A stretch of 63,533 bases of DNA, filler included, from 13 parts of 13 records of this genome joined end to end with filler, not necessarily neighbours in it, one strand, 5' to 3'. Positions 1 through 63,533 are shown, numbered from the whole stretch's first letter. Notes: generated from the letters alone by a model not told the origin. Translations and numbers: made by a program.

Positions 1-12
1 AATCCATGTTGA

Positions 13-1831
13 TCAATATATGTATTGCGGAGGATCGCACAAGAACGGGCCGACTGGCACTCTAAATTGCTCGCCAGTAGGCTCGGCAATGCTCCCTGCC
101 CCGCCTGGTCAGAGTCGGACCACTCGGCCACTCACCTGACACAAACACAAGGTCCCCGCCGAACACGCACGGCCGCTCCGTTTGTGACTGATACACAAAC
201 GCACCCCCGCGCTGCTCCCCGATCTGGATTTCTCCTTCGAAAGCGGCTGCGCCAGGCTTCTCACGGGCGAGCCGGCCTGAGCTCACCTGGGTGCCGGCTC
301 TGCTCATCGTCCCGCCAGCCGCCCTCACAGAGCAATGGGTATTTGCCTATTACCCCGAGGCCCTGCACCTCACTCACCTCGCCCTCCTCATCAATCCGCC
401 AGTGCCGCCGGTGCAGCTGGCAGGTCGCAAACCCGCGCTGCTCCGGCGCCTCGTACCTGTCCTCACTCGCACGGCCGCTGCCGCCGCGGTCGCACCCGGG
501 CTCGCCAGCGGCAGCCAGTTGAATCATAAGCGAGTAAAACCAGCTATGCTCCGTCACGTTGTACAGGCTGCGCGCTGAAACACGGGTAAGCGCTGCTCCG
601 GAGCAGGCCGTTACCGAGCACCGTGACGCCCCGGGCGGCGGTCCGGGCGCAGTTTGGTCCGGACCAAGGGAAGAGCCCGATTCCCTGGCTGCTGGGCGCA
701 TCGGGCACAAGCCTTGCCACTCTGTACACCCCAGACTGGAGCCGACGCTCCAGCTCGGCCAGCCAGCGGATCAACTGCGGCCGATCGGGCCAGCCGGGGC
801 TCTGGTGGCACCTGGTCTGGTCGGTGCTCTGCGAGAGGGCTACACCCGGCTGCGACCTGGCTGGGCGGGGCGCAGGGCAGCCACGGGGTGTTCTGCCGAC
901 TCAGGCTCACCCTGCGGCCGGCGTGAGCGTATGGCCCCGGGCGGGAGGGGCACAGAGCGCCGTCGCGGACGTCGACTGCGAAGTACTTGGCAACGTTGCG
1001 CAAGTCTTGCACGGACTGGACAAACGGCGAAGTGCCAATCACAAGCTTGTGCGCAAACAGCTCGCGCAAGTAGTCCGGACCCTCGCGCTGCAGCCAACGG
1101 TTCACCTCGGCCACCTTGCCCGCAGGGAGCAGCCTGCCGCCCGAGCTGGCCATGCGCCATCGAGGGAGGCGCACCATGTGCACGCAAAGAATCTATAGAC
1201 TGAGCATCCACCAAGCAGTCCATTGCAGGGCAGCCCGTCCTCGCCAGGGCTCCGCTGCCCGTCACGCACCTCGTAGATGCACCGCAGCGCCTCCAGCGCA
1301 ACCGCGTCCTGCCCGGCCGTCAGCTGTGACCAGGGGAGCTGGAGCCTCGGGTAGCCGCATGGCTCGGCAGAGCGAGCTCCAATCCTCAGGTGTGACCCCT
1401 GTCCCAGCAGTCAAACGACCGGCCGGCCGCCTACCGGGGTTGAGCGTGGCCTGCACCGCCGGGCAGTGCTGCCCGAGCCAGCCGTCGAGCCGGGCCCAAA
1501 GATCCACCGATCGCAGCCGCATGTCGGCGCTCCGGCGAAACGGGCCGGCCCCTCGGTCAAACCCGCGCCAGGCGATACAGGCCGCCCGCCAGGAGCCGCA
1601 CGCCGCCCCGTCCAGCCCCTGCCCCCCCCGAGCTGGTCCGAGCCGTCGGCCCCCGGGCACCCGCGCAGAAGTGAGCCGGAACCGACTCCTGCACATCCGG
1701 CGCCAGAGCCGCTCGTCGGCGCACATCCGAGCCCAGTCTGCGCAGACCGCGGCACACGCGGCCAGCTGGTCGGGTCGCTCCAGCCGAGAGAAGACGTTGA
1801 ACCCGGGCTCGTTCTCCAGCAGGAGCACCAT
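13..1831 (-). CDS. F-box / SMI1-KNR4 / ApaG (DUF525) protein, SKIP16/FBXO3-like (multi-exon)
   Basis: N-terminal F-box-like segment LAACAAVCADWARMCADERLWRRMC is followed by WARLDGWLGQHCPAVQATLNPG and RWLAELERRLQSG. ApaG motifs CQLHRRHWRI...VIGKYPLL and AFVYQS follow. The spliced end reads GSIAEPTGEQFRVPVGPFLCDPPQYIY* (TGA at 13-15). Confidence 0.85.
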
Positions 1832-1982
1832 GCCTTAGAGAGCACTGGCCGCTTCGACTCTGCGCTTCCGTTGACTTGACACGGCAGCCTCCCCGGCTCA
1901 GGTAAAAGCCGCGATATCCCGAAGAGAGAGGCGCTTGGGCGAGCGCGCACCGTGAGCACTCGCGTGTACTCTCCGTCCCTAC

Positions 1983-3569
1983 ATGGAGCGCGCTGATCAG
2001 CAGACCGCGCGCCGGCGGGCCGCTGGGTTGGCCGCGCAACTCACCACATCGAGCCCGGCGACTGCCGGCACGGCCCGGCAGGTCGGCTTCTGGGGCGAGA
2101 ACTACCTGCCGGTGCAGCCGCCCTCCGCGGACAGCCAGGGCGGACCCGGCCGGGCCGCCTGGCCCGAGCTGGCCGCGGGCGGTCCGGCGATGAGCGGCTG
2201 GCGCGAGCACCAGGAGGCCCGACGGCAGGCCGAGACCGGGGGGTCGTCACTCTGGCGGGTGCACGGAAAGATGTACGATCTCACCAAGTTCATGGACCGG
2301 CACCCGGGCGGCCGGGTGTGGCTCGAGCTCACCCGGGGGACCGACGCCACTCAGGGGTTCGAGGCCTACCACCTGGACGGTCCCCGAGTAGAGGCGGTAC
2401 TCGAACGGTACTACGTGCGCGACGCGGCCCCGGAGGAGATGCTGTACGGCCAGCGATTCAGCTTTGCTCCTGACGGGTTCTGGCGGACGCTTCGCAAGAG
2501 GGTGCTCGCACGGCTCAAAGAGCGCGCTGGCCCTGGGGCGACAACACGCGAGGCGACCGCGGCCACAGGATCGATGCGGGCGGCTTCGGCGGTGTGCGTC
2601 GGGCAGTTTTTGGCAGCAGTGGGAATGGCGGCGCAGAGCGGGTCGCTGGCAGCGGCTGGGCTGGCAGGGTTCGGCATGATCGGGATGTGGGGGGTTGGGC
2701 ACAACTGGATGCACCAGGCGACTCGGAAGGCCGGGCTCCTCCCTTACTGCATGGACGTGTGGGGGCACCACGCCGCGGACTGGAGGATATCGCATGCTCT
2801 CTCGCACCACCTGGATACCAACCTGGCCTCCGACTGGGAATATGCAAACTTCTTCCCCTCCTACACGGACGAGGGCAACGCTCTGGGAGCCGCGCTACCC
2901 GCAGCCATCCCTGGCTACGGAGTGCTTACACTCGCCAATTGCGCTAAGTACCTTGTAGGCACCGCGCGCGAGGTGGCTTCGGGAGCCGGGCGTAGCGTGG
3001 GCAAGCACGCGGGGCATCTGCTGCCGGGACTGTTGCCGTTGCTGAACTTGACAAGCTACGTGCACTCTGCAGGGCTCGCCAGAGGTGTGACCATGTACAT
3101 GTGTCAGTCGGCCGTCAGCTTTCTAGGATTCGTGCCTCTGAGCGCCGGTGTCCACCATGCTGCCCCAGACCAGTCAGAGGCCCAGGCGGCCGTGGGTGCC
3201 GACCCGGACGCCCGGAATACATTTGCGTGGATGGAAGGCCAGGCCGGGGCTGAAACAGACTTTGGGGCGCACCAGGTGGCGGCCACCACGGACCATGCAG
3301 TCAAGACGCTGCCGGAGCGGCTCGACCTGCCCGAATGGGTGAGGCACTGGTGGTCGCTTACGCTGTACGGTTACCTAAACAACCACACGCTGCATCACTT
3401 ATTCCCGGGAGTCGACCACTCCCGACTGCAAGGGCTGAACGATATCCTGGAGGAAACGGCTAAAGAGTTTGGGATCCCACTGAAGAATGTGAGGGAGTAC
3501 TCGACCTTTGAGGTTTTCAAAGGCTACTTCAACTACATGCTCGGCAGGCAAAACAGAGCGAGGCTCTAA
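1983..3569 (+). CDS. Cytochrome b5-domain fatty-acid desaturase-like protein (cyt-b5-related type)
   Basis: Haem domain YDLTKFMDRHPGG; His boxes HNWMH, HALSHH and NHTLHHLFP; hydrophobic segments; single long ORF. Confidence 0.85.
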   Translation: MERADQQTARRRAAGLAAQLTTSSPATAGTARQVGFWGENYLPVQPPSADSQGGPGRAAWPELAAGGPAMSGWREHQEARRQAETGGSSLWRVHGKMYDLTKFMDRHPGGRVWLELTRGTDATQGFEAYHLDGPRVEAVLERYYVRDAAPEEMLYGQRFSFAPDGFWRTLRKRVLARLKERAGPGATTREATAATGSMRAASAVCVGQFLAAVGMAAQSGSLAAAGLAGFGMIGMWGVGHNWMHQATRKAGLLPYCMDVWGHHAADWRISHALSHHLDTNLASDWEYANFFPSYTDEGNALGAALPAAIPGYGVLTLANCAKYLVGTAREVASGAGRSVGKHAGHLLPGLLPLLNLTSYVHSAGLARGVTMYMCQSAVSFLGFVPLSAGVHHAAPDQSEAQAAVGADPDARNTFAWMEGQAGAETDFGAHQVAATTDHAVKTLPERLDLPEWVRHWWSLTLYGYLNNHTLHHLFPGVDHSRLQGLNDILEETAKEFGIPLKNVREYSTFEVFKGYFNYMLGRQNRARL

Positions 3570-3608
3570 TCTCCCTTTCATTATCCCTTGCATGTACATT
3601 CATGTAAT

Positions 3609-3708
3609 NNNNNNNNNNNNNNNNNNNNNNNNNNNNNNNNNNNNNNNNNNNNTTAATTAATTAANNNNNNNNNNNNNNNNNNNNNNNNNNNNNNNNNNNN
3701 NNNNNNNN
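3609..3708. other. Artificial contig spacer (N44-TTAATTAATTAA-N44). Identical spacers at 8120-8219, 12227-12326, 15574-15673, 20917-21016, 25084-25183, 28486-28585, 39300-39399, 42966-43065, 52607-52706, 56193-56292 and 60379-60478
   Basis: Same 100-nt layout occurs 12 times. The core gives stops in all six frames, and genes are cut off at its edges. Confidence 0.98.
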
Positions 3709-3782
3709 GTGGCGTGGCAGAAGGACCAAACCTAGCAGCGGCAGCATCTGTCCGGAAGCCTCTGTCCGTTAGATCTCGAACG

Positions 3783-5619
3783 ATGGCCGAGCTAAGCGAC
3801 GACGAGCTCTGGTGGGCGGGGCAAACAGGGCGTGATACTCCGAGCGCCGGGCGATGCTGGTGGGGGTGGGGCGAGGTCGGCGCACTCTCCCGGCTGATCG
3901 GGCCAGACAACATGTCTATCATCCCACCGTCGGTAGCCCAGGCCCAGCTGCCGGCGCCGCGCCTGTCTGTGGCTGACCTGCCGGCCGAGCTGCAACCGCT
4001 CTGCTCGGTGGACAAGTTCGAGCGACTGCTCCACAGCTCGGGCCGCGACTTTCTGGACCTGCTCCGCAACATCTCCACTGGAGGCCCGGCCAGCGGCGGC
4101 GGCGGAGTCGTGGACGTTGTGGCATTCCCTGAGACCGACAGTCAGGTGCTCGGCCTGCTGCAGTTCTGCAGCGCGCGGCACGTGGCGTGCATACCGTTCG
4201 GCGGCGGCTCTTCAGTCTGCCAAGGGGTGGAGCCGCCGTCAGGCGAGGTATTGGCTGAGGCCAGGCTGGGTGGGGTGCTTAGCCTGGACATGCGGAAGAT
4301 GGATAGGCTGGTTGAGGTGGACTTGGCCTCGCAGGCAGTGCGGGTACAGGCCGGCTGCTATGGCCCGGCACTAGAGAGTCAGCTCAAGGCGCACGGGTTG
4401 ACGCTGCGGCACTTCCCTCAGAGCTTTGAGTTTAGCACAGTTGGAGGCTGGGTAGCAACGCGAGGTGGAGGGCACTTCGCAACGCGGTGGACTCATCTCG
4501 ACGACATGGTGCAGTCGGTTAAGGTGGTTAGTCCCAACGGTATATTGGAGACCCCGCGAGTCCCGGGAAGCGGGGCTGGTCCTGACGAAGCGAGGCTGTA
4601 TATAGGGTCCGAGGGGACGCTAGGAGTGATCACCGAGGCCTGGTTGCGAGTGAGGCCGCGACCCGCAGTGCGTGCCAGCGCCACAGTGCTGTTCCCGGCT
4701 GCTGATGCCAAGCAGTCGTTCTCTAGTGGGGCGGAGGGCTTGCGGGCAGTGGTGCAATCGGGTCTGACCCCCGCAAACCTTCGACTGGTGGATGGACCCG
4801 AGCTTTACAGAATGACCGGCGAGCGTGAGACGGAGCACACAGCTGCTGTCCTGTAAGTGCGTGCCTTGACCCGCGCTGAGCCGGCTTGCAGGCTCGGATT
4901 TGAGGCCATCGATCCCTCGGCTGCGGCAGAAGTAGATGCAGCCATGCAGCGAGCAATTGAACTGTAATGCTGGCGGCAGGCTTAATGGTGATCTAGAGAG
5001 CACGCGCTCCAGGACGAGTGCAGCTGGGCAGCGAGATGGCGTGGCAGGTAAGTGGGGCTCAGGCTTCATGCAGGGTGGTTACTTGTTTTCAGCAGCAGCA
5101 GTCCAAGGCATGCTTATCAACACCTTTGAAACAGCCATCACCTGGGATAAGTTCAACGAGTTTCACACCGCGGTGCTGGCAGCGGTGCATGCCGCCATTC
5201 GGGAAAGCTGTGGCACTGACGGCGAAGTGACCTGCCGATTCACACATTGCTATCCCGATGGGCCAGCTCCATACTACACTGTGCTAGTGCCAGAGCCACA
5301 ACCGGGCCCGACTGCTCAAGTAGACCACAGGGGGCAGCAATGGAGGCACATCAAGGCCGCCGCCACCCGAGTGATGGCCAGTTTCGGAGCCGCTAGCACG
5401 CACCACCATGCTGTCGGGAAGCTGCATCGGCCGCACTATCAAGTGGAGCGAGGCGCATTGTTTGGGGCGACACTTGCTGCTATCAAGAGGGTGCACGACC
5501 CGGCCGGAATTCTCAATCCGGATGTCTTGATCGAGACCACTGGGGCCAGCGCAAGCCGGACCAGCGAACTCGGTGAGATGGTGCTGCCCATCGCGACAGC
5601 ATACGCTTCCAAGCTTTGA
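3783..5619 (+). CDS. FAD-linked oxidase, alkyl-dihydroxyacetonephosphate synthase (AGPS)-like, with C-terminal PTS1 (SKL)
   Basis: Motifs WWGWG, IPFGGGSSV, LRHFPQSFEFSTVGGWVATR, GSEGTLGVITEA, CRFTHCYPDGPAPYYT, THHHAVG and DPAGILNP. GT-AG intron at about 4853-4891 and an unresolved frame break near 4964. Ends YASKL*. Confidence 0.85.
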
Positions 5620-5981
5620 TTAGATGTCATGATTGTCTGGTGGTACAGTAGGTCTTCCTCTCGCTGGGTGTACGCTAGGTGTGGGGTAGGTAGTTAGTTA
5701 GTTACCGAGCATTATATAGGGGGGGTCTTAATTATATATAAATGCTTATGTGCTAGTCTCCTTATAGTCTCCTCGCACTCGTACTCGGGCATGGAGTTCT
5801 ACAGTAAGCTCTTACTGACTCAATGAATCAGTCATCTACTAGTTATCTGCATATAGGGGGGTTCTAATCTGCACAGCGTGCCCGTGGTTGCTGCTGAGCG
5901 CAGCATCGCCACGAATGTGAGGCCGGACTACTGGAAAGCCGGATCACCAATCTCTGCACGATTCCAGGGTCATTGCGGAGG

Positions 5982-6339
5982 TCAGTCCGGTGTAGAACAT
6001 ACTGTACCATTGCCGGTCTTTTTGGTGCCAGCGCGGATGTCGTAGTGCCCCGGGATCCAGTAGCGCTGCCCATCTATCAACACGTGCAAAGATTCTGATG
6101 ATCCCCGCCCGCGCCGTCGGCTATCCAGCGGTGTACGGCGGGAGCTCGTGCGGCTCGTTGTCCCCAGCGGTGGCCCTGCTGTACGAGGGCGGCCGCTTGA
6201 TCCTGGAGACGGTGAACCAAGGCTTGGTTCCCCGGAGCCGCCTTCCAGCACCGGGATCCGTCGGGGCGGCCCAGGGCTGAGGGCCTTCGGACTCCGCTGC
6301 CCCGGGCTCGTCGTCGTCCTTGGAGTGGCAAACTCCCAT
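5982..6339 (-). CDS. Possible small protein with N-myristoylation-like start (MGVCHSK); structure uncertain
   Basis: ATG at 6339 gives MGxxxS and is divergent from the gene at 6389. Continuing it requires an inferred GC-AG intron. No recognisable domain. Confidence 0.25.
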
Positions 6340-6388
6340 CTCAGGCCATGAGCAACGCCAACCGCTTACCCAACTCATGAACTGAAAC

Positions 6389-7597
6389 ATGGGCTGTCGG
6401 GCGCGATGGTGGTTGCTCGCTGCGGTGTTGTGTGCTGCGCCGGTGTTGGCGGACTTGCTGGCCCAGCGGAGCAGCTATCTGCCCCAGCTGGGATCCAGCT
6501 TCTACCCCGGCTGGGCCTTCGCCGCCCGCACCGCCGGCAACGGACTTGGCTACCCACCGCTGCCTGATCCGAGCTGGCTGCTGAACAGATCAACTGCGGC
6601 CTACTTCCTCGGCAACGACACCGGGCTGAACTCGGCCCAGGAGCTGGCGGCTGAGGCCAGGTTCGGAGTGGTCGGCCTGGGCTGGCAGCTCGCGATGCGA
6701 GGCAGCGGCTGGCGGCACCTAGAGCGGTGGGAAGACCAGACGGCCGCCGCGATCAAAGCAATCAACCCGGCGGCCAAGGTGCTGGTCAGCCGGAATACGG
6801 AAGTGGGAACCGTCGTGTGGGACGCCATCAGGCCGCTGCTGGTCCCCCCCGGCCCGCAGAACAACCCCGGATTCTGGGTGAGCTCCAACGGCAAAGTGAG
6901 CAACGGCAGTTGGGCCTGCGACAACTGCGGGCTGCCGCCAGATGCGAGCTCGATACCGTATGGCAAGCTCTGGTTTAACTGGACCAGTCCTGAGTTTGTG
7001 GCCTGGTGGCTCCAAACGCATGTGATGGCCTCTGTTTCGAGGCCAAACATCGATGGGCTCTATTACGATTGCTGCTGCGGGGCGCCGGCAGGGGTGCCGG
7101 GCAGCCAGCTGGCAGGGTTCATGGCGGCGGCCCAGGCTGGGTTCGATAGGCACCTGCCGATGATGGCCGAGGCCAACAAGATCACGATTGCTTGGAACGG
7201 AGAAAAGATCAACGCGCGGAGCTGCGCTGAGCAGCTGCCTCGCTTGGTTGGAGTGTACAGCCGCAGTCAGAACCAGACTTTACAGCTGATCTACTCCAAC
7301 AGCCCGGCCGACCTGCTCCCCACTGTAGCCGCGTTCATGATTGTGCGAGCCGAGCATGCGTTGCTGCAGTACACAGTGATCGGGCCATACGAATGTGCCT
7401 CAGAGCCTTGTGGCGAGCCGAACTCGCCCGGCTCAGGGTTTGGTCCCTATCACTGGGATCCTGTGCTGGAAAAGGACTACGGGACCCCGATTGGAGAGGC
7501 TGAGCAGGTGTCGAATGGCGTGTGGCGGAGGGAGTGGAGCAAGGCGAGCTTTGAGCTGGACTGCAACCATTGGACGGGCAAGATTCTTGAGAAGTAG
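6389..7597 (+). CDS. Secreted TIM-barrel glycoside hydrolase-like protein (GHL15-like), intronless
   Basis: Signal peptide; motifs FGVVGLGWQ, KVLVSRN, WFNWTSPEFVAWW and IDGLYYD; C-terminal DYGTPIG...VWRREWSKASFELDCN. Confidence 0.7.
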   Translation: MGCRARWWLLAAVLCAAPVLADLLAQRSSYLPQLGSSFYPGWAFAARTAGNGLGYPPLPDPSWLLNRSTAAYFLGNDTGLNSAQELAAEARFGVVGLGWQLAMRGSGWRHLERWEDQTAAAIKAINPAAKVLVSRNTEVGTVVWDAIRPLLVPPGPQNNPGFWVSSNGKVSNGSWACDNCGLPPDASSIPYGKLWFNWTSPEFVAWWLQTHVMASVSRPNIDGLYYDCCCGAPAGVPGSQLAGFMAAAQAGFDRHLPMMAEANKITIAWNGEKINARSCAEQLPRLVGVYSRSQNQTLQLIYSNSPADLLPTVAAFMIVRAEHALLQYTVIGPYECASEPCGEPNSPGSGFGPYHWDPVLEKDYGTPIGEAEQVSNGVWRREWSKASFELDCNHWTGKILEK

Positions 7598-7820
7598 TAG
7601 GGTGCATCTGACAAGTATCGATGTAGCATATTCTGAACCGTGAGATTCAGCAGGGGTGCGGTTCGATGATTGTGTGGTTCCCGATTTTTAATAAATGGCT
7701 AAAGCTATGGTCACCCCCCCAGGAAAATTGTGAACGTAAGTATCGTATTGACGTGCTCGCGTAGCTTCCATAAACATTATGATTGAAACCAGGACCAAGC
7801 TGACCATCTAAGCACGAGCG

Positions 7821-8119
7821 TCAAATCAGTCGATTACTTGGTACTATCCAATGCCAAGACAGCCAGACGGCAACTGCGGCCATGAGCACCGCGGTTCCCA
7901 TACGTATTGCCCCACTATCTGGCAGCGCAGCTTGGTCCAATTGCCGTTCTACTGCCCCAGCCGGCTCCACCTTCTCATCGTGTCCAGTTGCAGCCACCGA
8001 GCTGGTCGCTCCAGCTCCCCCCACAGCCGGGCGCGTCTCCCTGTCAGGAAGCCGCGACTGCTCGCTCGCCTCGCTGGACTGACACCGGCCCTGACCGGCC
8101 GCGGCTTGATCGGGCGGCC
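7821..8119 (-). CDS. 3' fragment of a gene with a C-terminal hydrophobic anchor (truncated by contig end)
   Basis: ORF ends AVLMAAVAVWLSWHWIVPSNRLI*; the upstream part runs into the spacer. Confidence 0.35.
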
Positions 8120-8412
8120 NNNNNNNNNNNNNNNNNNNNNNNNNNNNNNNNNNNNNNNNNNNNTTAATTAATTAANNNNNNNNNNNNNNNNNNNNNNNNN
8201 NNNNNNNNNNNNNNNNNNNATGGACTTGGAGGCTGAGCGATCCTGCTTGGAGCCTGGATTTGGCGATTTGGTTCCGAAACGTCAAACGTGCAAGTACCGG
8301 TATTAAACAATAATATAATAATGTTGACACTAAAGTCGAACACGTAGAGAGACACTTTCTGAAAAATGTCGTAAGTTGCTGACGCTACAGTAGTACAGTA
8401 GACTGAATCAGG

Positions 8413-11400
8413 TCAAATATCAGAGTGGCCTTCCCGGTAGGTCCTGGTGAATTCTTGCAGCGCGCTCGAGTCGTTCATGTTCACACCGGCCGCCTCTGCT
8501 GCTTGTAAAATGCGCCCCTCCAAGTCGTCACCATAGTTGGGCATGGGCGGGCGGTACGAGGCACTCGGCGCTTCGTGATCTTCTTCATCCCCTGCACCGA
8601 CTCAGCGGCTGCTCGGCCAGTGGTAGCCACCTTCGTCATAATCCTCCCAGTCGTCTTTTGGCGCGACCTGCCACGATCTCAGATGTGTGATCAATCATCG
8701 AGTGTGAGTTGGACCTTGATCCAGCCATGCTTGAGCATCAAGTATACGTGCACCGCCGTGATCACAACTAGGGTGCCAGCAATGCCAAATCCAACCACAA
8801 ACCACATTGAGATCTCATCGCTGTTGCTCTTCTCGGGACCCTGGACAGCGCTGGCGGCTAGATTCGGAATTGCGCGAGATTCTTCCACTTGAGCAGCCCC
8901 AACTGAACAAGGCACAGCTGAACCCAGTCAATACGCGAGCAGCCACGCACCTGAGGGTGTGCTGCCGGTATCGAGCTGCCTTGCCAGCATTATGGTCTCC
9001 ATGTGACTCTCCATTTTTTTTGAAAGGTCTCCATTGGTGGCAGCAGCACTGAGCTTGGCTGTTATTTGGTCGGATTGAGTCGCAGAGGAAACACCCAGCG
9101 ACACAGCCACGGTGGACGCCCGGCGCACCTGCAAGACGCTAACCCGAGCATGCGGGATTGCACACCGGAGTATCGTCTACGTTTACTGCTTCCGGCTTGA
9201 TGTCTAATATGTCAGCAATGCTTTCTCGTAGTGCCGTTTGAAAGACGCTCGGGTCGCCCGGGTATGCCCTGCCATAGCCGATCTGGCTAACGCCAAGGTC
9301 TTCAAACGACAAGTGCAGCACTAAGACCATCTTGCTCGAGAAACTGGGCTGAACCGTTGGAGCAAAGGTCGGGCCCTCGGTGGGTGGTGTCGACGGTGAG
9401 GCTGTTGGGGCGTCAGACGGCGACCCAGTGGGCGAAAAGCTCGGGGCAGCTGACATCTTGCAAGGGATCGGATCGGTCCAGTTGTACCCAGTGCTCGAGC
9501 CGTCCGACATGGCGCACACGGTGTTGGTGCACATGTACCCACCCTTGGCCAAGTCGGTGGACGGCGTGCATACGGCACCGGGATCCGCCGGCTGACCTGC
9601 GACACGCCTCAGCACTTGGTGGCGCGGCCACTCACAGAAGGTGACGCCGCCGTGAACTAAAGCAGGGCAGGAACGGGTCGGAGCCGCTGTTGGGGGCGGC
9701 GGGCTGGTGGGAGCCGCTGTTGGCGCTCCGGTGAGCTTGCATGGGTTGGGCTCAGTCCAGGCAGACAGTCGACCGTAGCGCCCGAGGCCGCAGAAGCTTG
9801 TGTCGCACTTGTACGCCTTGAGACCGGGGTCGGATCTGGTGGATGGGTCGCACATTTCTCCTCGGAGCGCAGCGTGGCACACTGTGATGTTGTTGGTGTC
9901 CATTGTGGTGAGCGCAGGACAACTATATGTGGGGGCTTGGGTGGGCGCGGTAGTTGGGGTGCCGGTGGGGCTGGGCGGAGCGGTGGTTGGCGCCACAGTG
10001 AGGGTGCAAGGCTGGCTGGGCGTCCACTCAAACTTGGTGGGAGACGCGCCGTTGTACAGGCACATCGTTTCGACGCAGGCGTACGCTTTGATGTTGGCAG
10101 GAGTGCAGGTGTGGCCTGCCCCCCCCCCCCTGGGCAAACGTCCTGCTTGCCGTTGGCCTTGTCCTCAACTGAAATGGGGCCGCAGACGAATGTGGGGGCG
10201 ACGCTGGGGGCCTGTGAAGGCCCGTCGTAGCTGCATGGCGCAACAGGGTCCCTGCCGGCCGATTCAGTTGGATTCAGTTGCCACTGGGTCGTACCAGGCC
10301 CAATGGGCACCACCATCTGACGTGGCACAGTCAGCGGCCGGCTTGCACTTGTACCCAGGGGGCGCAGTGATAGCGCAGTGCACTCCGCCGCTTGAGGCCG
10401 GGCAAACCACTGTTTTGTCGTATTTGAGCTCCGGGCAATTGGTAGTCGGCGCAGGGGTAGTGGGCATGAGTGTGGGCGCCCCGGAGAAGACAGGTGACAA
10501 GGTTGGCGCCACGCTGCCCTGGCACGGATCAGGGGGGTACCAGCCGGTGGGGCAGGTGCAGAGCATCCCGGCTTTCTTCCCGAGAGTGTTGTAGTGATTT
10601 TGAGCCTGAGCAGCGGGACTGCCCCCCTCTGGGTGGGCGGCTATTGTCTTTGCTATGCTCGGGTATCGTTCCAGGTAGCAGTCCCAGTTGCATGTTGTTG
10701 TCTCGTGAATGCAATAAGTAGTGACCTAACACGCCAGTGAGCCGCAACTACCCGATTACAACGCACGCATTGATATCCAAGCGGTGCCAGATAAGGTGTG
10801 CACATGTCGCCAAGGTTGCCAGGATTACAAGCTCCGTGCCCGTCCACCTTCAGCGCAGGACAAGCTCTTGTTGGCATGCTGGTTGGACCGAATGTTGGAG
10901 CGATGCTCGTCGGCGCCATGCTTGACGGCGCCAGTGTTGGCGTGACAGTGGCCACACAAGGGTTCTGCAGCAGGCCTGAGCCCTCGGCTGGCGGGATTAC
11001 TCACAGAGACAGACCAGCCGGTGGCGGAGGTGCAGATCGTCTGCTGGCAGCTGTATCCGGGGAGCGCTGGGTTGCACACCTCGCCAGCCTGGCCGCCCGG
11101 GCAGGCTAGCAGGTCCGCGTTGTAAATGATTGGAGGGCACAGACTCGTTGGGCTGATGGTCGGCTTCCGGGTGGGCCCGAACGTCGGTGGCGGTGTTGGG
11201 CCAGTGTGCGGCGAATCAGTCGTGGGAGCACCGGTGGCTTGGCACGGGTTGGGGTTGTCCCAAGCGTATCCTGAAGCCGCGCTCGGGTTGTACACACACA
11301 CCGGGTTTTCGCAGGTATATCCAGGAATTGACGGGGTACACACGTGCGCTGCGAGCGAAGCCGGGCAGAGTTCTCGTTTTATCCCGGCGTAGGTCAGTTG

Positions 11401-12174
11401 CAGCGCGGCGCAGGACACAGTCGGAGCATGGGTGGGTGGGGTGGTGGTCGGATAAGGAGTGGGGGCCTGGCTCCGGACACATGGTTGGTCTGTGGGGCTC
11501 CAGCAGCCGGACTGGCCGGCGGGGCATCCGGAGCTGGTGCAGAAGAGCTCACTGGTCCCGCAGTCGTATCCGGCCGCGTTGGCATCATCGGGAGAGCAGG
11601 TGAACCCGAGCTGGCTAGCGGGGCACACCTGCTTCATTTGGCCCGGCGCGATCAGATCCGGGACTTGGATGGTCGGGCAGGGAGGGCCGGGGGTTGGGGC
11701 CCCTGTGCTGAACCCGGGCTTGCAAGGGTCCGGCTCAGACCAGCCAAAGCCGCTCGAGGAGCCGTCCACAACGCATATGGTGCTCTTGCAGACCCACCCG
11801 CAGCCCGGCTCGGCCGGTTCGGTCGGATCGCATTTCCATTTTGGTGTGCAAGTTGTGCCCACGGCGGAGGGCATGCAGGCCACTTTGTCCCCGTAGCTGA
11901 TCAGCGGGCACCCGCCGGTTGGGCTGGCGGTTGTGGGCCCGGCGGTGATCAGTTGGCACAGGTCGCAGTCCGCCCCGCAGCTCCACTGACCGGCCAGGGT
12001 GCACACGGCTTTGGAGCATTGGTAGCCGGTGTACTTTGGGGCGCACTCGCTCCCCGGCTGGGAGGTTGGGCACATCAGCCCGCCGACCGGGGCCTTGAGC
12101 TCGGGACAGGAGGTGGCCCTCGCGGCGCCCACGAGCAGCAGCCAAGCGACCAGCTGAGCCAGATTGATTGGCAT
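8413..12174 (-). CDS. Type I membrane surface protein: signal peptide, about 10 Cys-rich repeats with Pro/Thr (PTAAPT) linkers, SEA-like region, TM helix and acidic cytoplasmic tail (multi-exon)
   Basis: Signal peptide MPINLAQLVAWLLLVGAARA; repeated CP..C..G..C.P..GY.C...C...W...PC units; FQTALRESIADILDI; TM MWFVVGFGIAGTLVVITAVHVYLM; spliced tail ends ...YREGHSDI* (TGA at 8413-8415). Confidence 0.8.
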
Positions 12175-12326
12175 GTCCTGAGGGCTTGGGGGTGTGGGAT
12201 CAGCTGGAGGCGCAGGGGCTGGGAGCNNNNNNNNNNNNNNNNNNNNNNNNNNNNNNNNNNNNNNNNNNNNTTAATTAATTAANNNNNNNNNNNNNNNNNN
12301 NNNNNNNNNNNNNNNNNNNNNNNNNN

Positions 12327-13432
12327 TTGCCGACCACCGCGTCGTTCAGGCACCAGAACTCCCACAGCCGCCCCCCGCCGTGCTTGACTAGAGTGTCTGA
12401 GAATAAGCTGTACACCTGCGGGTAGAACGAGAGATGGGTCGCCGTCGAATAGAACGGGAACTTGCGCCTCGCCAGCATGGCTTGACTCAGCTCAGCGACC
12501 ATTGCCAGCACGCCGCGAGAGTAGTTGGCTTGCCTGCTGTACGGCCCCAGAGTTGCAGCAGCAACGTACTCCGGGGAGGTCCAGTTCATCATCAGCCAGG
12601 TGACCTCGTCGAAAATCACACCATCGCATACAGCAGCCTCCATGAACGGCTGCATGACAACTTGCATGAAATATCGGCGACAGGCCGGCTTCCCAAAGTC
12701 GTAAAGTCGGGATTCCATCCCTAGCCCCTGGTCAGCAATGATCGGTCCAGAGTGTGTCCCGCTTCCCCACCCGGCTGGAGTGCCGTTGAGCGGCTTGCCT
12801 GAGGCGTCACGCAGCCACAGCGCAGCATTCTCCGTGTGCGCAAACCCAGCCTGGCCAGCGTAATGGGTCTGAGCCACTGTGAAATACGCGTACGGCAGGT
12901 AGCGCTGACCAGGGTTGACACTCTTAGTGGCGGCGCCTGCAATCATCATCCGAGCCTCCGCATCGGCCCGCCACCGGCCCTGTGGCGCCAACCCAGTGGC
13001 GTGGTCCACGCATCTGCAGTTGTTGAAGCCTTGACAACTCGCGCTCCCGTTTACGCACGAGACGTCCCAGGTCTGGGTGGCGAACAGGCTGAAATTCGAG
13101 TAATAAACTGCCTCGGACGAGTTCAGCTGCCCAGCTCCGTCGTCCCGGCCCGGCGATCCCGTGTAGGCCGGAGCCGGTGGCGGGATCTTTGGACAGTTGG
13201 GGCATGAACAGTCGGGCGGCAGGCAAACCGGCCAAGGCGGGCTCGGTGGCGGGGGTGGGGCGTCGTCCATGTCAGTCGTGAAGCCCGGCATAGACCAGGT
13301 CTGCACCGTCTCCCAGGACCACGGCCATGGCGGTCGAGGGGGAGGCACGGTCGAGGGAGAGGCGCGGCCGATGCACCCCGCGCCCAAGAGCACCGCAAAG
13401 GCACTGCCAATGATGCTCGGTCCCGCCAGCAT
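12327..13432 (-). CDS. Secreted GHL15-like glycoside hydrolase (3'-truncated)
   Basis: Signal peptide; motifs WSWETVQTW, LWLRDASGKP, LYDFGKPACRRYF and CDGVIFDEV. Confidence 0.65.
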
Positions 13433-13470
13433 AGAGAGCCCTTGGTAGTCTTGCCGTTAGACAACTCGCG

Positions 13471-15387
13471 ATGTTGCTGTGGCTCTTGACCCTCGGGCTG
13501 GCGGCTGCGGCCCGATCCTGCACCCCGGGGCATAGCCTGGGCGGGGGGGTCCTCTTCACCGCCAACATGACCGCTGAGCAAGCCAACCAGTGGTGCGTCT
13601 CCAGCGCTCCGCGCTGCGCCGGCTGGGTCAGCTCTCAGCTCGCCTGCGGCTCCGGCTCGCCGGGCACGGTTTACTTCAAGGATAGCTACGGGGCCGCCCG
13701 CCCCGTCGCGGCGGCCGGGTGGTCGTACTGGCTCCCAGTGCCGCCCCCGCCGCCTACAGTGACCGTAAAGACCGAGCAAGGCACGCTCAAATGCTTGTCC
13801 TCTGCGTACCGGCCCGGTCCTCTGGCTAATCGCTCCACCAATGCTTGTCTCGGGGTGCCGTTTGCCGCCCCGCCGGTGGGAGACCTCCGCTGGCGGCCGC
13901 CTGCCCCGGTCCGAGGCTACCCTGGAGGGCTGAGGAACGCCACAGCGTCGGCGGCCCACTGTATCCAGGGGAACCAAGCCGGCCCCTCAGGCTGGCACGG
14001 CGGGACGGCTGAAGATTGCCTGTATCTCGACGCCTACTTTCCGGCCAAACGGTCGCCTGACGGCAAGGGCTGGCCGGTAGTGGTCTGGATGCACGGCGGT
14101 GCCTATGCGCTCGGAGCAATGCCGGTGTTTGCTGCGGATGTCGAGCTAGCCGGGGACGTGGTGCGCTTTATCTGGACGCCAGCGGTCTGATCAGCACTGT
14201 GCCAGGTGTACTTTGGGATACAGTACCGGCTCAACGTGTACGGGTATCTAGGGAGCGAGGCCCTCCGATCGCGGGACATTCATGCTAATTCGACAGGCAA
14301 CTACGGGCTGCAGGATCAGAGGGAGGCGCTCAGGTGGGTGCGGGCCAACGCGGCTGCGTTCGGCGGGAACCCAGACAAGATCTCGATCGACGGCTGCTCC
14401 GCCGGGGGAGGGAGCACTGCGAACCATATGGTCAACCCACGCTCGTGGCCTTACTTTGACCAGGCAGCTGGCGAGTCGGGGGCGTTTTCCAAGTGGATTG
14501 TGAACCCGATGGACTGGGCAGAGCAGTTTTACAGCGCGGTGCAGAACGCGTCCGGCTGCCGGAACGTAGAATGCCTGGTAGGCCTGTCAGCCGCTCAGCT
14601 CTCGACGGCGGCGCTGGTGGCGAGCTTCAGTGCTGCCAGCCTGGGCGATGCCAGATCGTTTGGATTGCCGTATGCGCCAGTGATAGATGGCGTGGAGATA
14701 TTGGATGAACCGCACGCACTACTCGCTCGCGGGCAGTTTTTCAAAGGCCCGACGCTGATGGGGACTGCCAGAGACGAGACTTGCGCACCGCTACTTCGCA
14801 GTCTACCTACGAATATGAACGCCTCCGGCTTTCTGAGCTACGCTAATTCGACCTACAGCCCGGCCGGCGCGAATGCCTCCACACTAGCCGAGCTGTACAG
14901 AGGGCACCCTGCAGTTGCCGGGCGCAGTTCGTGGTGGTGGGCTGCCACGGCGCTCTCGTCGGATTATACAATGCACTGCCCAACTCGATTTGCAGGCGAG
15001 CAGATCTCTCAGGGCTCGTCTGGCGTGTGGCTGTATTCATACAACGTCACCGCCCAGAAGGACTGTGTCACGCACTGCTCGGAGCTGTATGGTATCGTGC
15101 TCGGCTCGCCCTCGAGCGGGCCCACCTCGTCGAGCGGGCTGCCGGACCCTGCAACGCCGTATGGGCTAGTGATGCAGACAATGGCCAAGTACTGGATATC
15201 GTTCTACAGGACTGGCGATCCCAACACTGAGCGGCAGGAGGGCGCGGCAGACTGGGTCCGGTATGCCAACTCTACTGGCAACGTGATGACGTTCTCGCTC
15301 CCTGCTGATGGCGGGGTTGCGCCGGTGCAGCAATACCGCAAGGCTCCGTGCGATTATTGGGAGCAGCTTCGCGGCTACCCGAACTGA
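13471..15387 (+). CDS. Secreted type-B carboxylesterase/lipase with a small N-terminal Cys domain (one intron, 14161-14205)
   Basis: Motifs LGVPFAAPPVGDLRWRPP, EDCLYL, VVVWMHGGAY, QYRLN and GNYGLQDQ. Nucleophile elbow GCSAG, acid GTARDE and His THCSEL. Confidence 0.9.
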
Positions 15388-15746
15388 ATAATTAGAATGT
15401 TGTTAGAAATACAGTTGGTCACCTGGCGCGCAGCAGCCTGGCCGCAGTGGCCAGCGACGGCTCTGAGGCCTCTCTGAGCTCTATTAATTACGACGTATTA
15501 CGACGAGGTGCATCGTATTTACGATCGTAATGACAGGCTTGAGCACTGCACCCAGAACTGATGTCGTCCTGCCNNNNNNNNNNNNNNNNNNNNNNNNNNN
15601 NNNNNNNNNNNNNNNNNTTAATTAATTAANNNNNNNNNNNNNNNNNNNNNNNNNNNNNNNNNNNNNNNNNNNNCCAACGGACGTCTTGTGGACCACCCTA
15701 TCTCAGTCGAGTGGCGGTTGTGGAAAAGTTTGGGATACGAAATCAC

Positions 15747-16805
15747 ATGGTCGTCTGCCCATCCGGCCACCCAGCCACTAATCGGCCTGCGTGTCGGCAG
15801 CCTCGGTTCTCAAGCACACTCACCCTCTGCCTGGCCGCGCTCTGCCTGGCCGCGGTGCTCGCCTCCCCGGACCGAGCGCCCGGCCTCACGACCCGCGGAC
15901 ACACGGCAACCGCATGGCCTGACCCGATGCGCGGACTCATGAATACGCAGGACGCCAAAGCGCTCAAAGTGCCGGCTCGAGCCAATGCGGCGGACGTCAT
16001 TCTCCCCGAGGTCACCGCCTTGGTCGCCGCGAGCCCGACACTCCTCCAAGCCGGCGAGCTCCCGCCCCGGTCCCGGGCTGAGGCGGTTGCGGCAGACATG
16101 GCCGATGGCGAGTATTCGGATGCCGAGCTGAACTCGATGCTTGAATACCCGGAGAACTTGCTCGATCCCGAGGACAGACAGATGCTGCAAGAGATGCTCG
16201 GTTATCATGTCATGCCTGATGGTATGCTCATGAAAGGTAAGCGGCACGGCGAGAGCATGCTGCTCCAGACTCAGGTCCGGTTCTTTGGCCGAGTGGTCAA
16301 GCGACTGCTCAAGAAGACGTGCAAGACCGGGATCGAGATGGCAATGGGCAATCCGCAAGTGCACGCGGGTGTGCAGAGGTTGGAGACTGCCCGAACTCAG
16401 ACGCCTGAGCAGACTTGCGGACCTCTGAATGACAAGGCAGTGGAGGCGATGAGGGCCAAGCCCAAGACCCAGATGGGCAGGTGGGTGGTCGAAAAAATGC
16501 TCGAGCACGGACTGCGCGCCAAGATGGACGAGATGTGCATTGCGGGCATGACCAAGCTCAAGGAGCTCTTTGAAAGAGCGCAGGCGAGGGCGAAGCAGCA
16601 CCTCGACGAACGCCTTGGTGAACACCTCAACTCAGACACCGACATGGACCAGGCGACCGGCCGCAGGCTACTCGGCAAGGGTCAAGGCGCGGCTCCCGCG
16701 GTCAGTCCTTTGACCGAGGAAGTGAAAGAGAACATTTGCCCCCCTTTTGCCAAGTACATGACTGCGGCACTCAAGACTGGAGCTTATGCGCTCATGAGTG
16801 GCTAG
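15747..16805 (+). CDS. Uncharacterised secreted or membrane-anchored helical protein
   Basis: Long ORF with hydrophobic LTLCLAALCLAAVLA, a HVMPDGMLMKGKRH motif, a cationic segment and 4 spaced Cys in the C-terminal half. Confidence 0.65.
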   Translation: MVVCPSGHPATNRPACRQPRFSSTLTLCLAALCLAAVLASPDRAPGLTTRGHTATAWPDPMRGLMNTQDAKALKVPARANAADVILPEVTALVAASPTLLQAGELPPRSRAEAVAADMADGEYSDAELNSMLEYPENLLDPEDRQMLQEMLGYHVMPDGMLMKGKRHGESMLLQTQVRFFGRVVKRLLKKTCKTGIEMAMGNPQVHAGVQRLETARTQTPEQTCGPLNDKAVEAMRAKPKTQMGRWVVEKMLEHGLRAKMDEMCIAGMTKLKELFERAQARAKQHLDERLGEHLNSDTDMDQATGRRLLGKGQGAAPAVSPLTEEVKENICPPFAKYMTAALKTGAYALMSG

Positions 16806-17132
16806 ATTCAAGAAAGTCCAACCCGGTAACACCCGGCTGGTATACTGACAGATCTAGATTCACGCGCTCTGCTCTAATGTTACGTACGTAGTAGATTCGT
16901 AGATTTATTTACTTAAATAAATTCGATTTCCGGCATGTAGTAACTGTCATCGATCTACGGTACCCGGTTCTTCTCACGCTCTCTCCTCCTCGTTTGTTTT
17001 CAGCTCCTCACGCCCGACCTCGGCCAGCCGGTGCCCAGCTGCAGCATTCGATCTACACGGCAGACCCGACGAGAGGTGTTGTAGGTTGCACGCGGGAGTC
17101 ACTACAGGAGAGTGGCGCCAGGCCCTGCTGGG

Positions 17133-20100
17133 ATGGAGCCAGGCAGCAGCTGGGCGTCGTCCTGGCCGGCCGACTGGTCCCAACTGGCCGAGGCCGGTGA
17201 CCGGTCACTTCTGTCGATGCTGGTGCTCAAGCTCACGGTGCTGAGTCAGGAGCGCGCCAGCCAGAAGATTGCGGCCCGTCAGACCGAGCTAGCCGGGCCA
17301 AGTTGGGGGAAGGCGGGCCGCCAGCCGGCGGGGACACACGGCAGGGCAGCCGCGTTGGCCGGGCAGAGGGCGGTGGCCCGTGGCAAAGAGGCCGCGCTGG
17401 CCAGGGAGGGGGGTGCCGGCTGGGCGGGGACGGCTCACGGCGAAGCCGCACCGGCAGGGGCGGGGGCGGTGGCTCTGGAGAGGGGCACCGCGCGGGAAGG
17501 GGCGGCAGAGAGGGAGGCGGCGCTGGCGGGGACGGTGGCGGCGCTCGAGCGGAAGGTGCGGGATCTAACAGAGCGGAACTCGGCACTGGACGCCAGTGGG
17601 GAGGCGCTCGAACAGCTGCTGCGCACCGCCGCCGACGCGATGGAGTCCCCCGATTCAGGGCAGGGCTGGGAGCAGCCCGGGGGCACCAGTGGCGCAGCAG
17701 GGGGCGGTTGGGCGCCAGTGGGCGCAGGTGAGACGAGAGCGGCACTGGAGCTCGAGATGGCGCAGGCCAGGCAGCAGGCCGAGGCCGAACTTGCCAAGCT
17801 CGAGGCCCGGCTGCGGGCAGCCGAGCGCGAGCGATTGGACGACGCCGAGATGAGCGCGACGGCGCTGCGGGTGCTGCAAGAGCACGCTTCGGGGCTTGAG
17901 GCGCAGCTGTTGGCCGCCCAGCTGAGCCCTCCAGTGCGGGAGGCTGAGATTGGAGCTGAACTCACCCTGGCCGGGCTGGATGGCTGGTGCGGGGAGGCGG
18001 GCGAGGGTGGGTCCGAGCAGACTGATACTCGACCGGAGAGTGCGATCTCATTGCACAGTGCGATCTCAGAACAAGTGCTCGAGCTTGAAGGGTCTCTGGA
18101 GACTGCCAGGCAGGAGACGGTGGAGGCCCGGGATGAGCAGGCCAAGTTTAGCGCCAGGCTTGAGCAGGCGCTCGAGCAGAAGATTGGTACGCTCGAGGCA
18201 GAACTGATCCGGGCGCAGAGGCTAAATGAGGAGATGCGGTCGGAGTTGACAACGGCGCGAGCCCAAGCATCGGACAGGGCAGCTGAACTGGAGAGGATGG
18301 GGGATTTGGAGGCCAGTATGAAGGCGATGCAGTCGGAGTTATCGCGGGCCAAAGGCGAAGCGTCGGCTAAGAGGATCGAGCTGGAAAACGATCTGCTTGA
18401 TGAATACATGGAGGCACAGGACGCGCTCAAGCAAGGCATATTGGAGCTGCAGGAGCAAGCCGGGGCTGCGGAGAGGCGGCATGAGACAGACCAACGGCAA
18501 ATCGCCGAGCTGAAGGAAGCGAAGCAGCAGGGCGAGACACGCATGGCAGGGCTTGAGGCTCGATGCAGCATGCAGGCTGCTCGGGTGGGTGAGCTTGAGG
18601 AGCAGCTTAAACTCGATAGACAGGTCAGTGCCGAGACTGAGCGGCTGCTGAAAGAGCATTTGGAGCTATTGGAAGGGAATCTACTCCAAGCGCAGCAAAG
18701 TTTGCTCGAAGCAGAACAGCGTTTCGGCACCGGGAGAGAGCAGCAAGAGCGAGAGCAAGCGCAGGAGCGGCTAGCGCGCAGCCAACATCTGCAAGGTCAG
18801 CTTGACGCCCTCGGTTGCTCGCTCCGGACTTCCAAGAAACCTCCTGGTGGTGAGCACGAGCGGGTTTCGGTCAGTGAGAGATTTGATGAAGCTTATGCTC
18901 ATTTGGTGAGCTCAAATGGACAGCAGCCTGCACCTGTGGCAAATTATCCCGTGACCAATCCAGAGAGCAGACAGCCCGAATCGGCGCCGAAATCGGAATC
19001 AGACGACAAACTGCATTCAAATGATAAACAGATACTTGAGCAGAGAGTTTCGGACCTTGAAGCCGTGCTGGCTCTCAAAGAGTCTGCCAATAAGCTGTTA
19101 GAAGCCAAGTTGGCTCAAGAAACAGAAGGCTTGACCACGCGAGTCGCTCAACTGCAAGACGAGCTTCGAGATGAAAGAGTCGAAAACGTGAATCAATTAA
19201 ACAAACAGGACGAGCTCATTCAGGCTCTAAACACGAGATTAAGCAGCACACTGACACAAGCTTCAGCAAACGAGCATAAGCTTCAAGAAAAAGCCTCAGA
19301 ACTTGAGCTGTTAAAGGTGAGCAGCCTCGGCATACCAAAGTATTAGCATACTTGGCACGTGCCCAACCTGCCCGCCTCTTACAGCTATTGCGCAAGTAAT
19401 ATACTACGGCGAGAAAGAGCTGCACCTATTGGGGCTGTCGGGTCTAGACCCATAACTGGCATAGCGCCGTAGCGAATAGCAGTAATGACTCACAACTGAG
19501 ATGACTCATTTGGTGTCGACAGGCGAAGTACAAGAGTAACCAAGCACAGCTTTCTTCAAAGACAGGCGAGGTCTCTGTTCTGGAAGACAAGCTCAGGGAA
19601 GCCGGGGACGAGCAGAGGACTCTGCGAGGCATCATTGAGGTGCAGGTGGACAAAAAAGGCCCCGCGAAGAGCGGGAAGCATCTAGTTGATGCGTTTGAGA
19701 AGGTCAAGCGGTGCGTCAGGCTCTGGCTCCTAAGACGCCGTGTGCAAAAGCTGATTCGCATCGATGGACTGGATCAGCTTAAAAAGTGCATGGCAAGCAA
19801 GCACGGAGCCTTTGAGGCACTCGTTGAATACGAACAAAAGTTTGCTGATGCCATGATGAGATTCCATAAGCTGCTCCTGCAACCCATCGCTCCATTGATA
19901 CCTTCTCTGGCAAGTAATACTCGTCACCTTCTGTTCGTGTCCTTTTATGATCAGTTTTGTTCGGCCACCAAACGCATGGCAGACGCTTCTGCTAAAGCTG
20001 TGGTGAACCTGACCACATCGGCAGCGAGCTTGGGGAAGGGCCAGGCTCTCGCAGACTTCTTTGCAATCGCAACAACATTCCGCTGGCAGCAGGAACCATT

Positions 20101-20916
20101 CCTGAATAGGACATCTGAAATGCTAGATAAGCTGTTTCTTACGATCAAAGATGAACCAGAGTCGGAGTTCAAGATCGCAGTACAGGCACAATCAAGAGTC
20201 CTCCTCACAGCCTGTTCAACCAAGTCTGTTCAGAGCTACTTTATCATGCCGCTGCAGGCTTGCATCACCCGAAAGAGCCTGGTGGATTCTTTCATTAAGA
20301 AGTTGCCACCCTTGGACGTGCACCGAGCGGATTTTGTAGCCGCTCAGAATGGTCTGAAGTTTTCAGCCGATGCTCTGAAAGAAAGTTCTGCGCGATTCTC
20401 CGCCTTATTACGGGTCGAGGCTCAGGTCCACGGCCGCTATTCGCGGGACTGGGTAAATGATCGGTCACAGCTACTGCAAGAAGGAGAGCTCTCTTGGATG
20501 TCGAGCTGTTCGTGGGGAAGTGTAGTATCTAGCGACGTCAACCTCGAAAATTCCTGTCCTCAGCAGGTCCATGCATTTCTACTCAGCGACAGGTTGATCT
20601 TGGCCAGTTTAGACCCAGAAAGTAACAGCAAGCAATTCTGCAGAATGGTGCACGCCTCGTCCATGGGTCACGCTTCTTCTATGGCCTCAAAGCATCCTTA
20701 TACGGTTGAAATCGTGAGGAAAGACGGCTATTTTGGGCTTCTAATTCACGGGATCGAGCACGCAGCATACATTAAGAGTCTAACGGTTGAGCAGCGGAGC
20801 ACCTTGCTCGCAAGTTTGAACCTCGGACTCACAGCAGAAGCTCTCTCAGACCTCTCTGGGTGCGCTCAAATGGAGCACATAATGTCAGCGGTACAGAAAC
20901 ACGGAGCGGAGGCGAT
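17133..20916 (+). CDS. Long coiled-coil protein with a C-terminal DH-PH (RhoGEF-like) region, 3'-truncated; intron 19317-19522
   Basis: E/Q/L/A heptads over about 600 aa. DH-like ALVEYEQKF and YFIMPLQ; PH-like LLQEGEL and HAFLLSDRLILA. Splicing joins the two ORFs in frame. Confidence 0.7.
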
Positions 20917-21361
20917 NNNNNNNNNNNNNNNNNNNNNNNNNNNNNNNNNNNNNNNNNNNNTTAATTAATTAANNNNNNNNNNNNNNNNNNNNNNNNNNNN
21001 NNNNNNNNNNNNNNNNGCCGCCATCAAGGCTGCCTGGGGGTCCGCCATGGAATGCCACTGGTACCCCGCAACAGTTATCTGTTACACCCAATGCTTCCAC
21101 ACGACGGCCAGCGCCGAATGCCCCCGGTCATTCATCAGCCGGGGCGGCGGGATGGGTGTGCGTGTTTGCAGCTGAGCTTATGAGGCCGTTATGGAGTCTC
21201 CGTGCTTTTAAGGCACCAGCGCAGCGGTCACTGACCACAGGAGAGAGGCACGGCGCTCCACCACAGAGTTTGCCGTTGTGTAGAACGCCAACGCTGATTC
21301 AGCGGACCTGAAGAGTTGCTTTGCCGTTGTCGAGAAACGGCCACCTGCAGATCGACAGGGG

Positions 21362-24300
21362 ATGGAGGGTCGGGCTGACCGGCTGCTCGGGATTGCTCGG
21401 GAGGCACCGTGGACGAGCCCAAGGAGTCCAAGGCCGAGCTCAACTGAGCCCCGGCCGACAAGCTACGACGCCGACGGCGATGGCAAGCTGAGTGCGGAGG
21501 AACGCCGCAAGATGAAGAAGGGGGTGAAGGCCGGGGATCTGGATGGGGACGGCCGGCTTGATGCGGAGGAGATGGCCCAACTGCCGGACTTTAAATCGGT
21601 GGCCGGGGCCAACGTCGAGATGGCCCAGCTGGACGAGGCCGCCATCATTGCCCGCGGGGACGAGGATGAGCCACATATGGACGAGGAGGAGGAGGAGATG
21701 GAGGCGGCTGAGCTGCTGCTCCATCACAAGAAACACGTGCAGAAGGACAAAGTGATCAACCGGCTGATCCGTTACAGGCGCCGAACCGTCCGCCGCGGGC
21801 CGACGGCAGCGGACAGGTTTAATCGGCGGGCATATTTGAGTTTGCTGGTGTTTGTTGGGTTTGTACTGATCTTCATGTGAGCCCCGCCAGTGGGCGTGTG
21901 CTCAATCGGCGGCGGCAGGTGCTGCATGACACTCCAGTACCGCCCGTCCACGGTGGGCGCGATGAGCTTCAACTCGAGAGTCAACTTCAGCAAAGTCTCA
22001 GCGTGCGGCCCCGGCCAGCTGCTGTCTCACTGAGCGGTCCACAGCCAAACCAAAGACATGACCGACCTGACCAAGTTCTGGAGCTGGGTCACCGACAGCC
22101 TAGTCCCGTTCATGTTCGGCACCCCGCGGACCAAGAGTGTAAAGCCAGGCCAGCCTCCAACGCTTGTCGGGTACCGGCTCGGAGACCTCTCTGTCCTGGT
22201 GCCGTCGCAGCGCAGCGCGGTGCTGAGGTGCCGCAGGTGTCCGGAGTGGCAATCACGGCGGTGCAGCGGGATAGAGTCCCGTGCGCCGGCGCCAGCATGG
22301 TCGACCCGCATCCCGACAAGACGTGTTTCGCGCCACGGAACGACGCCCCCGACTTTAGCTTAAACAAGCACAGCACGATCTTCCTGCCGAGCGTCATGAG
22401 CAAGGACCAGCTGATCGAACTGCTCAGATACCACCAAGAGGCCGGCACAGTGATGCCGGGGACTTACGCGATTCTGGTCGAGTACTTACAGTACAACCCT
22501 TCAACCGAAGTGCTCTCACTGCTCAGGTTTGAGCTGATTGAAGATATTGCGGGACACTGGAAGGTCGGCTGGGCGCCAGGCTGAGCCAATCGGTAGGGCA
22601 GGGGTACACCAGCGTGACTACGATGCCACGGCAGCTGTATCCCAAAGGCATGCACACCGTGCTCAGTGGCTTGCTGAGCTTGAGTGCAGAGCTGTTCTGG
22701 CGGCTAATGCAGCACTTGCTCGAGTTTGGCACCCTAGCGCTCGGAAGCTTCCTGGTGGGCTCGTACTTCGTTGGAGTCCAGATCAACTTCCCCGAATACC
22801 TGCCCGCGTGCCTCCAGAGGAGTGCATCGGCTCGCAACCACTGGCTGGACATACCGAGCTATGAGACATCGCCCGGAGACTCTCGCATGTTCTGGCTCAC
22901 TTCGCTCGTGCTGCATGTTCTCTCGGCGATAATGGTGTCCATGTGGATTCACATGCTCTTTGATTTCCGGCGGATGGGCCACATTGTCCAGCTGCAGTCT
23001 CGCAGCCTAGAATACGCGACCTCCGCGAGCAGCTTGGACGATCACGAACTGGTCCAGTTTTCTCAAGCGTATGGCAAGGAATACCTGCGAGTGCATGACG
23101 TGAGCATTCTGCGCACTGCGGGCGTTGAGTGGTGGCGTTGTAGGCGATCGGGCAGACTGCGTGGTGGTACTATCACTATTTCCTGCTCGCAGGGGTGGTC
23201 AGTGTTGTGCTCACCTTCCGACTGTTCGAATACCTGCACTTTCAAAAGAAACTCAGTGTGATCACAGAAACTTTCATACAATCCATGGGCGAGCTAGCAC
23301 ACTTGTTCTTTGTACTGGCCATTACAGTCAACGGCTTTGCGTTCGCCATGTTTATGACTTTGGGAAACCAGGTGACATGCAAATATGACAAAAGCCTCTA
23401 AGCATAGGGCTGCAGGTTAGCGCCTTCGGCAGCTTTTGGAAGTCAGTTTACAACTCATGGCAAATGGTGATGAACACATGGAAGGCATGTGCCTCTTGCC
23501 GCGCGGGGACTGACGTCGTCGGTCGCAGGTGAAGCCAAAGCAAATAGAGAACGTGGGCCCGGGAGTGTCCACCTTGGCCCAGGTGTGACTTCTGGCCAGC
23601 GGTATGGCTCATTGCACTCGGGCAGGTGCTCGTCATGTGCTTTCGGATGTTTGTCATCCTTCTACTACTCAAGATGCTCTTCGCCATGATATTTGAAGGG
23701 TACAAAAAAGTGACCCGCAGCAAGTCCAAGAAAGGCAATTCGGTGCTCAAAGACATTTACGAGATCATGTGGCACCAATTCAACACTTCAAGCGCCTTCC
23801 TGCTGGGCACTTGCTATGTCAGCCCAGTCGAGCTGGAGGTGGCGCTCCGCGACGACACACTCACGGAGGAAAAGCTCGGGGCCTTTGCGCTGGTGGGCTG
23901 CTCGTGAAGTTAGAGCTGAGTGTGCTCACAGATAAAGCAGCTGCGCAAGGTGTTCCCGGACAAGGGGTTCGGGCTTGGGCATGCTGAGTGGGTCCTGAAC
24001 AAGTACGGCACCCTGGACCCTTATTCCGACAACTACGGGAGCACAGCTCCATCTGAGGAGGCAGCCTCCGAGCTGCCAGGCAAAGGCTCAGATTGGGTTG
24101 TGGCCAGGAGCGTCAGCACATCCAGGCTACATTCGACGAGTTTGACTATGACCACTCGGGCTTTATTGACCAGAGAGAGCTCCGCCAGGCGTTTATTCGG
24201 ATGGGAGTCCCCGAAATGAAAGCGGATAGGATGCGAGCGGTGCGCCCTTCACTGGCGCATTTGTTGTAACTGGGAGTAGGTGCTGTCACACGTCGGGTGC

Positions 24301-24646
24301 TCAGGCCCTAGGGCCGAACTGGACATCGACCAGGTACGTCTTGCTTCATGCCTGATACTATCTGATGTTTGCGCAGTTTTGTGCTGTGCTCACCGGGCAT
24401 CGGATGGACGGCACGGCCATGCTGTCGTCGGATGCACACGCAGAGGGGAAAATGTCGAAGAAAGACATGCTCCGGATGTCTCTTGAGCGCTACAACACCT
24501 GTCCCCAACCCCAGGGCGCGGCAGAGTTCGAAATGACATTTGGCAAGAAGGCAACAGAGTTGTTGGCGGCTGGAAAATCAGACGAAGAAACTTTCCACGA
24601 AGCCAATAACCCTTTCTTCAGTCGAACGTGGGAAGATATTCCCTGA
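21362..24646 (+). CDS. Polycystin-2/TRPP-like cation channel with an N-terminal EF-hand pair (many introns)
   Basis: EF loops DADGDGKLSAEE and DLDGDGRLDAEE. Channel-region segments FWSWVTDSLVP, YAILVEYLQYNPSTE, FRLFEYLHFQKKLSVITETF and GFAFAMFMTLGNQ; S6-like FRMFVILLLLKMLFAMIFEGY. Confidence 0.75.
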
Positions 24647-25188
24647 GACACAGTGTCTCAAGGAAGGTCTTAGTTCCATGTTCGATTGGAGTGCCTGCCA
24701 AGTTTTACTATACCAGCACAGGGCTCTAGGCCAGTAAGTCTCCGATTTTGTGCTATTCTTACGAAGGCCTAGCATTTAGCTCTTGATCTACTATGTAGAT
24801 CCTAGGTATAGCATTTAGGTACCTATCTAGATAGACATAGAATGCACATGCGGTGCGCCAATAGTTAGAGCACTGGTACATGTACTTAGTTAATCATGTA
24901 GTTAATCATGCTAGAATTATTACATGCAGATCACTTTCATCTTGATTGTGTTGTGTCTTTATTAAGATATCAAGACTAATCCATGGGAGAGAGAGTGGAT
25001 TCATTTACTCGTTAATTACTAGTTAATTTATTACGGCTACATTACGGCTACATTACAACAAGCAGCGCGCCGTCGGCCACGCCNNNNNNNNNNNNNNNNN
25101 NNNNNNNNNNNNNNNNNNNNNNNNNNNTTAATTAATTAANNNNNNNNNNNNNNNNNNNNNNNNNNNNNNNNNNNNNNNNNNNNGCGGC

Positions 25189-28100
25189 ATGTCGAAGGAG
25201 CAGTGCGGCGTCCGGGTGGTGGCCCGGTTCCGGCCGCTCTCGGAAGCTGAGATCAACCGGGGCGAGGCTGAGAAGCAGCCGTTCACTGTCGATGGCCAGG
25301 CAGGCCGCCTAGGTTGTGCGGGGCTGACGGGCCGGCAGGCGGTCAAGGACTTGCAGTCATACCTCGGGCGGCAGTACGTGCTAGACGCAGTGCTCGACCA
25401 GCAGATGGACCAACCTGACGTCTACGCGGCCGCCGCCGACGAGACCGTCCAAGAAGTCCTCAAGGGATACAACGTGCCGTCCGCCCGTCCGGCCCAGCTC
25501 ACCCGGGGCGCAGGGGACTCTGTTCGCCTACGGACAGACAGGCGGGCCGAGCGGGGGGGGGGCGCGTGGCGATCGGGCGGGCAGGCGCGGGTAAGTCGTA
25601 CACCATGTTCGGGGCCAATCGGCAGGCCAAGCGTGGGATCGTGCCGCGGTCGGTGGAGGCAGTGTTTCAGTTCGTAGAGGCGCCCGGCTGCCCTGCGCGC
25701 CCGATCCTGTGGGCGGCAGGAGACAGAGCAGGCGTTCGGGGTCAAGCCGACCGTGTCTGGGATAGCGCACGTCGAGGTGGTCTGCTCATTCTTCCAGATC
25801 TACAATGAACAGGTGCTCGAGGGGCCAGGCCCAGCTGATAGTGTGACAGGTGCTTGACCTACTCAACCCGGGCAAGGGGGGCGGGCTGGCCGTGCGGCAG
25901 TCGGTGGACCGGGGAGTGTATGTTGAGGGGCTAAAGGAGCTGGAGTGCAAGACCGTGGACGAGGTGATGGAGCTGATCACATACGGCGAGTCAAACAGGG
26001 TGGTGGCGAGCACAGCGATGAACGCCGAGTCCTCACGATCGCACTCGGTCTTCTGCCTCGAGCTGCACCAGAAGCTGCGCGATGGGTTTGTCAAGGTCTC
26101 CTGCTTGTCACGTGTGTGGCTCAGCCGGGCGGGCAGAGCTCGTCCAAGCTTTACATGGCTGACCTGGCCGGATCGGAGCGGATCGCCCGCTCAAAGGTGT
26201 CAGGGCAGGGGATGCAGGAAGCACTGGCCATCAACTCGTCGCTCACAGCACTTGGTGACCTGCTGGTTGGCTAGCAGCCAGCTCGGGTCAGGAAAGTGTA
26301 TCAAAGCGCTCACAGAACACGGCCGATCGCACATTCCGTTCAGGGAGAGCAAACTCACCTACATCCTGCAGGATTCACTGGCCGGCAACTCCAAAACCAC
26401 CCTGATCGTGGCGCTGAGTCCGCACGTGTCTAATCACGAGGAGACTGTGGCCACTCTCCAGTTTGCAGAGCGCTGCAAGCTGCTCACCAACACCGTCAAG
26501 AAGAGCGTGATCCGCTCATCAGCGGAGCTCAACGCCCTGGTGCAGCAGCTCACCGCCGAGCTCGAGGCACTCAAGGGTGACAGCCTGCCCGACCTGTCGT
26601 CTGAGCCGATGGGCAGCCTACAACAAGTTGCTAGAAGAGGCACTCAAAGCTGCTGGGCTCCCGCTGCCGGAAGGCTCACCCGTGGGCGAGCTTCAAGATG
26701 AACCAGGAGAGAGCCCGCAGGAGGCGGCTGCAGCGGTGGCCGAGGCTCGCGAAGCAATGGAGATGGCACTATCATCCGGGGACATTGCTGCAATGGAGGA
26801 GGCTCAGGTCAAATTGGAAGAGGCAGAAGCCTATCACGACCGGGTCGTCAAGCAGAAAGACGCCGGCCCGTCTGCGGACGCCGCTGGACTCAAGGCACCT
26901 GGCGGTGACGGCTGGGCCGAACTGGGTTGCAGGTTGAGCTTGAGCTGCTGAAGGAGCAGTATGAGCTCCAGGCCGAGGAGCTGGCGAGCGCGCTGGCGGA
27001 GGTGGAGGCAATGGAGGAGGTGAGCCTGCGCAAGTGCGGCGAGATGAAGGAGGAGCTGGACGCGATGAAGGAGGAGCTTGATGAGCAGACTGAGGAGCGT
27101 GCAAACGGGATCAAGCAGCTTGCCGTGCTCAGTCACAAACTTGCCCAGGCCGAAGCTGACAACGACAAGACAGTTGCTAGTCTCTGCCAGAAGTCCGGCC
27201 GGATCAAGCAACTCGAGAAAGAGACTGCCCACCAGCAGGAGCGGCTGCAGGCCCTCGAGGAAGAGCTGGAGGCCGGGTGCGAGTCTGGAGCTTGCTGTGC
27301 TGACCTGAGTGGCAAGGTGTGCTGCTTTAGCTCAACGTGAGATCGAGCAGTCGGCGGTCGAGAACAGCAAGCTAGAGGCCGAGAAGAGGGTGCGCGAGCT
27401 CGAGACTCGATGCGAGGAGCTTGGGCACGAGGCTACTGTCCTCAAGGTCGAGGCGCACGGCTCTGGCTGGGCTGAGCCTGTGCAGGAGCACGAGCAGTCG
27501 AGGCTGGCGGCAATCGACAACGCGAACAGCGAACGGGACGCGGCGGAGCAGCGGGCGCAGGAGTCGCTGGCCAGCTTGTCCGAGCTGAAGGGGCAGCTCG
27601 GCGAGTCAGAGGTGCAGCTGCAGGTGCGGCGGGCCGGGCAGCATAGCGTGTGACCTGAGGGCAGAGCCTGAGAGCCGAGCTCGCAGCGCTGCGCGAGGAG
27701 ACTCAAGGGGACGAGGCCAAGGCTCGAGCGGCTCAAGAGATGTCCAAGAAGGCCGAGCTGGAGGCCCAGCTCCTGCAGAGCAACCAGCGGGTCGACGACG
27801 CCAACAGCGAGTTGGAGAGAATGCGGAATCAAGTAGCTGACACACGGTGAGGTCCGTCAGCTAGCTCTACTCGAGCCCACCTGCAGGGCGGAGGCCACAG
27901 TGCAGCTCAAAATGGCCGAGAAGGAGGCGCTGGAGACAAGCAAGACGCTCCAAGAGTCGCTGCGCTCCAATCAGAAGGCAGCTCAGCAGGCTGGCCCAGT
28001 GAGCTCGCAGCAGGTGCTGGAAGACGCTAAAGCCGAGCTGTCGGATAGGCAGCAGCAGCTGACCAAGGTTCAGTCGCACTTCGATCAGGCCCAGGGCCAA

Positions 28101-28485
28101 GTTGCAGCGCTCACTGAGTCGCTCAGCCGGGCCAATGGCTCGTGCCGCGAGCAGGTCTCTGCAAGTGGCCGGTGGGGCGTGACGGATGGCGCAGACCGCG
28201 CTCGCCTCTAAGAGTCAGTTGCGGGTTGAGGAGCTCGAGTCTCAGCTCAAGCAAGAGGAGGCCACAGTCAAACTCGAGCGGGATCGAGTGCAGCAGCTGG
28301 AGAACGAGGCGACAGCCACACCGGCGGCCGGCCTGACTGTGGGTGGACAGAGCCAAGACAAGTCCGTGGACACTGCTGGATACAAGCACGCATTTGAAGT
28401 CATGTGCGAGAATGAGAAGGCATCGGCAGAGCCAGCAGCAGCCCGAGCTGGTGCAGGTGCTCGAGAGCGAGCTTGCCCGGAAGGA
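25189..28485 (+). CDS. Kinesin heavy chain-like motor with coiled-coil stalk (3'-truncated, about 17 introns)
   Basis: VRVVARFRP; spliced P-loop FAYGQTGAGKS; IYNEQVLDLL; switch I NAESSRSH; switch II DLAGSE; HIPFRESKLT. Confidence 0.95.
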
Positions 28486-28760
28486 NNNNNNNNNNNNNNN
28501 NNNNNNNNNNNNNNNNNNNNNNNNNNNNNTTAATTAATTAANNNNNNNNNNNNNNNNNNNNNNNNNNNNNNNNNNNNNNNNNNNNCACTCGACTTTAATA
28601 AATGTAATCACATATCAATAAACGGCTTCAACTCTCTACTCAACATCATGATCGTTACTAGTACGTACTCAACCATGATACAGCCTAATCGGGCATGATT
28701 CCAGATCTATACTTGTAATGTGTGTGAATTGGAGCTTAATTAAGCTGCTTGCAGTTGTAA

Positions 28761-30653
28761 TCAATCGTCATCTGATAGTTCCGAGATTGAGCCTAGCAAG
28801 TCGATCATCTCAAGCCGCTCCTCGTACGAACAATTCGCCCGGAAATCCTTCCAAATCGCCTCGAGCTCCGACTCGTCCGGCTTGTCGTCCGCATCTTCAT
28901 TCAGCTGCCACTTGGCTTTAAACTCCTCATTCGCCACCACCTGTAAGCTAGCCAGAGCGCCCGTACGGTCAGTCGGCAGCGGCAGCGTCTGCTCCCACAT
29001 AGTGGCCTCATACTGCTTGGGCCCCCACACCCGCTTGATGCACTCTCGGAATATATCCTCGCCGACCGCCATCAGGCAGCTGGCCACGCCGGGCTCCGTC
29101 GCGCCGGCCCGCTGTTGGTCACACAACGTGCGGCACTTAAGCCAACTGAACCACATCTCGCGCGCGTGCGTCGTGCGCTCCATCAGCTCCTTGCATCCGC
29201 GCAGCCCCACCGCCCCCGCAAAGCTCGCCGCGCTCCCGGTATGTCCAGGCGCCCCCGATTGGTGCAGCCCCACCCCCTCCTGCATCAAGAGCCGCACTAA
29301 GGCCAAGTTGTCGCCCGCCTTGTCGCCGCTGTCGCTGTTCCGTTGGGCCGAGATGATCGCCTTGTGCAGCAGTGACTCGCCGTTCGAGTCGGCGTAGTCG
29401 ACGTGGATCTTCTTGCTCCGGAGCCAACGCCGGATCTTCCTCACATCCTTGACATAGCACGCGGCATCGATCTTCTGCTCCAGCTGGCTCTCACTCTCCG
29501 GCTCACCCTCGTCGCTAGACTGCTCGAGCGAGCTCTGCAGCTCCTGGAACCGCTCGACGAAGGACATGGTCACCTTTTGGCGCTCGGCTTCGGTCATGTT
29601 GTGGTTGTTGTGCGTGGCGTCGATGAAAGAGGCAAACAGCTCCTTCATCTCCTGCATCTCCTCCTCCGGTGTGCCCTTCTCACTCATGTGATCAAATACC
29701 TTCTGGACCTCCGTCCTCATAAAGTCCTCCATGTTGCCCGCCTCGCGAGCCACCTGGCCTTCCCTCATCTTGTCCCGCATCACACTGTACAAGCTCTGCT
29801 GGAACACGTAAAGCGCCTCGCCTTCCAAGTTCTTTAAGTCCAGCCCCTCCTGCAGCGCTTCACCGATCGCTGCCCCGAGCCCGTGCCGGTTGGCAATCTC
29901 CTTGAGGTCCTCGCGTATCTCGCTCGCTTGTATCCCTCCATTCCTCTCCATCTGCCTAGCCTGGTTCATCCATTCCTGCAGAGAGCCGTCCTCCAACTCT
30001 AGGCAACCAGCAGTCTCTGCGTACAGCCGGTGCTGCCGGAGCGCCATCTCGTTGGCGATGTACTCCGGGTCAGTCTGGTCGAGCAGCCGCAGGCAGCGCC
30101 CGATGAATGCGCCAGCTCCCTCCACCGCCGTCAGGCACTCCTCCCTCAGGCTCATTCCGGCCCCACCCGAGTCCAACCGCACGTTCCACCGGCGCTTGGT
30201 CTGGTCATACTGCAAGAGGATGGCGGTCTGACCGTTGAGCTCCGGCCGGCTGGCGATCCCGTCGATCCGCACCGCGCCCCCCTGGACCAACGGATAAGCC
30301 AGCGGCAAGTAAAATGGGATCTGGGCCGCCCCTGGCGGGGTCAGCATCTGGAGCCGCTGCCGGGATAGCCGCACTTCCACCCACCCAGTTGGCTGGTCAG
30401 GGCACGGGGAGCCCTTGACGATGTCACCCTCGGCCAGCGCGGTGGCCCAGTGCGGCTCGGCCCCCGGCGGCGGCAGGCAGGCGGCTTCGTAGTGTGGCTG
30501 GTGGTGGAGCAGCAGCGCCCCAAGCACTTTGTACGCGCTCAGCGGCGGCTCAGCAGGCTCGGCAGGCGGCTCGGCAGGCTCGGCCGGAGGCTCGGCCGGA
30601 GGCTCGGTAGGCTCGGCCGGCGGTTCAGGCAGGATTCCAGCTGGCTCCTCCAT
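28761..30653 (-). CDS. Ankyrin-repeat protein with a PPAE repeat and an algal-type GLxSRPELNG-like domain
   Basis: ATG at 30653 (MEEPAG); VRIDGIASRPELNGQTA...RWNVRL; ankyrin-like VDYADSNGESLLHKA and LVRLLMQEG. Confidence 0.7.
   Translation of the reverse strand: MEEPAGILPEPPAEPTEPPAEPPAEPAEPPAEPAEPPLSAYKVLGALLLHHQPHYEAACLPPPGAEPHWATALAEGDIVKGSPCPDQPTGWVEVRLSRQRLQMLTPPGAAQIPFYLPLAYPLVQGGAVRIDGIASRPELNGQTAILLQYDQTKRRWNVRLDSGGAGMSLREECLTAVEGAGAFIGRCLRLLDQTDPEYIANEMALRQHRLYAETAGCLELEDGSLQEWMNQARQMERNGGIQASEIREDLKEIANRHGLGAAIGEALQEGLDLKNLEGEALYVFQQSLYSVMRDKMREGQVAREAGNMEDFMRTEVQKVFDHMSEKGTPEEEMQEMKELFASFIDATHNNHNMTEAERQKVTMSFVERFQELQSSLEQSSDEGEPESESQLEQKIDAACYVKDVRKIRRWLRSKKIHVDYADSNGESLLHKAIISAQRNSDSGDKAGDNLALVRLLMQEGVGLHQSGAPGHTGSAASFAGAVGLRGCKELMERTTHAREMWFSWLKCRTLCDQQRAGATEPGVASCLMAVGEDIFRECIKRVWGPKQYEATMWEQTLPLPTDRTGALASLQVVANEEFKAKWQLNEDADDKPDESELEAIWKDFRANCSYEERLEMIDLLGSISELSDDD
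30543..30626 (-). repeat. Coding tandem repeat (EPPA/EPA units)
   Basis: Repeated ggctcggc(a/c)gg units encode PEPPAEPTEPPAEPPAEPAEPPAEPAEPP. Confidence 0.85.
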
Positions 30654-30806
30654 CGCTGTGACGCAGAGTAAATAACGGAAAGTCGAGCCATCGGCTTCCA
30701 AGCTCGCCGCCGCTGCCACCGCCCCCGCGTCCTTCCTCCTCCCCCGCCCTCCGAAGCGCTCGTGGTCCGCCCTCTCCGCTGTCTGCTGGTGCTCGACAAC
30801 AACAGC

Positions 30807-31775
30807 ATGTTGGGGCACCTCCTCCCCCTCCTCCTCGTCCCACACGCCGCCGCTGCCGCCGCCAACCCCAACCTCCGCTTCCTCGGCTTCTACACCTGCG
30901 TGACCCCGCAGGTCGGCAACCAGTGCGAGGAAGGGTTCACCCTGGACCAGGCGGGCGTCGCCACGGCCGCCTTCTCCTCCAACCTCACCACGATCCACCG
31001 CGCGGCGCCGGCCAACATCTCCACCCTCTTCGCCGTCCACGACACCTTCTTCGCCAACGGCGTCGGGCTCCGCACAGACTGGCGACAGGCCTGGTCCCGG
31101 GCCCAGGACGAGATCGAGCCGCTTGTGCAGAGCGGCGCGATCGTCGGCTTTTTCATCGGTGACGAGCTGTTCCCCGGCAAGATCTCGCTCGCAGACTTTG
31201 AGACCTGCCTCGCGGCGCTGGCGGAATACAAGGCCGCGCGCCCGTCCCTCGGCCTGGTCACCTGGGAGAACGAGGGGGGCACCAAGTGGGTGCAGGATTT
31301 CCCCGCGAGCAGCGGCGGGATCCCGGCGGCGCTGGACATCATTAGCACGGACGACTACTACATGTGGGCGAATCGAACGCAGCAGGGGGACACGCCCCAG
31401 GCCCAGGTGGATGGGCACCGCCAGTTCTACAAGGAACAGATCTACCCGCTGCTGCACCCGCACCAACGGGTGTTCATCGTGCCTGGGTCGTTCGCTACGC
31501 GGGACCCGGCGAGCCACGCGGGGTACCCGCTGCAGAACCGCACGTACTGCTACGACGGTACAGCGGCGGGCTGCGACGCGTACATGGCTGCCCAGGCTGA
31601 GGCGTACGCGGCGTGGGCGTTTGCGGACCCCCTGGTGGCGGGGGTGTTTCCTTGGCACTGGGACACGCGGCTGATCGGGGTGGTGACCCCGTACAAGGAG
31701 GTGGGCGTCGTGGACATGCCGAAGACGCGAGCGGCCTGGAAGGCGATCGGCGCGCGGATCCGAAGAGGGCGGTGA
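30807..31775 (+). CDS. Secreted TIM-barrel glycoside hydrolase-like protein, intronless
   Basis: Signal peptide MLGHLLPLLLVPHAAAAA; motifs IVGFFIGDEL, WENEG, LDIISTDDY, VFIVPGSF and GVFPWHW. Confidence 0.65.
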   Translation: MLGHLLPLLLVPHAAAAAANPNLRFLGFYTCVTPQVGNQCEEGFTLDQAGVATAAFSSNLTTIHRAAPANISTLFAVHDTFFANGVGLRTDWRQAWSRAQDEIEPLVQSGAIVGFFIGDELFPGKISLADFETCLAALAEYKAARPSLGLVTWENEGGTKWVQDFPASSGGIPAALDIISTDDYYMWANRTQQGDTPQAQVDGHRQFYKEQIYPLLHPHQRVFIVPGSFATRDPASHAGYPLQNRTYCYDGTAAGCDAYMAAQAEAYAAWAFADPLVAGVFPWHWDTRLIGVVTPYKEVGVVDMPKTRAAWKAIGARIRRGR

Positions 31776-32175
31776 TCTCGTCACTGCGGACACCAACTCG
31801 TCGGCGCGCTCCTGGGACTGGCCCCCGAGCGCCGTGGAGCTGCTGGCGGCAACGAACAGCTGTCGATGATTGCCGCGGAGACCTGCGCCGGGCGGGTTGC
31901 CAGCAGCCGGGCGTCAACCCACGGCGCACAAGCACCCGGCCGACACCAGACTGCCCCCTACTCGTAAATAAGCCAAAGGGAGGGTGTAGGAGGGTGGTAG
32001 GCGGTGCAAGTTGGGCGTGTCCTTCGGGCTTTACGGGTTACGATATCTATCATTTGTGATCCAAAAATGGAATGCATTCATGATCACTAGTCATTCATTC
32101 GAAAAATTAAATAAGAGCCGATGAATTCAATTGCAACAAGACCGATTCATTCAACACGAAATCACAAGTGCTCGA

Positions 32176-33762
32176 CTAGATGCCGGCTTCGCGCTTTTTA
32201 GGACCGAGCACAAAGTCGCGCAACACCGTTGTGAGCTGCCGCTCCACCACTTGCTGGGAGGGGCTGCCTGCAAGATTGACATTCTCATAACGATCGCCGT
32301 CGATCCCACTCGCCTCTCCAGCGTGACTGTACAGCTCGACGCCCCTAACATCGCTCCAGTTGACTTTGTTAGATGACGAGTTCCAGCCCATCCAGCGGGT
32401 CAGCCGAAAGCTTTCACTTCGCACACTGTAGCCCATCACGGCAAATTGATCAGCAGGTGTCATGGTGCACTGATTCCCAACGTCGATCGGCTTGCTCGCA
32501 TTGTTGTCAGCGTAACACCGCGGATACTGTGAGAAGGCGTGAGCCTTGCCCGAGAGTGACTCGTTGGCTTGTAGCACAGGCATGAATGACACGCCGTCCA
32601 ACGGCTGCGGATCAAGAGGCGGCTTGATGCCCGCAAGATCCAGCAGAGTGGGGTATATGTCTATTAGCTCAACAAGCGCCTTGCTGCGTCGGCCGTGGCT
32701 CTGGGGCAGCCAAGGCACGTGAATCAGCGCAGGCACCCGGGCGACGAGCTCAAAATTGCTTTGTTTGCACCACATGGAGTGCTCACCTAGATGCCAGCCG
32801 TGGTCGGACACAAACACGATCACCGTGTTTCGCGCCAGCCCGGCAGCCTCCAGGCGCCGGAGCACCCGACCGATCAAATGATCCATCCAGGAGCTAGCCG
32901 CCGCATACGCCCACCGCCGCTGCTGTATGGCAGCATCGGGCAGCGGGCGTGTGGCGTTAAAGCAGCTCTCTGGTTGGGCCTTGTCGCCGCACTGGAACTC
33001 ACACAAATAGTAAGCGAGTGGTGGTACATCCGACCCGAGAGTGCGAAAGGCGGGCAGCGGCATCTGGTGAGCCGGCAGTTGCTGGCTGAAGAAGCGGGAG
33101 GGTACCAACCAGGGCACGTGGGGCTTATGCAGCCCGAGAGCGAGGAAGAACGGCCGGCCAGGCGACATGGCAAACTGATCGATGAGTCTCTCGGCCTGGC
33201 TGGTCAGGTTGCCGTCTATGAACCGCTCGTCAGGCATGTCACACTGTGTGAAGGTGAGATTGTCCGTTAGCACCACTCGACTGCACGGCTTGTTGACGGC
33301 GTGGTAGTACGGTTCACTCCAGGAAGCGCAGTCGGTTGGGAAGTCCGCACAGTCGTCCTTTGCCGGCTGCCCAGGGTGATAGACTTTGCCGAGCCCAGCG
33401 GTGCGATACCCCGCTCGCTTGAACGCCTGCGGCAGCGCAGTCCACCGCGGGCCGTCCGGCAGATCCCGGAACGACGACTTGAAGTTCCAGACCTTGGTGA
33501 CGTCCGGGCGCCGGCCTGACATGAACGAGTTGCGCGACGGCGAACACACGCCTTGCTGGCAGAACGCCCGGGCCAGCAGCGTGGACCGGGCGGCCAGCGA
33601 GTCCAGCGCCGGTGTGCGCAGCGCCGGGGACAGCGCGGCCTGTGGGTCACTGAAGGCTCCCACGGCTGGCGAGCGCAGGTCGTCAACCACCAGGAGCAAC
33701 ACGTTCGGCCGGCTGGCGGCCGCAGCACAGCACAGCAGCCAGACCAGGCCGTGCGCAAACAT
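32176..33762 (-). CDS. Secreted formylglycine-dependent sulfatase (iduronate-2-sulfatase-like), intronless
   Basis: Motifs RPNVLLLVVDDLR, CSPSRNSFMSGRRPD (CxPxR), GYRTAGLGKVYH, HKPHVP and SDHGWHLGEH. Confidence 0.95.
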   Translation of the reverse strand: MFAHGLVWLLCCAAAASRPNVLLLVVDDLRSPAVGAFSDPQAALSPALRTPALDSLAARSTLLARAFCQQGVCSPSRNSFMSGRRPDVTKVWNFKSSFRDLPDGPRWTALPQAFKRAGYRTAGLGKVYHPGQPAKDDCADFPTDCASWSEPYYHAVNKPCSRVVLTDNLTFTQCDMPDERFIDGNLTSQAERLIDQFAMSPGRPFFLALGLHKPHVPWLVPSRFFSQQLPAHQMPLPAFRTLGSDVPPLAYYLCEFQCGDKAQPESCFNATRPLPDAAIQQRRWAYAAASSWMDHLIGRVLRRLEAAGLARNTVIVFVSDHGWHLGEHSMWCKQSNFELVARVPALIHVPWLPQSHGRRSKALVELIDIYPTLLDLAGIKPPLDPQPLDGVSFMPVLQANESLSGKAHAFSQYPRCYADNNASKPIDVGNQCTMTPADQFAVMGYSVRSESFRLTRWMGWNSSSNKVNWSDVRGVELYSHAGEASGIDGDRYENVNLAGSPSQQVVERQLTTVLRDFVLGPKKREAGI

Positions 33763-33858
33763 CAGCGTGCTCAATTGTCGAGCTCGACCTCGTGCCCGCT
33801 GTTGCCGCTATGATCGTGCCGTTATTCGGTTGTCCAGCGCTCGCTCTGACCTGCGACG

Positions 33859-36800
33859 ATGGCGGCTAGGCTGGTGGTGCTCCTGGCGGTGCTGGCGGTG
33901 CTGGTGGCACCGTCGTGGCAGGAGGAGGAAGAGTGCGCGGTCCCGACGGTGGGGACAGCCCGGCACCAGGAGTCGACCTCCACTGCGTCGATCGGCTTCT
34001 TCTGGTTTATCCAGATCTATATCGTGCTCTTCTTCCTGTTTGGTTTCTACTGCAGGGCCCAACGGACCGCCGGCTCCCCCTTCTTCGTGGAGGAGCAGGA
34101 TAAGCGTGCCGGCAAGTTCGGAATCCGAGGCAGGGGCCGGGGCTGCGCCCTGCCGCGGCCGTTGTTCCCGCGCAAGGTGGGTTACCTCCGCCTGTGCACT
34201 GCGGGGCTGCAATCGGGTGAGCGGGCGGCGGCAGGTGCCGATCCTGGAGACCTACCAAGATGTTCTGTGGAGCGCCGCGCTGATTGTGCAAGCGATGCTC
34301 TGGTGGGCCAGCCTGCCGGCCGGGCCGACCGCTCGGACAGGTCCTCGTTCTTCCAGTCTGTGTTCGCTGTCGTGTACTGGCACGTCAAGGGCGGGGGCGA
34401 GCCGACCAATGAGTGCCCCGAGCGGATCGGCACATACAGCTGCCGCTTTGAGGCATTAGCAGGCCGCGGCAGCAGGCTCACCCGGTGCAGGGCGAGGAGG
34501 AGGTCGCGGAGTGGGCGATCGTGGTTCCAGCGTTCTTTGCGGCGCTCACCAGCGTGGTGGTGCTTCTGTATGTTTTCGCCAAGCTGTTTTCAGAGTTTTG
34601 GGTCGAGTTTGCCACAGGTTTTGAGCTGATCCGGGCTGTAGAATGACACGGCGGTGCAGGGATCTGCGGTCACTTGCTCGGTTTCCGTTGGCTTGAAGGC
34701 GTGATTTGGAAGATGTACGGTACACTCAAGTTCAAGGACCTGTACTACCAGAATGGCTTCACCGGCCGCTCCTGGGCTGCCTACTCGGGCCCGGACCTGT
34801 CTGAAGAGGCACACAACTGGCTAGGGAATGCAGACGAGGCTGGGAATGCTTTGTCTCGGCTGTGGAACGCCTCCTCGGCAGGATGGGATCAGATGATCGC
34901 GAGCAATGCCTCGCTGGGACCTGAATTGAAGTCCATGGGCGATCGTGTGGTTGGGAATCTCAACAGCACGATGCAGCGCTGGGCCGACCAATACATCGAA
35001 TCCCACAAAAATTCCAGCCACATGGACATCGACACCGAGCACCCCTGGTGAGCGGCTGCTGGCTACCCCGGTCAGCGTGATGGCAGGTGTTTCTTCCTCG
35101 AAGACACGCAAAGATTTGTGTGCTACATCCGAGACTCTTTCCAGGATGGGCAACCGTTCTTCTGGCAGAGTGGAGATTCTTGGAATAACGAACTCGGGCA
35201 GCGAGCATGGAAGTTCTTTGCATTCGGGATACTCTGGTTAGTTTTAGTGCATGGCATCCGGCTGATTCTGGTGTGTTTCAGTATTGCTTTGTTATTCGCT
35301 CTGCGAGGGTGTCATGAGTTTGCCCTCTACTATTTGTTCGATACAAATAAAGAAAAAGAGGAGGCCGACGAGGAGGAGCAGGAAGCCCAAGCCGCTGAGA
35401 ATGAGGTGAAGGTCGCAGAGGCCGCGCTGGCCAACGCCAGGAAGAAAGATAACGCATCAGATATTCTCAAGTGCGAGTCCCGGTTGGCAGATGCCAAGGT
35501 AGTGGCTGAGAAAGAGAGGAAGGAGGCTCTGGAAGCGCTCGAAGAGGTCGAGCAGATGGAAGAAGACTTGGAGGAGTACGACACGGCCATTGAGGATGTT
35601 GTCAACGATGCATCCGGAAACGCCTTTGGCTGGCTCCTCGCTAATCTGATGATTTGGATACTACTCGGGCTTGTAGCTACGATCCAGCCATACCATTATG
35701 GGCTTCAATACGGCACAACCAACCCTGCAATGCTTTTGATATGCGCCTATATCCTTTCCAATTTCCTCAATTGGTTATTCTCACAGATTGAGGTGTGGAA
35801 TATCAACAGAGAAATGAAGATCCTCGACCCTAAGTATGCGGATTATCAGTACACTGATTTCGAAAAGTGGATTGACACATACAGTAAGGGATTTTTGCCC
35901 ACAGCAACTGCCTGGATGCTTGGATATTTGGTGTTCAATCTGAGCCAGCTTATCGCATATATTGCTTCCCGGTCTAACGACGAGCTCGACAGGCTCCGCT
36001 GCTCTGATGGGTTCACTGCTTTCACACCAAACTACCCAGAAAATCTGCAAATACGCGACATCTTTGCCATGACCCCATACAGCAAGTTTGGACTAGCGAT
36101 GCTTATAACTGCAATATTCCTGACCAAACTCACGTTTGCGCGTTACGGAATGATCATCCGTGCAGAGAAGAAAGAGCTCATGAGTGAGGTATACAGGCTG
36201 ATCAGAGACGGTCGCAAGCTCAAGAAGCGACTGCATCTGTTCCGCAAGGCTGCCAGACAGAATGAGACGGCTGCTGACGAGCTGGAGGAAAGGTTGGACC
36301 AAGCGCATCCAGAGGACTTAGAAAAGGAGCAGAGGCTGGATAAGGCGCTGCTGAAGCTCCGACGCGAGCACGAAGAGCACCTCACGCTCCTGATTGATCA
36401 TCTGATCGAGGACGAAACTCGGCTCAAGAAGCACCAGAAACTGGTCAAAAGGAGGGTGGCGGCCAATCAATTCATGGTGTGCTACAACGAGAACGAGGCG
36501 GACTACTACGCGATCGTGATTGGTCTGTCGTTTGAGGCTGTGGTGAGCCAGCCCTTGACCTGATGTGACTGTGATTGATGCAGATTGACGCGCTGACCAA
36601 ATACTTTGCAAGCTGCGATTTCCTGCACTCTGTCGGCACCGAGGCCTACCAAAAGTGTCAAGAATACACCCCTCTTGAGAACGCAGAGATTTTACTGCTC
36701 TCAAACTTTATTGGTGCCATGGGAACCATGCTGGTTATCATGGCTGTGTTGCTTACCGTTCATCGGCTCGATTTGATTAGCCACGAGCACGAGCTCAACG

Positions 36801-37159
36801 CCAACGATTGCAAAGGCGATGATATTGTTATGTTCGACGACTCTGAGGAGGAAGAAAAGGACTGGGACAGACCGATCACTCCTCCCCAGGGTGGCGTTCG
36901 GTGCGAGACTGATCAAGTCCTTGTCCGAGCTGGCATGACGGAGTGGTACGACTCCGACGGCCGTCGGCACGGCGGAGTGGCTCCCAGCAACCGTTCCCCG
37001 GATGCTAATGTTATGCCTGTGCTACACTCGCACGGGCATGCAGCCGGCTTTGCTGCCGAGTCAAGCAAGTGGGCAGTCGACAAAGAGAGGTCTGCATTCC
37101 ACTCTCCTGGTACAGACTCGTCGCTGGACTCGCCGCTCCTGCCTGGTGATAATGTTTGA
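33859..37159 (+). CDS. Uncharacterised polytopic membrane protein with a signal peptide and coiled-coil loops (multi-exon)
   Basis: The ORF pieces join through GT-AG introns (e.g. about 35048-35086 and 36543-36583). Many hydrophobic helices and two E/K-rich loops. Confidence 0.65.
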
Positions 37160-37329
37160 TCAAAGCCACCCCAAACTCTCTGAGTACCAAGTCTTGGCCA
37201 TGGTGCTGCTCTCAGAGTTACGTCGTCATACCTATATTAAGGTCAATCCAATCGAGCCCGTGGATGGTAAACAACGCAACATTCAATAAACTATATACTG
37301 GTAATCATCACTATAGTCACTAGTCAATC

Positions 37330-38691
37330 TCATTCAAACCCCTTCGGCAAGTGATGAGCATGACTAAAGCATACTTCAGGCCTCTCGTGCAGAATCCTCG
37401 TGAGTTCCTCAGACGAGTGCCCGGGCACAATCATCCCTGCACCCACCTTCAGCCGGACGCCAACCCACGCAAACAACCTGTCACTTGCATTTTGTGGTAA
37501 AAGTCCACGTAATCTGCAGTGAGGGCCCGTTGCAGCACAAACGCCAGGCAGCCATCGTAGGCCTTGCCTGGGCATTGCCTCGCTGGCTTTAGCAGCCAGC
37601 TCAGGAACCCTGGGTCGCCGAGCTTGAATATCCCGCCCCCGTTCAGCATCGCGTGCACTGCCCCCCGCTCAGCCAGCCCAGCCACTGTTAGCGCCACCGA
37701 GCAACTCGTCGGGATCCCCGGGACTCAGAGGGAGCCGAAACCAATAGTCCTTGGCGCTCTCTGCTGGGCCGGCAGGCATCCGCATCTCACTCCAGAGCGA
37801 TGCGACCCAGTTCTGTCTGATGGGCTGGACGTCCGGTTCCATAAATAGCACGGCCGTGTGCCTGCAAGCGAGCTCCTGGCTGAACATGCTCGTGAAGAAG
37901 TTCCGGGGGGCCCCACAGACGTCCGGTTCGCAATCATATCTATCGACCTCGACCGGCCAGCGCAGCTCTCGGAACCAGACCTTCCCAAAGCAACTGAACA
38001 GGTCCGGCTGGCTCCGCACAAACTGCTGCACTTTAGACAGCGCGCCTGGATGTCGCTCCTCTGACGAGGCCAGTTGGAACAGAAGGTCTACCGAGCCCTC
38101 CTGCGGCTGCCCTGGCTGGCACGGGCGGTACCGGGTCCACCGCTCGAGCACCTCGATCAGGGCATCGGCCTGGAGGGCCGGGTACGGGATCAGGACTACT
38201 GGCGTCCTGTTCTGGGCCGGAGTGGAGCACTTGGTCAGGTCCGGAATCTGCAGCTCCAGCGGCGGGTAGACCGCCAGCGACTGGCGGTACCGGATGGCTT
38301 CGATGCCCGGCTTGATCTGCTCCCGCCAAAACCAGCCGCTGAACCCGGCCAGCACGCTCGTGTGGCAGAGCAGCAGTGCGGACGGCAGCAGCAGCAGCGC
38401 GCAGGCCCGGGCTGGGTTGGCCATCGGGGGCGGCCGGAAGACCACTAGGAGCACCAGCGGCGCCGCCAGCCCCACCAGTACGCTGAACGCGGCCTTCTCG
38501 CCGTTGGCCATGCGCCGGCCGGTAAGCGCCCAGCCCAGTCCCTCGTAGGCCAGGATGAGCACGCAGACCGCCCACCAGCCCCGATCGTCCAGCGATCTCC
38601 GGGTGCGGGACTTGACGCCGTCCACCTCGGGGGGCACCGGGTTGGCCGTCGGGTCCGGGCGGAGCGCCGGGCGGAGGACCGGCCCTTCCAT
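37330..38691 (-). CDS. Membrane-anchored putative glycosyltransferase-like protein (multi-exon)
   Basis: N-terminal TM helices; VLFMEPDVQPIRQNWV; spliced LNGGGIFKLGDPGF; AYD. Confidence 0.55.
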
Positions 38692-38776
38692 CTTCCGCGA
38701 TGACCGAGAGCGATGACCAAGAGCGACCTGCAGATCAGCCAACGCCAACGGAAGCTGATTCCGTTACTGACTGCAC

Positions 38777-38945
38777 GTGCAAGCTCTGCACAGTCAGCAA
38801 GGGATGTGCTCCGGAGACTGGACAGCGGGTGCGATCGTGGATAGAGTTGAGATTCCAAAGAATCTTCCGGCCGGTGATTGGGTGCTCGGCTGGCGGTGGG
38901 ATTACGAAGAGACGGCCCAGATTTGGGCCGGCTGTTCCGACATTC
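38777..38945 (+). pseudogene. Isolated C-terminal fragment of an LPMO-like/chitin-binding-type protein
   Basis: IVDRVEIPKNLPAGDWVLGWRWDYEETAQIWAGCSDI matches the usual 'VP..LP.G.YVL..RWDCE...Q.W..C.DI' end. Stops lie just upstream and there is no room for an N-terminus. Confidence 0.6.
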
Positions 38946-39164
38946 GGACATTACCATCACGGCGTAGTGGATCCGAGACGAGACGAGACTACATTTATAG
39001 TCTTGTTGACCAAGCAATTACGAGTACGAGTACAACGATTCCGTACCGGTACACGCTTTATCACAATGTTTACAAGTTGTATCATAAAATCAAAAGCATT
39101 GAATGTACACGTGTATATAATAGGAGTGGCCAGAGGCCTTCTATCGCTTCTATGCGTGCACTAT

Positions 39165-39299
39165 TCATACAGCCACCGGCTGAATGAATGTGAACGTGTG
39201 ATCGCCGCCACCTTGGAATGGCCGATCCGGATCCAGGCAGCCGTTATCCTTGCCAGGCCGGCTGACCCCATTGATCAAGTGTGTAATCCTGCCCTCCTC
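39165..39299 (-). CDS. C-terminal fragment of a probable beta-propeller glycosidase (truncated by contig end)
   Basis: Reads EEGRITHLINGV...DHTFTFIQPVAV*, resembling the THL.NG...D.T.T..QP end of five-bladed propeller glycosidases. Confidence 0.45.
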   Translation of the reverse strand, partial: EEGRITHLINGVSRPGKDNGCLDPDRPFQGGGDHTFTFIQPVAV

Positions 39300-39450
39300 N
39301 NNNNNNNNNNNNNNNNNNNNNNNNNNNNNNNNNNNNNNNNNNNTTAATTAATTAANNNNNNNNNNNNNNNNNNNNNNNNNNNNNNNNNNNNNNNNNNNNT
39401 TTAAAAAAAAAAAATCTCTTGTTTTAAAAACAACTCGGGCGAGATTTCCT

Positions 39451-42416
39451 ATGGATCCGTTGGAGTCTACGTGTAGGTTCAACACACCGGCGAACAGCTG
39501 CAGACTGCCACGGCTCGCCACGAGGGCTCGAAGCGACGCTTCAGCCTTTGTTCCTCATTGAACGCGTCGAGGTGAGCTTCGGTCCAACCATGCGTCTGGA
39601 ATGGAGCATGGACTCAGTGGCTCCAATGGATGCGCGGGGCTGTGATCTGCCACCTGCGCCCGATCCATGCCGCCCTGGTTGGTTTGCTAGGGCACTCGAG
39701 TCGATTAGCCCCGCTCCTTGCCCTTCTGCGGCCAGCGTGACCCTGCCGGAGCTTGTGTCTGAGGAGTTTGTGATTGGGCCATTACCGATGTCATCCGGAA
39801 CGCGCCTCGGCCCTTTGGGCTGTATCTCACTGCCGCCTCCGCGATTGCTGTTTCGTCCTTATCCTCTGCCCGGACTTCAGCTGGCCGTAACCACCGAATG
39901 CCTGCTCAAACAATGCAGGAACATCCAGGCGCCACCGGACAGACCGACCTGCAGACATTCTCTGATGGAAAGATGCTTCTCTGCGGCAGTTCCTCCACTT
40001 GTCAATCCATCCTCCTGCAAAGAGCTGATGAAACCACAGCAAGTGTCAAAGTCCAAAGGCCCCGAGCTTGAGCTGCTCACGTGTGTCAAGCATCTATCGT
40101 TCCCTCTGGATATCGGCCAGCTTGTTACATTCAGTTGCGCGGGACCGATGCAAACAGTGCCGACTGATATCCAAGGCACGGATGTATCTACATCAGATTC
40201 TCCTTGGATGAATAAGGAGCTCGATCCAGCCGCGATTCCATGGGCAAACACCAGAGAACTCGAGCCGCAGTCAAGCCGGGTGAGCAAAACTGCCACCACT
40301 GTATTTGCTCCACCTTTTGCCGCGGAATTGACAGATAGACTAGTTCCAGCATCGGTGTTCGAATTGCCGCATTCGGTGGCCTCAAGAAAAAAGTTGCTGC
40401 TGCTCGCAGATTCCTACAAGCCAAAGGGGATCCTCGCCAAAATCAGCCGGGAGACGTTCCCAAGGCCATCTGTGGAGTGCAGCAATCTGTCACGTACTGT
40501 GCCGCAAGTTATCCGCCAGAGAATCTTGTCCGGGCTCCCTCTACCACTGTATCCCACCAGAAACCCAGATTTAGCCAAGGTGCTAACGATCCCTGCACTG
40601 CGGGTTTGGGGAACGCCATGCATTCAAGCACCGTTGCAGCCATTATCGCTCATGGATCGGAATTCTGACGAGGGCAGTTCCCAGTTGATCAGCGTGAAAC
40701 GCCCTGGAGCATACCTTGAGTGTATGCGAATCAGTTTCTCAATGACTAGTGAGGCATCTAAAATTCGCAAGTGCCCGGTGACTTTACAACACTTAACTGC
40801 AATTCAGCTGTCCTAACAGAGTGGTGTGTTTCGTCAGCGTCTTCGATTCAAAGGTTCTGCTGTCCAGTTTGTTTGGTGTGGCATAGAATCACAAGAACTT
40901 GATGACGCTGTCACTGCTCTCAATCTCTTTGTCATGCCCAGCCGACCAACCAAGCGCCCTGCTGAACTTGCTGAGCCAGTTGTTGTCAAGAAGCCCCGGG
41001 AAGGTGTAGAGCAGGATTGTGATTTTGGAAATAACCATACAGCTCGGGCAAGGCTCGCACATGTGGCAGCACCCAACCAGCCCAAGATTACGAGCATCAA
41101 TCCAGCCTGTGACGGAGAGTTTCTAGCCTCAGGCGGTATGGGTAGCATTGCCATGGAAGCTGAGGGTGCATATCCGCTACAAAAGGAAGATGCTGAGATT
41201 GTTGCACGACCAGTGTTTTGCAGTAAGGTCCAGGTCGACCAACTATCGGAATTCAGGGCAGCCAAGCAGCTGCAAGCCAGTGGACCGGCACATTCGCAGC
41301 CAGGCCCATCTGTAAAGCCATTGATAACACCTCAGATTGGCAAAGCAGATGTGAGCCAAAAGTTAGCAGCTTTCATGCGCACTAGAGGCAGGCGTGTCCA
41401 TGCTGCTGGATATTGCACTGGGGAGGCCTCACAGGCGAGGCACTTGAGTTTCAGGCCACAGCCCAGTACCACTTCTCAGCCACCGCCACGCATTATCGCT
41501 CCGAAAGCGGCCTCTCCTGCTCCTCACCAAGCATGCCCCACCAAACCCCAGCCACCTATGGCTGTCCAGACCTCTGTAGCATCTGCCGCGTGCCCACATT
41601 CTCCTACTCTCAGCGCACCATTCGGGCATTGCAGCCATGTCAAGTTTGCCAGTCTTAATCCTCAAGAAGCACAGCAGCTCAAGGGAGTGCTACAATACAT
41701 GGAGGGCGAAATGCAGTGCAAACTGGTAGAAGCAGGCTTTGGCAGGTGTCTTACCGTTATTGGCCTTTTGAAACAATGAGGCTGACTGTGCAGAGTCCAG
41801 CTCGGTTCTTTGAGCGAACAGCAGTGGCGAGACTTTTTTCAGAAGGCGAGACAGCGTGTGGAGGCTGATCAAAGCGAGGCCAAAATTTATATTGGGCTCA
41901 TTCTTGCCAAGTCTTTGGAGCAGGTTAGCCGCTAGAACGCCAAGGGATTGATAATTACCTGTGTGTGCAGATAATCCTCAGTGCTAGAAATCCAACACAT
42001 GCGATCAATCTTGCTGGCATTCACTCGTCACTCGTGCAGGTATGGTTTTCATTTTTCCCTATTGATCACAGACTGGCGCAGCTTGTGCATTCTCGCGTCT
42101 GGAATCTTCTTTCGAGAGACGGAAGTAATCTGCGAATTTTTGCTGCAGTCTCTCAATTCGTCAGACCAGTTGGAACAGTGCCATGTGATTTACAGAGGAT
42201 ATTTGTAATCCAGCGAGCTGAAGCAAAGAGTACGCTTTCATATCAGCGCTCAAGCTCCAAAAGCAGCCTTTTGGATTGGAACGGCAAGCCCATTGACTCG
42301 CAATCCTCAAAATGCAGGGTAACCCACAACCGCTCCCTGATGTCTCATTGATGCTAATTATTCAATGACTGCATGCAGCAATCTCAGCTTTTTTTCAAGC
42401 AAGTCAACTCTGCCTG
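39451..42416 (+). CDS. Large uncharacterised low-complexity protein, multi-exon; boundaries uncertain
   Basis: Consecutive long + strand ORFs (39548-40816, 40826-41779, 41965-42351) separated by short intron-like gaps; weaker GC bias than neighbouring contigs. Confidence 0.45.
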
Positions 42417-43162
42417 AGCTCATCAGTGCAACGGAACCACCTCACTCATCTCGTCATTATCAACTTACGTGTGCTGATCACCGCAGATACGGAGCAGAGA
42501 TGGCGAACTTGCCATCATACCGTACAGGGAGCTCTTTATGTAATCATTGCTCTAGACCACAAACATCGATTCGCATGTGCCTCAGAAGCTAGCTATAACA
42601 GCAGCACCGGCCGTAACAGCACAACCCAAGCTCACTGCCGGCTGTGTCCGCATCATATGCACGCATGTTCCGTCCCAATTCACGTAAGAGATTATGCTAA
42701 TTGTGCAAGTCTACAAAACGGCGCAGCTGAACCACATAATCATCTCAATAATTACTCACTACATGTAGTCGAGGCGTAGTCCTCGGCTCAAACCCTAGCA
42801 CCTGTGCGCAATAAACTGATTACTCGTTCTGCCTTTTACCCGTGTCCAGATACATGTAGTGTCCAGACCCAAAGGCCTTATTATCTACGTATAGATCTAC
42901 TTTAGATCTACTTATCTATCATTCTGAGTTTTCAGTCTCATTAGGAGAGTGGCTGTGGCGACCGCNNNNNNNNNNNNNNNNNNNNNNNNNNNNNNNNNNN
43001 NNNNNNNNNTTAATTAATTAANNNNNNNNNNNNNNNNNNNNNNNNNNNNNNNNNNNNNNNNNNNNAGGCCGGCCGGAGCTCGAGGACTCCGACTAATAAC
43101 GCGTACATGCCCCGCCTTGCTGATTCGTTTCCGTTGGGGTGTTGGCGCCACGGTGCGTCAGG

Positions 43163-44162
43163 ATGACCGGCAAGATCAAGCGGCACAAACAGAACCGCAA
43201 GACAATGTTGCACTACCGGATGGCGCATCAGTTTACTGAACCCTACAAGCTGATCGGTGACCGCCGCCCGTCCCCCAGCAAGAGCCGGCCGGCAGTCGAT
43301 GGCCCATTAGTTCACACTGCGCTTGAGGCTAAAGTAGACCTGCGCTCGTCGCTGGACGAGGTCTTCGGTGGCAGAACGCACATCAGTGGCCTCCACGGGG
43401 CTGACCTGCCGGCTGAGTCCGGCCAGGCGCCACCCGCTGCGTGATCACCGAGCTTAAATCGGGGGGCGAGCCGCTGCGGGGGGCCCTGCTGGCGGCCCGA
43501 AGGTTCAGTTGCGTCCAGTGTGGGCACGCCCCAGGCACCGACCCACGGCAGTGCATCCAAGACATCGTCGGTGCCGCGGTCCGGCCCGGCAGTCTCAGCC
43601 GGCGCCAGGTCCAGACAACAAATCCAAGTACTGCGTAGGATCGGCCGACCCGGGTCTACAGGCGAGCTACAGGCCGGCGCGCGGTCAGCCCAGACACAGG
43701 CGGTGCTCCGGCGGCGTGGGTGTGTCCCGTTACTTCGGATCAAGATCAACGTCCCGTCTCTCGAGCCGCCAGCCCCTGTAGCGGCCAAAGCACCCGTGGC
43801 TCCGCAGGTAGGGCCCGTGCCAGCCGGGCCCGCAGCCGGAGGTAGGTGAGCCAGCAGACGCAAGCGCTGATCGACCAGGTGGCCGAGGCCTCCAAGAAGC
43901 GCAGGCGTGGCCCCAGAGAGCCCAACCCGCTCTCATGCAAGGTGCGGGCCCTTGACAAGCAGCCGGGCTCAGGGTGCTGCAGCGAAAAAAACTGGCTAAA
44001 CCGGAGGCCCAGCCACCAGCCAAACCCAAGCCGGCTTCCCAGCAGTCGCCGGTGGCGGACGGGCAACCAGTACCTGGGGCTAGCGGTAAGCGGAGGCGGA
44101 GGAAACGACGACCCAAGGCGAGCAGTAATGATGCAACTAGTGGCGCAAAAGGCGCATCATAA
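43163..44162 (+). CDS. UTP23: rRNA-processing PIN-domain protein UTP23 (multi-exon)
   Basis: KIKRHKQNRK...FTEPYKLI|VDG, CVITEL, CGH, VPLLRI..LEPP, and the signature GPREPNPLSCK|KKK. Confidence 0.85.
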
Positions 44163-44202
44163 ATTAATGTTGGGGTAGAAGTCATTTAATTAATGATAAT
44201 AA

Positions 44203-44957
44203 TTATGTTTCACCTAAGAACTGCCCACAATAACCTTTGCACGCATTTCTTACACATGCACGCGCGAACGGAATGTAGGAAAGGCAATACCTGTGTGCAA
44301 GATTATGGCGAAAGGCTCAAGCGGCGTACCATATCCATGCCAGAAGTTGAACGATGCACGAAATAATAATCAGGAGCACTCGAGTTTTGTTCGGAATCCC
44401 CTTCACCAGCGCAAATGTGATGGTTGTGGCGATTGCCAGCAAGAATATGATTGTGGCGATCCGTCGGCGCTCGTCAAACATTTGTCGAAGCTGGTTGCAA
44501 GGTCCTGCCCAGCCAGCTCAGCCGATGTGTATATGCACTCGAATGCACCCATCAAGAAAAAGGTGGCGCACAACGCCACAATGTTGCCCACCGAGTAAGT
44601 TGTTGCAAACGGGACGCAATTGCCGGCCAGACACGCGGCCACCCGGAAGAACGAGCCGAAGGCTAGGAGGTACCCGAAACCAGCGCACACCACAAACCCG
44701 ATCAGCCGCTGCTTGAATGTGAGCGTGGGGCAATACTCGTTGACCGCCTCGCTGACCTGCTCCTGTCCAGCCCGAGACTCAGGTACCACCGCCCAGCCCG
44801 GGCTGCCTTGGCGTCATCCACGCCTCTTTCTAGGTCGCTCTTGGGCGTCTCGGGCTCCTTGCCTAAAAGGTTGTACAAGCCCACCTGTGCGCCCGCTCGC
44901 CGGCCCAGGCAGCGGCCCGACCTTAGCCTCAGCAGCCGCTGCCTTGACCGACTCCAT
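44203..44957 (-). CDS. SFT2: Got1/Sft2-family vesicle transport protein (multi-exon)
   Basis: LTFKQRLIGFVVC, FATTYSVGNIVALCATFFLMG|PCNQLRQMFDERRRIAT and W|YCLSYIPFAR. Confidence 0.9.
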
Positions 44958-45078
44958 CGTTCCCGCCAACAGGGGCTCAGCCTTCTCAGTCAACTCCGTG
45001 GTTCAGGCGACATACCGGGCCAGCATGCCTGCCGCTGTGCCACTCAGAATCCGTTGGTTGGTGGACCAGTAGCACATC

Positions 45079-47254
45079 ATGCTCCGGGCTGTGCTGCGAG
45101 GCTGTGGCGGGCTCAGCCGGGCCCAGCTGGGTCAGCGGATGGCCCGACTCCTGGCAACCACCACTGTCGAGGTCCCGCCCCTGCCGCGCGCCGGCCCGAC
45201 CGCCGCAGGTCCCGCCGATGGGCGAGTCGATCACCGAGGGCACCGTGGTTGGATTCCTCAAGTCGGTTGGGGACCCGGTCGAGCTCGACGAGCCGGTGAT
45301 CCAGATCGAGACCGACAAGGCCCCCGCGCCCGCTATGCCCGGCCCGAGCCGCTGGCAGGTGACAGTGGACGTGCCGGCCCCGTCGGCCGGAGTGATCACT
45401 GAGTTCCTTGCCGGCGAGGAGGAAGAAGTTGAGGTGCCGTTGCGGCCAGTCCACGGGAGAGCCCCCGCCAGGTCGGCCAGCCTCTGTTCACCATCGACGA
45501 CAGCGCCGCCCCGGCTGCCGCTGCGGACACCCCGGCAGCGGCACCAGAGCCGGCGGCAGCCGAGCCCGCGGGGGATCCTGTGATGGTTAAGGTGCCCGCC
45601 ATGGGAGAGTCCATCACAGAGGGTGGGCTGGACGGGGGGGAGGCGGGGGCTGAGCTGGGCGGCAGGCGTGGTGGCCACCTGGCTCAAGCAGCCGGGCGAG
45701 GCGGTGGCGGCGGACGAAGTGATAGTCCAGATCGAAACTGACAAGGCGACTCAAACAAATCCAGACTCCGTCGCTCAGCCCCGGCCAGGTGACAGTGGAC
45801 GTGCCCGCGCCGTTCGACGGCGTGCTGGGCGAGCTGATGGTCGCGGAGGAGGTTGGGGCTCGGCCATTGGCCCGGCTGACACCCGGGACAGGACACTGTC
45901 GAGGTGGACGCCCCGCTGTTCAATATCACACCGGGCGCTCCGCCCGCTCAAGCAGCGCCGGCCGCCGCCCCGGCCGCAGCTCCGGCCGCAGCTCCGGCCG
46001 CAACCAAGCCAGCAGGCATGCAGCGCGCCGGCGCGGCCGCTCAACGCACTGCGACAGCTGCTGGGCCGCCCAAGCCTGAGCCGGTGCCGGCCAAAGCAGC
46101 GCCAGAGAAGACGGCCAGCCCCGGGAGGTGGCCCGGCGGGAGCGCTGGCCGGACTGAGCCGATGCAGCCGGGTGACACGGAATGAGCCGATGACTCGTAT
46201 GAGAAAGAAGATCGCCTCTGCTCTCAAGGAGTCGCAGGTGGCCCTCTAGCTGGGCCAGGCCAACCCCGACGGCACAGAACACGGCGGCGCTGCTCACTAC
46301 GTTTAACGAGGTCGACATGTCTGCGCTGATGGCGATGCGTTCTCAGTACAAGGTGTGAGCTGATACCGACAGCATTGACGGAAGAGTGCCGCAGGATATG
46401 TTCTTGGAAAAGCACGGGTGCAAGCTCGGGTGCGTCCCGCCAGTGCCGGGTTGTCGGTTCACCGGTGACAGACTGATGAGTCCATTCTTTGCGGCGTGTG
46501 CAAAGGCGTTAGTGGCGCAGCCAGCTATCAATTCTCAAATCCATGGCGATGAGCAGGCTCGGCTGTCAATCGATCCGCGTGCTAGCTGGTCGGGTGCAGG
46601 TTTTTCATGACTATGCCGATATCGGGTTTGCTGCAGCCACACCAAAGGTGGTCGCTTGAGCCGCGGAGCGCGTGACTGGTACGCCGGTCCAGGGGTTGGT
46701 GGTTCCTGTACTGCGGAATGTCGAATCAATGACGCTCAAGGACATCGAGAGTGGAGTGGCCGCCATGGGGGCCAAGGCCAAAGCCAACAAGATCGAGCTC
46801 TCAGACATGGTCAGCTCGTGGGCTGCTGGCCAGGCTGACGTGCGGCTCAGACCGGCGGCACTTTCAGCATCACTAATGGCGGAGTATTCGGGTCACTGAT
46901 TAGCACTCCGATCCTCTCGGTGCCCCCCTGCCAGCCTGCGGCTCAGAACGCATTAGGTGCCTCAATCTGCGATCTTAGGCATGCACGGCATCTTCAAACG
47001 GCCGGTAGCCGTCAACGGCCAGATAGAGGTACGCCTGTCTCGATTGAGACAGCTGGGGCTCAGAATCCATTCAGGTGAGACCGATGATGTATGTTGCACT
47101 GACCTACGACCACCGCATCGTGGATGGGAGGGAGGCGGTCACTTTCCTCAAATCGGTCAAGGAGAGCGTGGAGGATCCCATAAGGTGGGCTAGGCCTTAG
47201 GCAAGGGCTTAATTAGGGACTGACCACACGGCTAGGATGTTGTTGGACGTATGA
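45079..47254 (+). CDS. DLST: Mitochondrial 2-oxoglutarate dehydrogenase E2 (dihydrolipoamide succinyltransferase), two lipoyl domains, about 17 introns
   Basis: Arg/Leu-rich transit peptide; two copies of [10 protein letters not shown]...[50 protein letters not shown]; ends RMLLDV*. Confidence 0.95.
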
Positions 47255-47601
47255 GCAGTCTCACGCTCTTTAGATTTGATAATCATGGAACTGATAAGCT
47301 TGATCTTGGGGCTATTGAGCTGTGTGCCACGAAGGATTCATTTCTGAACAACACTCTTTTCTTTGTCTTCAAGTGCTTGAAAAAGTGACATCTTATAAAT
47401 ATTGAACTGAGCTTTTGAACTGATAAAAATAGCACATAGGTCTATATACTTAATAATTAAGGTCAGTCATACATGTACTCTCATTCATATTAGGGTCGTA
47501 CACATAGTACCGTTAGCCTATATAAGTAGCCTATGCGGCATAGTACAGGTACACGTAATAGCTTATCTACTGCGGTTCGAGTTGATACTCGTATGCTTTT
47601 A

Positions 47602-50600
47602 TCAATGTTCCGAAGGCACAGCAGGCATAGCGGCGCTCTCTTCTGCAACCTCTTCCGCCGGAGCCGGTTGGAAGTCGCTAGCCTCCGAGTCCGAAAGAAA
47701 GACCTTACAAGCAAACCAGCCGACGCTGTTAGTAGTGGCGCAATCGACCGCGCCAGCTACAATCGCTCCTATCACCGGGATTGCGTGCGACAAGGCAGAA
47801 CTGCTTGCTCTCTCACTCAGCTGCTTGCCTGCCGCCTTTGCGCTCTCGCGTTCCATCACCGCTGCGAACGACTTTTGGGCCGAGCTTTTGGCTGCAGACT
47901 CAGCTGCTTGGACCGCCACAGTCTCACTCAGGCCTTGCGCCATCCGCTGCTCCATGATCCGTGCGAATTGCTGCTTGTACACCGTTTCAGCCATCTGAAC
48001 AGCTGTCCTCCTCGCCACGTTCTGGGCTCCGGCTTCAAGACTCTTTTCGACCGTGTGCACTGCAATACCTTTGAGTGCCTGCGCAGTGGCTTTGGTCAGG
48101 CCTATCTTGCCTACACCTGTGTTTTTGCGCGCAGCCCGTGTGGTTTCGAGCAGCGCTGTGCTGGCGCGAGTGAACGAAGTGTGGAATGTACTGAGCGCAT
48201 CAGCTGCCCACTTCCAGTTGCCTGTGCTATCATACTCGGCGCGCGCCTCAGGGTCTGATAGCGTCTCGTACGCCGCAGCCAGCAGCTTAAACCTCTTTTC
48301 AGCTGTCTCCACACACTCAGGGTTCTTATCAGGGTGCCAGCGCAGAGCCTGCTTCCGATAAGCCCGTCGGATCTCAGTTTCCGAAGCCGACTTTTCGACT
48401 TTGAGTAGGCCGTACAGGTCGCTAATATCCACCTCGTCTTCTGGGGGAGCGACCTCGTTCTGATGATCAGCTCCCTGTGCCGATTCGTAATTAAATTCGG
48501 TGTATAAAGCGAGCTGTGACTGAGGCTGAGTTGGCTCAGGCGCAGTTGGGACACTATGCAGCCCTGTCCGGAGTTCCGCCACTTCTTTACCGCCAACAAT
48601 ACAATGGAGTACTGCATTACACACACGCGGCAGCCAAGGATCAAATCCGCAGACGTAGCTGATGGAGAAGGCCAGTCGGGCGCTGGTCATCCATGTGGCA
48701 AGCATAGCGGTTGGCACAGTTAGCGGCATGGTGACAAACCCACCAAACCCGGTGAGGAACCCAGTCCCAAAGTTGAGGCCAGCATGCCAGCGGACCAGCG
48801 AGTGGCATGCGCTGCTCGCGTTGTTACCTTTGGCATACCGCGGGGCTACAGTCATGGCGCCCTCGAATGATCCGGCCTCGTTCCCATTTAGCGCGTACGT
48901 GTACAGCAACTTGAGCAGAACCTGGGTCTTGTCGGCCGACTGGTAAAGGTCCCGCCACCAGGTAAGCTTCTCCTCGACTTGACGTCGATCCAGCTCACTG
49001 TCCACCTCAGGCCGAATGCTCTGCTCGAACAGCCGGCCGACTCTGAGCTGGAGCTTCTGGCCAAGACCCTCGCTGTTAGTGCCGGCTGCATCAAGTACGT
49101 GGAACTTCTCAGTGCCGCCGAGCTGCTCCGGCCGCAGTTGATTGTCCCACACTACCTGCACCACCAAGTCGCTGTCCTGATCTTCGGCTGCGGCTGCTTC
49201 TGAGTCACACACACTCACACTCACCGCCTTGGCTATCCATTTATCTGGCGATGCTCCTTCCTTCGGCTTGTCATTCGCTGTCTCTTCGTTGCCACTATCG
49301 GTCGCTGAGGTCTCACCGGTGAATAATGACCAGAATGAGCATGGCGGTGGCAGCGGCGCCTGGCCTTTGGGCGTGGTTGGATTCGCAGTACGAGCAGACA
49401 GCTCGGATGAGGCTTGGTGCACCAGCACGATCCTGCTGCGGAGCTCGGGTACAAACACATGCTCTGCGAACAGATCGCCTTGCACCCACACCGAGTGCGG
49501 GGCTGGGCCACTCCAAGCCGCGCCATAGACGATTGCATCGAACTCCTCCTCGCTAATTGGTACCTTCCAGCCGCCAGCAGACACCCGAAACCGTGCCAAC
49601 TCTGCGAGTACTGGATCGTGCTGCCCCTGAGACTGTACAAAGTGCACATCAACTGCAGTTTCGCCATGTAGCACCGGTCGCCGTAACAAGCTGTTAGTGA
49701 CTGCCCATTTGCCCGGCTCGGACGGTCCGCCAATCCGGAGCTCTGCCAGCAGCGACACCTGTTTTGAGGCCAGATCGAGGCAGTCCTGGAGCGCATTGTC
49801 GCCCTGCATGAACTCTTTGGCACCGGTGGACAGCTCAGAAAGCTTGTCACTCAGCTCACGGATCGAGCACTCGAGCTCAGAGAATTGGGAGAGAAGGCGG
49901 TGCTTCCTGAACTCGGCCAGCAGGTGCTTGCCCTGAGCTAGGCTCCAGGCCATAACTGCCGGCTCCAAGTGCTGCTTAACCAGTTCCCCAAGTGAGGCCG
50001 TATCAGTGAGGCTCACCCAGCTACTTGGAGCTGGGCTCCAAGGGCAGCTTGCGGCCAGCGCCTTGGCTTGCGTCAGCTCACTCGACGAGAGGAGATCGGC
50101 CTTGGTTCTGACTTGAACAGTCGGCTCCAACTGGCACTCAGCCAGCGCCACAGAGCCGGCTGGCCTGCACAGGACCACTACAGGAAACCGATGCTGCAGC
50201 TGCTCCACAGGGAGCTCCGCCGGAGTATCCACTAGCACCAAGCTCACCCCGGACCGCCAGACTGCGCCCTGCGCACACCCGAGTCAGCCACTCTCACTGG
50301 ATAGGAGGGTCACCTCAGAGATAATAGAGCCCCGCAGTATGAGCTCTTCTGCCGATTCCTCGCGACGCTCCAGGAAATCGCCCAACGAGTCGCCGCAGTA
50401 GTACGCCCTCTGGCTCCACTCGAGCGGGTCGACCGCGACGCCGTCGGCTGTGAGGTAGCTGAGCTCGGCACTGGTCGCTGAATGCTCCAAGCGGACCAGA
50501 GAGGCTGTGCACGGGCCGAGCCTAGCCTTGAGCAACTCAGCCGAGCCGAGCAGTCTATTGATCAGGCTAGACTTGCCGCTATCGTGCCCCCCCACGAATG

Positions 50601-51601
50601 CCACCTCGCAGCTCCGCGAGAGTGCCGCCTCGACCATTGCCACCAGTCGGCCGGCCCGGCTGTCTGCGAGCATCGCTTCTATTTGCTCCAAGATCTGGCT
50701 CCGTTGTTCCATCCACGCGAGAGCGATCGAATCCGGCCCGCCAGCCCTGTCCAGCTCGCCGCGCGCCGGCTGCCAGAGCGCCCGGGACTCGGCAGGCTCT
50801 GCAAAAGGCTGCGCTGGCTGCACTGCCTGGGGGGCGAGGGCGCTCTGCCCGCTGTGCGTTAACCCGGCGGAGCTAAGCAGCTGCCGGAGCGGGCCGAGGT
50901 GCTGTCGGCACCCGGTCAGTCTCGGCGCGGGTAGGTGGCTATTCATCCAGTCACCTGCCGCCACCAGGCCGCCAGCTCGCTGGGTGGAGTCATCGCGAGC
51001 CCGGCGCTGTGCTTAGCAGCCACCCTCGAAGCCTAACCCGACCATTACGCTGGGCACAATCAGCCGGCCGACCTCCAGCGCCCACGCCCAGCTGGCCATG
51101 CACTCTGGGTCAGGCAAAAAGAGCACCAGCGACGCGCTGTTATTGCCTGATCGGATCGTCAGATAGTTCTTGGGCTTGTCTATGCAGATTTCACTGGCGT
51201 GCAGCAGAGACAGCGGCGGGCGAGCGTCGGCCGCAGAGGGCAGCTTGCTCCGCCGCGCCACCAGCACCTGTGCACCATGGGCCGGCGGTCAGCTCGGCCG
51301 GCCGGCCGGGCACCCCGCCGGCCAGTTCTAGCCACAGCTCCGGCCATTGGGAAAAAAAGGTCCCCGGCACCTGCCAGCCCATCGCGCGCGCGGGCGGGCC
51401 GGCGGGCGGCACCATAATCTGTGCCGGCCCGCACTTGTTGGGCACCCCGCCCGCACTCAGCCAGTCGGCGAGCTGGTCGATGCACCCGGCTGCCACCAGC
51501 TGAGCGAACGACAGCCCCGGCCCGGCGTCCCGGCTGGCCCGGCGGCCGGAGGGCGGCGGCGTGGGCGGCGGCCGGTAGTTGGGCGGGAAACTGATCTTCA
51601 T
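47602..51601 (-). CDS. PH + dynamin-N/Era-like P-loop GTPase + EcsC-family domain with an inserted DnaJ J-domain (multi-exon; start uncertain)
   Basis: PH-like exon ending CMASWAWALE; G1 GGHDSGKS; LVDTPA; TKAD; EcsC-like TGFLTGFGGFVTMPLTVP; J-domain DLYGLLKV...WHPDKNP...AYETLSDPEARAEYD; EcsC-like end AIPVIGAIVAGAVDCATTNSVG. Confidence 0.75.
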
Positions 51602-51904
51602 CGCAGCGCGAGAGGTCGGCCTCCCTTGGCTCCTTCACTGGGAGGCAGGACCGGCCGCCTCCTTCACTCGGAGGCAAGCCCGCTGCAGCCGCGGCCGTGA
51701 GCCAGAGAAATCTGGAGGACAGCACCGGCGCGCAGGCGGAGGCAGCGGCGGCAGAGGAGAGAGCGGTCTGCCCGTCCCCAGTAAGGATCAAGGAGTCTCT
51801 CCTCTCCCCGACGCCGGCGGTGGCGCGCTGTCAAGCTGGCGCGCGAGGCCGGGCCGATCATTCCGACCCCCGGCCGTCGGGTAGTCCGCAAGCAGTTTCG
51901 GGCT

Positions 51905-52606
51905 GTGCTGGACCGGCTGGAGTCTGCCCGTCTGCTCCCGCAGTTCGCTGAGCTTCCCCCGGCAGACCGGCAGATCCAGTGGAGCCAGCTTCCAGCTGCG
52001 GTGGACCCGTGCAGGCAGCAGCCGCCGATGCCGCCCGCGCGCGCCGGGCGGAAGCGGCTCCAGATCGAGGGCATGTGGCGGGGGCTGGAGCCGCTGGTGA
52101 AGCACCTGACCGCCCCTGTGCTGGTAGACTTTTGCGGCGGCTGCGCCAACCTCGGCCTGCCGCTCGCTGCGCTGCTCCCCTCGGCTCGAGTGATTGTGGC
52201 GGACGTCAACGAGCATTCCCTCGAGATCGCCCGGGCTCGGGCGGCCGAGGCGGGGCTCGCCAACCTGGAGCTCTGGCTGGGAGACGTTCGGCAGTTCGGG
52301 GGCCGATTCGATGCGGGACTGGCCTTGCACGCGTGCGGTGAGGCAACGGACGTCTCACTCGAGCGGTGTGTGGAGAGTGGTGCGGCTTACTTGATGTGCC
52401 CTTGCTGCGTGGGTAAGCTGCGCAGCGACCGATCGGCAGACGTGCACGTGGGTTTGAGCTCAGTGAGCTATCCACGGAGCGCGCGGCTGCGCGAGGTGCT
52501 CAGCCAGCGGGAGTACGATTTGCTTGCCACGGCTGGCGACCACGCCGAGGAGCGGTCCGGTCTGGCTGTGGGGCACCAACTTGCCAAGGCTGTGCTGGAG
52601 ATGGAC
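51905..52606 (+). CDS. SAM-dependent methyltransferase, GSTCD/Methyltransf_32-like (3'-truncated; start unclear)
   Basis: Motifs WSQLPAAVDP, RKRLQIE, LVDFCGGCANLGLPLA, LALHACGEATD, MCPCCVGK and YPRS. Confidence 0.85.
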
Positions 52607-53055
52607 NNNNNNNNNNNNNNNNNNNNNNNNNNNNNNNNNNNNNNNNNNNNTTAATTAATTAANNNNNNNNNNNNNNNNNNNNNNNNNNNNNNNNNNNNNN
52701 NNNNNNCGACCCCGTAGATCTCGATTCCGACCTTTTCAACCTTATTAGTTACAATCATGTACCCGAGGGCTATCGTGACTAGGGACTTCTAAGGACTACT
52801 AAAGGACTACAATGAAACTACATAACTAATTTATAGCGGGGTGGCTGCTCTGCCCCCCCCCCAGCCCCCAGCCGGCAGCCCACGCCGCCCCCGCGCCACC
52901 CTTGGTTTCGCGTGTCCGATTCGCGTGTGCTCCCTCGCCTCGCTCCTGCCCGACGGTCCGTTCTCGGCTGAAATCGAGAATATGTTATTATATTATTATT
53001 CCTAGTTATTCATCATGATTAATTCCTGATTCACTCGGAAGGCGGCAAGGCCGCA

Positions 53056-56003
53056 ATGGCTGCGATGAGCGAGCTTCAGGCCTTGCGGCTGGAGCTGGAG
53101 GAGCTGGAGGTGGGCCCGCCGGCGACTGGTCCCGACTGCTGCTGGGCAGGCCCGGCGCAAGGAGGAGTTCGATCGTCGGGACGCGATGAAGGAGAAGCTG
53201 GAGGAAGCCAAACACAACTACCAGGGCGAGGATGACGACACCAAGGCCCGGGACCAGCTGCGAAAATCGCTCCGGGAGAAGTTCGATAAGTTTGCTGGCA
53301 GCGACCAACTGATGAGCCTCGACGAGTTCAAGAAGGCGCTGGGTGCCAGAGCGACGCTACGGGGCTCAGCGTGGCCGCAGGGATTAAAGAGGAGGCGCTC
53401 GCCCAGGCTCTGTTCCACGGACTGAACACTCGCAAGGAGAACCAGAAACTGATCGACAAGATGGAGGTGCCGGCCCGCACTGGGCTGGCCCAACGGTCTG
53501 GTCCCAGTTCGTTGAGACGCTGGCGCTGCTCAACACCGGGTCGTTCCACGAGCGGGCCTCCATCGCGTTCAAGGTACGGCCGGGAGCGGAGCGGGCGGGG
53601 GCGACGGGCCGCAGATCTTTGACAAGGACGACGACGGGTTTGTGACCAAAGACGAGTTCAACCACATGCTGCAGTGCTCAATGATGGAGAACAACCTGAA
53701 AGTGGCACACGGGTCGGTCGGGGAAGACAAGCTAAAAGAGGCGAGCCGTTGGGATATATTCGACTGACGGCGGCCAGGTGGTGGACTTTATCTTCGCGCA
53801 GGAGGACGTGGGCGAGGATGGAATCACGTTCAATCAGTTTATGCACATTTTGGAGAAACACGACGTGGCCAGAAAGCTGCACATCGGCGGGTGCCCGGCG
53901 CTGAAGCGCAGCGCTGAGGCGTGCGGGCAGACTGGATGCCGGTCGCAGGCGTGGGCGCGGGTCGGCCTCCTGGATGGATGTAGAGATCCCCGAGCCCAGC
54001 GTGATGTGGAGGACGTTGGTGAACAATCGGAAGCAAATCTTCTTCTTCACAATGGTGTTCATACTGTGCGCGTGGGCTTTCTATTACAAGTTCGACGAGT
54101 ACGACCAAGGCGCTAAGTTTGACCTGTATGGCTATGGTCTGCCCGTGGCCAAAGGATTTGCCGATGTGATGAAGGTGATAAACAGTGTCTTGCGGTGATG
54201 CTGAGCGCACGCGCAGGTGAGCCTGGTGATCCTGATGATTTTTATGTGCCGCACCTTCATCACCGTCTGGCGCGGCACCTGGGTGGGCAAGTATCTGATC
54301 GAGTTTGACGATGCGGTCGCATATCACAAAGCGCTGGCGCGCGTGTTCTGGTACGCCATGTGGGGCCACATCATCGCACACATCGTCAACGTGGAGAACC
54401 AGATCGCCGACTCCAACCAGCTGCTGCTCGAGGCGGCCTATCCGGACGACTGGGAGAACCTGGACACTCGCTGGAAGGCGTACACCACTGCAACTGCAGT
54501 AACTGGTGAACTGCTCACGCTCTTCTTTAGTATCGTTTACTTTTTTGCTTTGGACTGGCCTCGCAAGTGTGAGTGGTTTGCCAAGACGGCGATGGGCAAG
54601 TTCGCCAACGATTTCAACGTGTTTTGGGGAGCACACCACCTGGTGTTCCTGTGCTTCATCTTGTTAATCATCCACCCATGGCCCGGTGGCTCGCCCTGCC
54701 GCAGCTTGGCTGATAGGCGCGGCAGGGCTATGCTGGGACCCTTGCGATTCGAACGACCCTCTGCACGGGGACACCTGGCAGTGGCTGCTGCTCCCGTTGA
54801 TACTATACGGGACCGAGCGGATCATGCGCGAGGTGAGGAACAGGACCGAGAAATTCCGGCCGGCCGTGCGGCACGCCAAGCTCAAACCGGGCAACGTCCT
54901 TCAGCTCCAGCTCGAGAAGCCGCCCAGTTGGGACCTCGGGGGCGGCAAGGTGCAGGCCGGGATGTATTGCTTCATTCTGTGCCCTGAGATCTCCGGATAC
55001 GAGTGGCACCCGTTCACACTCACCTCGGCACCCGGCGAAGACTTTGTGGAGGTGCATGTCCGTGGGCTCGGGGACTGGACCGGTGCGCTGTGCAAACTTT
55101 TCAATGGGATTGAGAAAAAGATTGACGCCGTCAGAATGGACGCGGCCGAGAAGGGTGAGGCGCAGGGCTTGTTGGAGGACGTTCCTGAGTGGCCACTGAT
55201 GGGGCTCCAAGGCCCGTTTGGCGCACCAGCTCAGGGCTATGACAACTTTAAGGTGGGTCGGTCCAGGCAGTCGGATTTGAGGCCAGTGACAGGTGCTGCT
55301 GTTGGTTGGAGCCGGGATTGGCGTGACCCCCTGGATATCGATCCTTAAAGACATCTGGCACAAGTTTGAGTCCCGACGGTGCTGCTTGCCTGAGGACCGA
55401 GTAAAAACCCGGCCTCAGGTGCCCAGATTGCCACCGGATCAACCAGACAAATTTTGCTCTAAAGAAGGTCTATTTCAATTTCATCTCGCGCGACCAGCAG
55501 TCCATGACCTGGTTCAAGGACACCATGAACCCGATCGTGCTGAATGACGAGAAGCAGCTGATCGAGATCCACCAGCACATCACTTCAGTCAAGGAGGAGA
55601 CTGACCTGCGCTCGGCCACCATCAAAATCGCGCAGGATACGGCGCTGAAGATGGATCACGATAGAGTGAAAGTGCGGGAGTCGATCCGCGAGTCGACGCA
55701 GAGTGGTGAGACATACGACGAGATGATGGACGGGTTTGCTGGGAAGGATATCCTGACTGGGATGGAGGCTAACATTGGGCTGCACTTTGGCAGGCCTAAC
55801 TGGGATAAGGTGTGCCCAGACAGCTGGCTCTTGCCGAACATCGGGGGCAGATATTCCAGTATATTAAAAAGGAGCACCCACTGGACCGAGTTGGGGTATT
55901 CTATTGTGGGCCGCCGGTGATCGGGAGCATGCTCGACAAGTGCTGCGAGAAGTATGACGAGATGTATGGCACTCGGTTCTTCTATCACGAGGAGCACTTC
56001 TAG
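53056..56003 (+). CDS. EF-hand NADPH oxidase (NOX5/RBOH-like), about 11 introns
   Basis: EF loop DKDDDGFVTKDE; haem His in YHK..HIIAH and HHL..IIH; FAD-binding EWHPFTLTSAP; GPFGAP; NADPH-binding GAGIGVTP; FGRPNW; VFYCGP; ends HEEHF*. Confidence 0.95.
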
Positions 56004-56323
56004 CTCGGGACGAGCTTGTAACATTACAGCACAAGCGTGACTCAGCAGCCTGGTGCAAGAACTGACAGGGTCCCCATGACCGCTGTCCACGGATCATGCG
56101 TGTGCAAACATCAATCTAGAGGGTGCATATTGACAACCCAACAACGCCACTACGGAGGGGTGTAGCCCCCGTCATTTAGCAGTACTGGAGCGNNNNNNNN
56201 NNNNNNNNNNNNNNNNNNNNNNNNNNNNNNNNNNNNTTAATTAATTAANNNNNNNNNNNNNNNNNNNNNNNNNNNNNNNNNNNNNNNNNNNNCAACGCCT
56301 AATATAAATTTGGATCGCTCGAG

Positions 56324-57167
56324 ATGCGGGGGCACCGGGCCCCCAGGCCGACCCGCCGGCTGAGCAACAGCACCGGGCATGCACTGGGTGTGGACCCGGT
56401 GCAGCGGGACCGGCTGCTTGCCCGGCAGCTGGCTGGGATGGAGCGGGCCCAGCAGCTTGGCGCTCGCCGCAAGGCCGATGCCACACAGCGGGCCGATTCG
56501 ATCCGCACGGCCGAGCCTGCCCCCCCCGGCCGAGAAGACGCGGCGGCGGCAGCCGAGGCAGCCGCGCGCGGGTCGGACGGGCGAGACAGCGTCACTCAAG
56601 CTGGCCATGTCGCTCCAGCAGCAGGAGTGGGGTGACGGGCCCGACTCTCACGAGAGACAGCGACGGGCCGCGGTGATGTCACAGGCCGAGGCTCGGCTGG
56701 CGGGGGGGAACCGGGTGGTGGACGAGGCATATGTGCGGGAGCTGCAGCGGCTGGACGACGAGCAAGCCTCGCGCGAGCTGGTGGCCCGGCTGGCGGGACC
56801 GCGGGCAGGCGGGCCGATGGGCGGGCCGGGTGGAGAGGATGAGCTGGAGAAGGCGATCAGAGCCTCGCTGGAAGTGTGTACGCGTCAGGAGCCGGAGATG
56901 AGCTACGAGCAGATGGCCGAGCTGTCCCCGGTGCAAGTCGGGCTGTCGGAGGCGGCGATCGGGAGACTGGAGCGGTGCACCGTGGATGCGGCCAAGCAAC
57001 AGGCCTGCGTGATATGCCTGGCCGAGTGGGAGCTGGGCGAGACGGCGGTGCTACTGGGGTGCGGGCATCTGTTCCACCCGGGCTGTATCGAGAGCTGGCT
57101 CGCCGGGCAAACGAAATGCCCTGTCTGCAAGGCAGTGGTCCAAGGAGAGCGGACCGTGCTCGAGTAG
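56324..57167 (+). CDS. RING-H2 E3 ubiquitin ligase with a UIM-like motif (5' structure uncertain)
   Basis: EDELEKAIRASL, MSYEQMAEL, and RING-H2 CVIC...CGHLFHPGCIESWL....CPVCK. Confidence 0.85.
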
Positions 57168-57463
57168 AATCAACATGTACAACTTCTATAGTAATTAATC
57201 GCCACCTGGGTGGTGAACTCGTACTCAGGGTTGAGAGAGCTTGGTACTTTGAGATATCATTGCATCTGTGTACTATAAACACCATTTAATAGTTAAAGTT
57301 TAATAATTTTGAAAGCCAAATCGTCCCTTAGCACTACCTGTACTCCACGTGGGGTCGTCCAAGGAAGTTTACTAATTAGAATCACTTGAGAGCATGCTGG
57401 AGCGCCGATCACCGTCGCCAAGCATGCCGCCGCCGCGATAGTAAAGCCGTAGATCCTTCTGAA

Positions 57464-59787
57464 TCAGCAGAACAAGCTCTTATAAAGTGGCTCCCACTCC
57501 TTCCAGAACGTCTGCGCTGTCGGGCTCCCATCCGAGTTCTGCACTCTCTTCACCGACTGCACCGCGCCCTCGAACCGCTGTAGGTAGGAGGCATGCCGCA
57601 CCGCGCTGCGGATCACCGCTTCGGCGCATTCAGCGGCCTGCCAGATGTAAAGTCCTGTGCTCGAGTGCACCACGAGCGCTGTGTCACTGCACAGCTGCCG
57701 CTCACCGCGCAGCACTCCCTGCTTGAGCGGCTCCGGGAAGCTAAACCCTCCGACCAGCCGGGCCGCGTGCGTGAAGCTGTCCAGGCTGTCGGCGGTCGGG
57801 TTAGGCTGGACGAGGTACACTCTGGCGGCTCGGTCTCTTGAGTAACCGGACCATGCTGTTGCTCGGGGGGTCATGTCCACATCTAACCTCTTCTGCCATT
57901 CTAGCAACTGACAGGTGAACCCGTTGTTGGGCTGGCAGATCCCGCGTACATCGCGCACCCGCTGCAGAGCCTGGTTGTACGACAAGCCGCGGTGCCACAT
58001 TATGTAGGCCATCACAAAGCTACAAGAGCGCGATACGCCTTGATGGCAGTGGACCAGCACCTTGCCGCCGCTCTGTTGCACTTGCTCCATCATCTCGAGC
58101 ACGCTATAGAAATATCTATCGATCTGCTCACTGGGCGCATCGGCCAGCGGCAGCTTATGATACGTCAACGCTTGGTGCGGGCTGGGTATGGCTGTGGCAG
58201 CGCAGTTGAGCACATCCGTGATGCCTCGCGCCTGGAGCATCGCCAGGTCCGTTGCCACCGCCTCGCCCGCGATGAACAGCCAAGGCTCGATCTCGGAGCA
58301 CTGCAATCGGAAATGGGCCAGCTTTTGGAGCTTTCGTGCAGATTCAGTCTGCCCGTAGAGCTCATCGTCTTCAACGTACGGCTGGTCAGGCGCGCTCTGA
58401 GCAGCCAGAGCCAGCGAGGGTGGGCCGCCTCGTGCGGTCATGGGCGGCTCGGCGGTGTCGGAGGTTGGTATGGCCAAGCCGGGCACGCGTGCTGTGTCCT
58501 GAGCAGGTCCAGCCAGAGCCAGCTTTGGCACGGCGGGCGCTGGCGCATTTACCGGGGCCACCTGAAGCGACACAACGTTCCGCACCCGCATCGAGCTGTC
58601 CGCCTTCCTGTCGGCCGGTGGCGCGGCCCTGTGCGTGATAGACCCATCACCACTCGAGTCCCTGCTTGGGGCAGCTGGCTCCCTGGGCGGCACAGCCAGC
58701 GACGGCACCGCACTGCGTGCCGTGACCGGTCCGCTCTGCGCCTCGGCCTGCCTGGCCGGGATAGCTAGTGACGGCACTGCAGGTCGCGCGGTGGCCGGAG
58801 TCCGTAACGGCACAGTGAGGGTCGGAACAGCTGGCTGTGATGAACTCGTAGCAGGTTCGGTGTCGAGATCGTCGCTCTCGTCGCTCTCTTCCTCCATTGG
58901 CTCGCGCACGGGGGGGCGCGGTCTCCTGGCCGGGGCCTTGGCTTGCTGCCGGCGGACCGGGCTGCGCTTCTGCCATGTGTGCCTCTCAACAACGACTCTA
59001 TGCACCTTGACGGCTTGAGTGGCATCCAAGTGGAAGTGGCAGATTCCGTTATCAAACTCGGCCATCTGCTCCAGGTGGACCGAGCCTGCCCACCCATATA
59101 TACACAGCCTTCACGGGGCGCACCGTCCGGCTCGCGCTGGATGCTCTCCGTCCCAAGCCGGCGCAGCTTGCCCATCCGGGCCACAGACTGCCACAGCGCA
59201 TCCCCGCGCGCCCGGCCTTCCTCGGCGGCCCCCGGCGCGCCTCTTATCTGCACCTGCGCCGACCGCTGGCCGGCCAGCCCGGCCTCCAGCTGCACCTGGC
59301 AGCCGGGGTCCATTACCCTGCCAGCAGCCTGCACGTGCCCCTGGGCCACGGCCATCACCCACTCGTCCACACTGCCCACCACCGGGCCGCTGCCCTCCGG
59401 CGCCGCCCGCCGCCTCTTGCCCGGCGGGGGCGCCTCGCGAATCCTGGCCGCCAGCAGCCTGTCGAGCTTCTCTTTCGAGTCCTTGGGACTGGAACAAGTA
59501 AGCCGCGGGAACAGGAGTTCGGGGTCCGGCCCCGTGAACTTGCAGGCCGGCTCCTCCGGCACCGTGTTTAGCCCGCCCGTCCAGCACCGGTCGGGCGACT
59601 GATTGAGTTGGTCCCGGGCGTGCTGCAGCTCGGCAGTCAGTCGGGCCACTCGGGCCCGGAGCTTGCGATTCTGTTGGGAGAGCGCGCTGTACGACGGCTC
59701 CTGGTGCAGCGATTGGGCCAGACGCCCCGCACGGGAGTGCCCGGACGACCGGCGGCCCGGACTTGGCGGCGGGCGCGGCGTGAACAT
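57464..59787 (-). CDS. Dual-specificity (MAPK) phosphatase with a C-terminal gelsolin-like segment, plant MKP1-like
   Basis: CSEIEPWLFIAG, active site VLVHCHQGVSRS, CQPNNGF and LYIWQAAEC. Long disordered N-terminus, probably from upstream exons. Confidence 0.85.
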
Positions 59788-60013
59788 AGGACCACGCCAC
59801 CCGGCCGTCGCGGCCTTCTTTCCAATCGAGGGTGGGTGTATTTTGGGAATTCGAAGCGACCTGAAGCACTCCGATGGTGAAGTTCTTGAGGCCTGCAAGT
59901 GCTCCGATAGTGAAGCTCTTTCAAGAGGCCTGCGAGACCTGTCTAGTGGCTAAAAAACGTAACAACCGGCAAAGAATGTTACAAACTTACACATAGGATT
60001 GAATCAAGCATGC

Positions 60014-60378
60014 TCACAGCACAGTCACGCCATAAGGATTGTAAAACTGGCCCATGTCCATCGTTCTTACGTGCTTCCCATCTTCCATGCACAACACTTG
60101 CAAGCGGCTATTGCCAGTGTCGGCCACCACCAGGTTGCCACGCCCGTCCACAGCCACACCCTCCGGATGCTTAAACTGCCCAGGCTGGCTCCCAAAGCTC
60201 CCAATGGTCCGTGCATCGCTGCCATCTTCCAGCCGCAGCACGAGCACTCGATGTTGGCCAGCGTCCACCAACACTAGATTGCCTTGCCCGTCCACTGCAA
60301 CGTCAACTGGCGCTTTAAACTCGCCGTCACCGCTCCCGTAGTTGCTAAAGGTCCGCACGTGGCTGCCGTCCTCCAGCC
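60014..60378 (-). CDS. NHL-repeat beta-propeller protein, C-terminal fragment
   Basis: Repeats GEFKAPVDVAVDGQGNLVLVDAGQHRV and GQFKHPEGVAVDGRGNLVVADTGNSRLQV. Confidence 0.85.
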
Positions 60379-60480
60379 NNNNNNNNNNNNNNNNNNNNNN
60401 NNNNNNNNNNNNNNNNNNNNNNTTAATTAATTAANNNNNNNNNNNNNNNNNNNNNNNNNNNNNNNNNNNNNNNNNNNNAA

Positions 60481-63400
60481 TCATATCGAAACCGCGGCTA
60501 CCATTGTCTTTGGGTTGAAAGAATTGCAAGGGAAGCGCCGCTTCTTGTTTCGTTCATCAATGTCTTGTGACAGCTGCCTGAGATCGGCTTGGAACCCATC
60601 AAAGATCCGCTGAGTCTCGCTGAGATGCTCGTCGTTGAGGAGCAGGTGCTTGAAGTCGTTGAGCAAGCGAGGAGTCAGCTGCGACGTCATCAGGCCAATA
60701 TTCAAACCCTGAAAGGTCGCTTGGATATCTGCAGAGGTGGCACCTGCACCGCCTCAGCCCGGCCTGCACTGCGCATTGCTACCTGGTCGAATCTTCGCAG
60801 AGGCGAAGGTAGGATTAACCAGATAGTCTGCCACGTTGCCGACTTGGTTGTGAATTCCTGTCACTGTCACGATGAACGTGGTGATCACGTCCACTAGCGT
60901 CGACTTGGAGTCCAAGCGCTGAAGGATACGTAGCCCTGCAGCCGCAAATGACTAAAAGGGCGAACCAGGAACTCACCATCGTAGAACGCCGACAGCTCGT
61001 GGTCGTGCATAATGTCCGCATCGGTCGCATAATAAACATCCACGTAAGCCGATACCATCTTGCGGACCACTGCAGTGTATTCGTCTAGATCCCGACCGTA
61101 TGGGTACAGCTCCTCTTCTAGTGGCCGTGCAGCGTCTTCCTGGACAATCTGGTCCATCCCGGTTTGCGTATTGGCATCCCGGATGTGCGAGTATGACGTG
61201 AGCCGATAGCTGGCCGCGAGTGCATCCTGAAGGCCCTTCCATGTCAGCGAACTCGCCCTGCCCAAACGCTCAGCTCGCAGTGTCTTTTTAACGAGCACCT
61301 ATGAGCAGTCCCGCCTTCCACAGCCAGAGTCTTCACCGCACCCAGGTTGATCTCAATTGCGCCAAACCTGGTCAGCATTGTTACGTCAACAGATCACAGC
61401 GCCAGTCACGTGTGCGGCCGTAGCAGCCTGCGCATTGGGTGGTCCGGTCCTAGATTCTCAGTTGCCGAGGTTGTCAGGAAGTTGCTCGCCATGAAGTGCA
61501 CGCCAACCTGAAGCGGTTTCAGAACCCGTTCATACTAGGCGGGCACCAGATGGTCTTTGACAGTAGCCCCGGACAGGCAGGTGCATTTGAAAGCCCATTT
61601 AACATGGTCCCAATCAGGGTCGCCCCGAGTGACATTCCGGCGTGCTTCGGACCAGTACAACTTGACCAGATTCCCCGCAGCATCAAAGTAAGCGTCGGCA
61701 CCGTAGCGCTCAAACCCTGGCCGGACCTCAAACTGGGACATCCATCGCCAGACATTCCGGAACTTGATCTCACTATCGCCCTCCACCCGCTCCATTCTGT
61801 GAGCGGCGATTCCAGCAAACGCATACCTCGAGATGGCCTCGTCTGACTGGAGCTCCGCCCACGGGAACAATTCTAACATCTTGAGCTCCACCCGACTGCC
61901 AGCCTCCAGGATCTGGGGCACCAGCTCTGGGTTGGGCCAGTTGGTGCTGATGTCAGCAAGCGGATACAGGTAATTGTTCCGCAACAACTCGAACAGCACT
62001 GTGCTCAGTTCTGCCCCAAACCCTTCGGTGTTGTCACCCTTGGTCGGGATTGTACAGCTCTCAGGAACTTTGCCACCGTATGAGGTCGGGCAATACACTA
62101 GATTCTTCCTTGGCAGGTCCATCTTGTATGTCGGCACAGTGGCGGCAGTGCCAAGCACAGCAGGGTTGCTAAAGTCGATTCCTCCCGATTCATTACGTGG
62201 GGTAGCCAGCACTTTCAGTACGCGATATAAGCTTCGGGTATGGGTGTCCACCTGATCGAGACTTGCAGCTCCAGCGTCGCAGGCCGCTGGGAAGCTTTTC
62301 AGATCCGAGCTGAAAAAGCATAACTCGCCCCCAGCCACCTGCGCCAACATGCTAAGCCAAAGCAGTCTAGATCGATACCGCTTGATGAATCAGAGGCACG
62401 CCCACGGCCACTAACAGAGCAAGCAGCGCCCCAAGAAACATTATCCGTAGCTGTCTTGTACGGGAGGTGGCCACGCGCTTTTGGATCAGAATGGCCGCTG
62501 TGAGCTTCGAAAGGCACTTGTCGACGAGCGGCGCAGAGCAGAACTCCTCAAAATCGAGCTCCCCATCACGATTGACATCGGCTTCCTTGAAGAGGCACTT
62601 TAGTTCGTCCTCCGCGTCAATTTTGAGTCTGCACGCAGCCAAAGTGAGCTTACAAGGCATCTCTGCGGCTCACCCCATGTTATGCAGCGTGGCGAAGAAT
62701 TCGTTGTACTCGACGCAACCGCTTTTATCACTGTCGTGAAGCTTGAAGAGCTCAGGGGATATCGTCTCGAGAACCATTTGATTCTTTTTCCATTCCTCAG
62801 GCTCGTTCAGGGCAGCGTTGACCTCGGAGGAATGCGAAGCCAGAAGCTCAATGCTGCAGGCTTTTAGCTGCTCCTCATCGAATTGGTCTTGCTCGAACTC
62901 ACGAAGATTGATGTCACCCCACGCAACGAGTCGATCATCCGCAGCTTTGCATGCAGCAATCACCAGCGGGAACCTGCACCACTGTCAGTAGCTCTGCGGG
63001 CCACGAGCGCATACGTGAGCATCTCTGCGATTGACGAGTAGAGCTGATAGTAGAGCCCTCCTTGGATGTAATACGGCCAAATGCTGTTGAGGAAGCTGAG
63101 TACCATGCCAACCATCCCCAGCGCCAGCCGCTGGCTGTTCCTAGGGTGAGTCTCTCGTGCCATTAGCACGCCAAAGGCATAAACCAGGCCTGCGTATCAA
63201 CATCAGCGGCCAACTTGAAAGCAATAGACCTGATCCGGCAGCAACGATCTGAATGGAGGCCAGCATGTTGAACATGGGGTAGTCAGAGATGTCTGTGCTC
63301 ACCTCCAGCACCACAAACACAAGATGATGCAGAGCAAACGTAATCCGCGCGTACCCGAATCCTGCCGATCGTTGAGCACCGCCTCTAGAGGCAGCACCCG

Positions 63401-63533
63401 GCGTGGAGTCTGTCACACAAAACTTGCGGTTTGGATCATGTACATGGGCCAAGATCAGAAACACAATCATGGTATACGCTGCAGCCATCTGAGTGGTGGC
63501 GTGATGGCAAAGAACAGGGATCCGATTGAATTT
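60481..63533 (-). CDS. Multi-TM + two EF-hands + TM + lipoxygenase fusion (5'-truncated, multi-exon)
   Basis: Spliced LOX motifs DHL|VGVH, HPMRRLLRPH, EINLGA, YPYGRD and TGIHNQVG, with C-terminal AVSI*. EF loops DSDKSGCVEYNE and DVNRDGELDFEE; several upstream TM helices. Confidence 0.85.

Follow-up and report, generated by a model that had tools for sequence, protein, structure and literature searches.

A J-domain inserted within an EcsC-like domain in a probable multidomain P-loop protein of a marine protist

In a gene on the minus strand of a marine eukaryote contig, an EcsC-like domain is interrupted by a J-domain at a point that can be placed exactly. This EcsC-J-EcsC build is real and conserved in several protists; it is rare, not unique. 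The contig is 9.5 kb long and occupies positions 43066-52606 of the analysed stretch of DNA (63,533 nt, hereafter the window). The last exon has 893 codons (50283-47605, minus strand; ORF 47602-50283) and includes the J-domain, so that the whole EcsC-J-EcsC part lies within one open frame. As the best explanation as a whole, we lean slightly towards the locus being a single nuclear gene from a heterotrophic marine protist, with its closest known relative in Telonema subtile. The gene probably has four exons, separated by three very short GT-AG introns of about 46, 42 and 45 nt, and would encode roughly 1290 residues. The features are listed in Table 1.

Table 1. Features of the gene in window coordinates; residues are those of the 893-aa ORF.
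Feature	Position	Strand	Description
Candidate exon 1	51314..51601	-	96 codons from first ATG 51601; Pro-rich start, short helical stretch, first PH-like strands
Candidate intron 1	51268..51313	-	46 nt, GT-AG; alternative acceptor 51244 gives 51313-51244, 70 nt
Candidate exon 2	51049..51267	-	73 codons; PH-like second half, C-terminal helix with conserved Trp
Candidate intron 2	51007..51048	-	42 nt, GTAATG...CACAG; takes out in-frame TAA 51015-51013
Candidate exon 3	50314..51006	-	231 codons; low-complexity linker, then G domain first half
Candidate intron 3	50269..50313	-	45 nt, GT-AG; CTGAC motif 16 nt before AG; takes out in-frame TGA 50286-50284
G domain second half	49999..50268	-	G3 DTPA (Gly to Ala), G4 TKAD
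Coiled-coil linker	49747..49998	-	About residues 95-179; AF2 helices 238-301 and 306-322 of model md2495c161731, block pLDDT 74-90
Probable degenerate second G-like domain	49360..49746	-	Residues about 180-308; starts GPSEPGKW
EcsC-like first part	48568..48939	-	Residues 449-572; invariant TGFxTGFGGF...MPxTxP...W.TS.RLAF
J-domain	48229..48420	-	Residues 622-685; HPD 48336-48328
Ala/Gln/Glu-rich long helices	47923..48228	-	Residues about 686-787; after the J-domain, still within the insertion
EcsC-like second part	47686..47922	-	Residues 788-866; IPxxGAxxxGxxDCATT.SVG
Acidic C-terminal tail and TGA stop (47604-47602)	47602..47685	-	A+T-rich sequence after stop

The split domain was recognised most clearly with a profile of phage-defence candidates. 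The whole ORF matched PDC-S29 of PADLOC at 118 bits (E 1e-34). The first EcsC-like part alone aligned to positions 13-135 of the 220 in this profile (E 1.4e-25) and the second part alone to positions 136-216 (E 1.6e-9), the latter also matching PDC-S30 (E 2.6e-6). This bears out the claim of a first-pass annotation that two EcsC halves lie on either side of the J-domain in one ORF. The same profile ran uninterrupted from position 14 to 215 in P0033, a relative with a C-terminal J-domain, and P0011 has both EcsC-like parts and no J-domain. The two halves thus match the bacterial EcsC and PDC-S29 families in order. Bacterial PDC-S29 proteins are small (in Streptococcus, the S. thermophilus ST1A gene spans 735 nt), whereas the EcsC-like domain here makes up the C-terminal part of a predicted ~1290-residue protein, with 215 residues, the J-domain among them, inserted into it. 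Pfam EcsC (PF12787) covered positions 86-152 of 240 in the first part (E 0.11) and 181-235 in the second (residues 801-862, E 1.5e-4, 22 bits). The window protein scored 22 bits over the whole ORF and 24.7 over its C-terminal 469 aa, under the Pfam gathering cut-off of 30.4, but its homologues P0005, P0002 and P0008 scored above it (44.3, 34.6 and 30.5 bits). It is therefore an EcsC member by transitive homology and not by its own Pfam score. Among the Pfam families proposed for this gene in the first-pass annotation, DnaJ was found at 83 bits and EcsC below its cut-off; Dynamin_N was matched in part (positions 1-45 of 168) and PH not at all.

The first EcsC-like part was modelled by AF2 with a pLDDT above 90. 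The two parts were also modelled as two chains with ESMFold2 from single sequences, and gave an ipSAE of 0.71 (runs 0.70, 0.73 and 0.71) against 0.00 for the best control; of the solved complexes, 51 of 78 reach the ipSAE mark, as do 2 of 108 mismatched pairs (in eukaryotes, 39 of 65 and 2 of 126). Contact agreement between runs was at least 32% and partner pLDDT at least 53, with the chains' own pLDDT at only 54-63. In the modelled interface, ORF residues 849-871 pack against helices 488-501, 530-547 and 557-576. This suggests that the two EcsC-like parts may fold as one domain, which would leave the J-domain looped out.

The J-domain is intact, as had been claimed. It matched Pfam DnaJ (PF00226) over the full profile (positions 1-63 of 63, E 1.6e-23, 83 bits against a cut-off of 27.8), and its HPD is kept in all nine J-spanning rows of the 15-row alignment A1. 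The AF2 model (pLDDT 88-96) has the four-helix J fold, and fold comparison agreed, with matches to 2ej7 in Foldseek (E 4e-4) and to 2dmx (Z 11.7, rmsd 4.0, 77 aligned) and 3apq (Z 11.2, rmsd 1.2, 68 aligned) in VIA-align. The insertion as a whole comprises about 215 residues at one surface loop of the EcsC-like domain. The long helices that follow the J-domain (267-297 and 307-358 of AF2 model m1ea666d2e674, block pLDDT 54-83) are shorter in P0002-type relatives.

The module was found in about nine 50%-identity clusters in public data, including Telonema subtile and Mucochytrium quahogii, and of the first 10 relatives scanned with Pfam, 7 had both DnaJ and EcsC. The Telonema subtile transcript P0167 was 54% identical over 767 residues (ORF residues 14-763), which places the region from G3 to the J-domain on one mRNA in a relative. 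P0167 and P0152 (EP00656 P005003 and P005004, respectively) are cut at both ends, where they carry adapter-derived residues, so that P-loop and PH-like parts could lie beyond them; like the window protein, they have DTPA, the GPSEPGKW motif (as GSSEPGKW), the first EcsC-like part and the J-domain with the helices after it. Mucochytrium quahogii has three UniRef entries with the module, named only "J domain-containing protein", one of which is UniRef100_A0A7S2RY38 (P0002). This type has the window protein's degenerate G-like region and both EcsC-like parts with the J-domain between them but, at 695 aa, lacks the G1-bearing domain and the PH-like module. Elsewhere the partners are shuffled, with a U-box in P0018 and a C-terminal J-domain in P0033 and P0044. 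The literature searched contained no paper on the EcsC-J-EcsC architecture. It had gone unrecognised in the first-pass annotation, although the module was already present in public data. No relatives were found in viral contigs, and two peptide patterns built from the protist motifs revealed no EcsC-like relative in 185,579 prokaryote genomes; the one locus of that scan confirmed by tblastn matched the J-domain only.

The PH-like and P-loop exons are less firm than the last exon. The only RNA cover consisted of two 151-nt contigs from one metatranscriptome, both in the last exon (47769-47919 and 48000-48150), and no RNA reads or contigs were found across the three candidate introns. The earlier proposal that three ORFs are joined in frame by GT-AG introns of about 40, 53 and 45 nt stands as to the open frame; the sizes became 46 (or 70), 42 and 45 nt, and the RNA check of the joins found no read over any of them. 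From ATG 51601, however, 5621 ways of choosing up to three GT-AG introns leave the frame open, so that in-frame joining alone is no evidence for the exon joins. For intron 1, spliced alignment to the paralogue P0151 scored the GT at 51313 as the best donor, and the 46-nt and 70-nt forms, at 83 and 89, were in the top 3 of 85 open candidates. Intron 2 is among the open combinations and has a size like that of the neighbouring gene's introns, with no RNA or homology support. The borders of intron 3 had no clear winner (the eight best candidates scored 94-101), and adding the P-loop exon raised the spliced-alignment score from 94 to 96-101 only. In the neighbouring gene, for a 2-oxoacid dehydrogenase E2, the GT-AG introns measure 41, 37 and 46 nt, a range that includes the 46-nt form of intron 1. 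The other neighbours on the contig encode a Got1/Sft2 protein and a methyltransferase.

An upstream exon is nonetheless required: the alignment to the Telonema transcript starts at residue 14 of the 893-aa ORF, and there is no ATG between the preceding stop and this residue. The alternative that the gene model is over-joined, with the PH-like exons, or these and the P-loop exon, being a separate upstream gene or untranslated leader and the protein starting nearer to its conserved part, draws on the cheapness of in-frame joins and the introns' lack of spanning RNA. It is also consistent with in-frame ATGs within the P-loop ORF (e.g. 50712), with the complete absence of the G1-bearing domain from relatives P0002-P0010 and from locus L001, and with the position of the PH-like module in paralogues P0151 and P0001, where it lies elsewhere, mid-protein. 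We consider it quite unlikely, as the 893-aa ORF has no start of its own and the G domain is whole only if the G1 and G2 contributed by the adjoining same-frame ORF are joined to G3 and G4. The next in-frame ATG (about 50946) follows TAA 51013 after only 67 nt, leaving no space for a terminator and a promoter, and the paralogues have the PH-like module in the same polypeptide. In addition, coding composition is unbroken across all pieces: the three upstream pieces each have GC lowest at the second and highest at the third codon position (0.70/0.63/0.89 for exon 1 in its stated frame, 0.61/0.50/0.78 for exon 2 and 0.69/0.54/0.77 for exon 3).

The PH-like pieces, although in different frames, matched consecutive parts of one paralogue. 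Residues 43-108 of the exon 1 ORF piece aligned to residues 301-352 of P0151 (E 0.003) and exon 2, collinearly, to residues 365-413 (E 0.003). Among Pfam PH families, the two window pieces had no match up to an E of 1 and the homologous stretch in P0151 and P0001 none up to an E of 5, and Atlas features of the P0151 counterpart fell with PH clusters at 0.75-0.81 only, which is a lead. The only matches for the PH-like exon claimed earlier are those to the PH-like stretch of the paralogue.

The candidate exon 3 carries an intact G1 P-loop (GGHDSGKS, 50592-50569, minus strand; GxxxxGKS) and a G2-like Thr, and G3 DTPA and G4 TKAD occupy residues 19-22 and 61-64 of the 893-aa ORF, all as named in the first-pass annotation. 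In place of DxxG, G3 is DTPA in the window protein and likewise in P0021 and Telonema P0152 and P0167. At G4, the window protein conforms to (N/T)KxD, and relatives read TMSD and TMFD. With the Gly missing from G3 and the Lys missing from G4 of the relatives, GTP hydrolysis by this domain, and even its guanine specificity, is doubtful. The affinity to dynamins was seen at the start of the domain. Dynamin_N (PF00350) matched the upstream ORF at 30.5 bits against a cut-off of 27, over positions 1-45 (or 46) of 168 only; the match was still limited to these 45-46 positions with the intron read through, and no Pfam profile then extended into the second half of the domain. PDB sequence matches of the P-loop exon were to EngB (E 0.0017), SynDLP Slr0869 (E 0.02) and mitofusin-1 (E 0.6); its match to NCBIfam DynA had an E of 2.2e-5, and its only PADLOC match was LeoA (E 1.9e-6). 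Two protein searches found no near relatives of this exon and one weak bacterial dynamin match (E 2.2e-4), and it had no significant similarity to the 52 residues upstream of G3 in the Telonema transcript (best E 0.53; PLEW match E 1.1). Likeness to dynamin-like proteins of the BDLP/SynDLP/mitofusin/LeoA/DynA type thus covers the G1 region and the next 40 residues, to which can be added a G1-to-G3 spacing of about 100 residues, like that of dynamins; the DTPA at G3 and the 45 of 168 profile positions set the window protein apart. No dynamin stalk, paddle or GED was detected, and the description as dynamin-like is based on the beginning of the G domain.

AF2 modelled the G region with low confidence (mean pLDDT 52.4, pTM 0.32), the coiled coil being its sole confident part. 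What had been described as a helical region is a coiled coil in part only; the remainder probably contains a second, degenerate G-like domain. In hhalign, this second region lined up with the P-loop exon in register, across 82 columns (E 0.0059, at a probability of only 6%), its Atlas features gave matches of 0.89 to MMR_HSR1/Dynamin_N clusters, which is a lead only, and its strands and helices alternate in the AF2 model at moderate confidence. At the position of its P-loop, Telonema reads GSSEPGKW, and the motif is lost in paralogues.

These degenerate motifs bear on a reading in which the N-terminal G domain is a nucleotide-independent pseudo-GTPase scaffold and the protein a tethered J-protein, its EcsC-like domain being a client-binding helical bundle that is soluble and has no membrane role. 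DTPA is found at G3 in all three covering sequences, two of these have lost the Lys of G4, and the second G-like domain of paralogues has no P-loop. The Gly-rich helices are only modestly hydrophobic, with peaks of 1.25 in the first part and 1.66 in the second (19-residue Kyte-Doolittle window), and membrane insertion of the EcsC-like domain is at best weakly indicated. Conserved polar residues, namely T507, T511, T522, T533, R536 and D548, invariant in a 10-row alignment of the first part, and the D, C and T of the second-part DCATT motif, present in 12 of 13 covering rows of A1 (P0010 reads DSGTT), may mark a binding site. We nevertheless find this reading decidedly unlikely: in the window, G1 is a perfect GxxxxGKS and TKAD a canonical G4. 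In Ras-type switches it is the backbone NH at the G3 Gly position that contacts the gamma-phosphate, and an Ala there retains it.

We narrowly prefer, taking the explanation as a whole, that the protein is an Hsp70-coupled, possibly membrane-bound and nucleotide-switched protein. Its domain order would be a PH-like module, a divergent dynamin-like/mitofusin-type P-loop G domain, a coiled coil, a probable second G-like domain with a degenerate P-loop, and an all-helical, Gly-rich EcsC-like domain with a fully canonical J-domain inserted. HPD J-domains recruit Hsp70 and trigger its ATPase. The looped-out J-domain may recruit cytosolic Hsp70 in this way, and its target would then be what the EcsC-like domain binds or assembles into, for instance an oligomer or a state attached to the membrane. 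The pair of N-terminal G domains and the PH-like module could set the place and time of this action.

The earlier suggestion of membrane remodelling or defence gained new support only from PDC-S29 and PDC-S30, which are untested phage-defence candidates, and its membrane part stayed weak (hydrophobicity peaks 1.2-1.66). These are also the best-scoring domain profiles (PDC-S29 at 118 bits, E 1e-34), as would be expected if the protein were a prokaryote-derived effector in immunity or stress, with the EcsC-like domain, like perhaps its bacterial relatives in defence islands, as a membrane-perturbing or otherwise toxic module that is held back or activated by Hsp70, by ubiquitination (as the U-box relatives hint) and by an NTPase sensor pair of the kind known from many NTPase-based immune proteins. 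The PDC systems, however, are candidates from genomic context, and the passages on PDC-S29 in the one paper found for it only list the system in a strain table. LeoA, the sole PADLOC match of the P-loop exon (E 1.9e-6), belongs with this reading, but the match is to the generic P-loop region. A preprint reports genes for EcsC-like proteins (PF12787) that share putative operons with jukA, a jumbo-phage sensor, and the exchange of partner domains, for a U-box in P0018 and a C-terminal J-domain in P0033 and P0044, is a typical trait of effector modules. On the other side, viral contigs lack relatives, nothing in the contig suggests an immune gene cluster (the neighbours being the E2, Got1/Sft2 and methyltransferase genes), and the literature searched has no reported toxicity or membrane activity of any EcsC protein. 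Such an effector is, in our judgement, unlikely.

Under the preferred Hsp70-coupled reading, the protein is in working terms, and by analogy, closest to the site-specific class C J-proteins Sec63, auxilin/GAK and RME-8. Auxilin/GAK and RME-8 (DNAJC6/26/13) have lipid-binding or PH-like modules and make Hsc70 dismantle membrane coats. They follow the same logic of a targeting module and a J-domain in a large multidomain protein, for which the PH-like module here is a candidate. Unlike the window protein, they have neither a G domain nor an EcsC-like domain, and no PTEN-like domain, clathrin-binding region or IWN repeats were found in the window protein. In Sec63/ERdj2, and in other J-proteins of this layout, the J-domain sits in an interhelical loop of a membrane domain and brings Hsp70 to a fixed site; it is mid-chain and looped out between helices, as is proposed here. 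Membrane spanning is a feature of Sec63 and at best weakly indicated for the window protein, and the two proteins have no sequence or fold relation beyond the J-domain, for which Sec63 J-domains were among the PDB sequence matches (E 1.1e-13).

The minus strand at 50283-47605 holds an open frame of 893 codons (the long frame, along which residues are numbered), and Pfam places a DnaJ domain at its residues 622-685 (E 1.6e-23). A Pfam EcsC match at residues 801-862 was below threshold (22 bits against a cut-off of 30.4). Taken alone, the stretch ahead of the J-domain matched positions 86-152 of the Pfam EcsC profile (E 0.11) and the stretch behind it positions 181-235 (E 0.01), so the EcsC matches on the two sides of the J-domain appear in the right order, with weak scores. 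The EcsC-like family is also present among phage-defence candidates, and the PDC-S29 profile of the PADLOC library matched the whole long frame at 118 bits (E 1e-34). The 157 residues ahead of the J-domain covered PDC-S29 positions 13-135 (E 1.4e-25) and the last 207 residues of the frame covered positions 136-216 (E 1.6e-9). About 215 residues are therefore inserted between adjacent profile positions: a linker, then the J-domain, then a pair of long helices rich in Ala, Gln and Glu. The first-pass annotation had placed a J-domain inside an EcsC domain. This core finding is real and was correctly described: the two halves are collinear on PDC-S29, and the motifs GGHDSGKS (50592-50569) and HPD (48336-48328) lie on the minus strand where they had been read.

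With a 38-row alignment, AF2 modelled the first EcsC-like part, the J-domain and the last conserved helix at pLDDT above 90; the model of the C-terminal region had a mean pLDDT of 76.8 and a pTM of 0.50. The EcsC-like halves were also modelled as two chains, with no alignments used. The score was 0.71 (0.70, 0.73 and 0.71 in separate runs) compared to 0.00 for the best control, with contact agreement of at least 32% and partner pLDDT of at least 53. Of 78 solved complexes, 51 attained the mark applied to such models, against 2 of 108 mismatched pairs; the corresponding figures for eukaryotes were 39 of 65 and 2 of 126. In the confident interface, the last helix (849-871, DCATT...VG...F) packs against helices 488-501, 530-547 and 557-576. 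These models support, but do not prove, an arrangement in which the halves fold together and the J-domain loops out of the single domain that they form. The modelled J-domain is canonical in its predicted fold, matching 2dmx (Z 11.7, rmsd 4.0, 77 residues aligned) and 3apq (Z 11.2, rmsd 1.2, 68 aligned). Fold searches with the C-terminal model, which barely probed the EcsC-like part, returned only the J-domain and generic long-helix matches, and a PDB sequence search with the family profile gave nothing beyond J-domains. The Gly-rich helices of the EcsC-like domain are moderately hydrophobic (peaks of 1.25 and 1.66). Polar residues T507, T511, T522, T533, R536 and D548 are invariant in the first EcsC-like part, and the DCATT motif of the second is present in 12 of the 13 rows covering that stretch. 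These residues look as likely to form a binding site as an anchor.

HMMER, run in full against 1.84 billion representatives, recovered 14 proteins with E of 1e-30 or lower. DnaJ and EcsC occurred together in 7 of the 10 relatives scanned with Pfam, and in three of these seven the first part passed the EcsC cut-off (P0005, 44.3 bits; P0002, 34.6 bits; P0008, 30.5 bits). P0002 is a Mucochytrium quahogii protein from MMETSP (UniRef100_A0A7S2RY38), named only 'J domain-containing protein', and the Telonema subtile transcripts P0152 and P0167 come from EukProt. P0167 was 54% identical to residues 14-763 of the long frame in an alignment of 767 residues. The G3 motif, coiled coil, first EcsC-like part, J-domain and following helices are therefore encoded by one mRNA in a cultured relative. 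The first 23 residues of P0152 and P0167 and the last 13 of P0152 resemble translated sequencing-adapter sequence, and these transcripts therefore do not show where the Telonema protein really begins and ends. The architecture, which had not been recognised at first pass, is indeed uncharacterised; it is not unique to the window, being found in other protists (Telonema and Mucochytrium). No paper on the EcsC/J-domain build was found in the literature searched, supplementary files, which might list such architectures, lying outside that search. Viral contigs yielded no relatives, prokaryote species genomes matched only in a J-domain, and the only locus from the metagenome scan encodes P0005 as a single 616-codon ORF without an upstream G domain.

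Several relatives differ in what accompanies the EcsC-like domain. P0033 matches PDC-S29 positions 14-215 unbroken and has a weaker J-domain at its C-terminus, and P0044 carries a weak J-domain C-terminal to the EcsC-like domain instead of inside it. P0018 has a U-box ahead of the EcsC-like domain and a shorter insertion, and P0011 has both EcsC-like parts without a J-domain. As natural controls, P0033, P0011 and P0018 are in keeping with the split of the domain. The U-box and the C-terminal J-domains are alternative couplings of the EcsC-like domain to protein quality control. The insertion point at PDC-S29 position 135/136 is a surface loop in which 60 to 215 additional residues are tolerated.

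The window joins 13 separate contigs, with 24 runs of 44 N in pairs (3609-60478), and features are not readable across the joins; the 12-base spacer between paired N runs reads as stops in every frame. The piece carrying the gene (43066-52606) is eukaryotic, and its other genes are listed in the table below. Conserved motifs of the 2-oxoacid dehydrogenase E2 gene were restored once its three introns were removed, and the lengths of these introns therefore indicate that the source organism has very small introns. Each has a CTGAC/CTCAG-like motif 10-16 nt ahead of the AG. Of fourteen public sequencing runs considered, nine contained part of the stretch, none of them more than 0.13 of the sampled words; these sources are marine, seawater or aquatic metagenomes.

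Neighbouring genes and E2 introns on the piece at 43066-52606
Feature	Position	Strand	Remarks
Got1/Sft2-like gene	44406-44813	minus	
2-oxoacid dehydrogenase E2 gene	about 44950-47200	plus	lipoyl and catalytic domains
E2 intron	46810-46850	plus	GT-AG, 41 nt
E2 intron	46920-46956	plus	GT-AG, 37 nt
E2 intron	47029-47074	plus	GT-AG, 46 nt
Methyltransferase gene	51785-52606	plus	runs off the end of the piece

Upstream of the long frame, 242 codons (51012-50287) and 91 codons (51288-51016) stand open in the same frame, each stretch ended by a single stop, and the first ATG (51601) sits in a 147-codon stretch of another frame. At first pass, three ORFs had been joined in frame through GT-AG introns of about 40, 53 and 45 nt. 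Such joining is cheap at this gene: the frame stays open with 5621 different sets of at most three GT-AG introns. RNA cover comprised two 151-nt contigs from one metatranscriptome (X7), at 47769-47919 and 48000-48150 in the last exon; the DNA run X1 gave three short contigs, and X10 and X11 gave nothing. No RNA contig in these four runs crossed any candidate intron, and the RNA evidence is neither for nor against the introns. The case for the join comes from other grounds: the ATG, motifs, homology, composition and intron size. Similarity to the Telonema sequence begins at residue 14 of the long frame, and no ATG precedes that point in the frame, which makes an upstream exon necessary. G1 and a G2-like Thr come from the adjacent frame, DTPA and TKAD from the long frame, and a whole G domain can be read only when the two are combined. 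The PH-like pieces, in different frames, match consecutive stretches of the paralogue P0151 (301-352 and 365-413, E 0.003 each), and spliced alignments to P0151 score best when the donor at 51313 is paired with 51268 (46 nt) or 51244 (70 nt) as acceptor. GC by codon position shows a coding pattern in each piece, and the candidate introns (46, 42 and 45 nt) are of the same size as the proven introns of the neighbouring E2 gene.

Searches with the P-loop exon found no near relatives, the 'longer' search giving one weak bacterial dynamin, and the exon had no significant alignment to the 52 residues upstream of G3 in the Telonema transcript. The eight best candidates for intron 3 had spliced-alignment scores of 94-101 compared to 94 for the downstream exon alone; they are indistinguishable by this measure, and the P-loop exon adds almost nothing to the score. 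We consider it very likely that the P-loop exon is joined to the long frame, and likely, with slightly less assurance, that the PH-like exons belong to the gene. Within the long frame, a 25-nt GTGAGT...CTCAG sequence at 49224-49200 was considered as a retained intron and ruled out, the residues it encodes being conserved in Telonema and in the relative P0015.

In the N-terminal half, Pfam Dynamin_N matched the 242-codon frame at 30.5 bits (cut-off 27) over profile positions 1-45 of 168 only, and reading the intron through with X did not lengthen the match. The G1 region matched LeoA (E 1.9e-6), DynA (E 2.2e-5), SynDLP (E 0.02) and mitofusin-1 (E 0.6), and in these alignments it resembles bacterial and organellar dynamin-like proteins. 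It also matched EngB (E 0.0017). An EngB-type G domain, in which LSYLTADG of the upstream exon would serve as G3, following the phmmer alignment, was considered and set aside, both because G3 is DTPA in all three sequences covering it and because an extra strand would be left ahead of TKAD. G4 is TKAD in the window and TMSD or TMFD in relatives. AF2 modelling of the G region with 12 sequences gave a mean pLDDT of 52.4, the coiled coil alone being confident.

The 'helical region' assigned after the GTPase is thus a coiled coil in part, followed by what may be a degenerate second G-like domain, a reading to which we give about even chances. At 49360-49746 on the minus strand, GPSEPGKW followed by NSLL parallels GGHDSGKS followed by NRLL 270 residues upstream, and the former motif reads GSSEPGKW in Telonema. 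The P-loop and GPSEPGKW regions were aligned in register by hhalign over 82 columns (E 0.0059, probability 6%). Protein-language features from the Atlas for residues 100-330 fell near MMR_HSR1/Dynamin_N clusters at 0.89, which is a lead only, and the weak AF2 model alternates strands and helices in this region. This looks like a tandem G-like duplication with a degenerate second copy. In Mucochytrium-type relatives, this putative degenerate domain is the sole G-like part retained; the G domain was added in the lineage of the window and Telonema, the P-loop itself being seen in the window only. The likeness of the PH-like exons to PH domains holds at the level of pattern, with no Pfam match and with the nearest Atlas PH clusters at 0.75-0.81 only. 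The paralogous type P0151/P0001 has a WW-like and a PH-like stretch in mid-protein. In P0151, these lie at about 262-290 (Pfam WW, E 2.2 only) and 330-415, and P0001 is similar. Either the PH-like module, N-terminal in the window gene, has moved, or the gene models differ.

The gene thus encodes a protein with a P-loop and a conserved EcsC-like domain, one loop of which holds a canonical J-domain. J-domains with HPD recruit Hsp70 and trigger its ATPase, and Hsp70 recruitment is expected here because of this established role. The protein would recruit Hsp70 and fire its ATPase beside the EcsC-like domain, as a site-specific class C J-protein whose placement or timing may be set by the G-domain pair and PH-like module. 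By analogy with Sec63, auxilin and RME-8, comparable site-specific class C J-proteins, this is our best working picture. Class C J-proteins direct Hsp70 to work sites, and a new targeting domain suggests a new client or site; in this protein the targeting domain would be the EcsC-like one. The EcsC family is widespread in bacteria and, to our knowledge, has no known function. The gene is a J-protein variant, so far uncharacterised, on such a domain, and a J-domain in one exact loop, a J-domain behind, a U-box in front or an added G domain offers a concrete handle on EcsC function. The loop at 135/136 may be of use when bacterial EcsC proteins are tagged or engineered, and for the poorly sampled Telonemia-like protists the gene would contribute a G-domain pair that is so far uncharacterised.

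A more speculative alternative is that the EcsC-like domain is an old prokaryotic effector module, from the PDC-S29 and PDC-S30 families of defence islands, rewired in a few protist lineages to Hsp70, ubiquitin and a G-domain switch, the window gene encoding a cell-autonomous immune or membrane-stress protein. Hsp70 coupling would come from the J-domain, inserted at position 135/136 or appended, and ubiquitin coupling from the U-box fusion; a switch of one active and one degenerate G domain in tandem, together with a PH-like module that reads lipids, would be added, and the effector would be armed or disarmed by Hsp70. The PADLOC match lends this some colour, as does the adjacency of EcsC-like genes to jukA described in a preprint passage. 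In the literature searched, PDC-S29 was found only in a strain table and, besides the jukA passage, EcsC only in genome listings. We consider this reading unlikely, and favour the site-specific J-protein.

The J-protein and methyltransferase genes are divergent across 51635-51785, with likely starts no more than about 200-300 nt apart, which suggests that they share a compact promoter region. One X1 DNA contig lacks 6 bases at 51688 in this intergenic region, a small strain difference.
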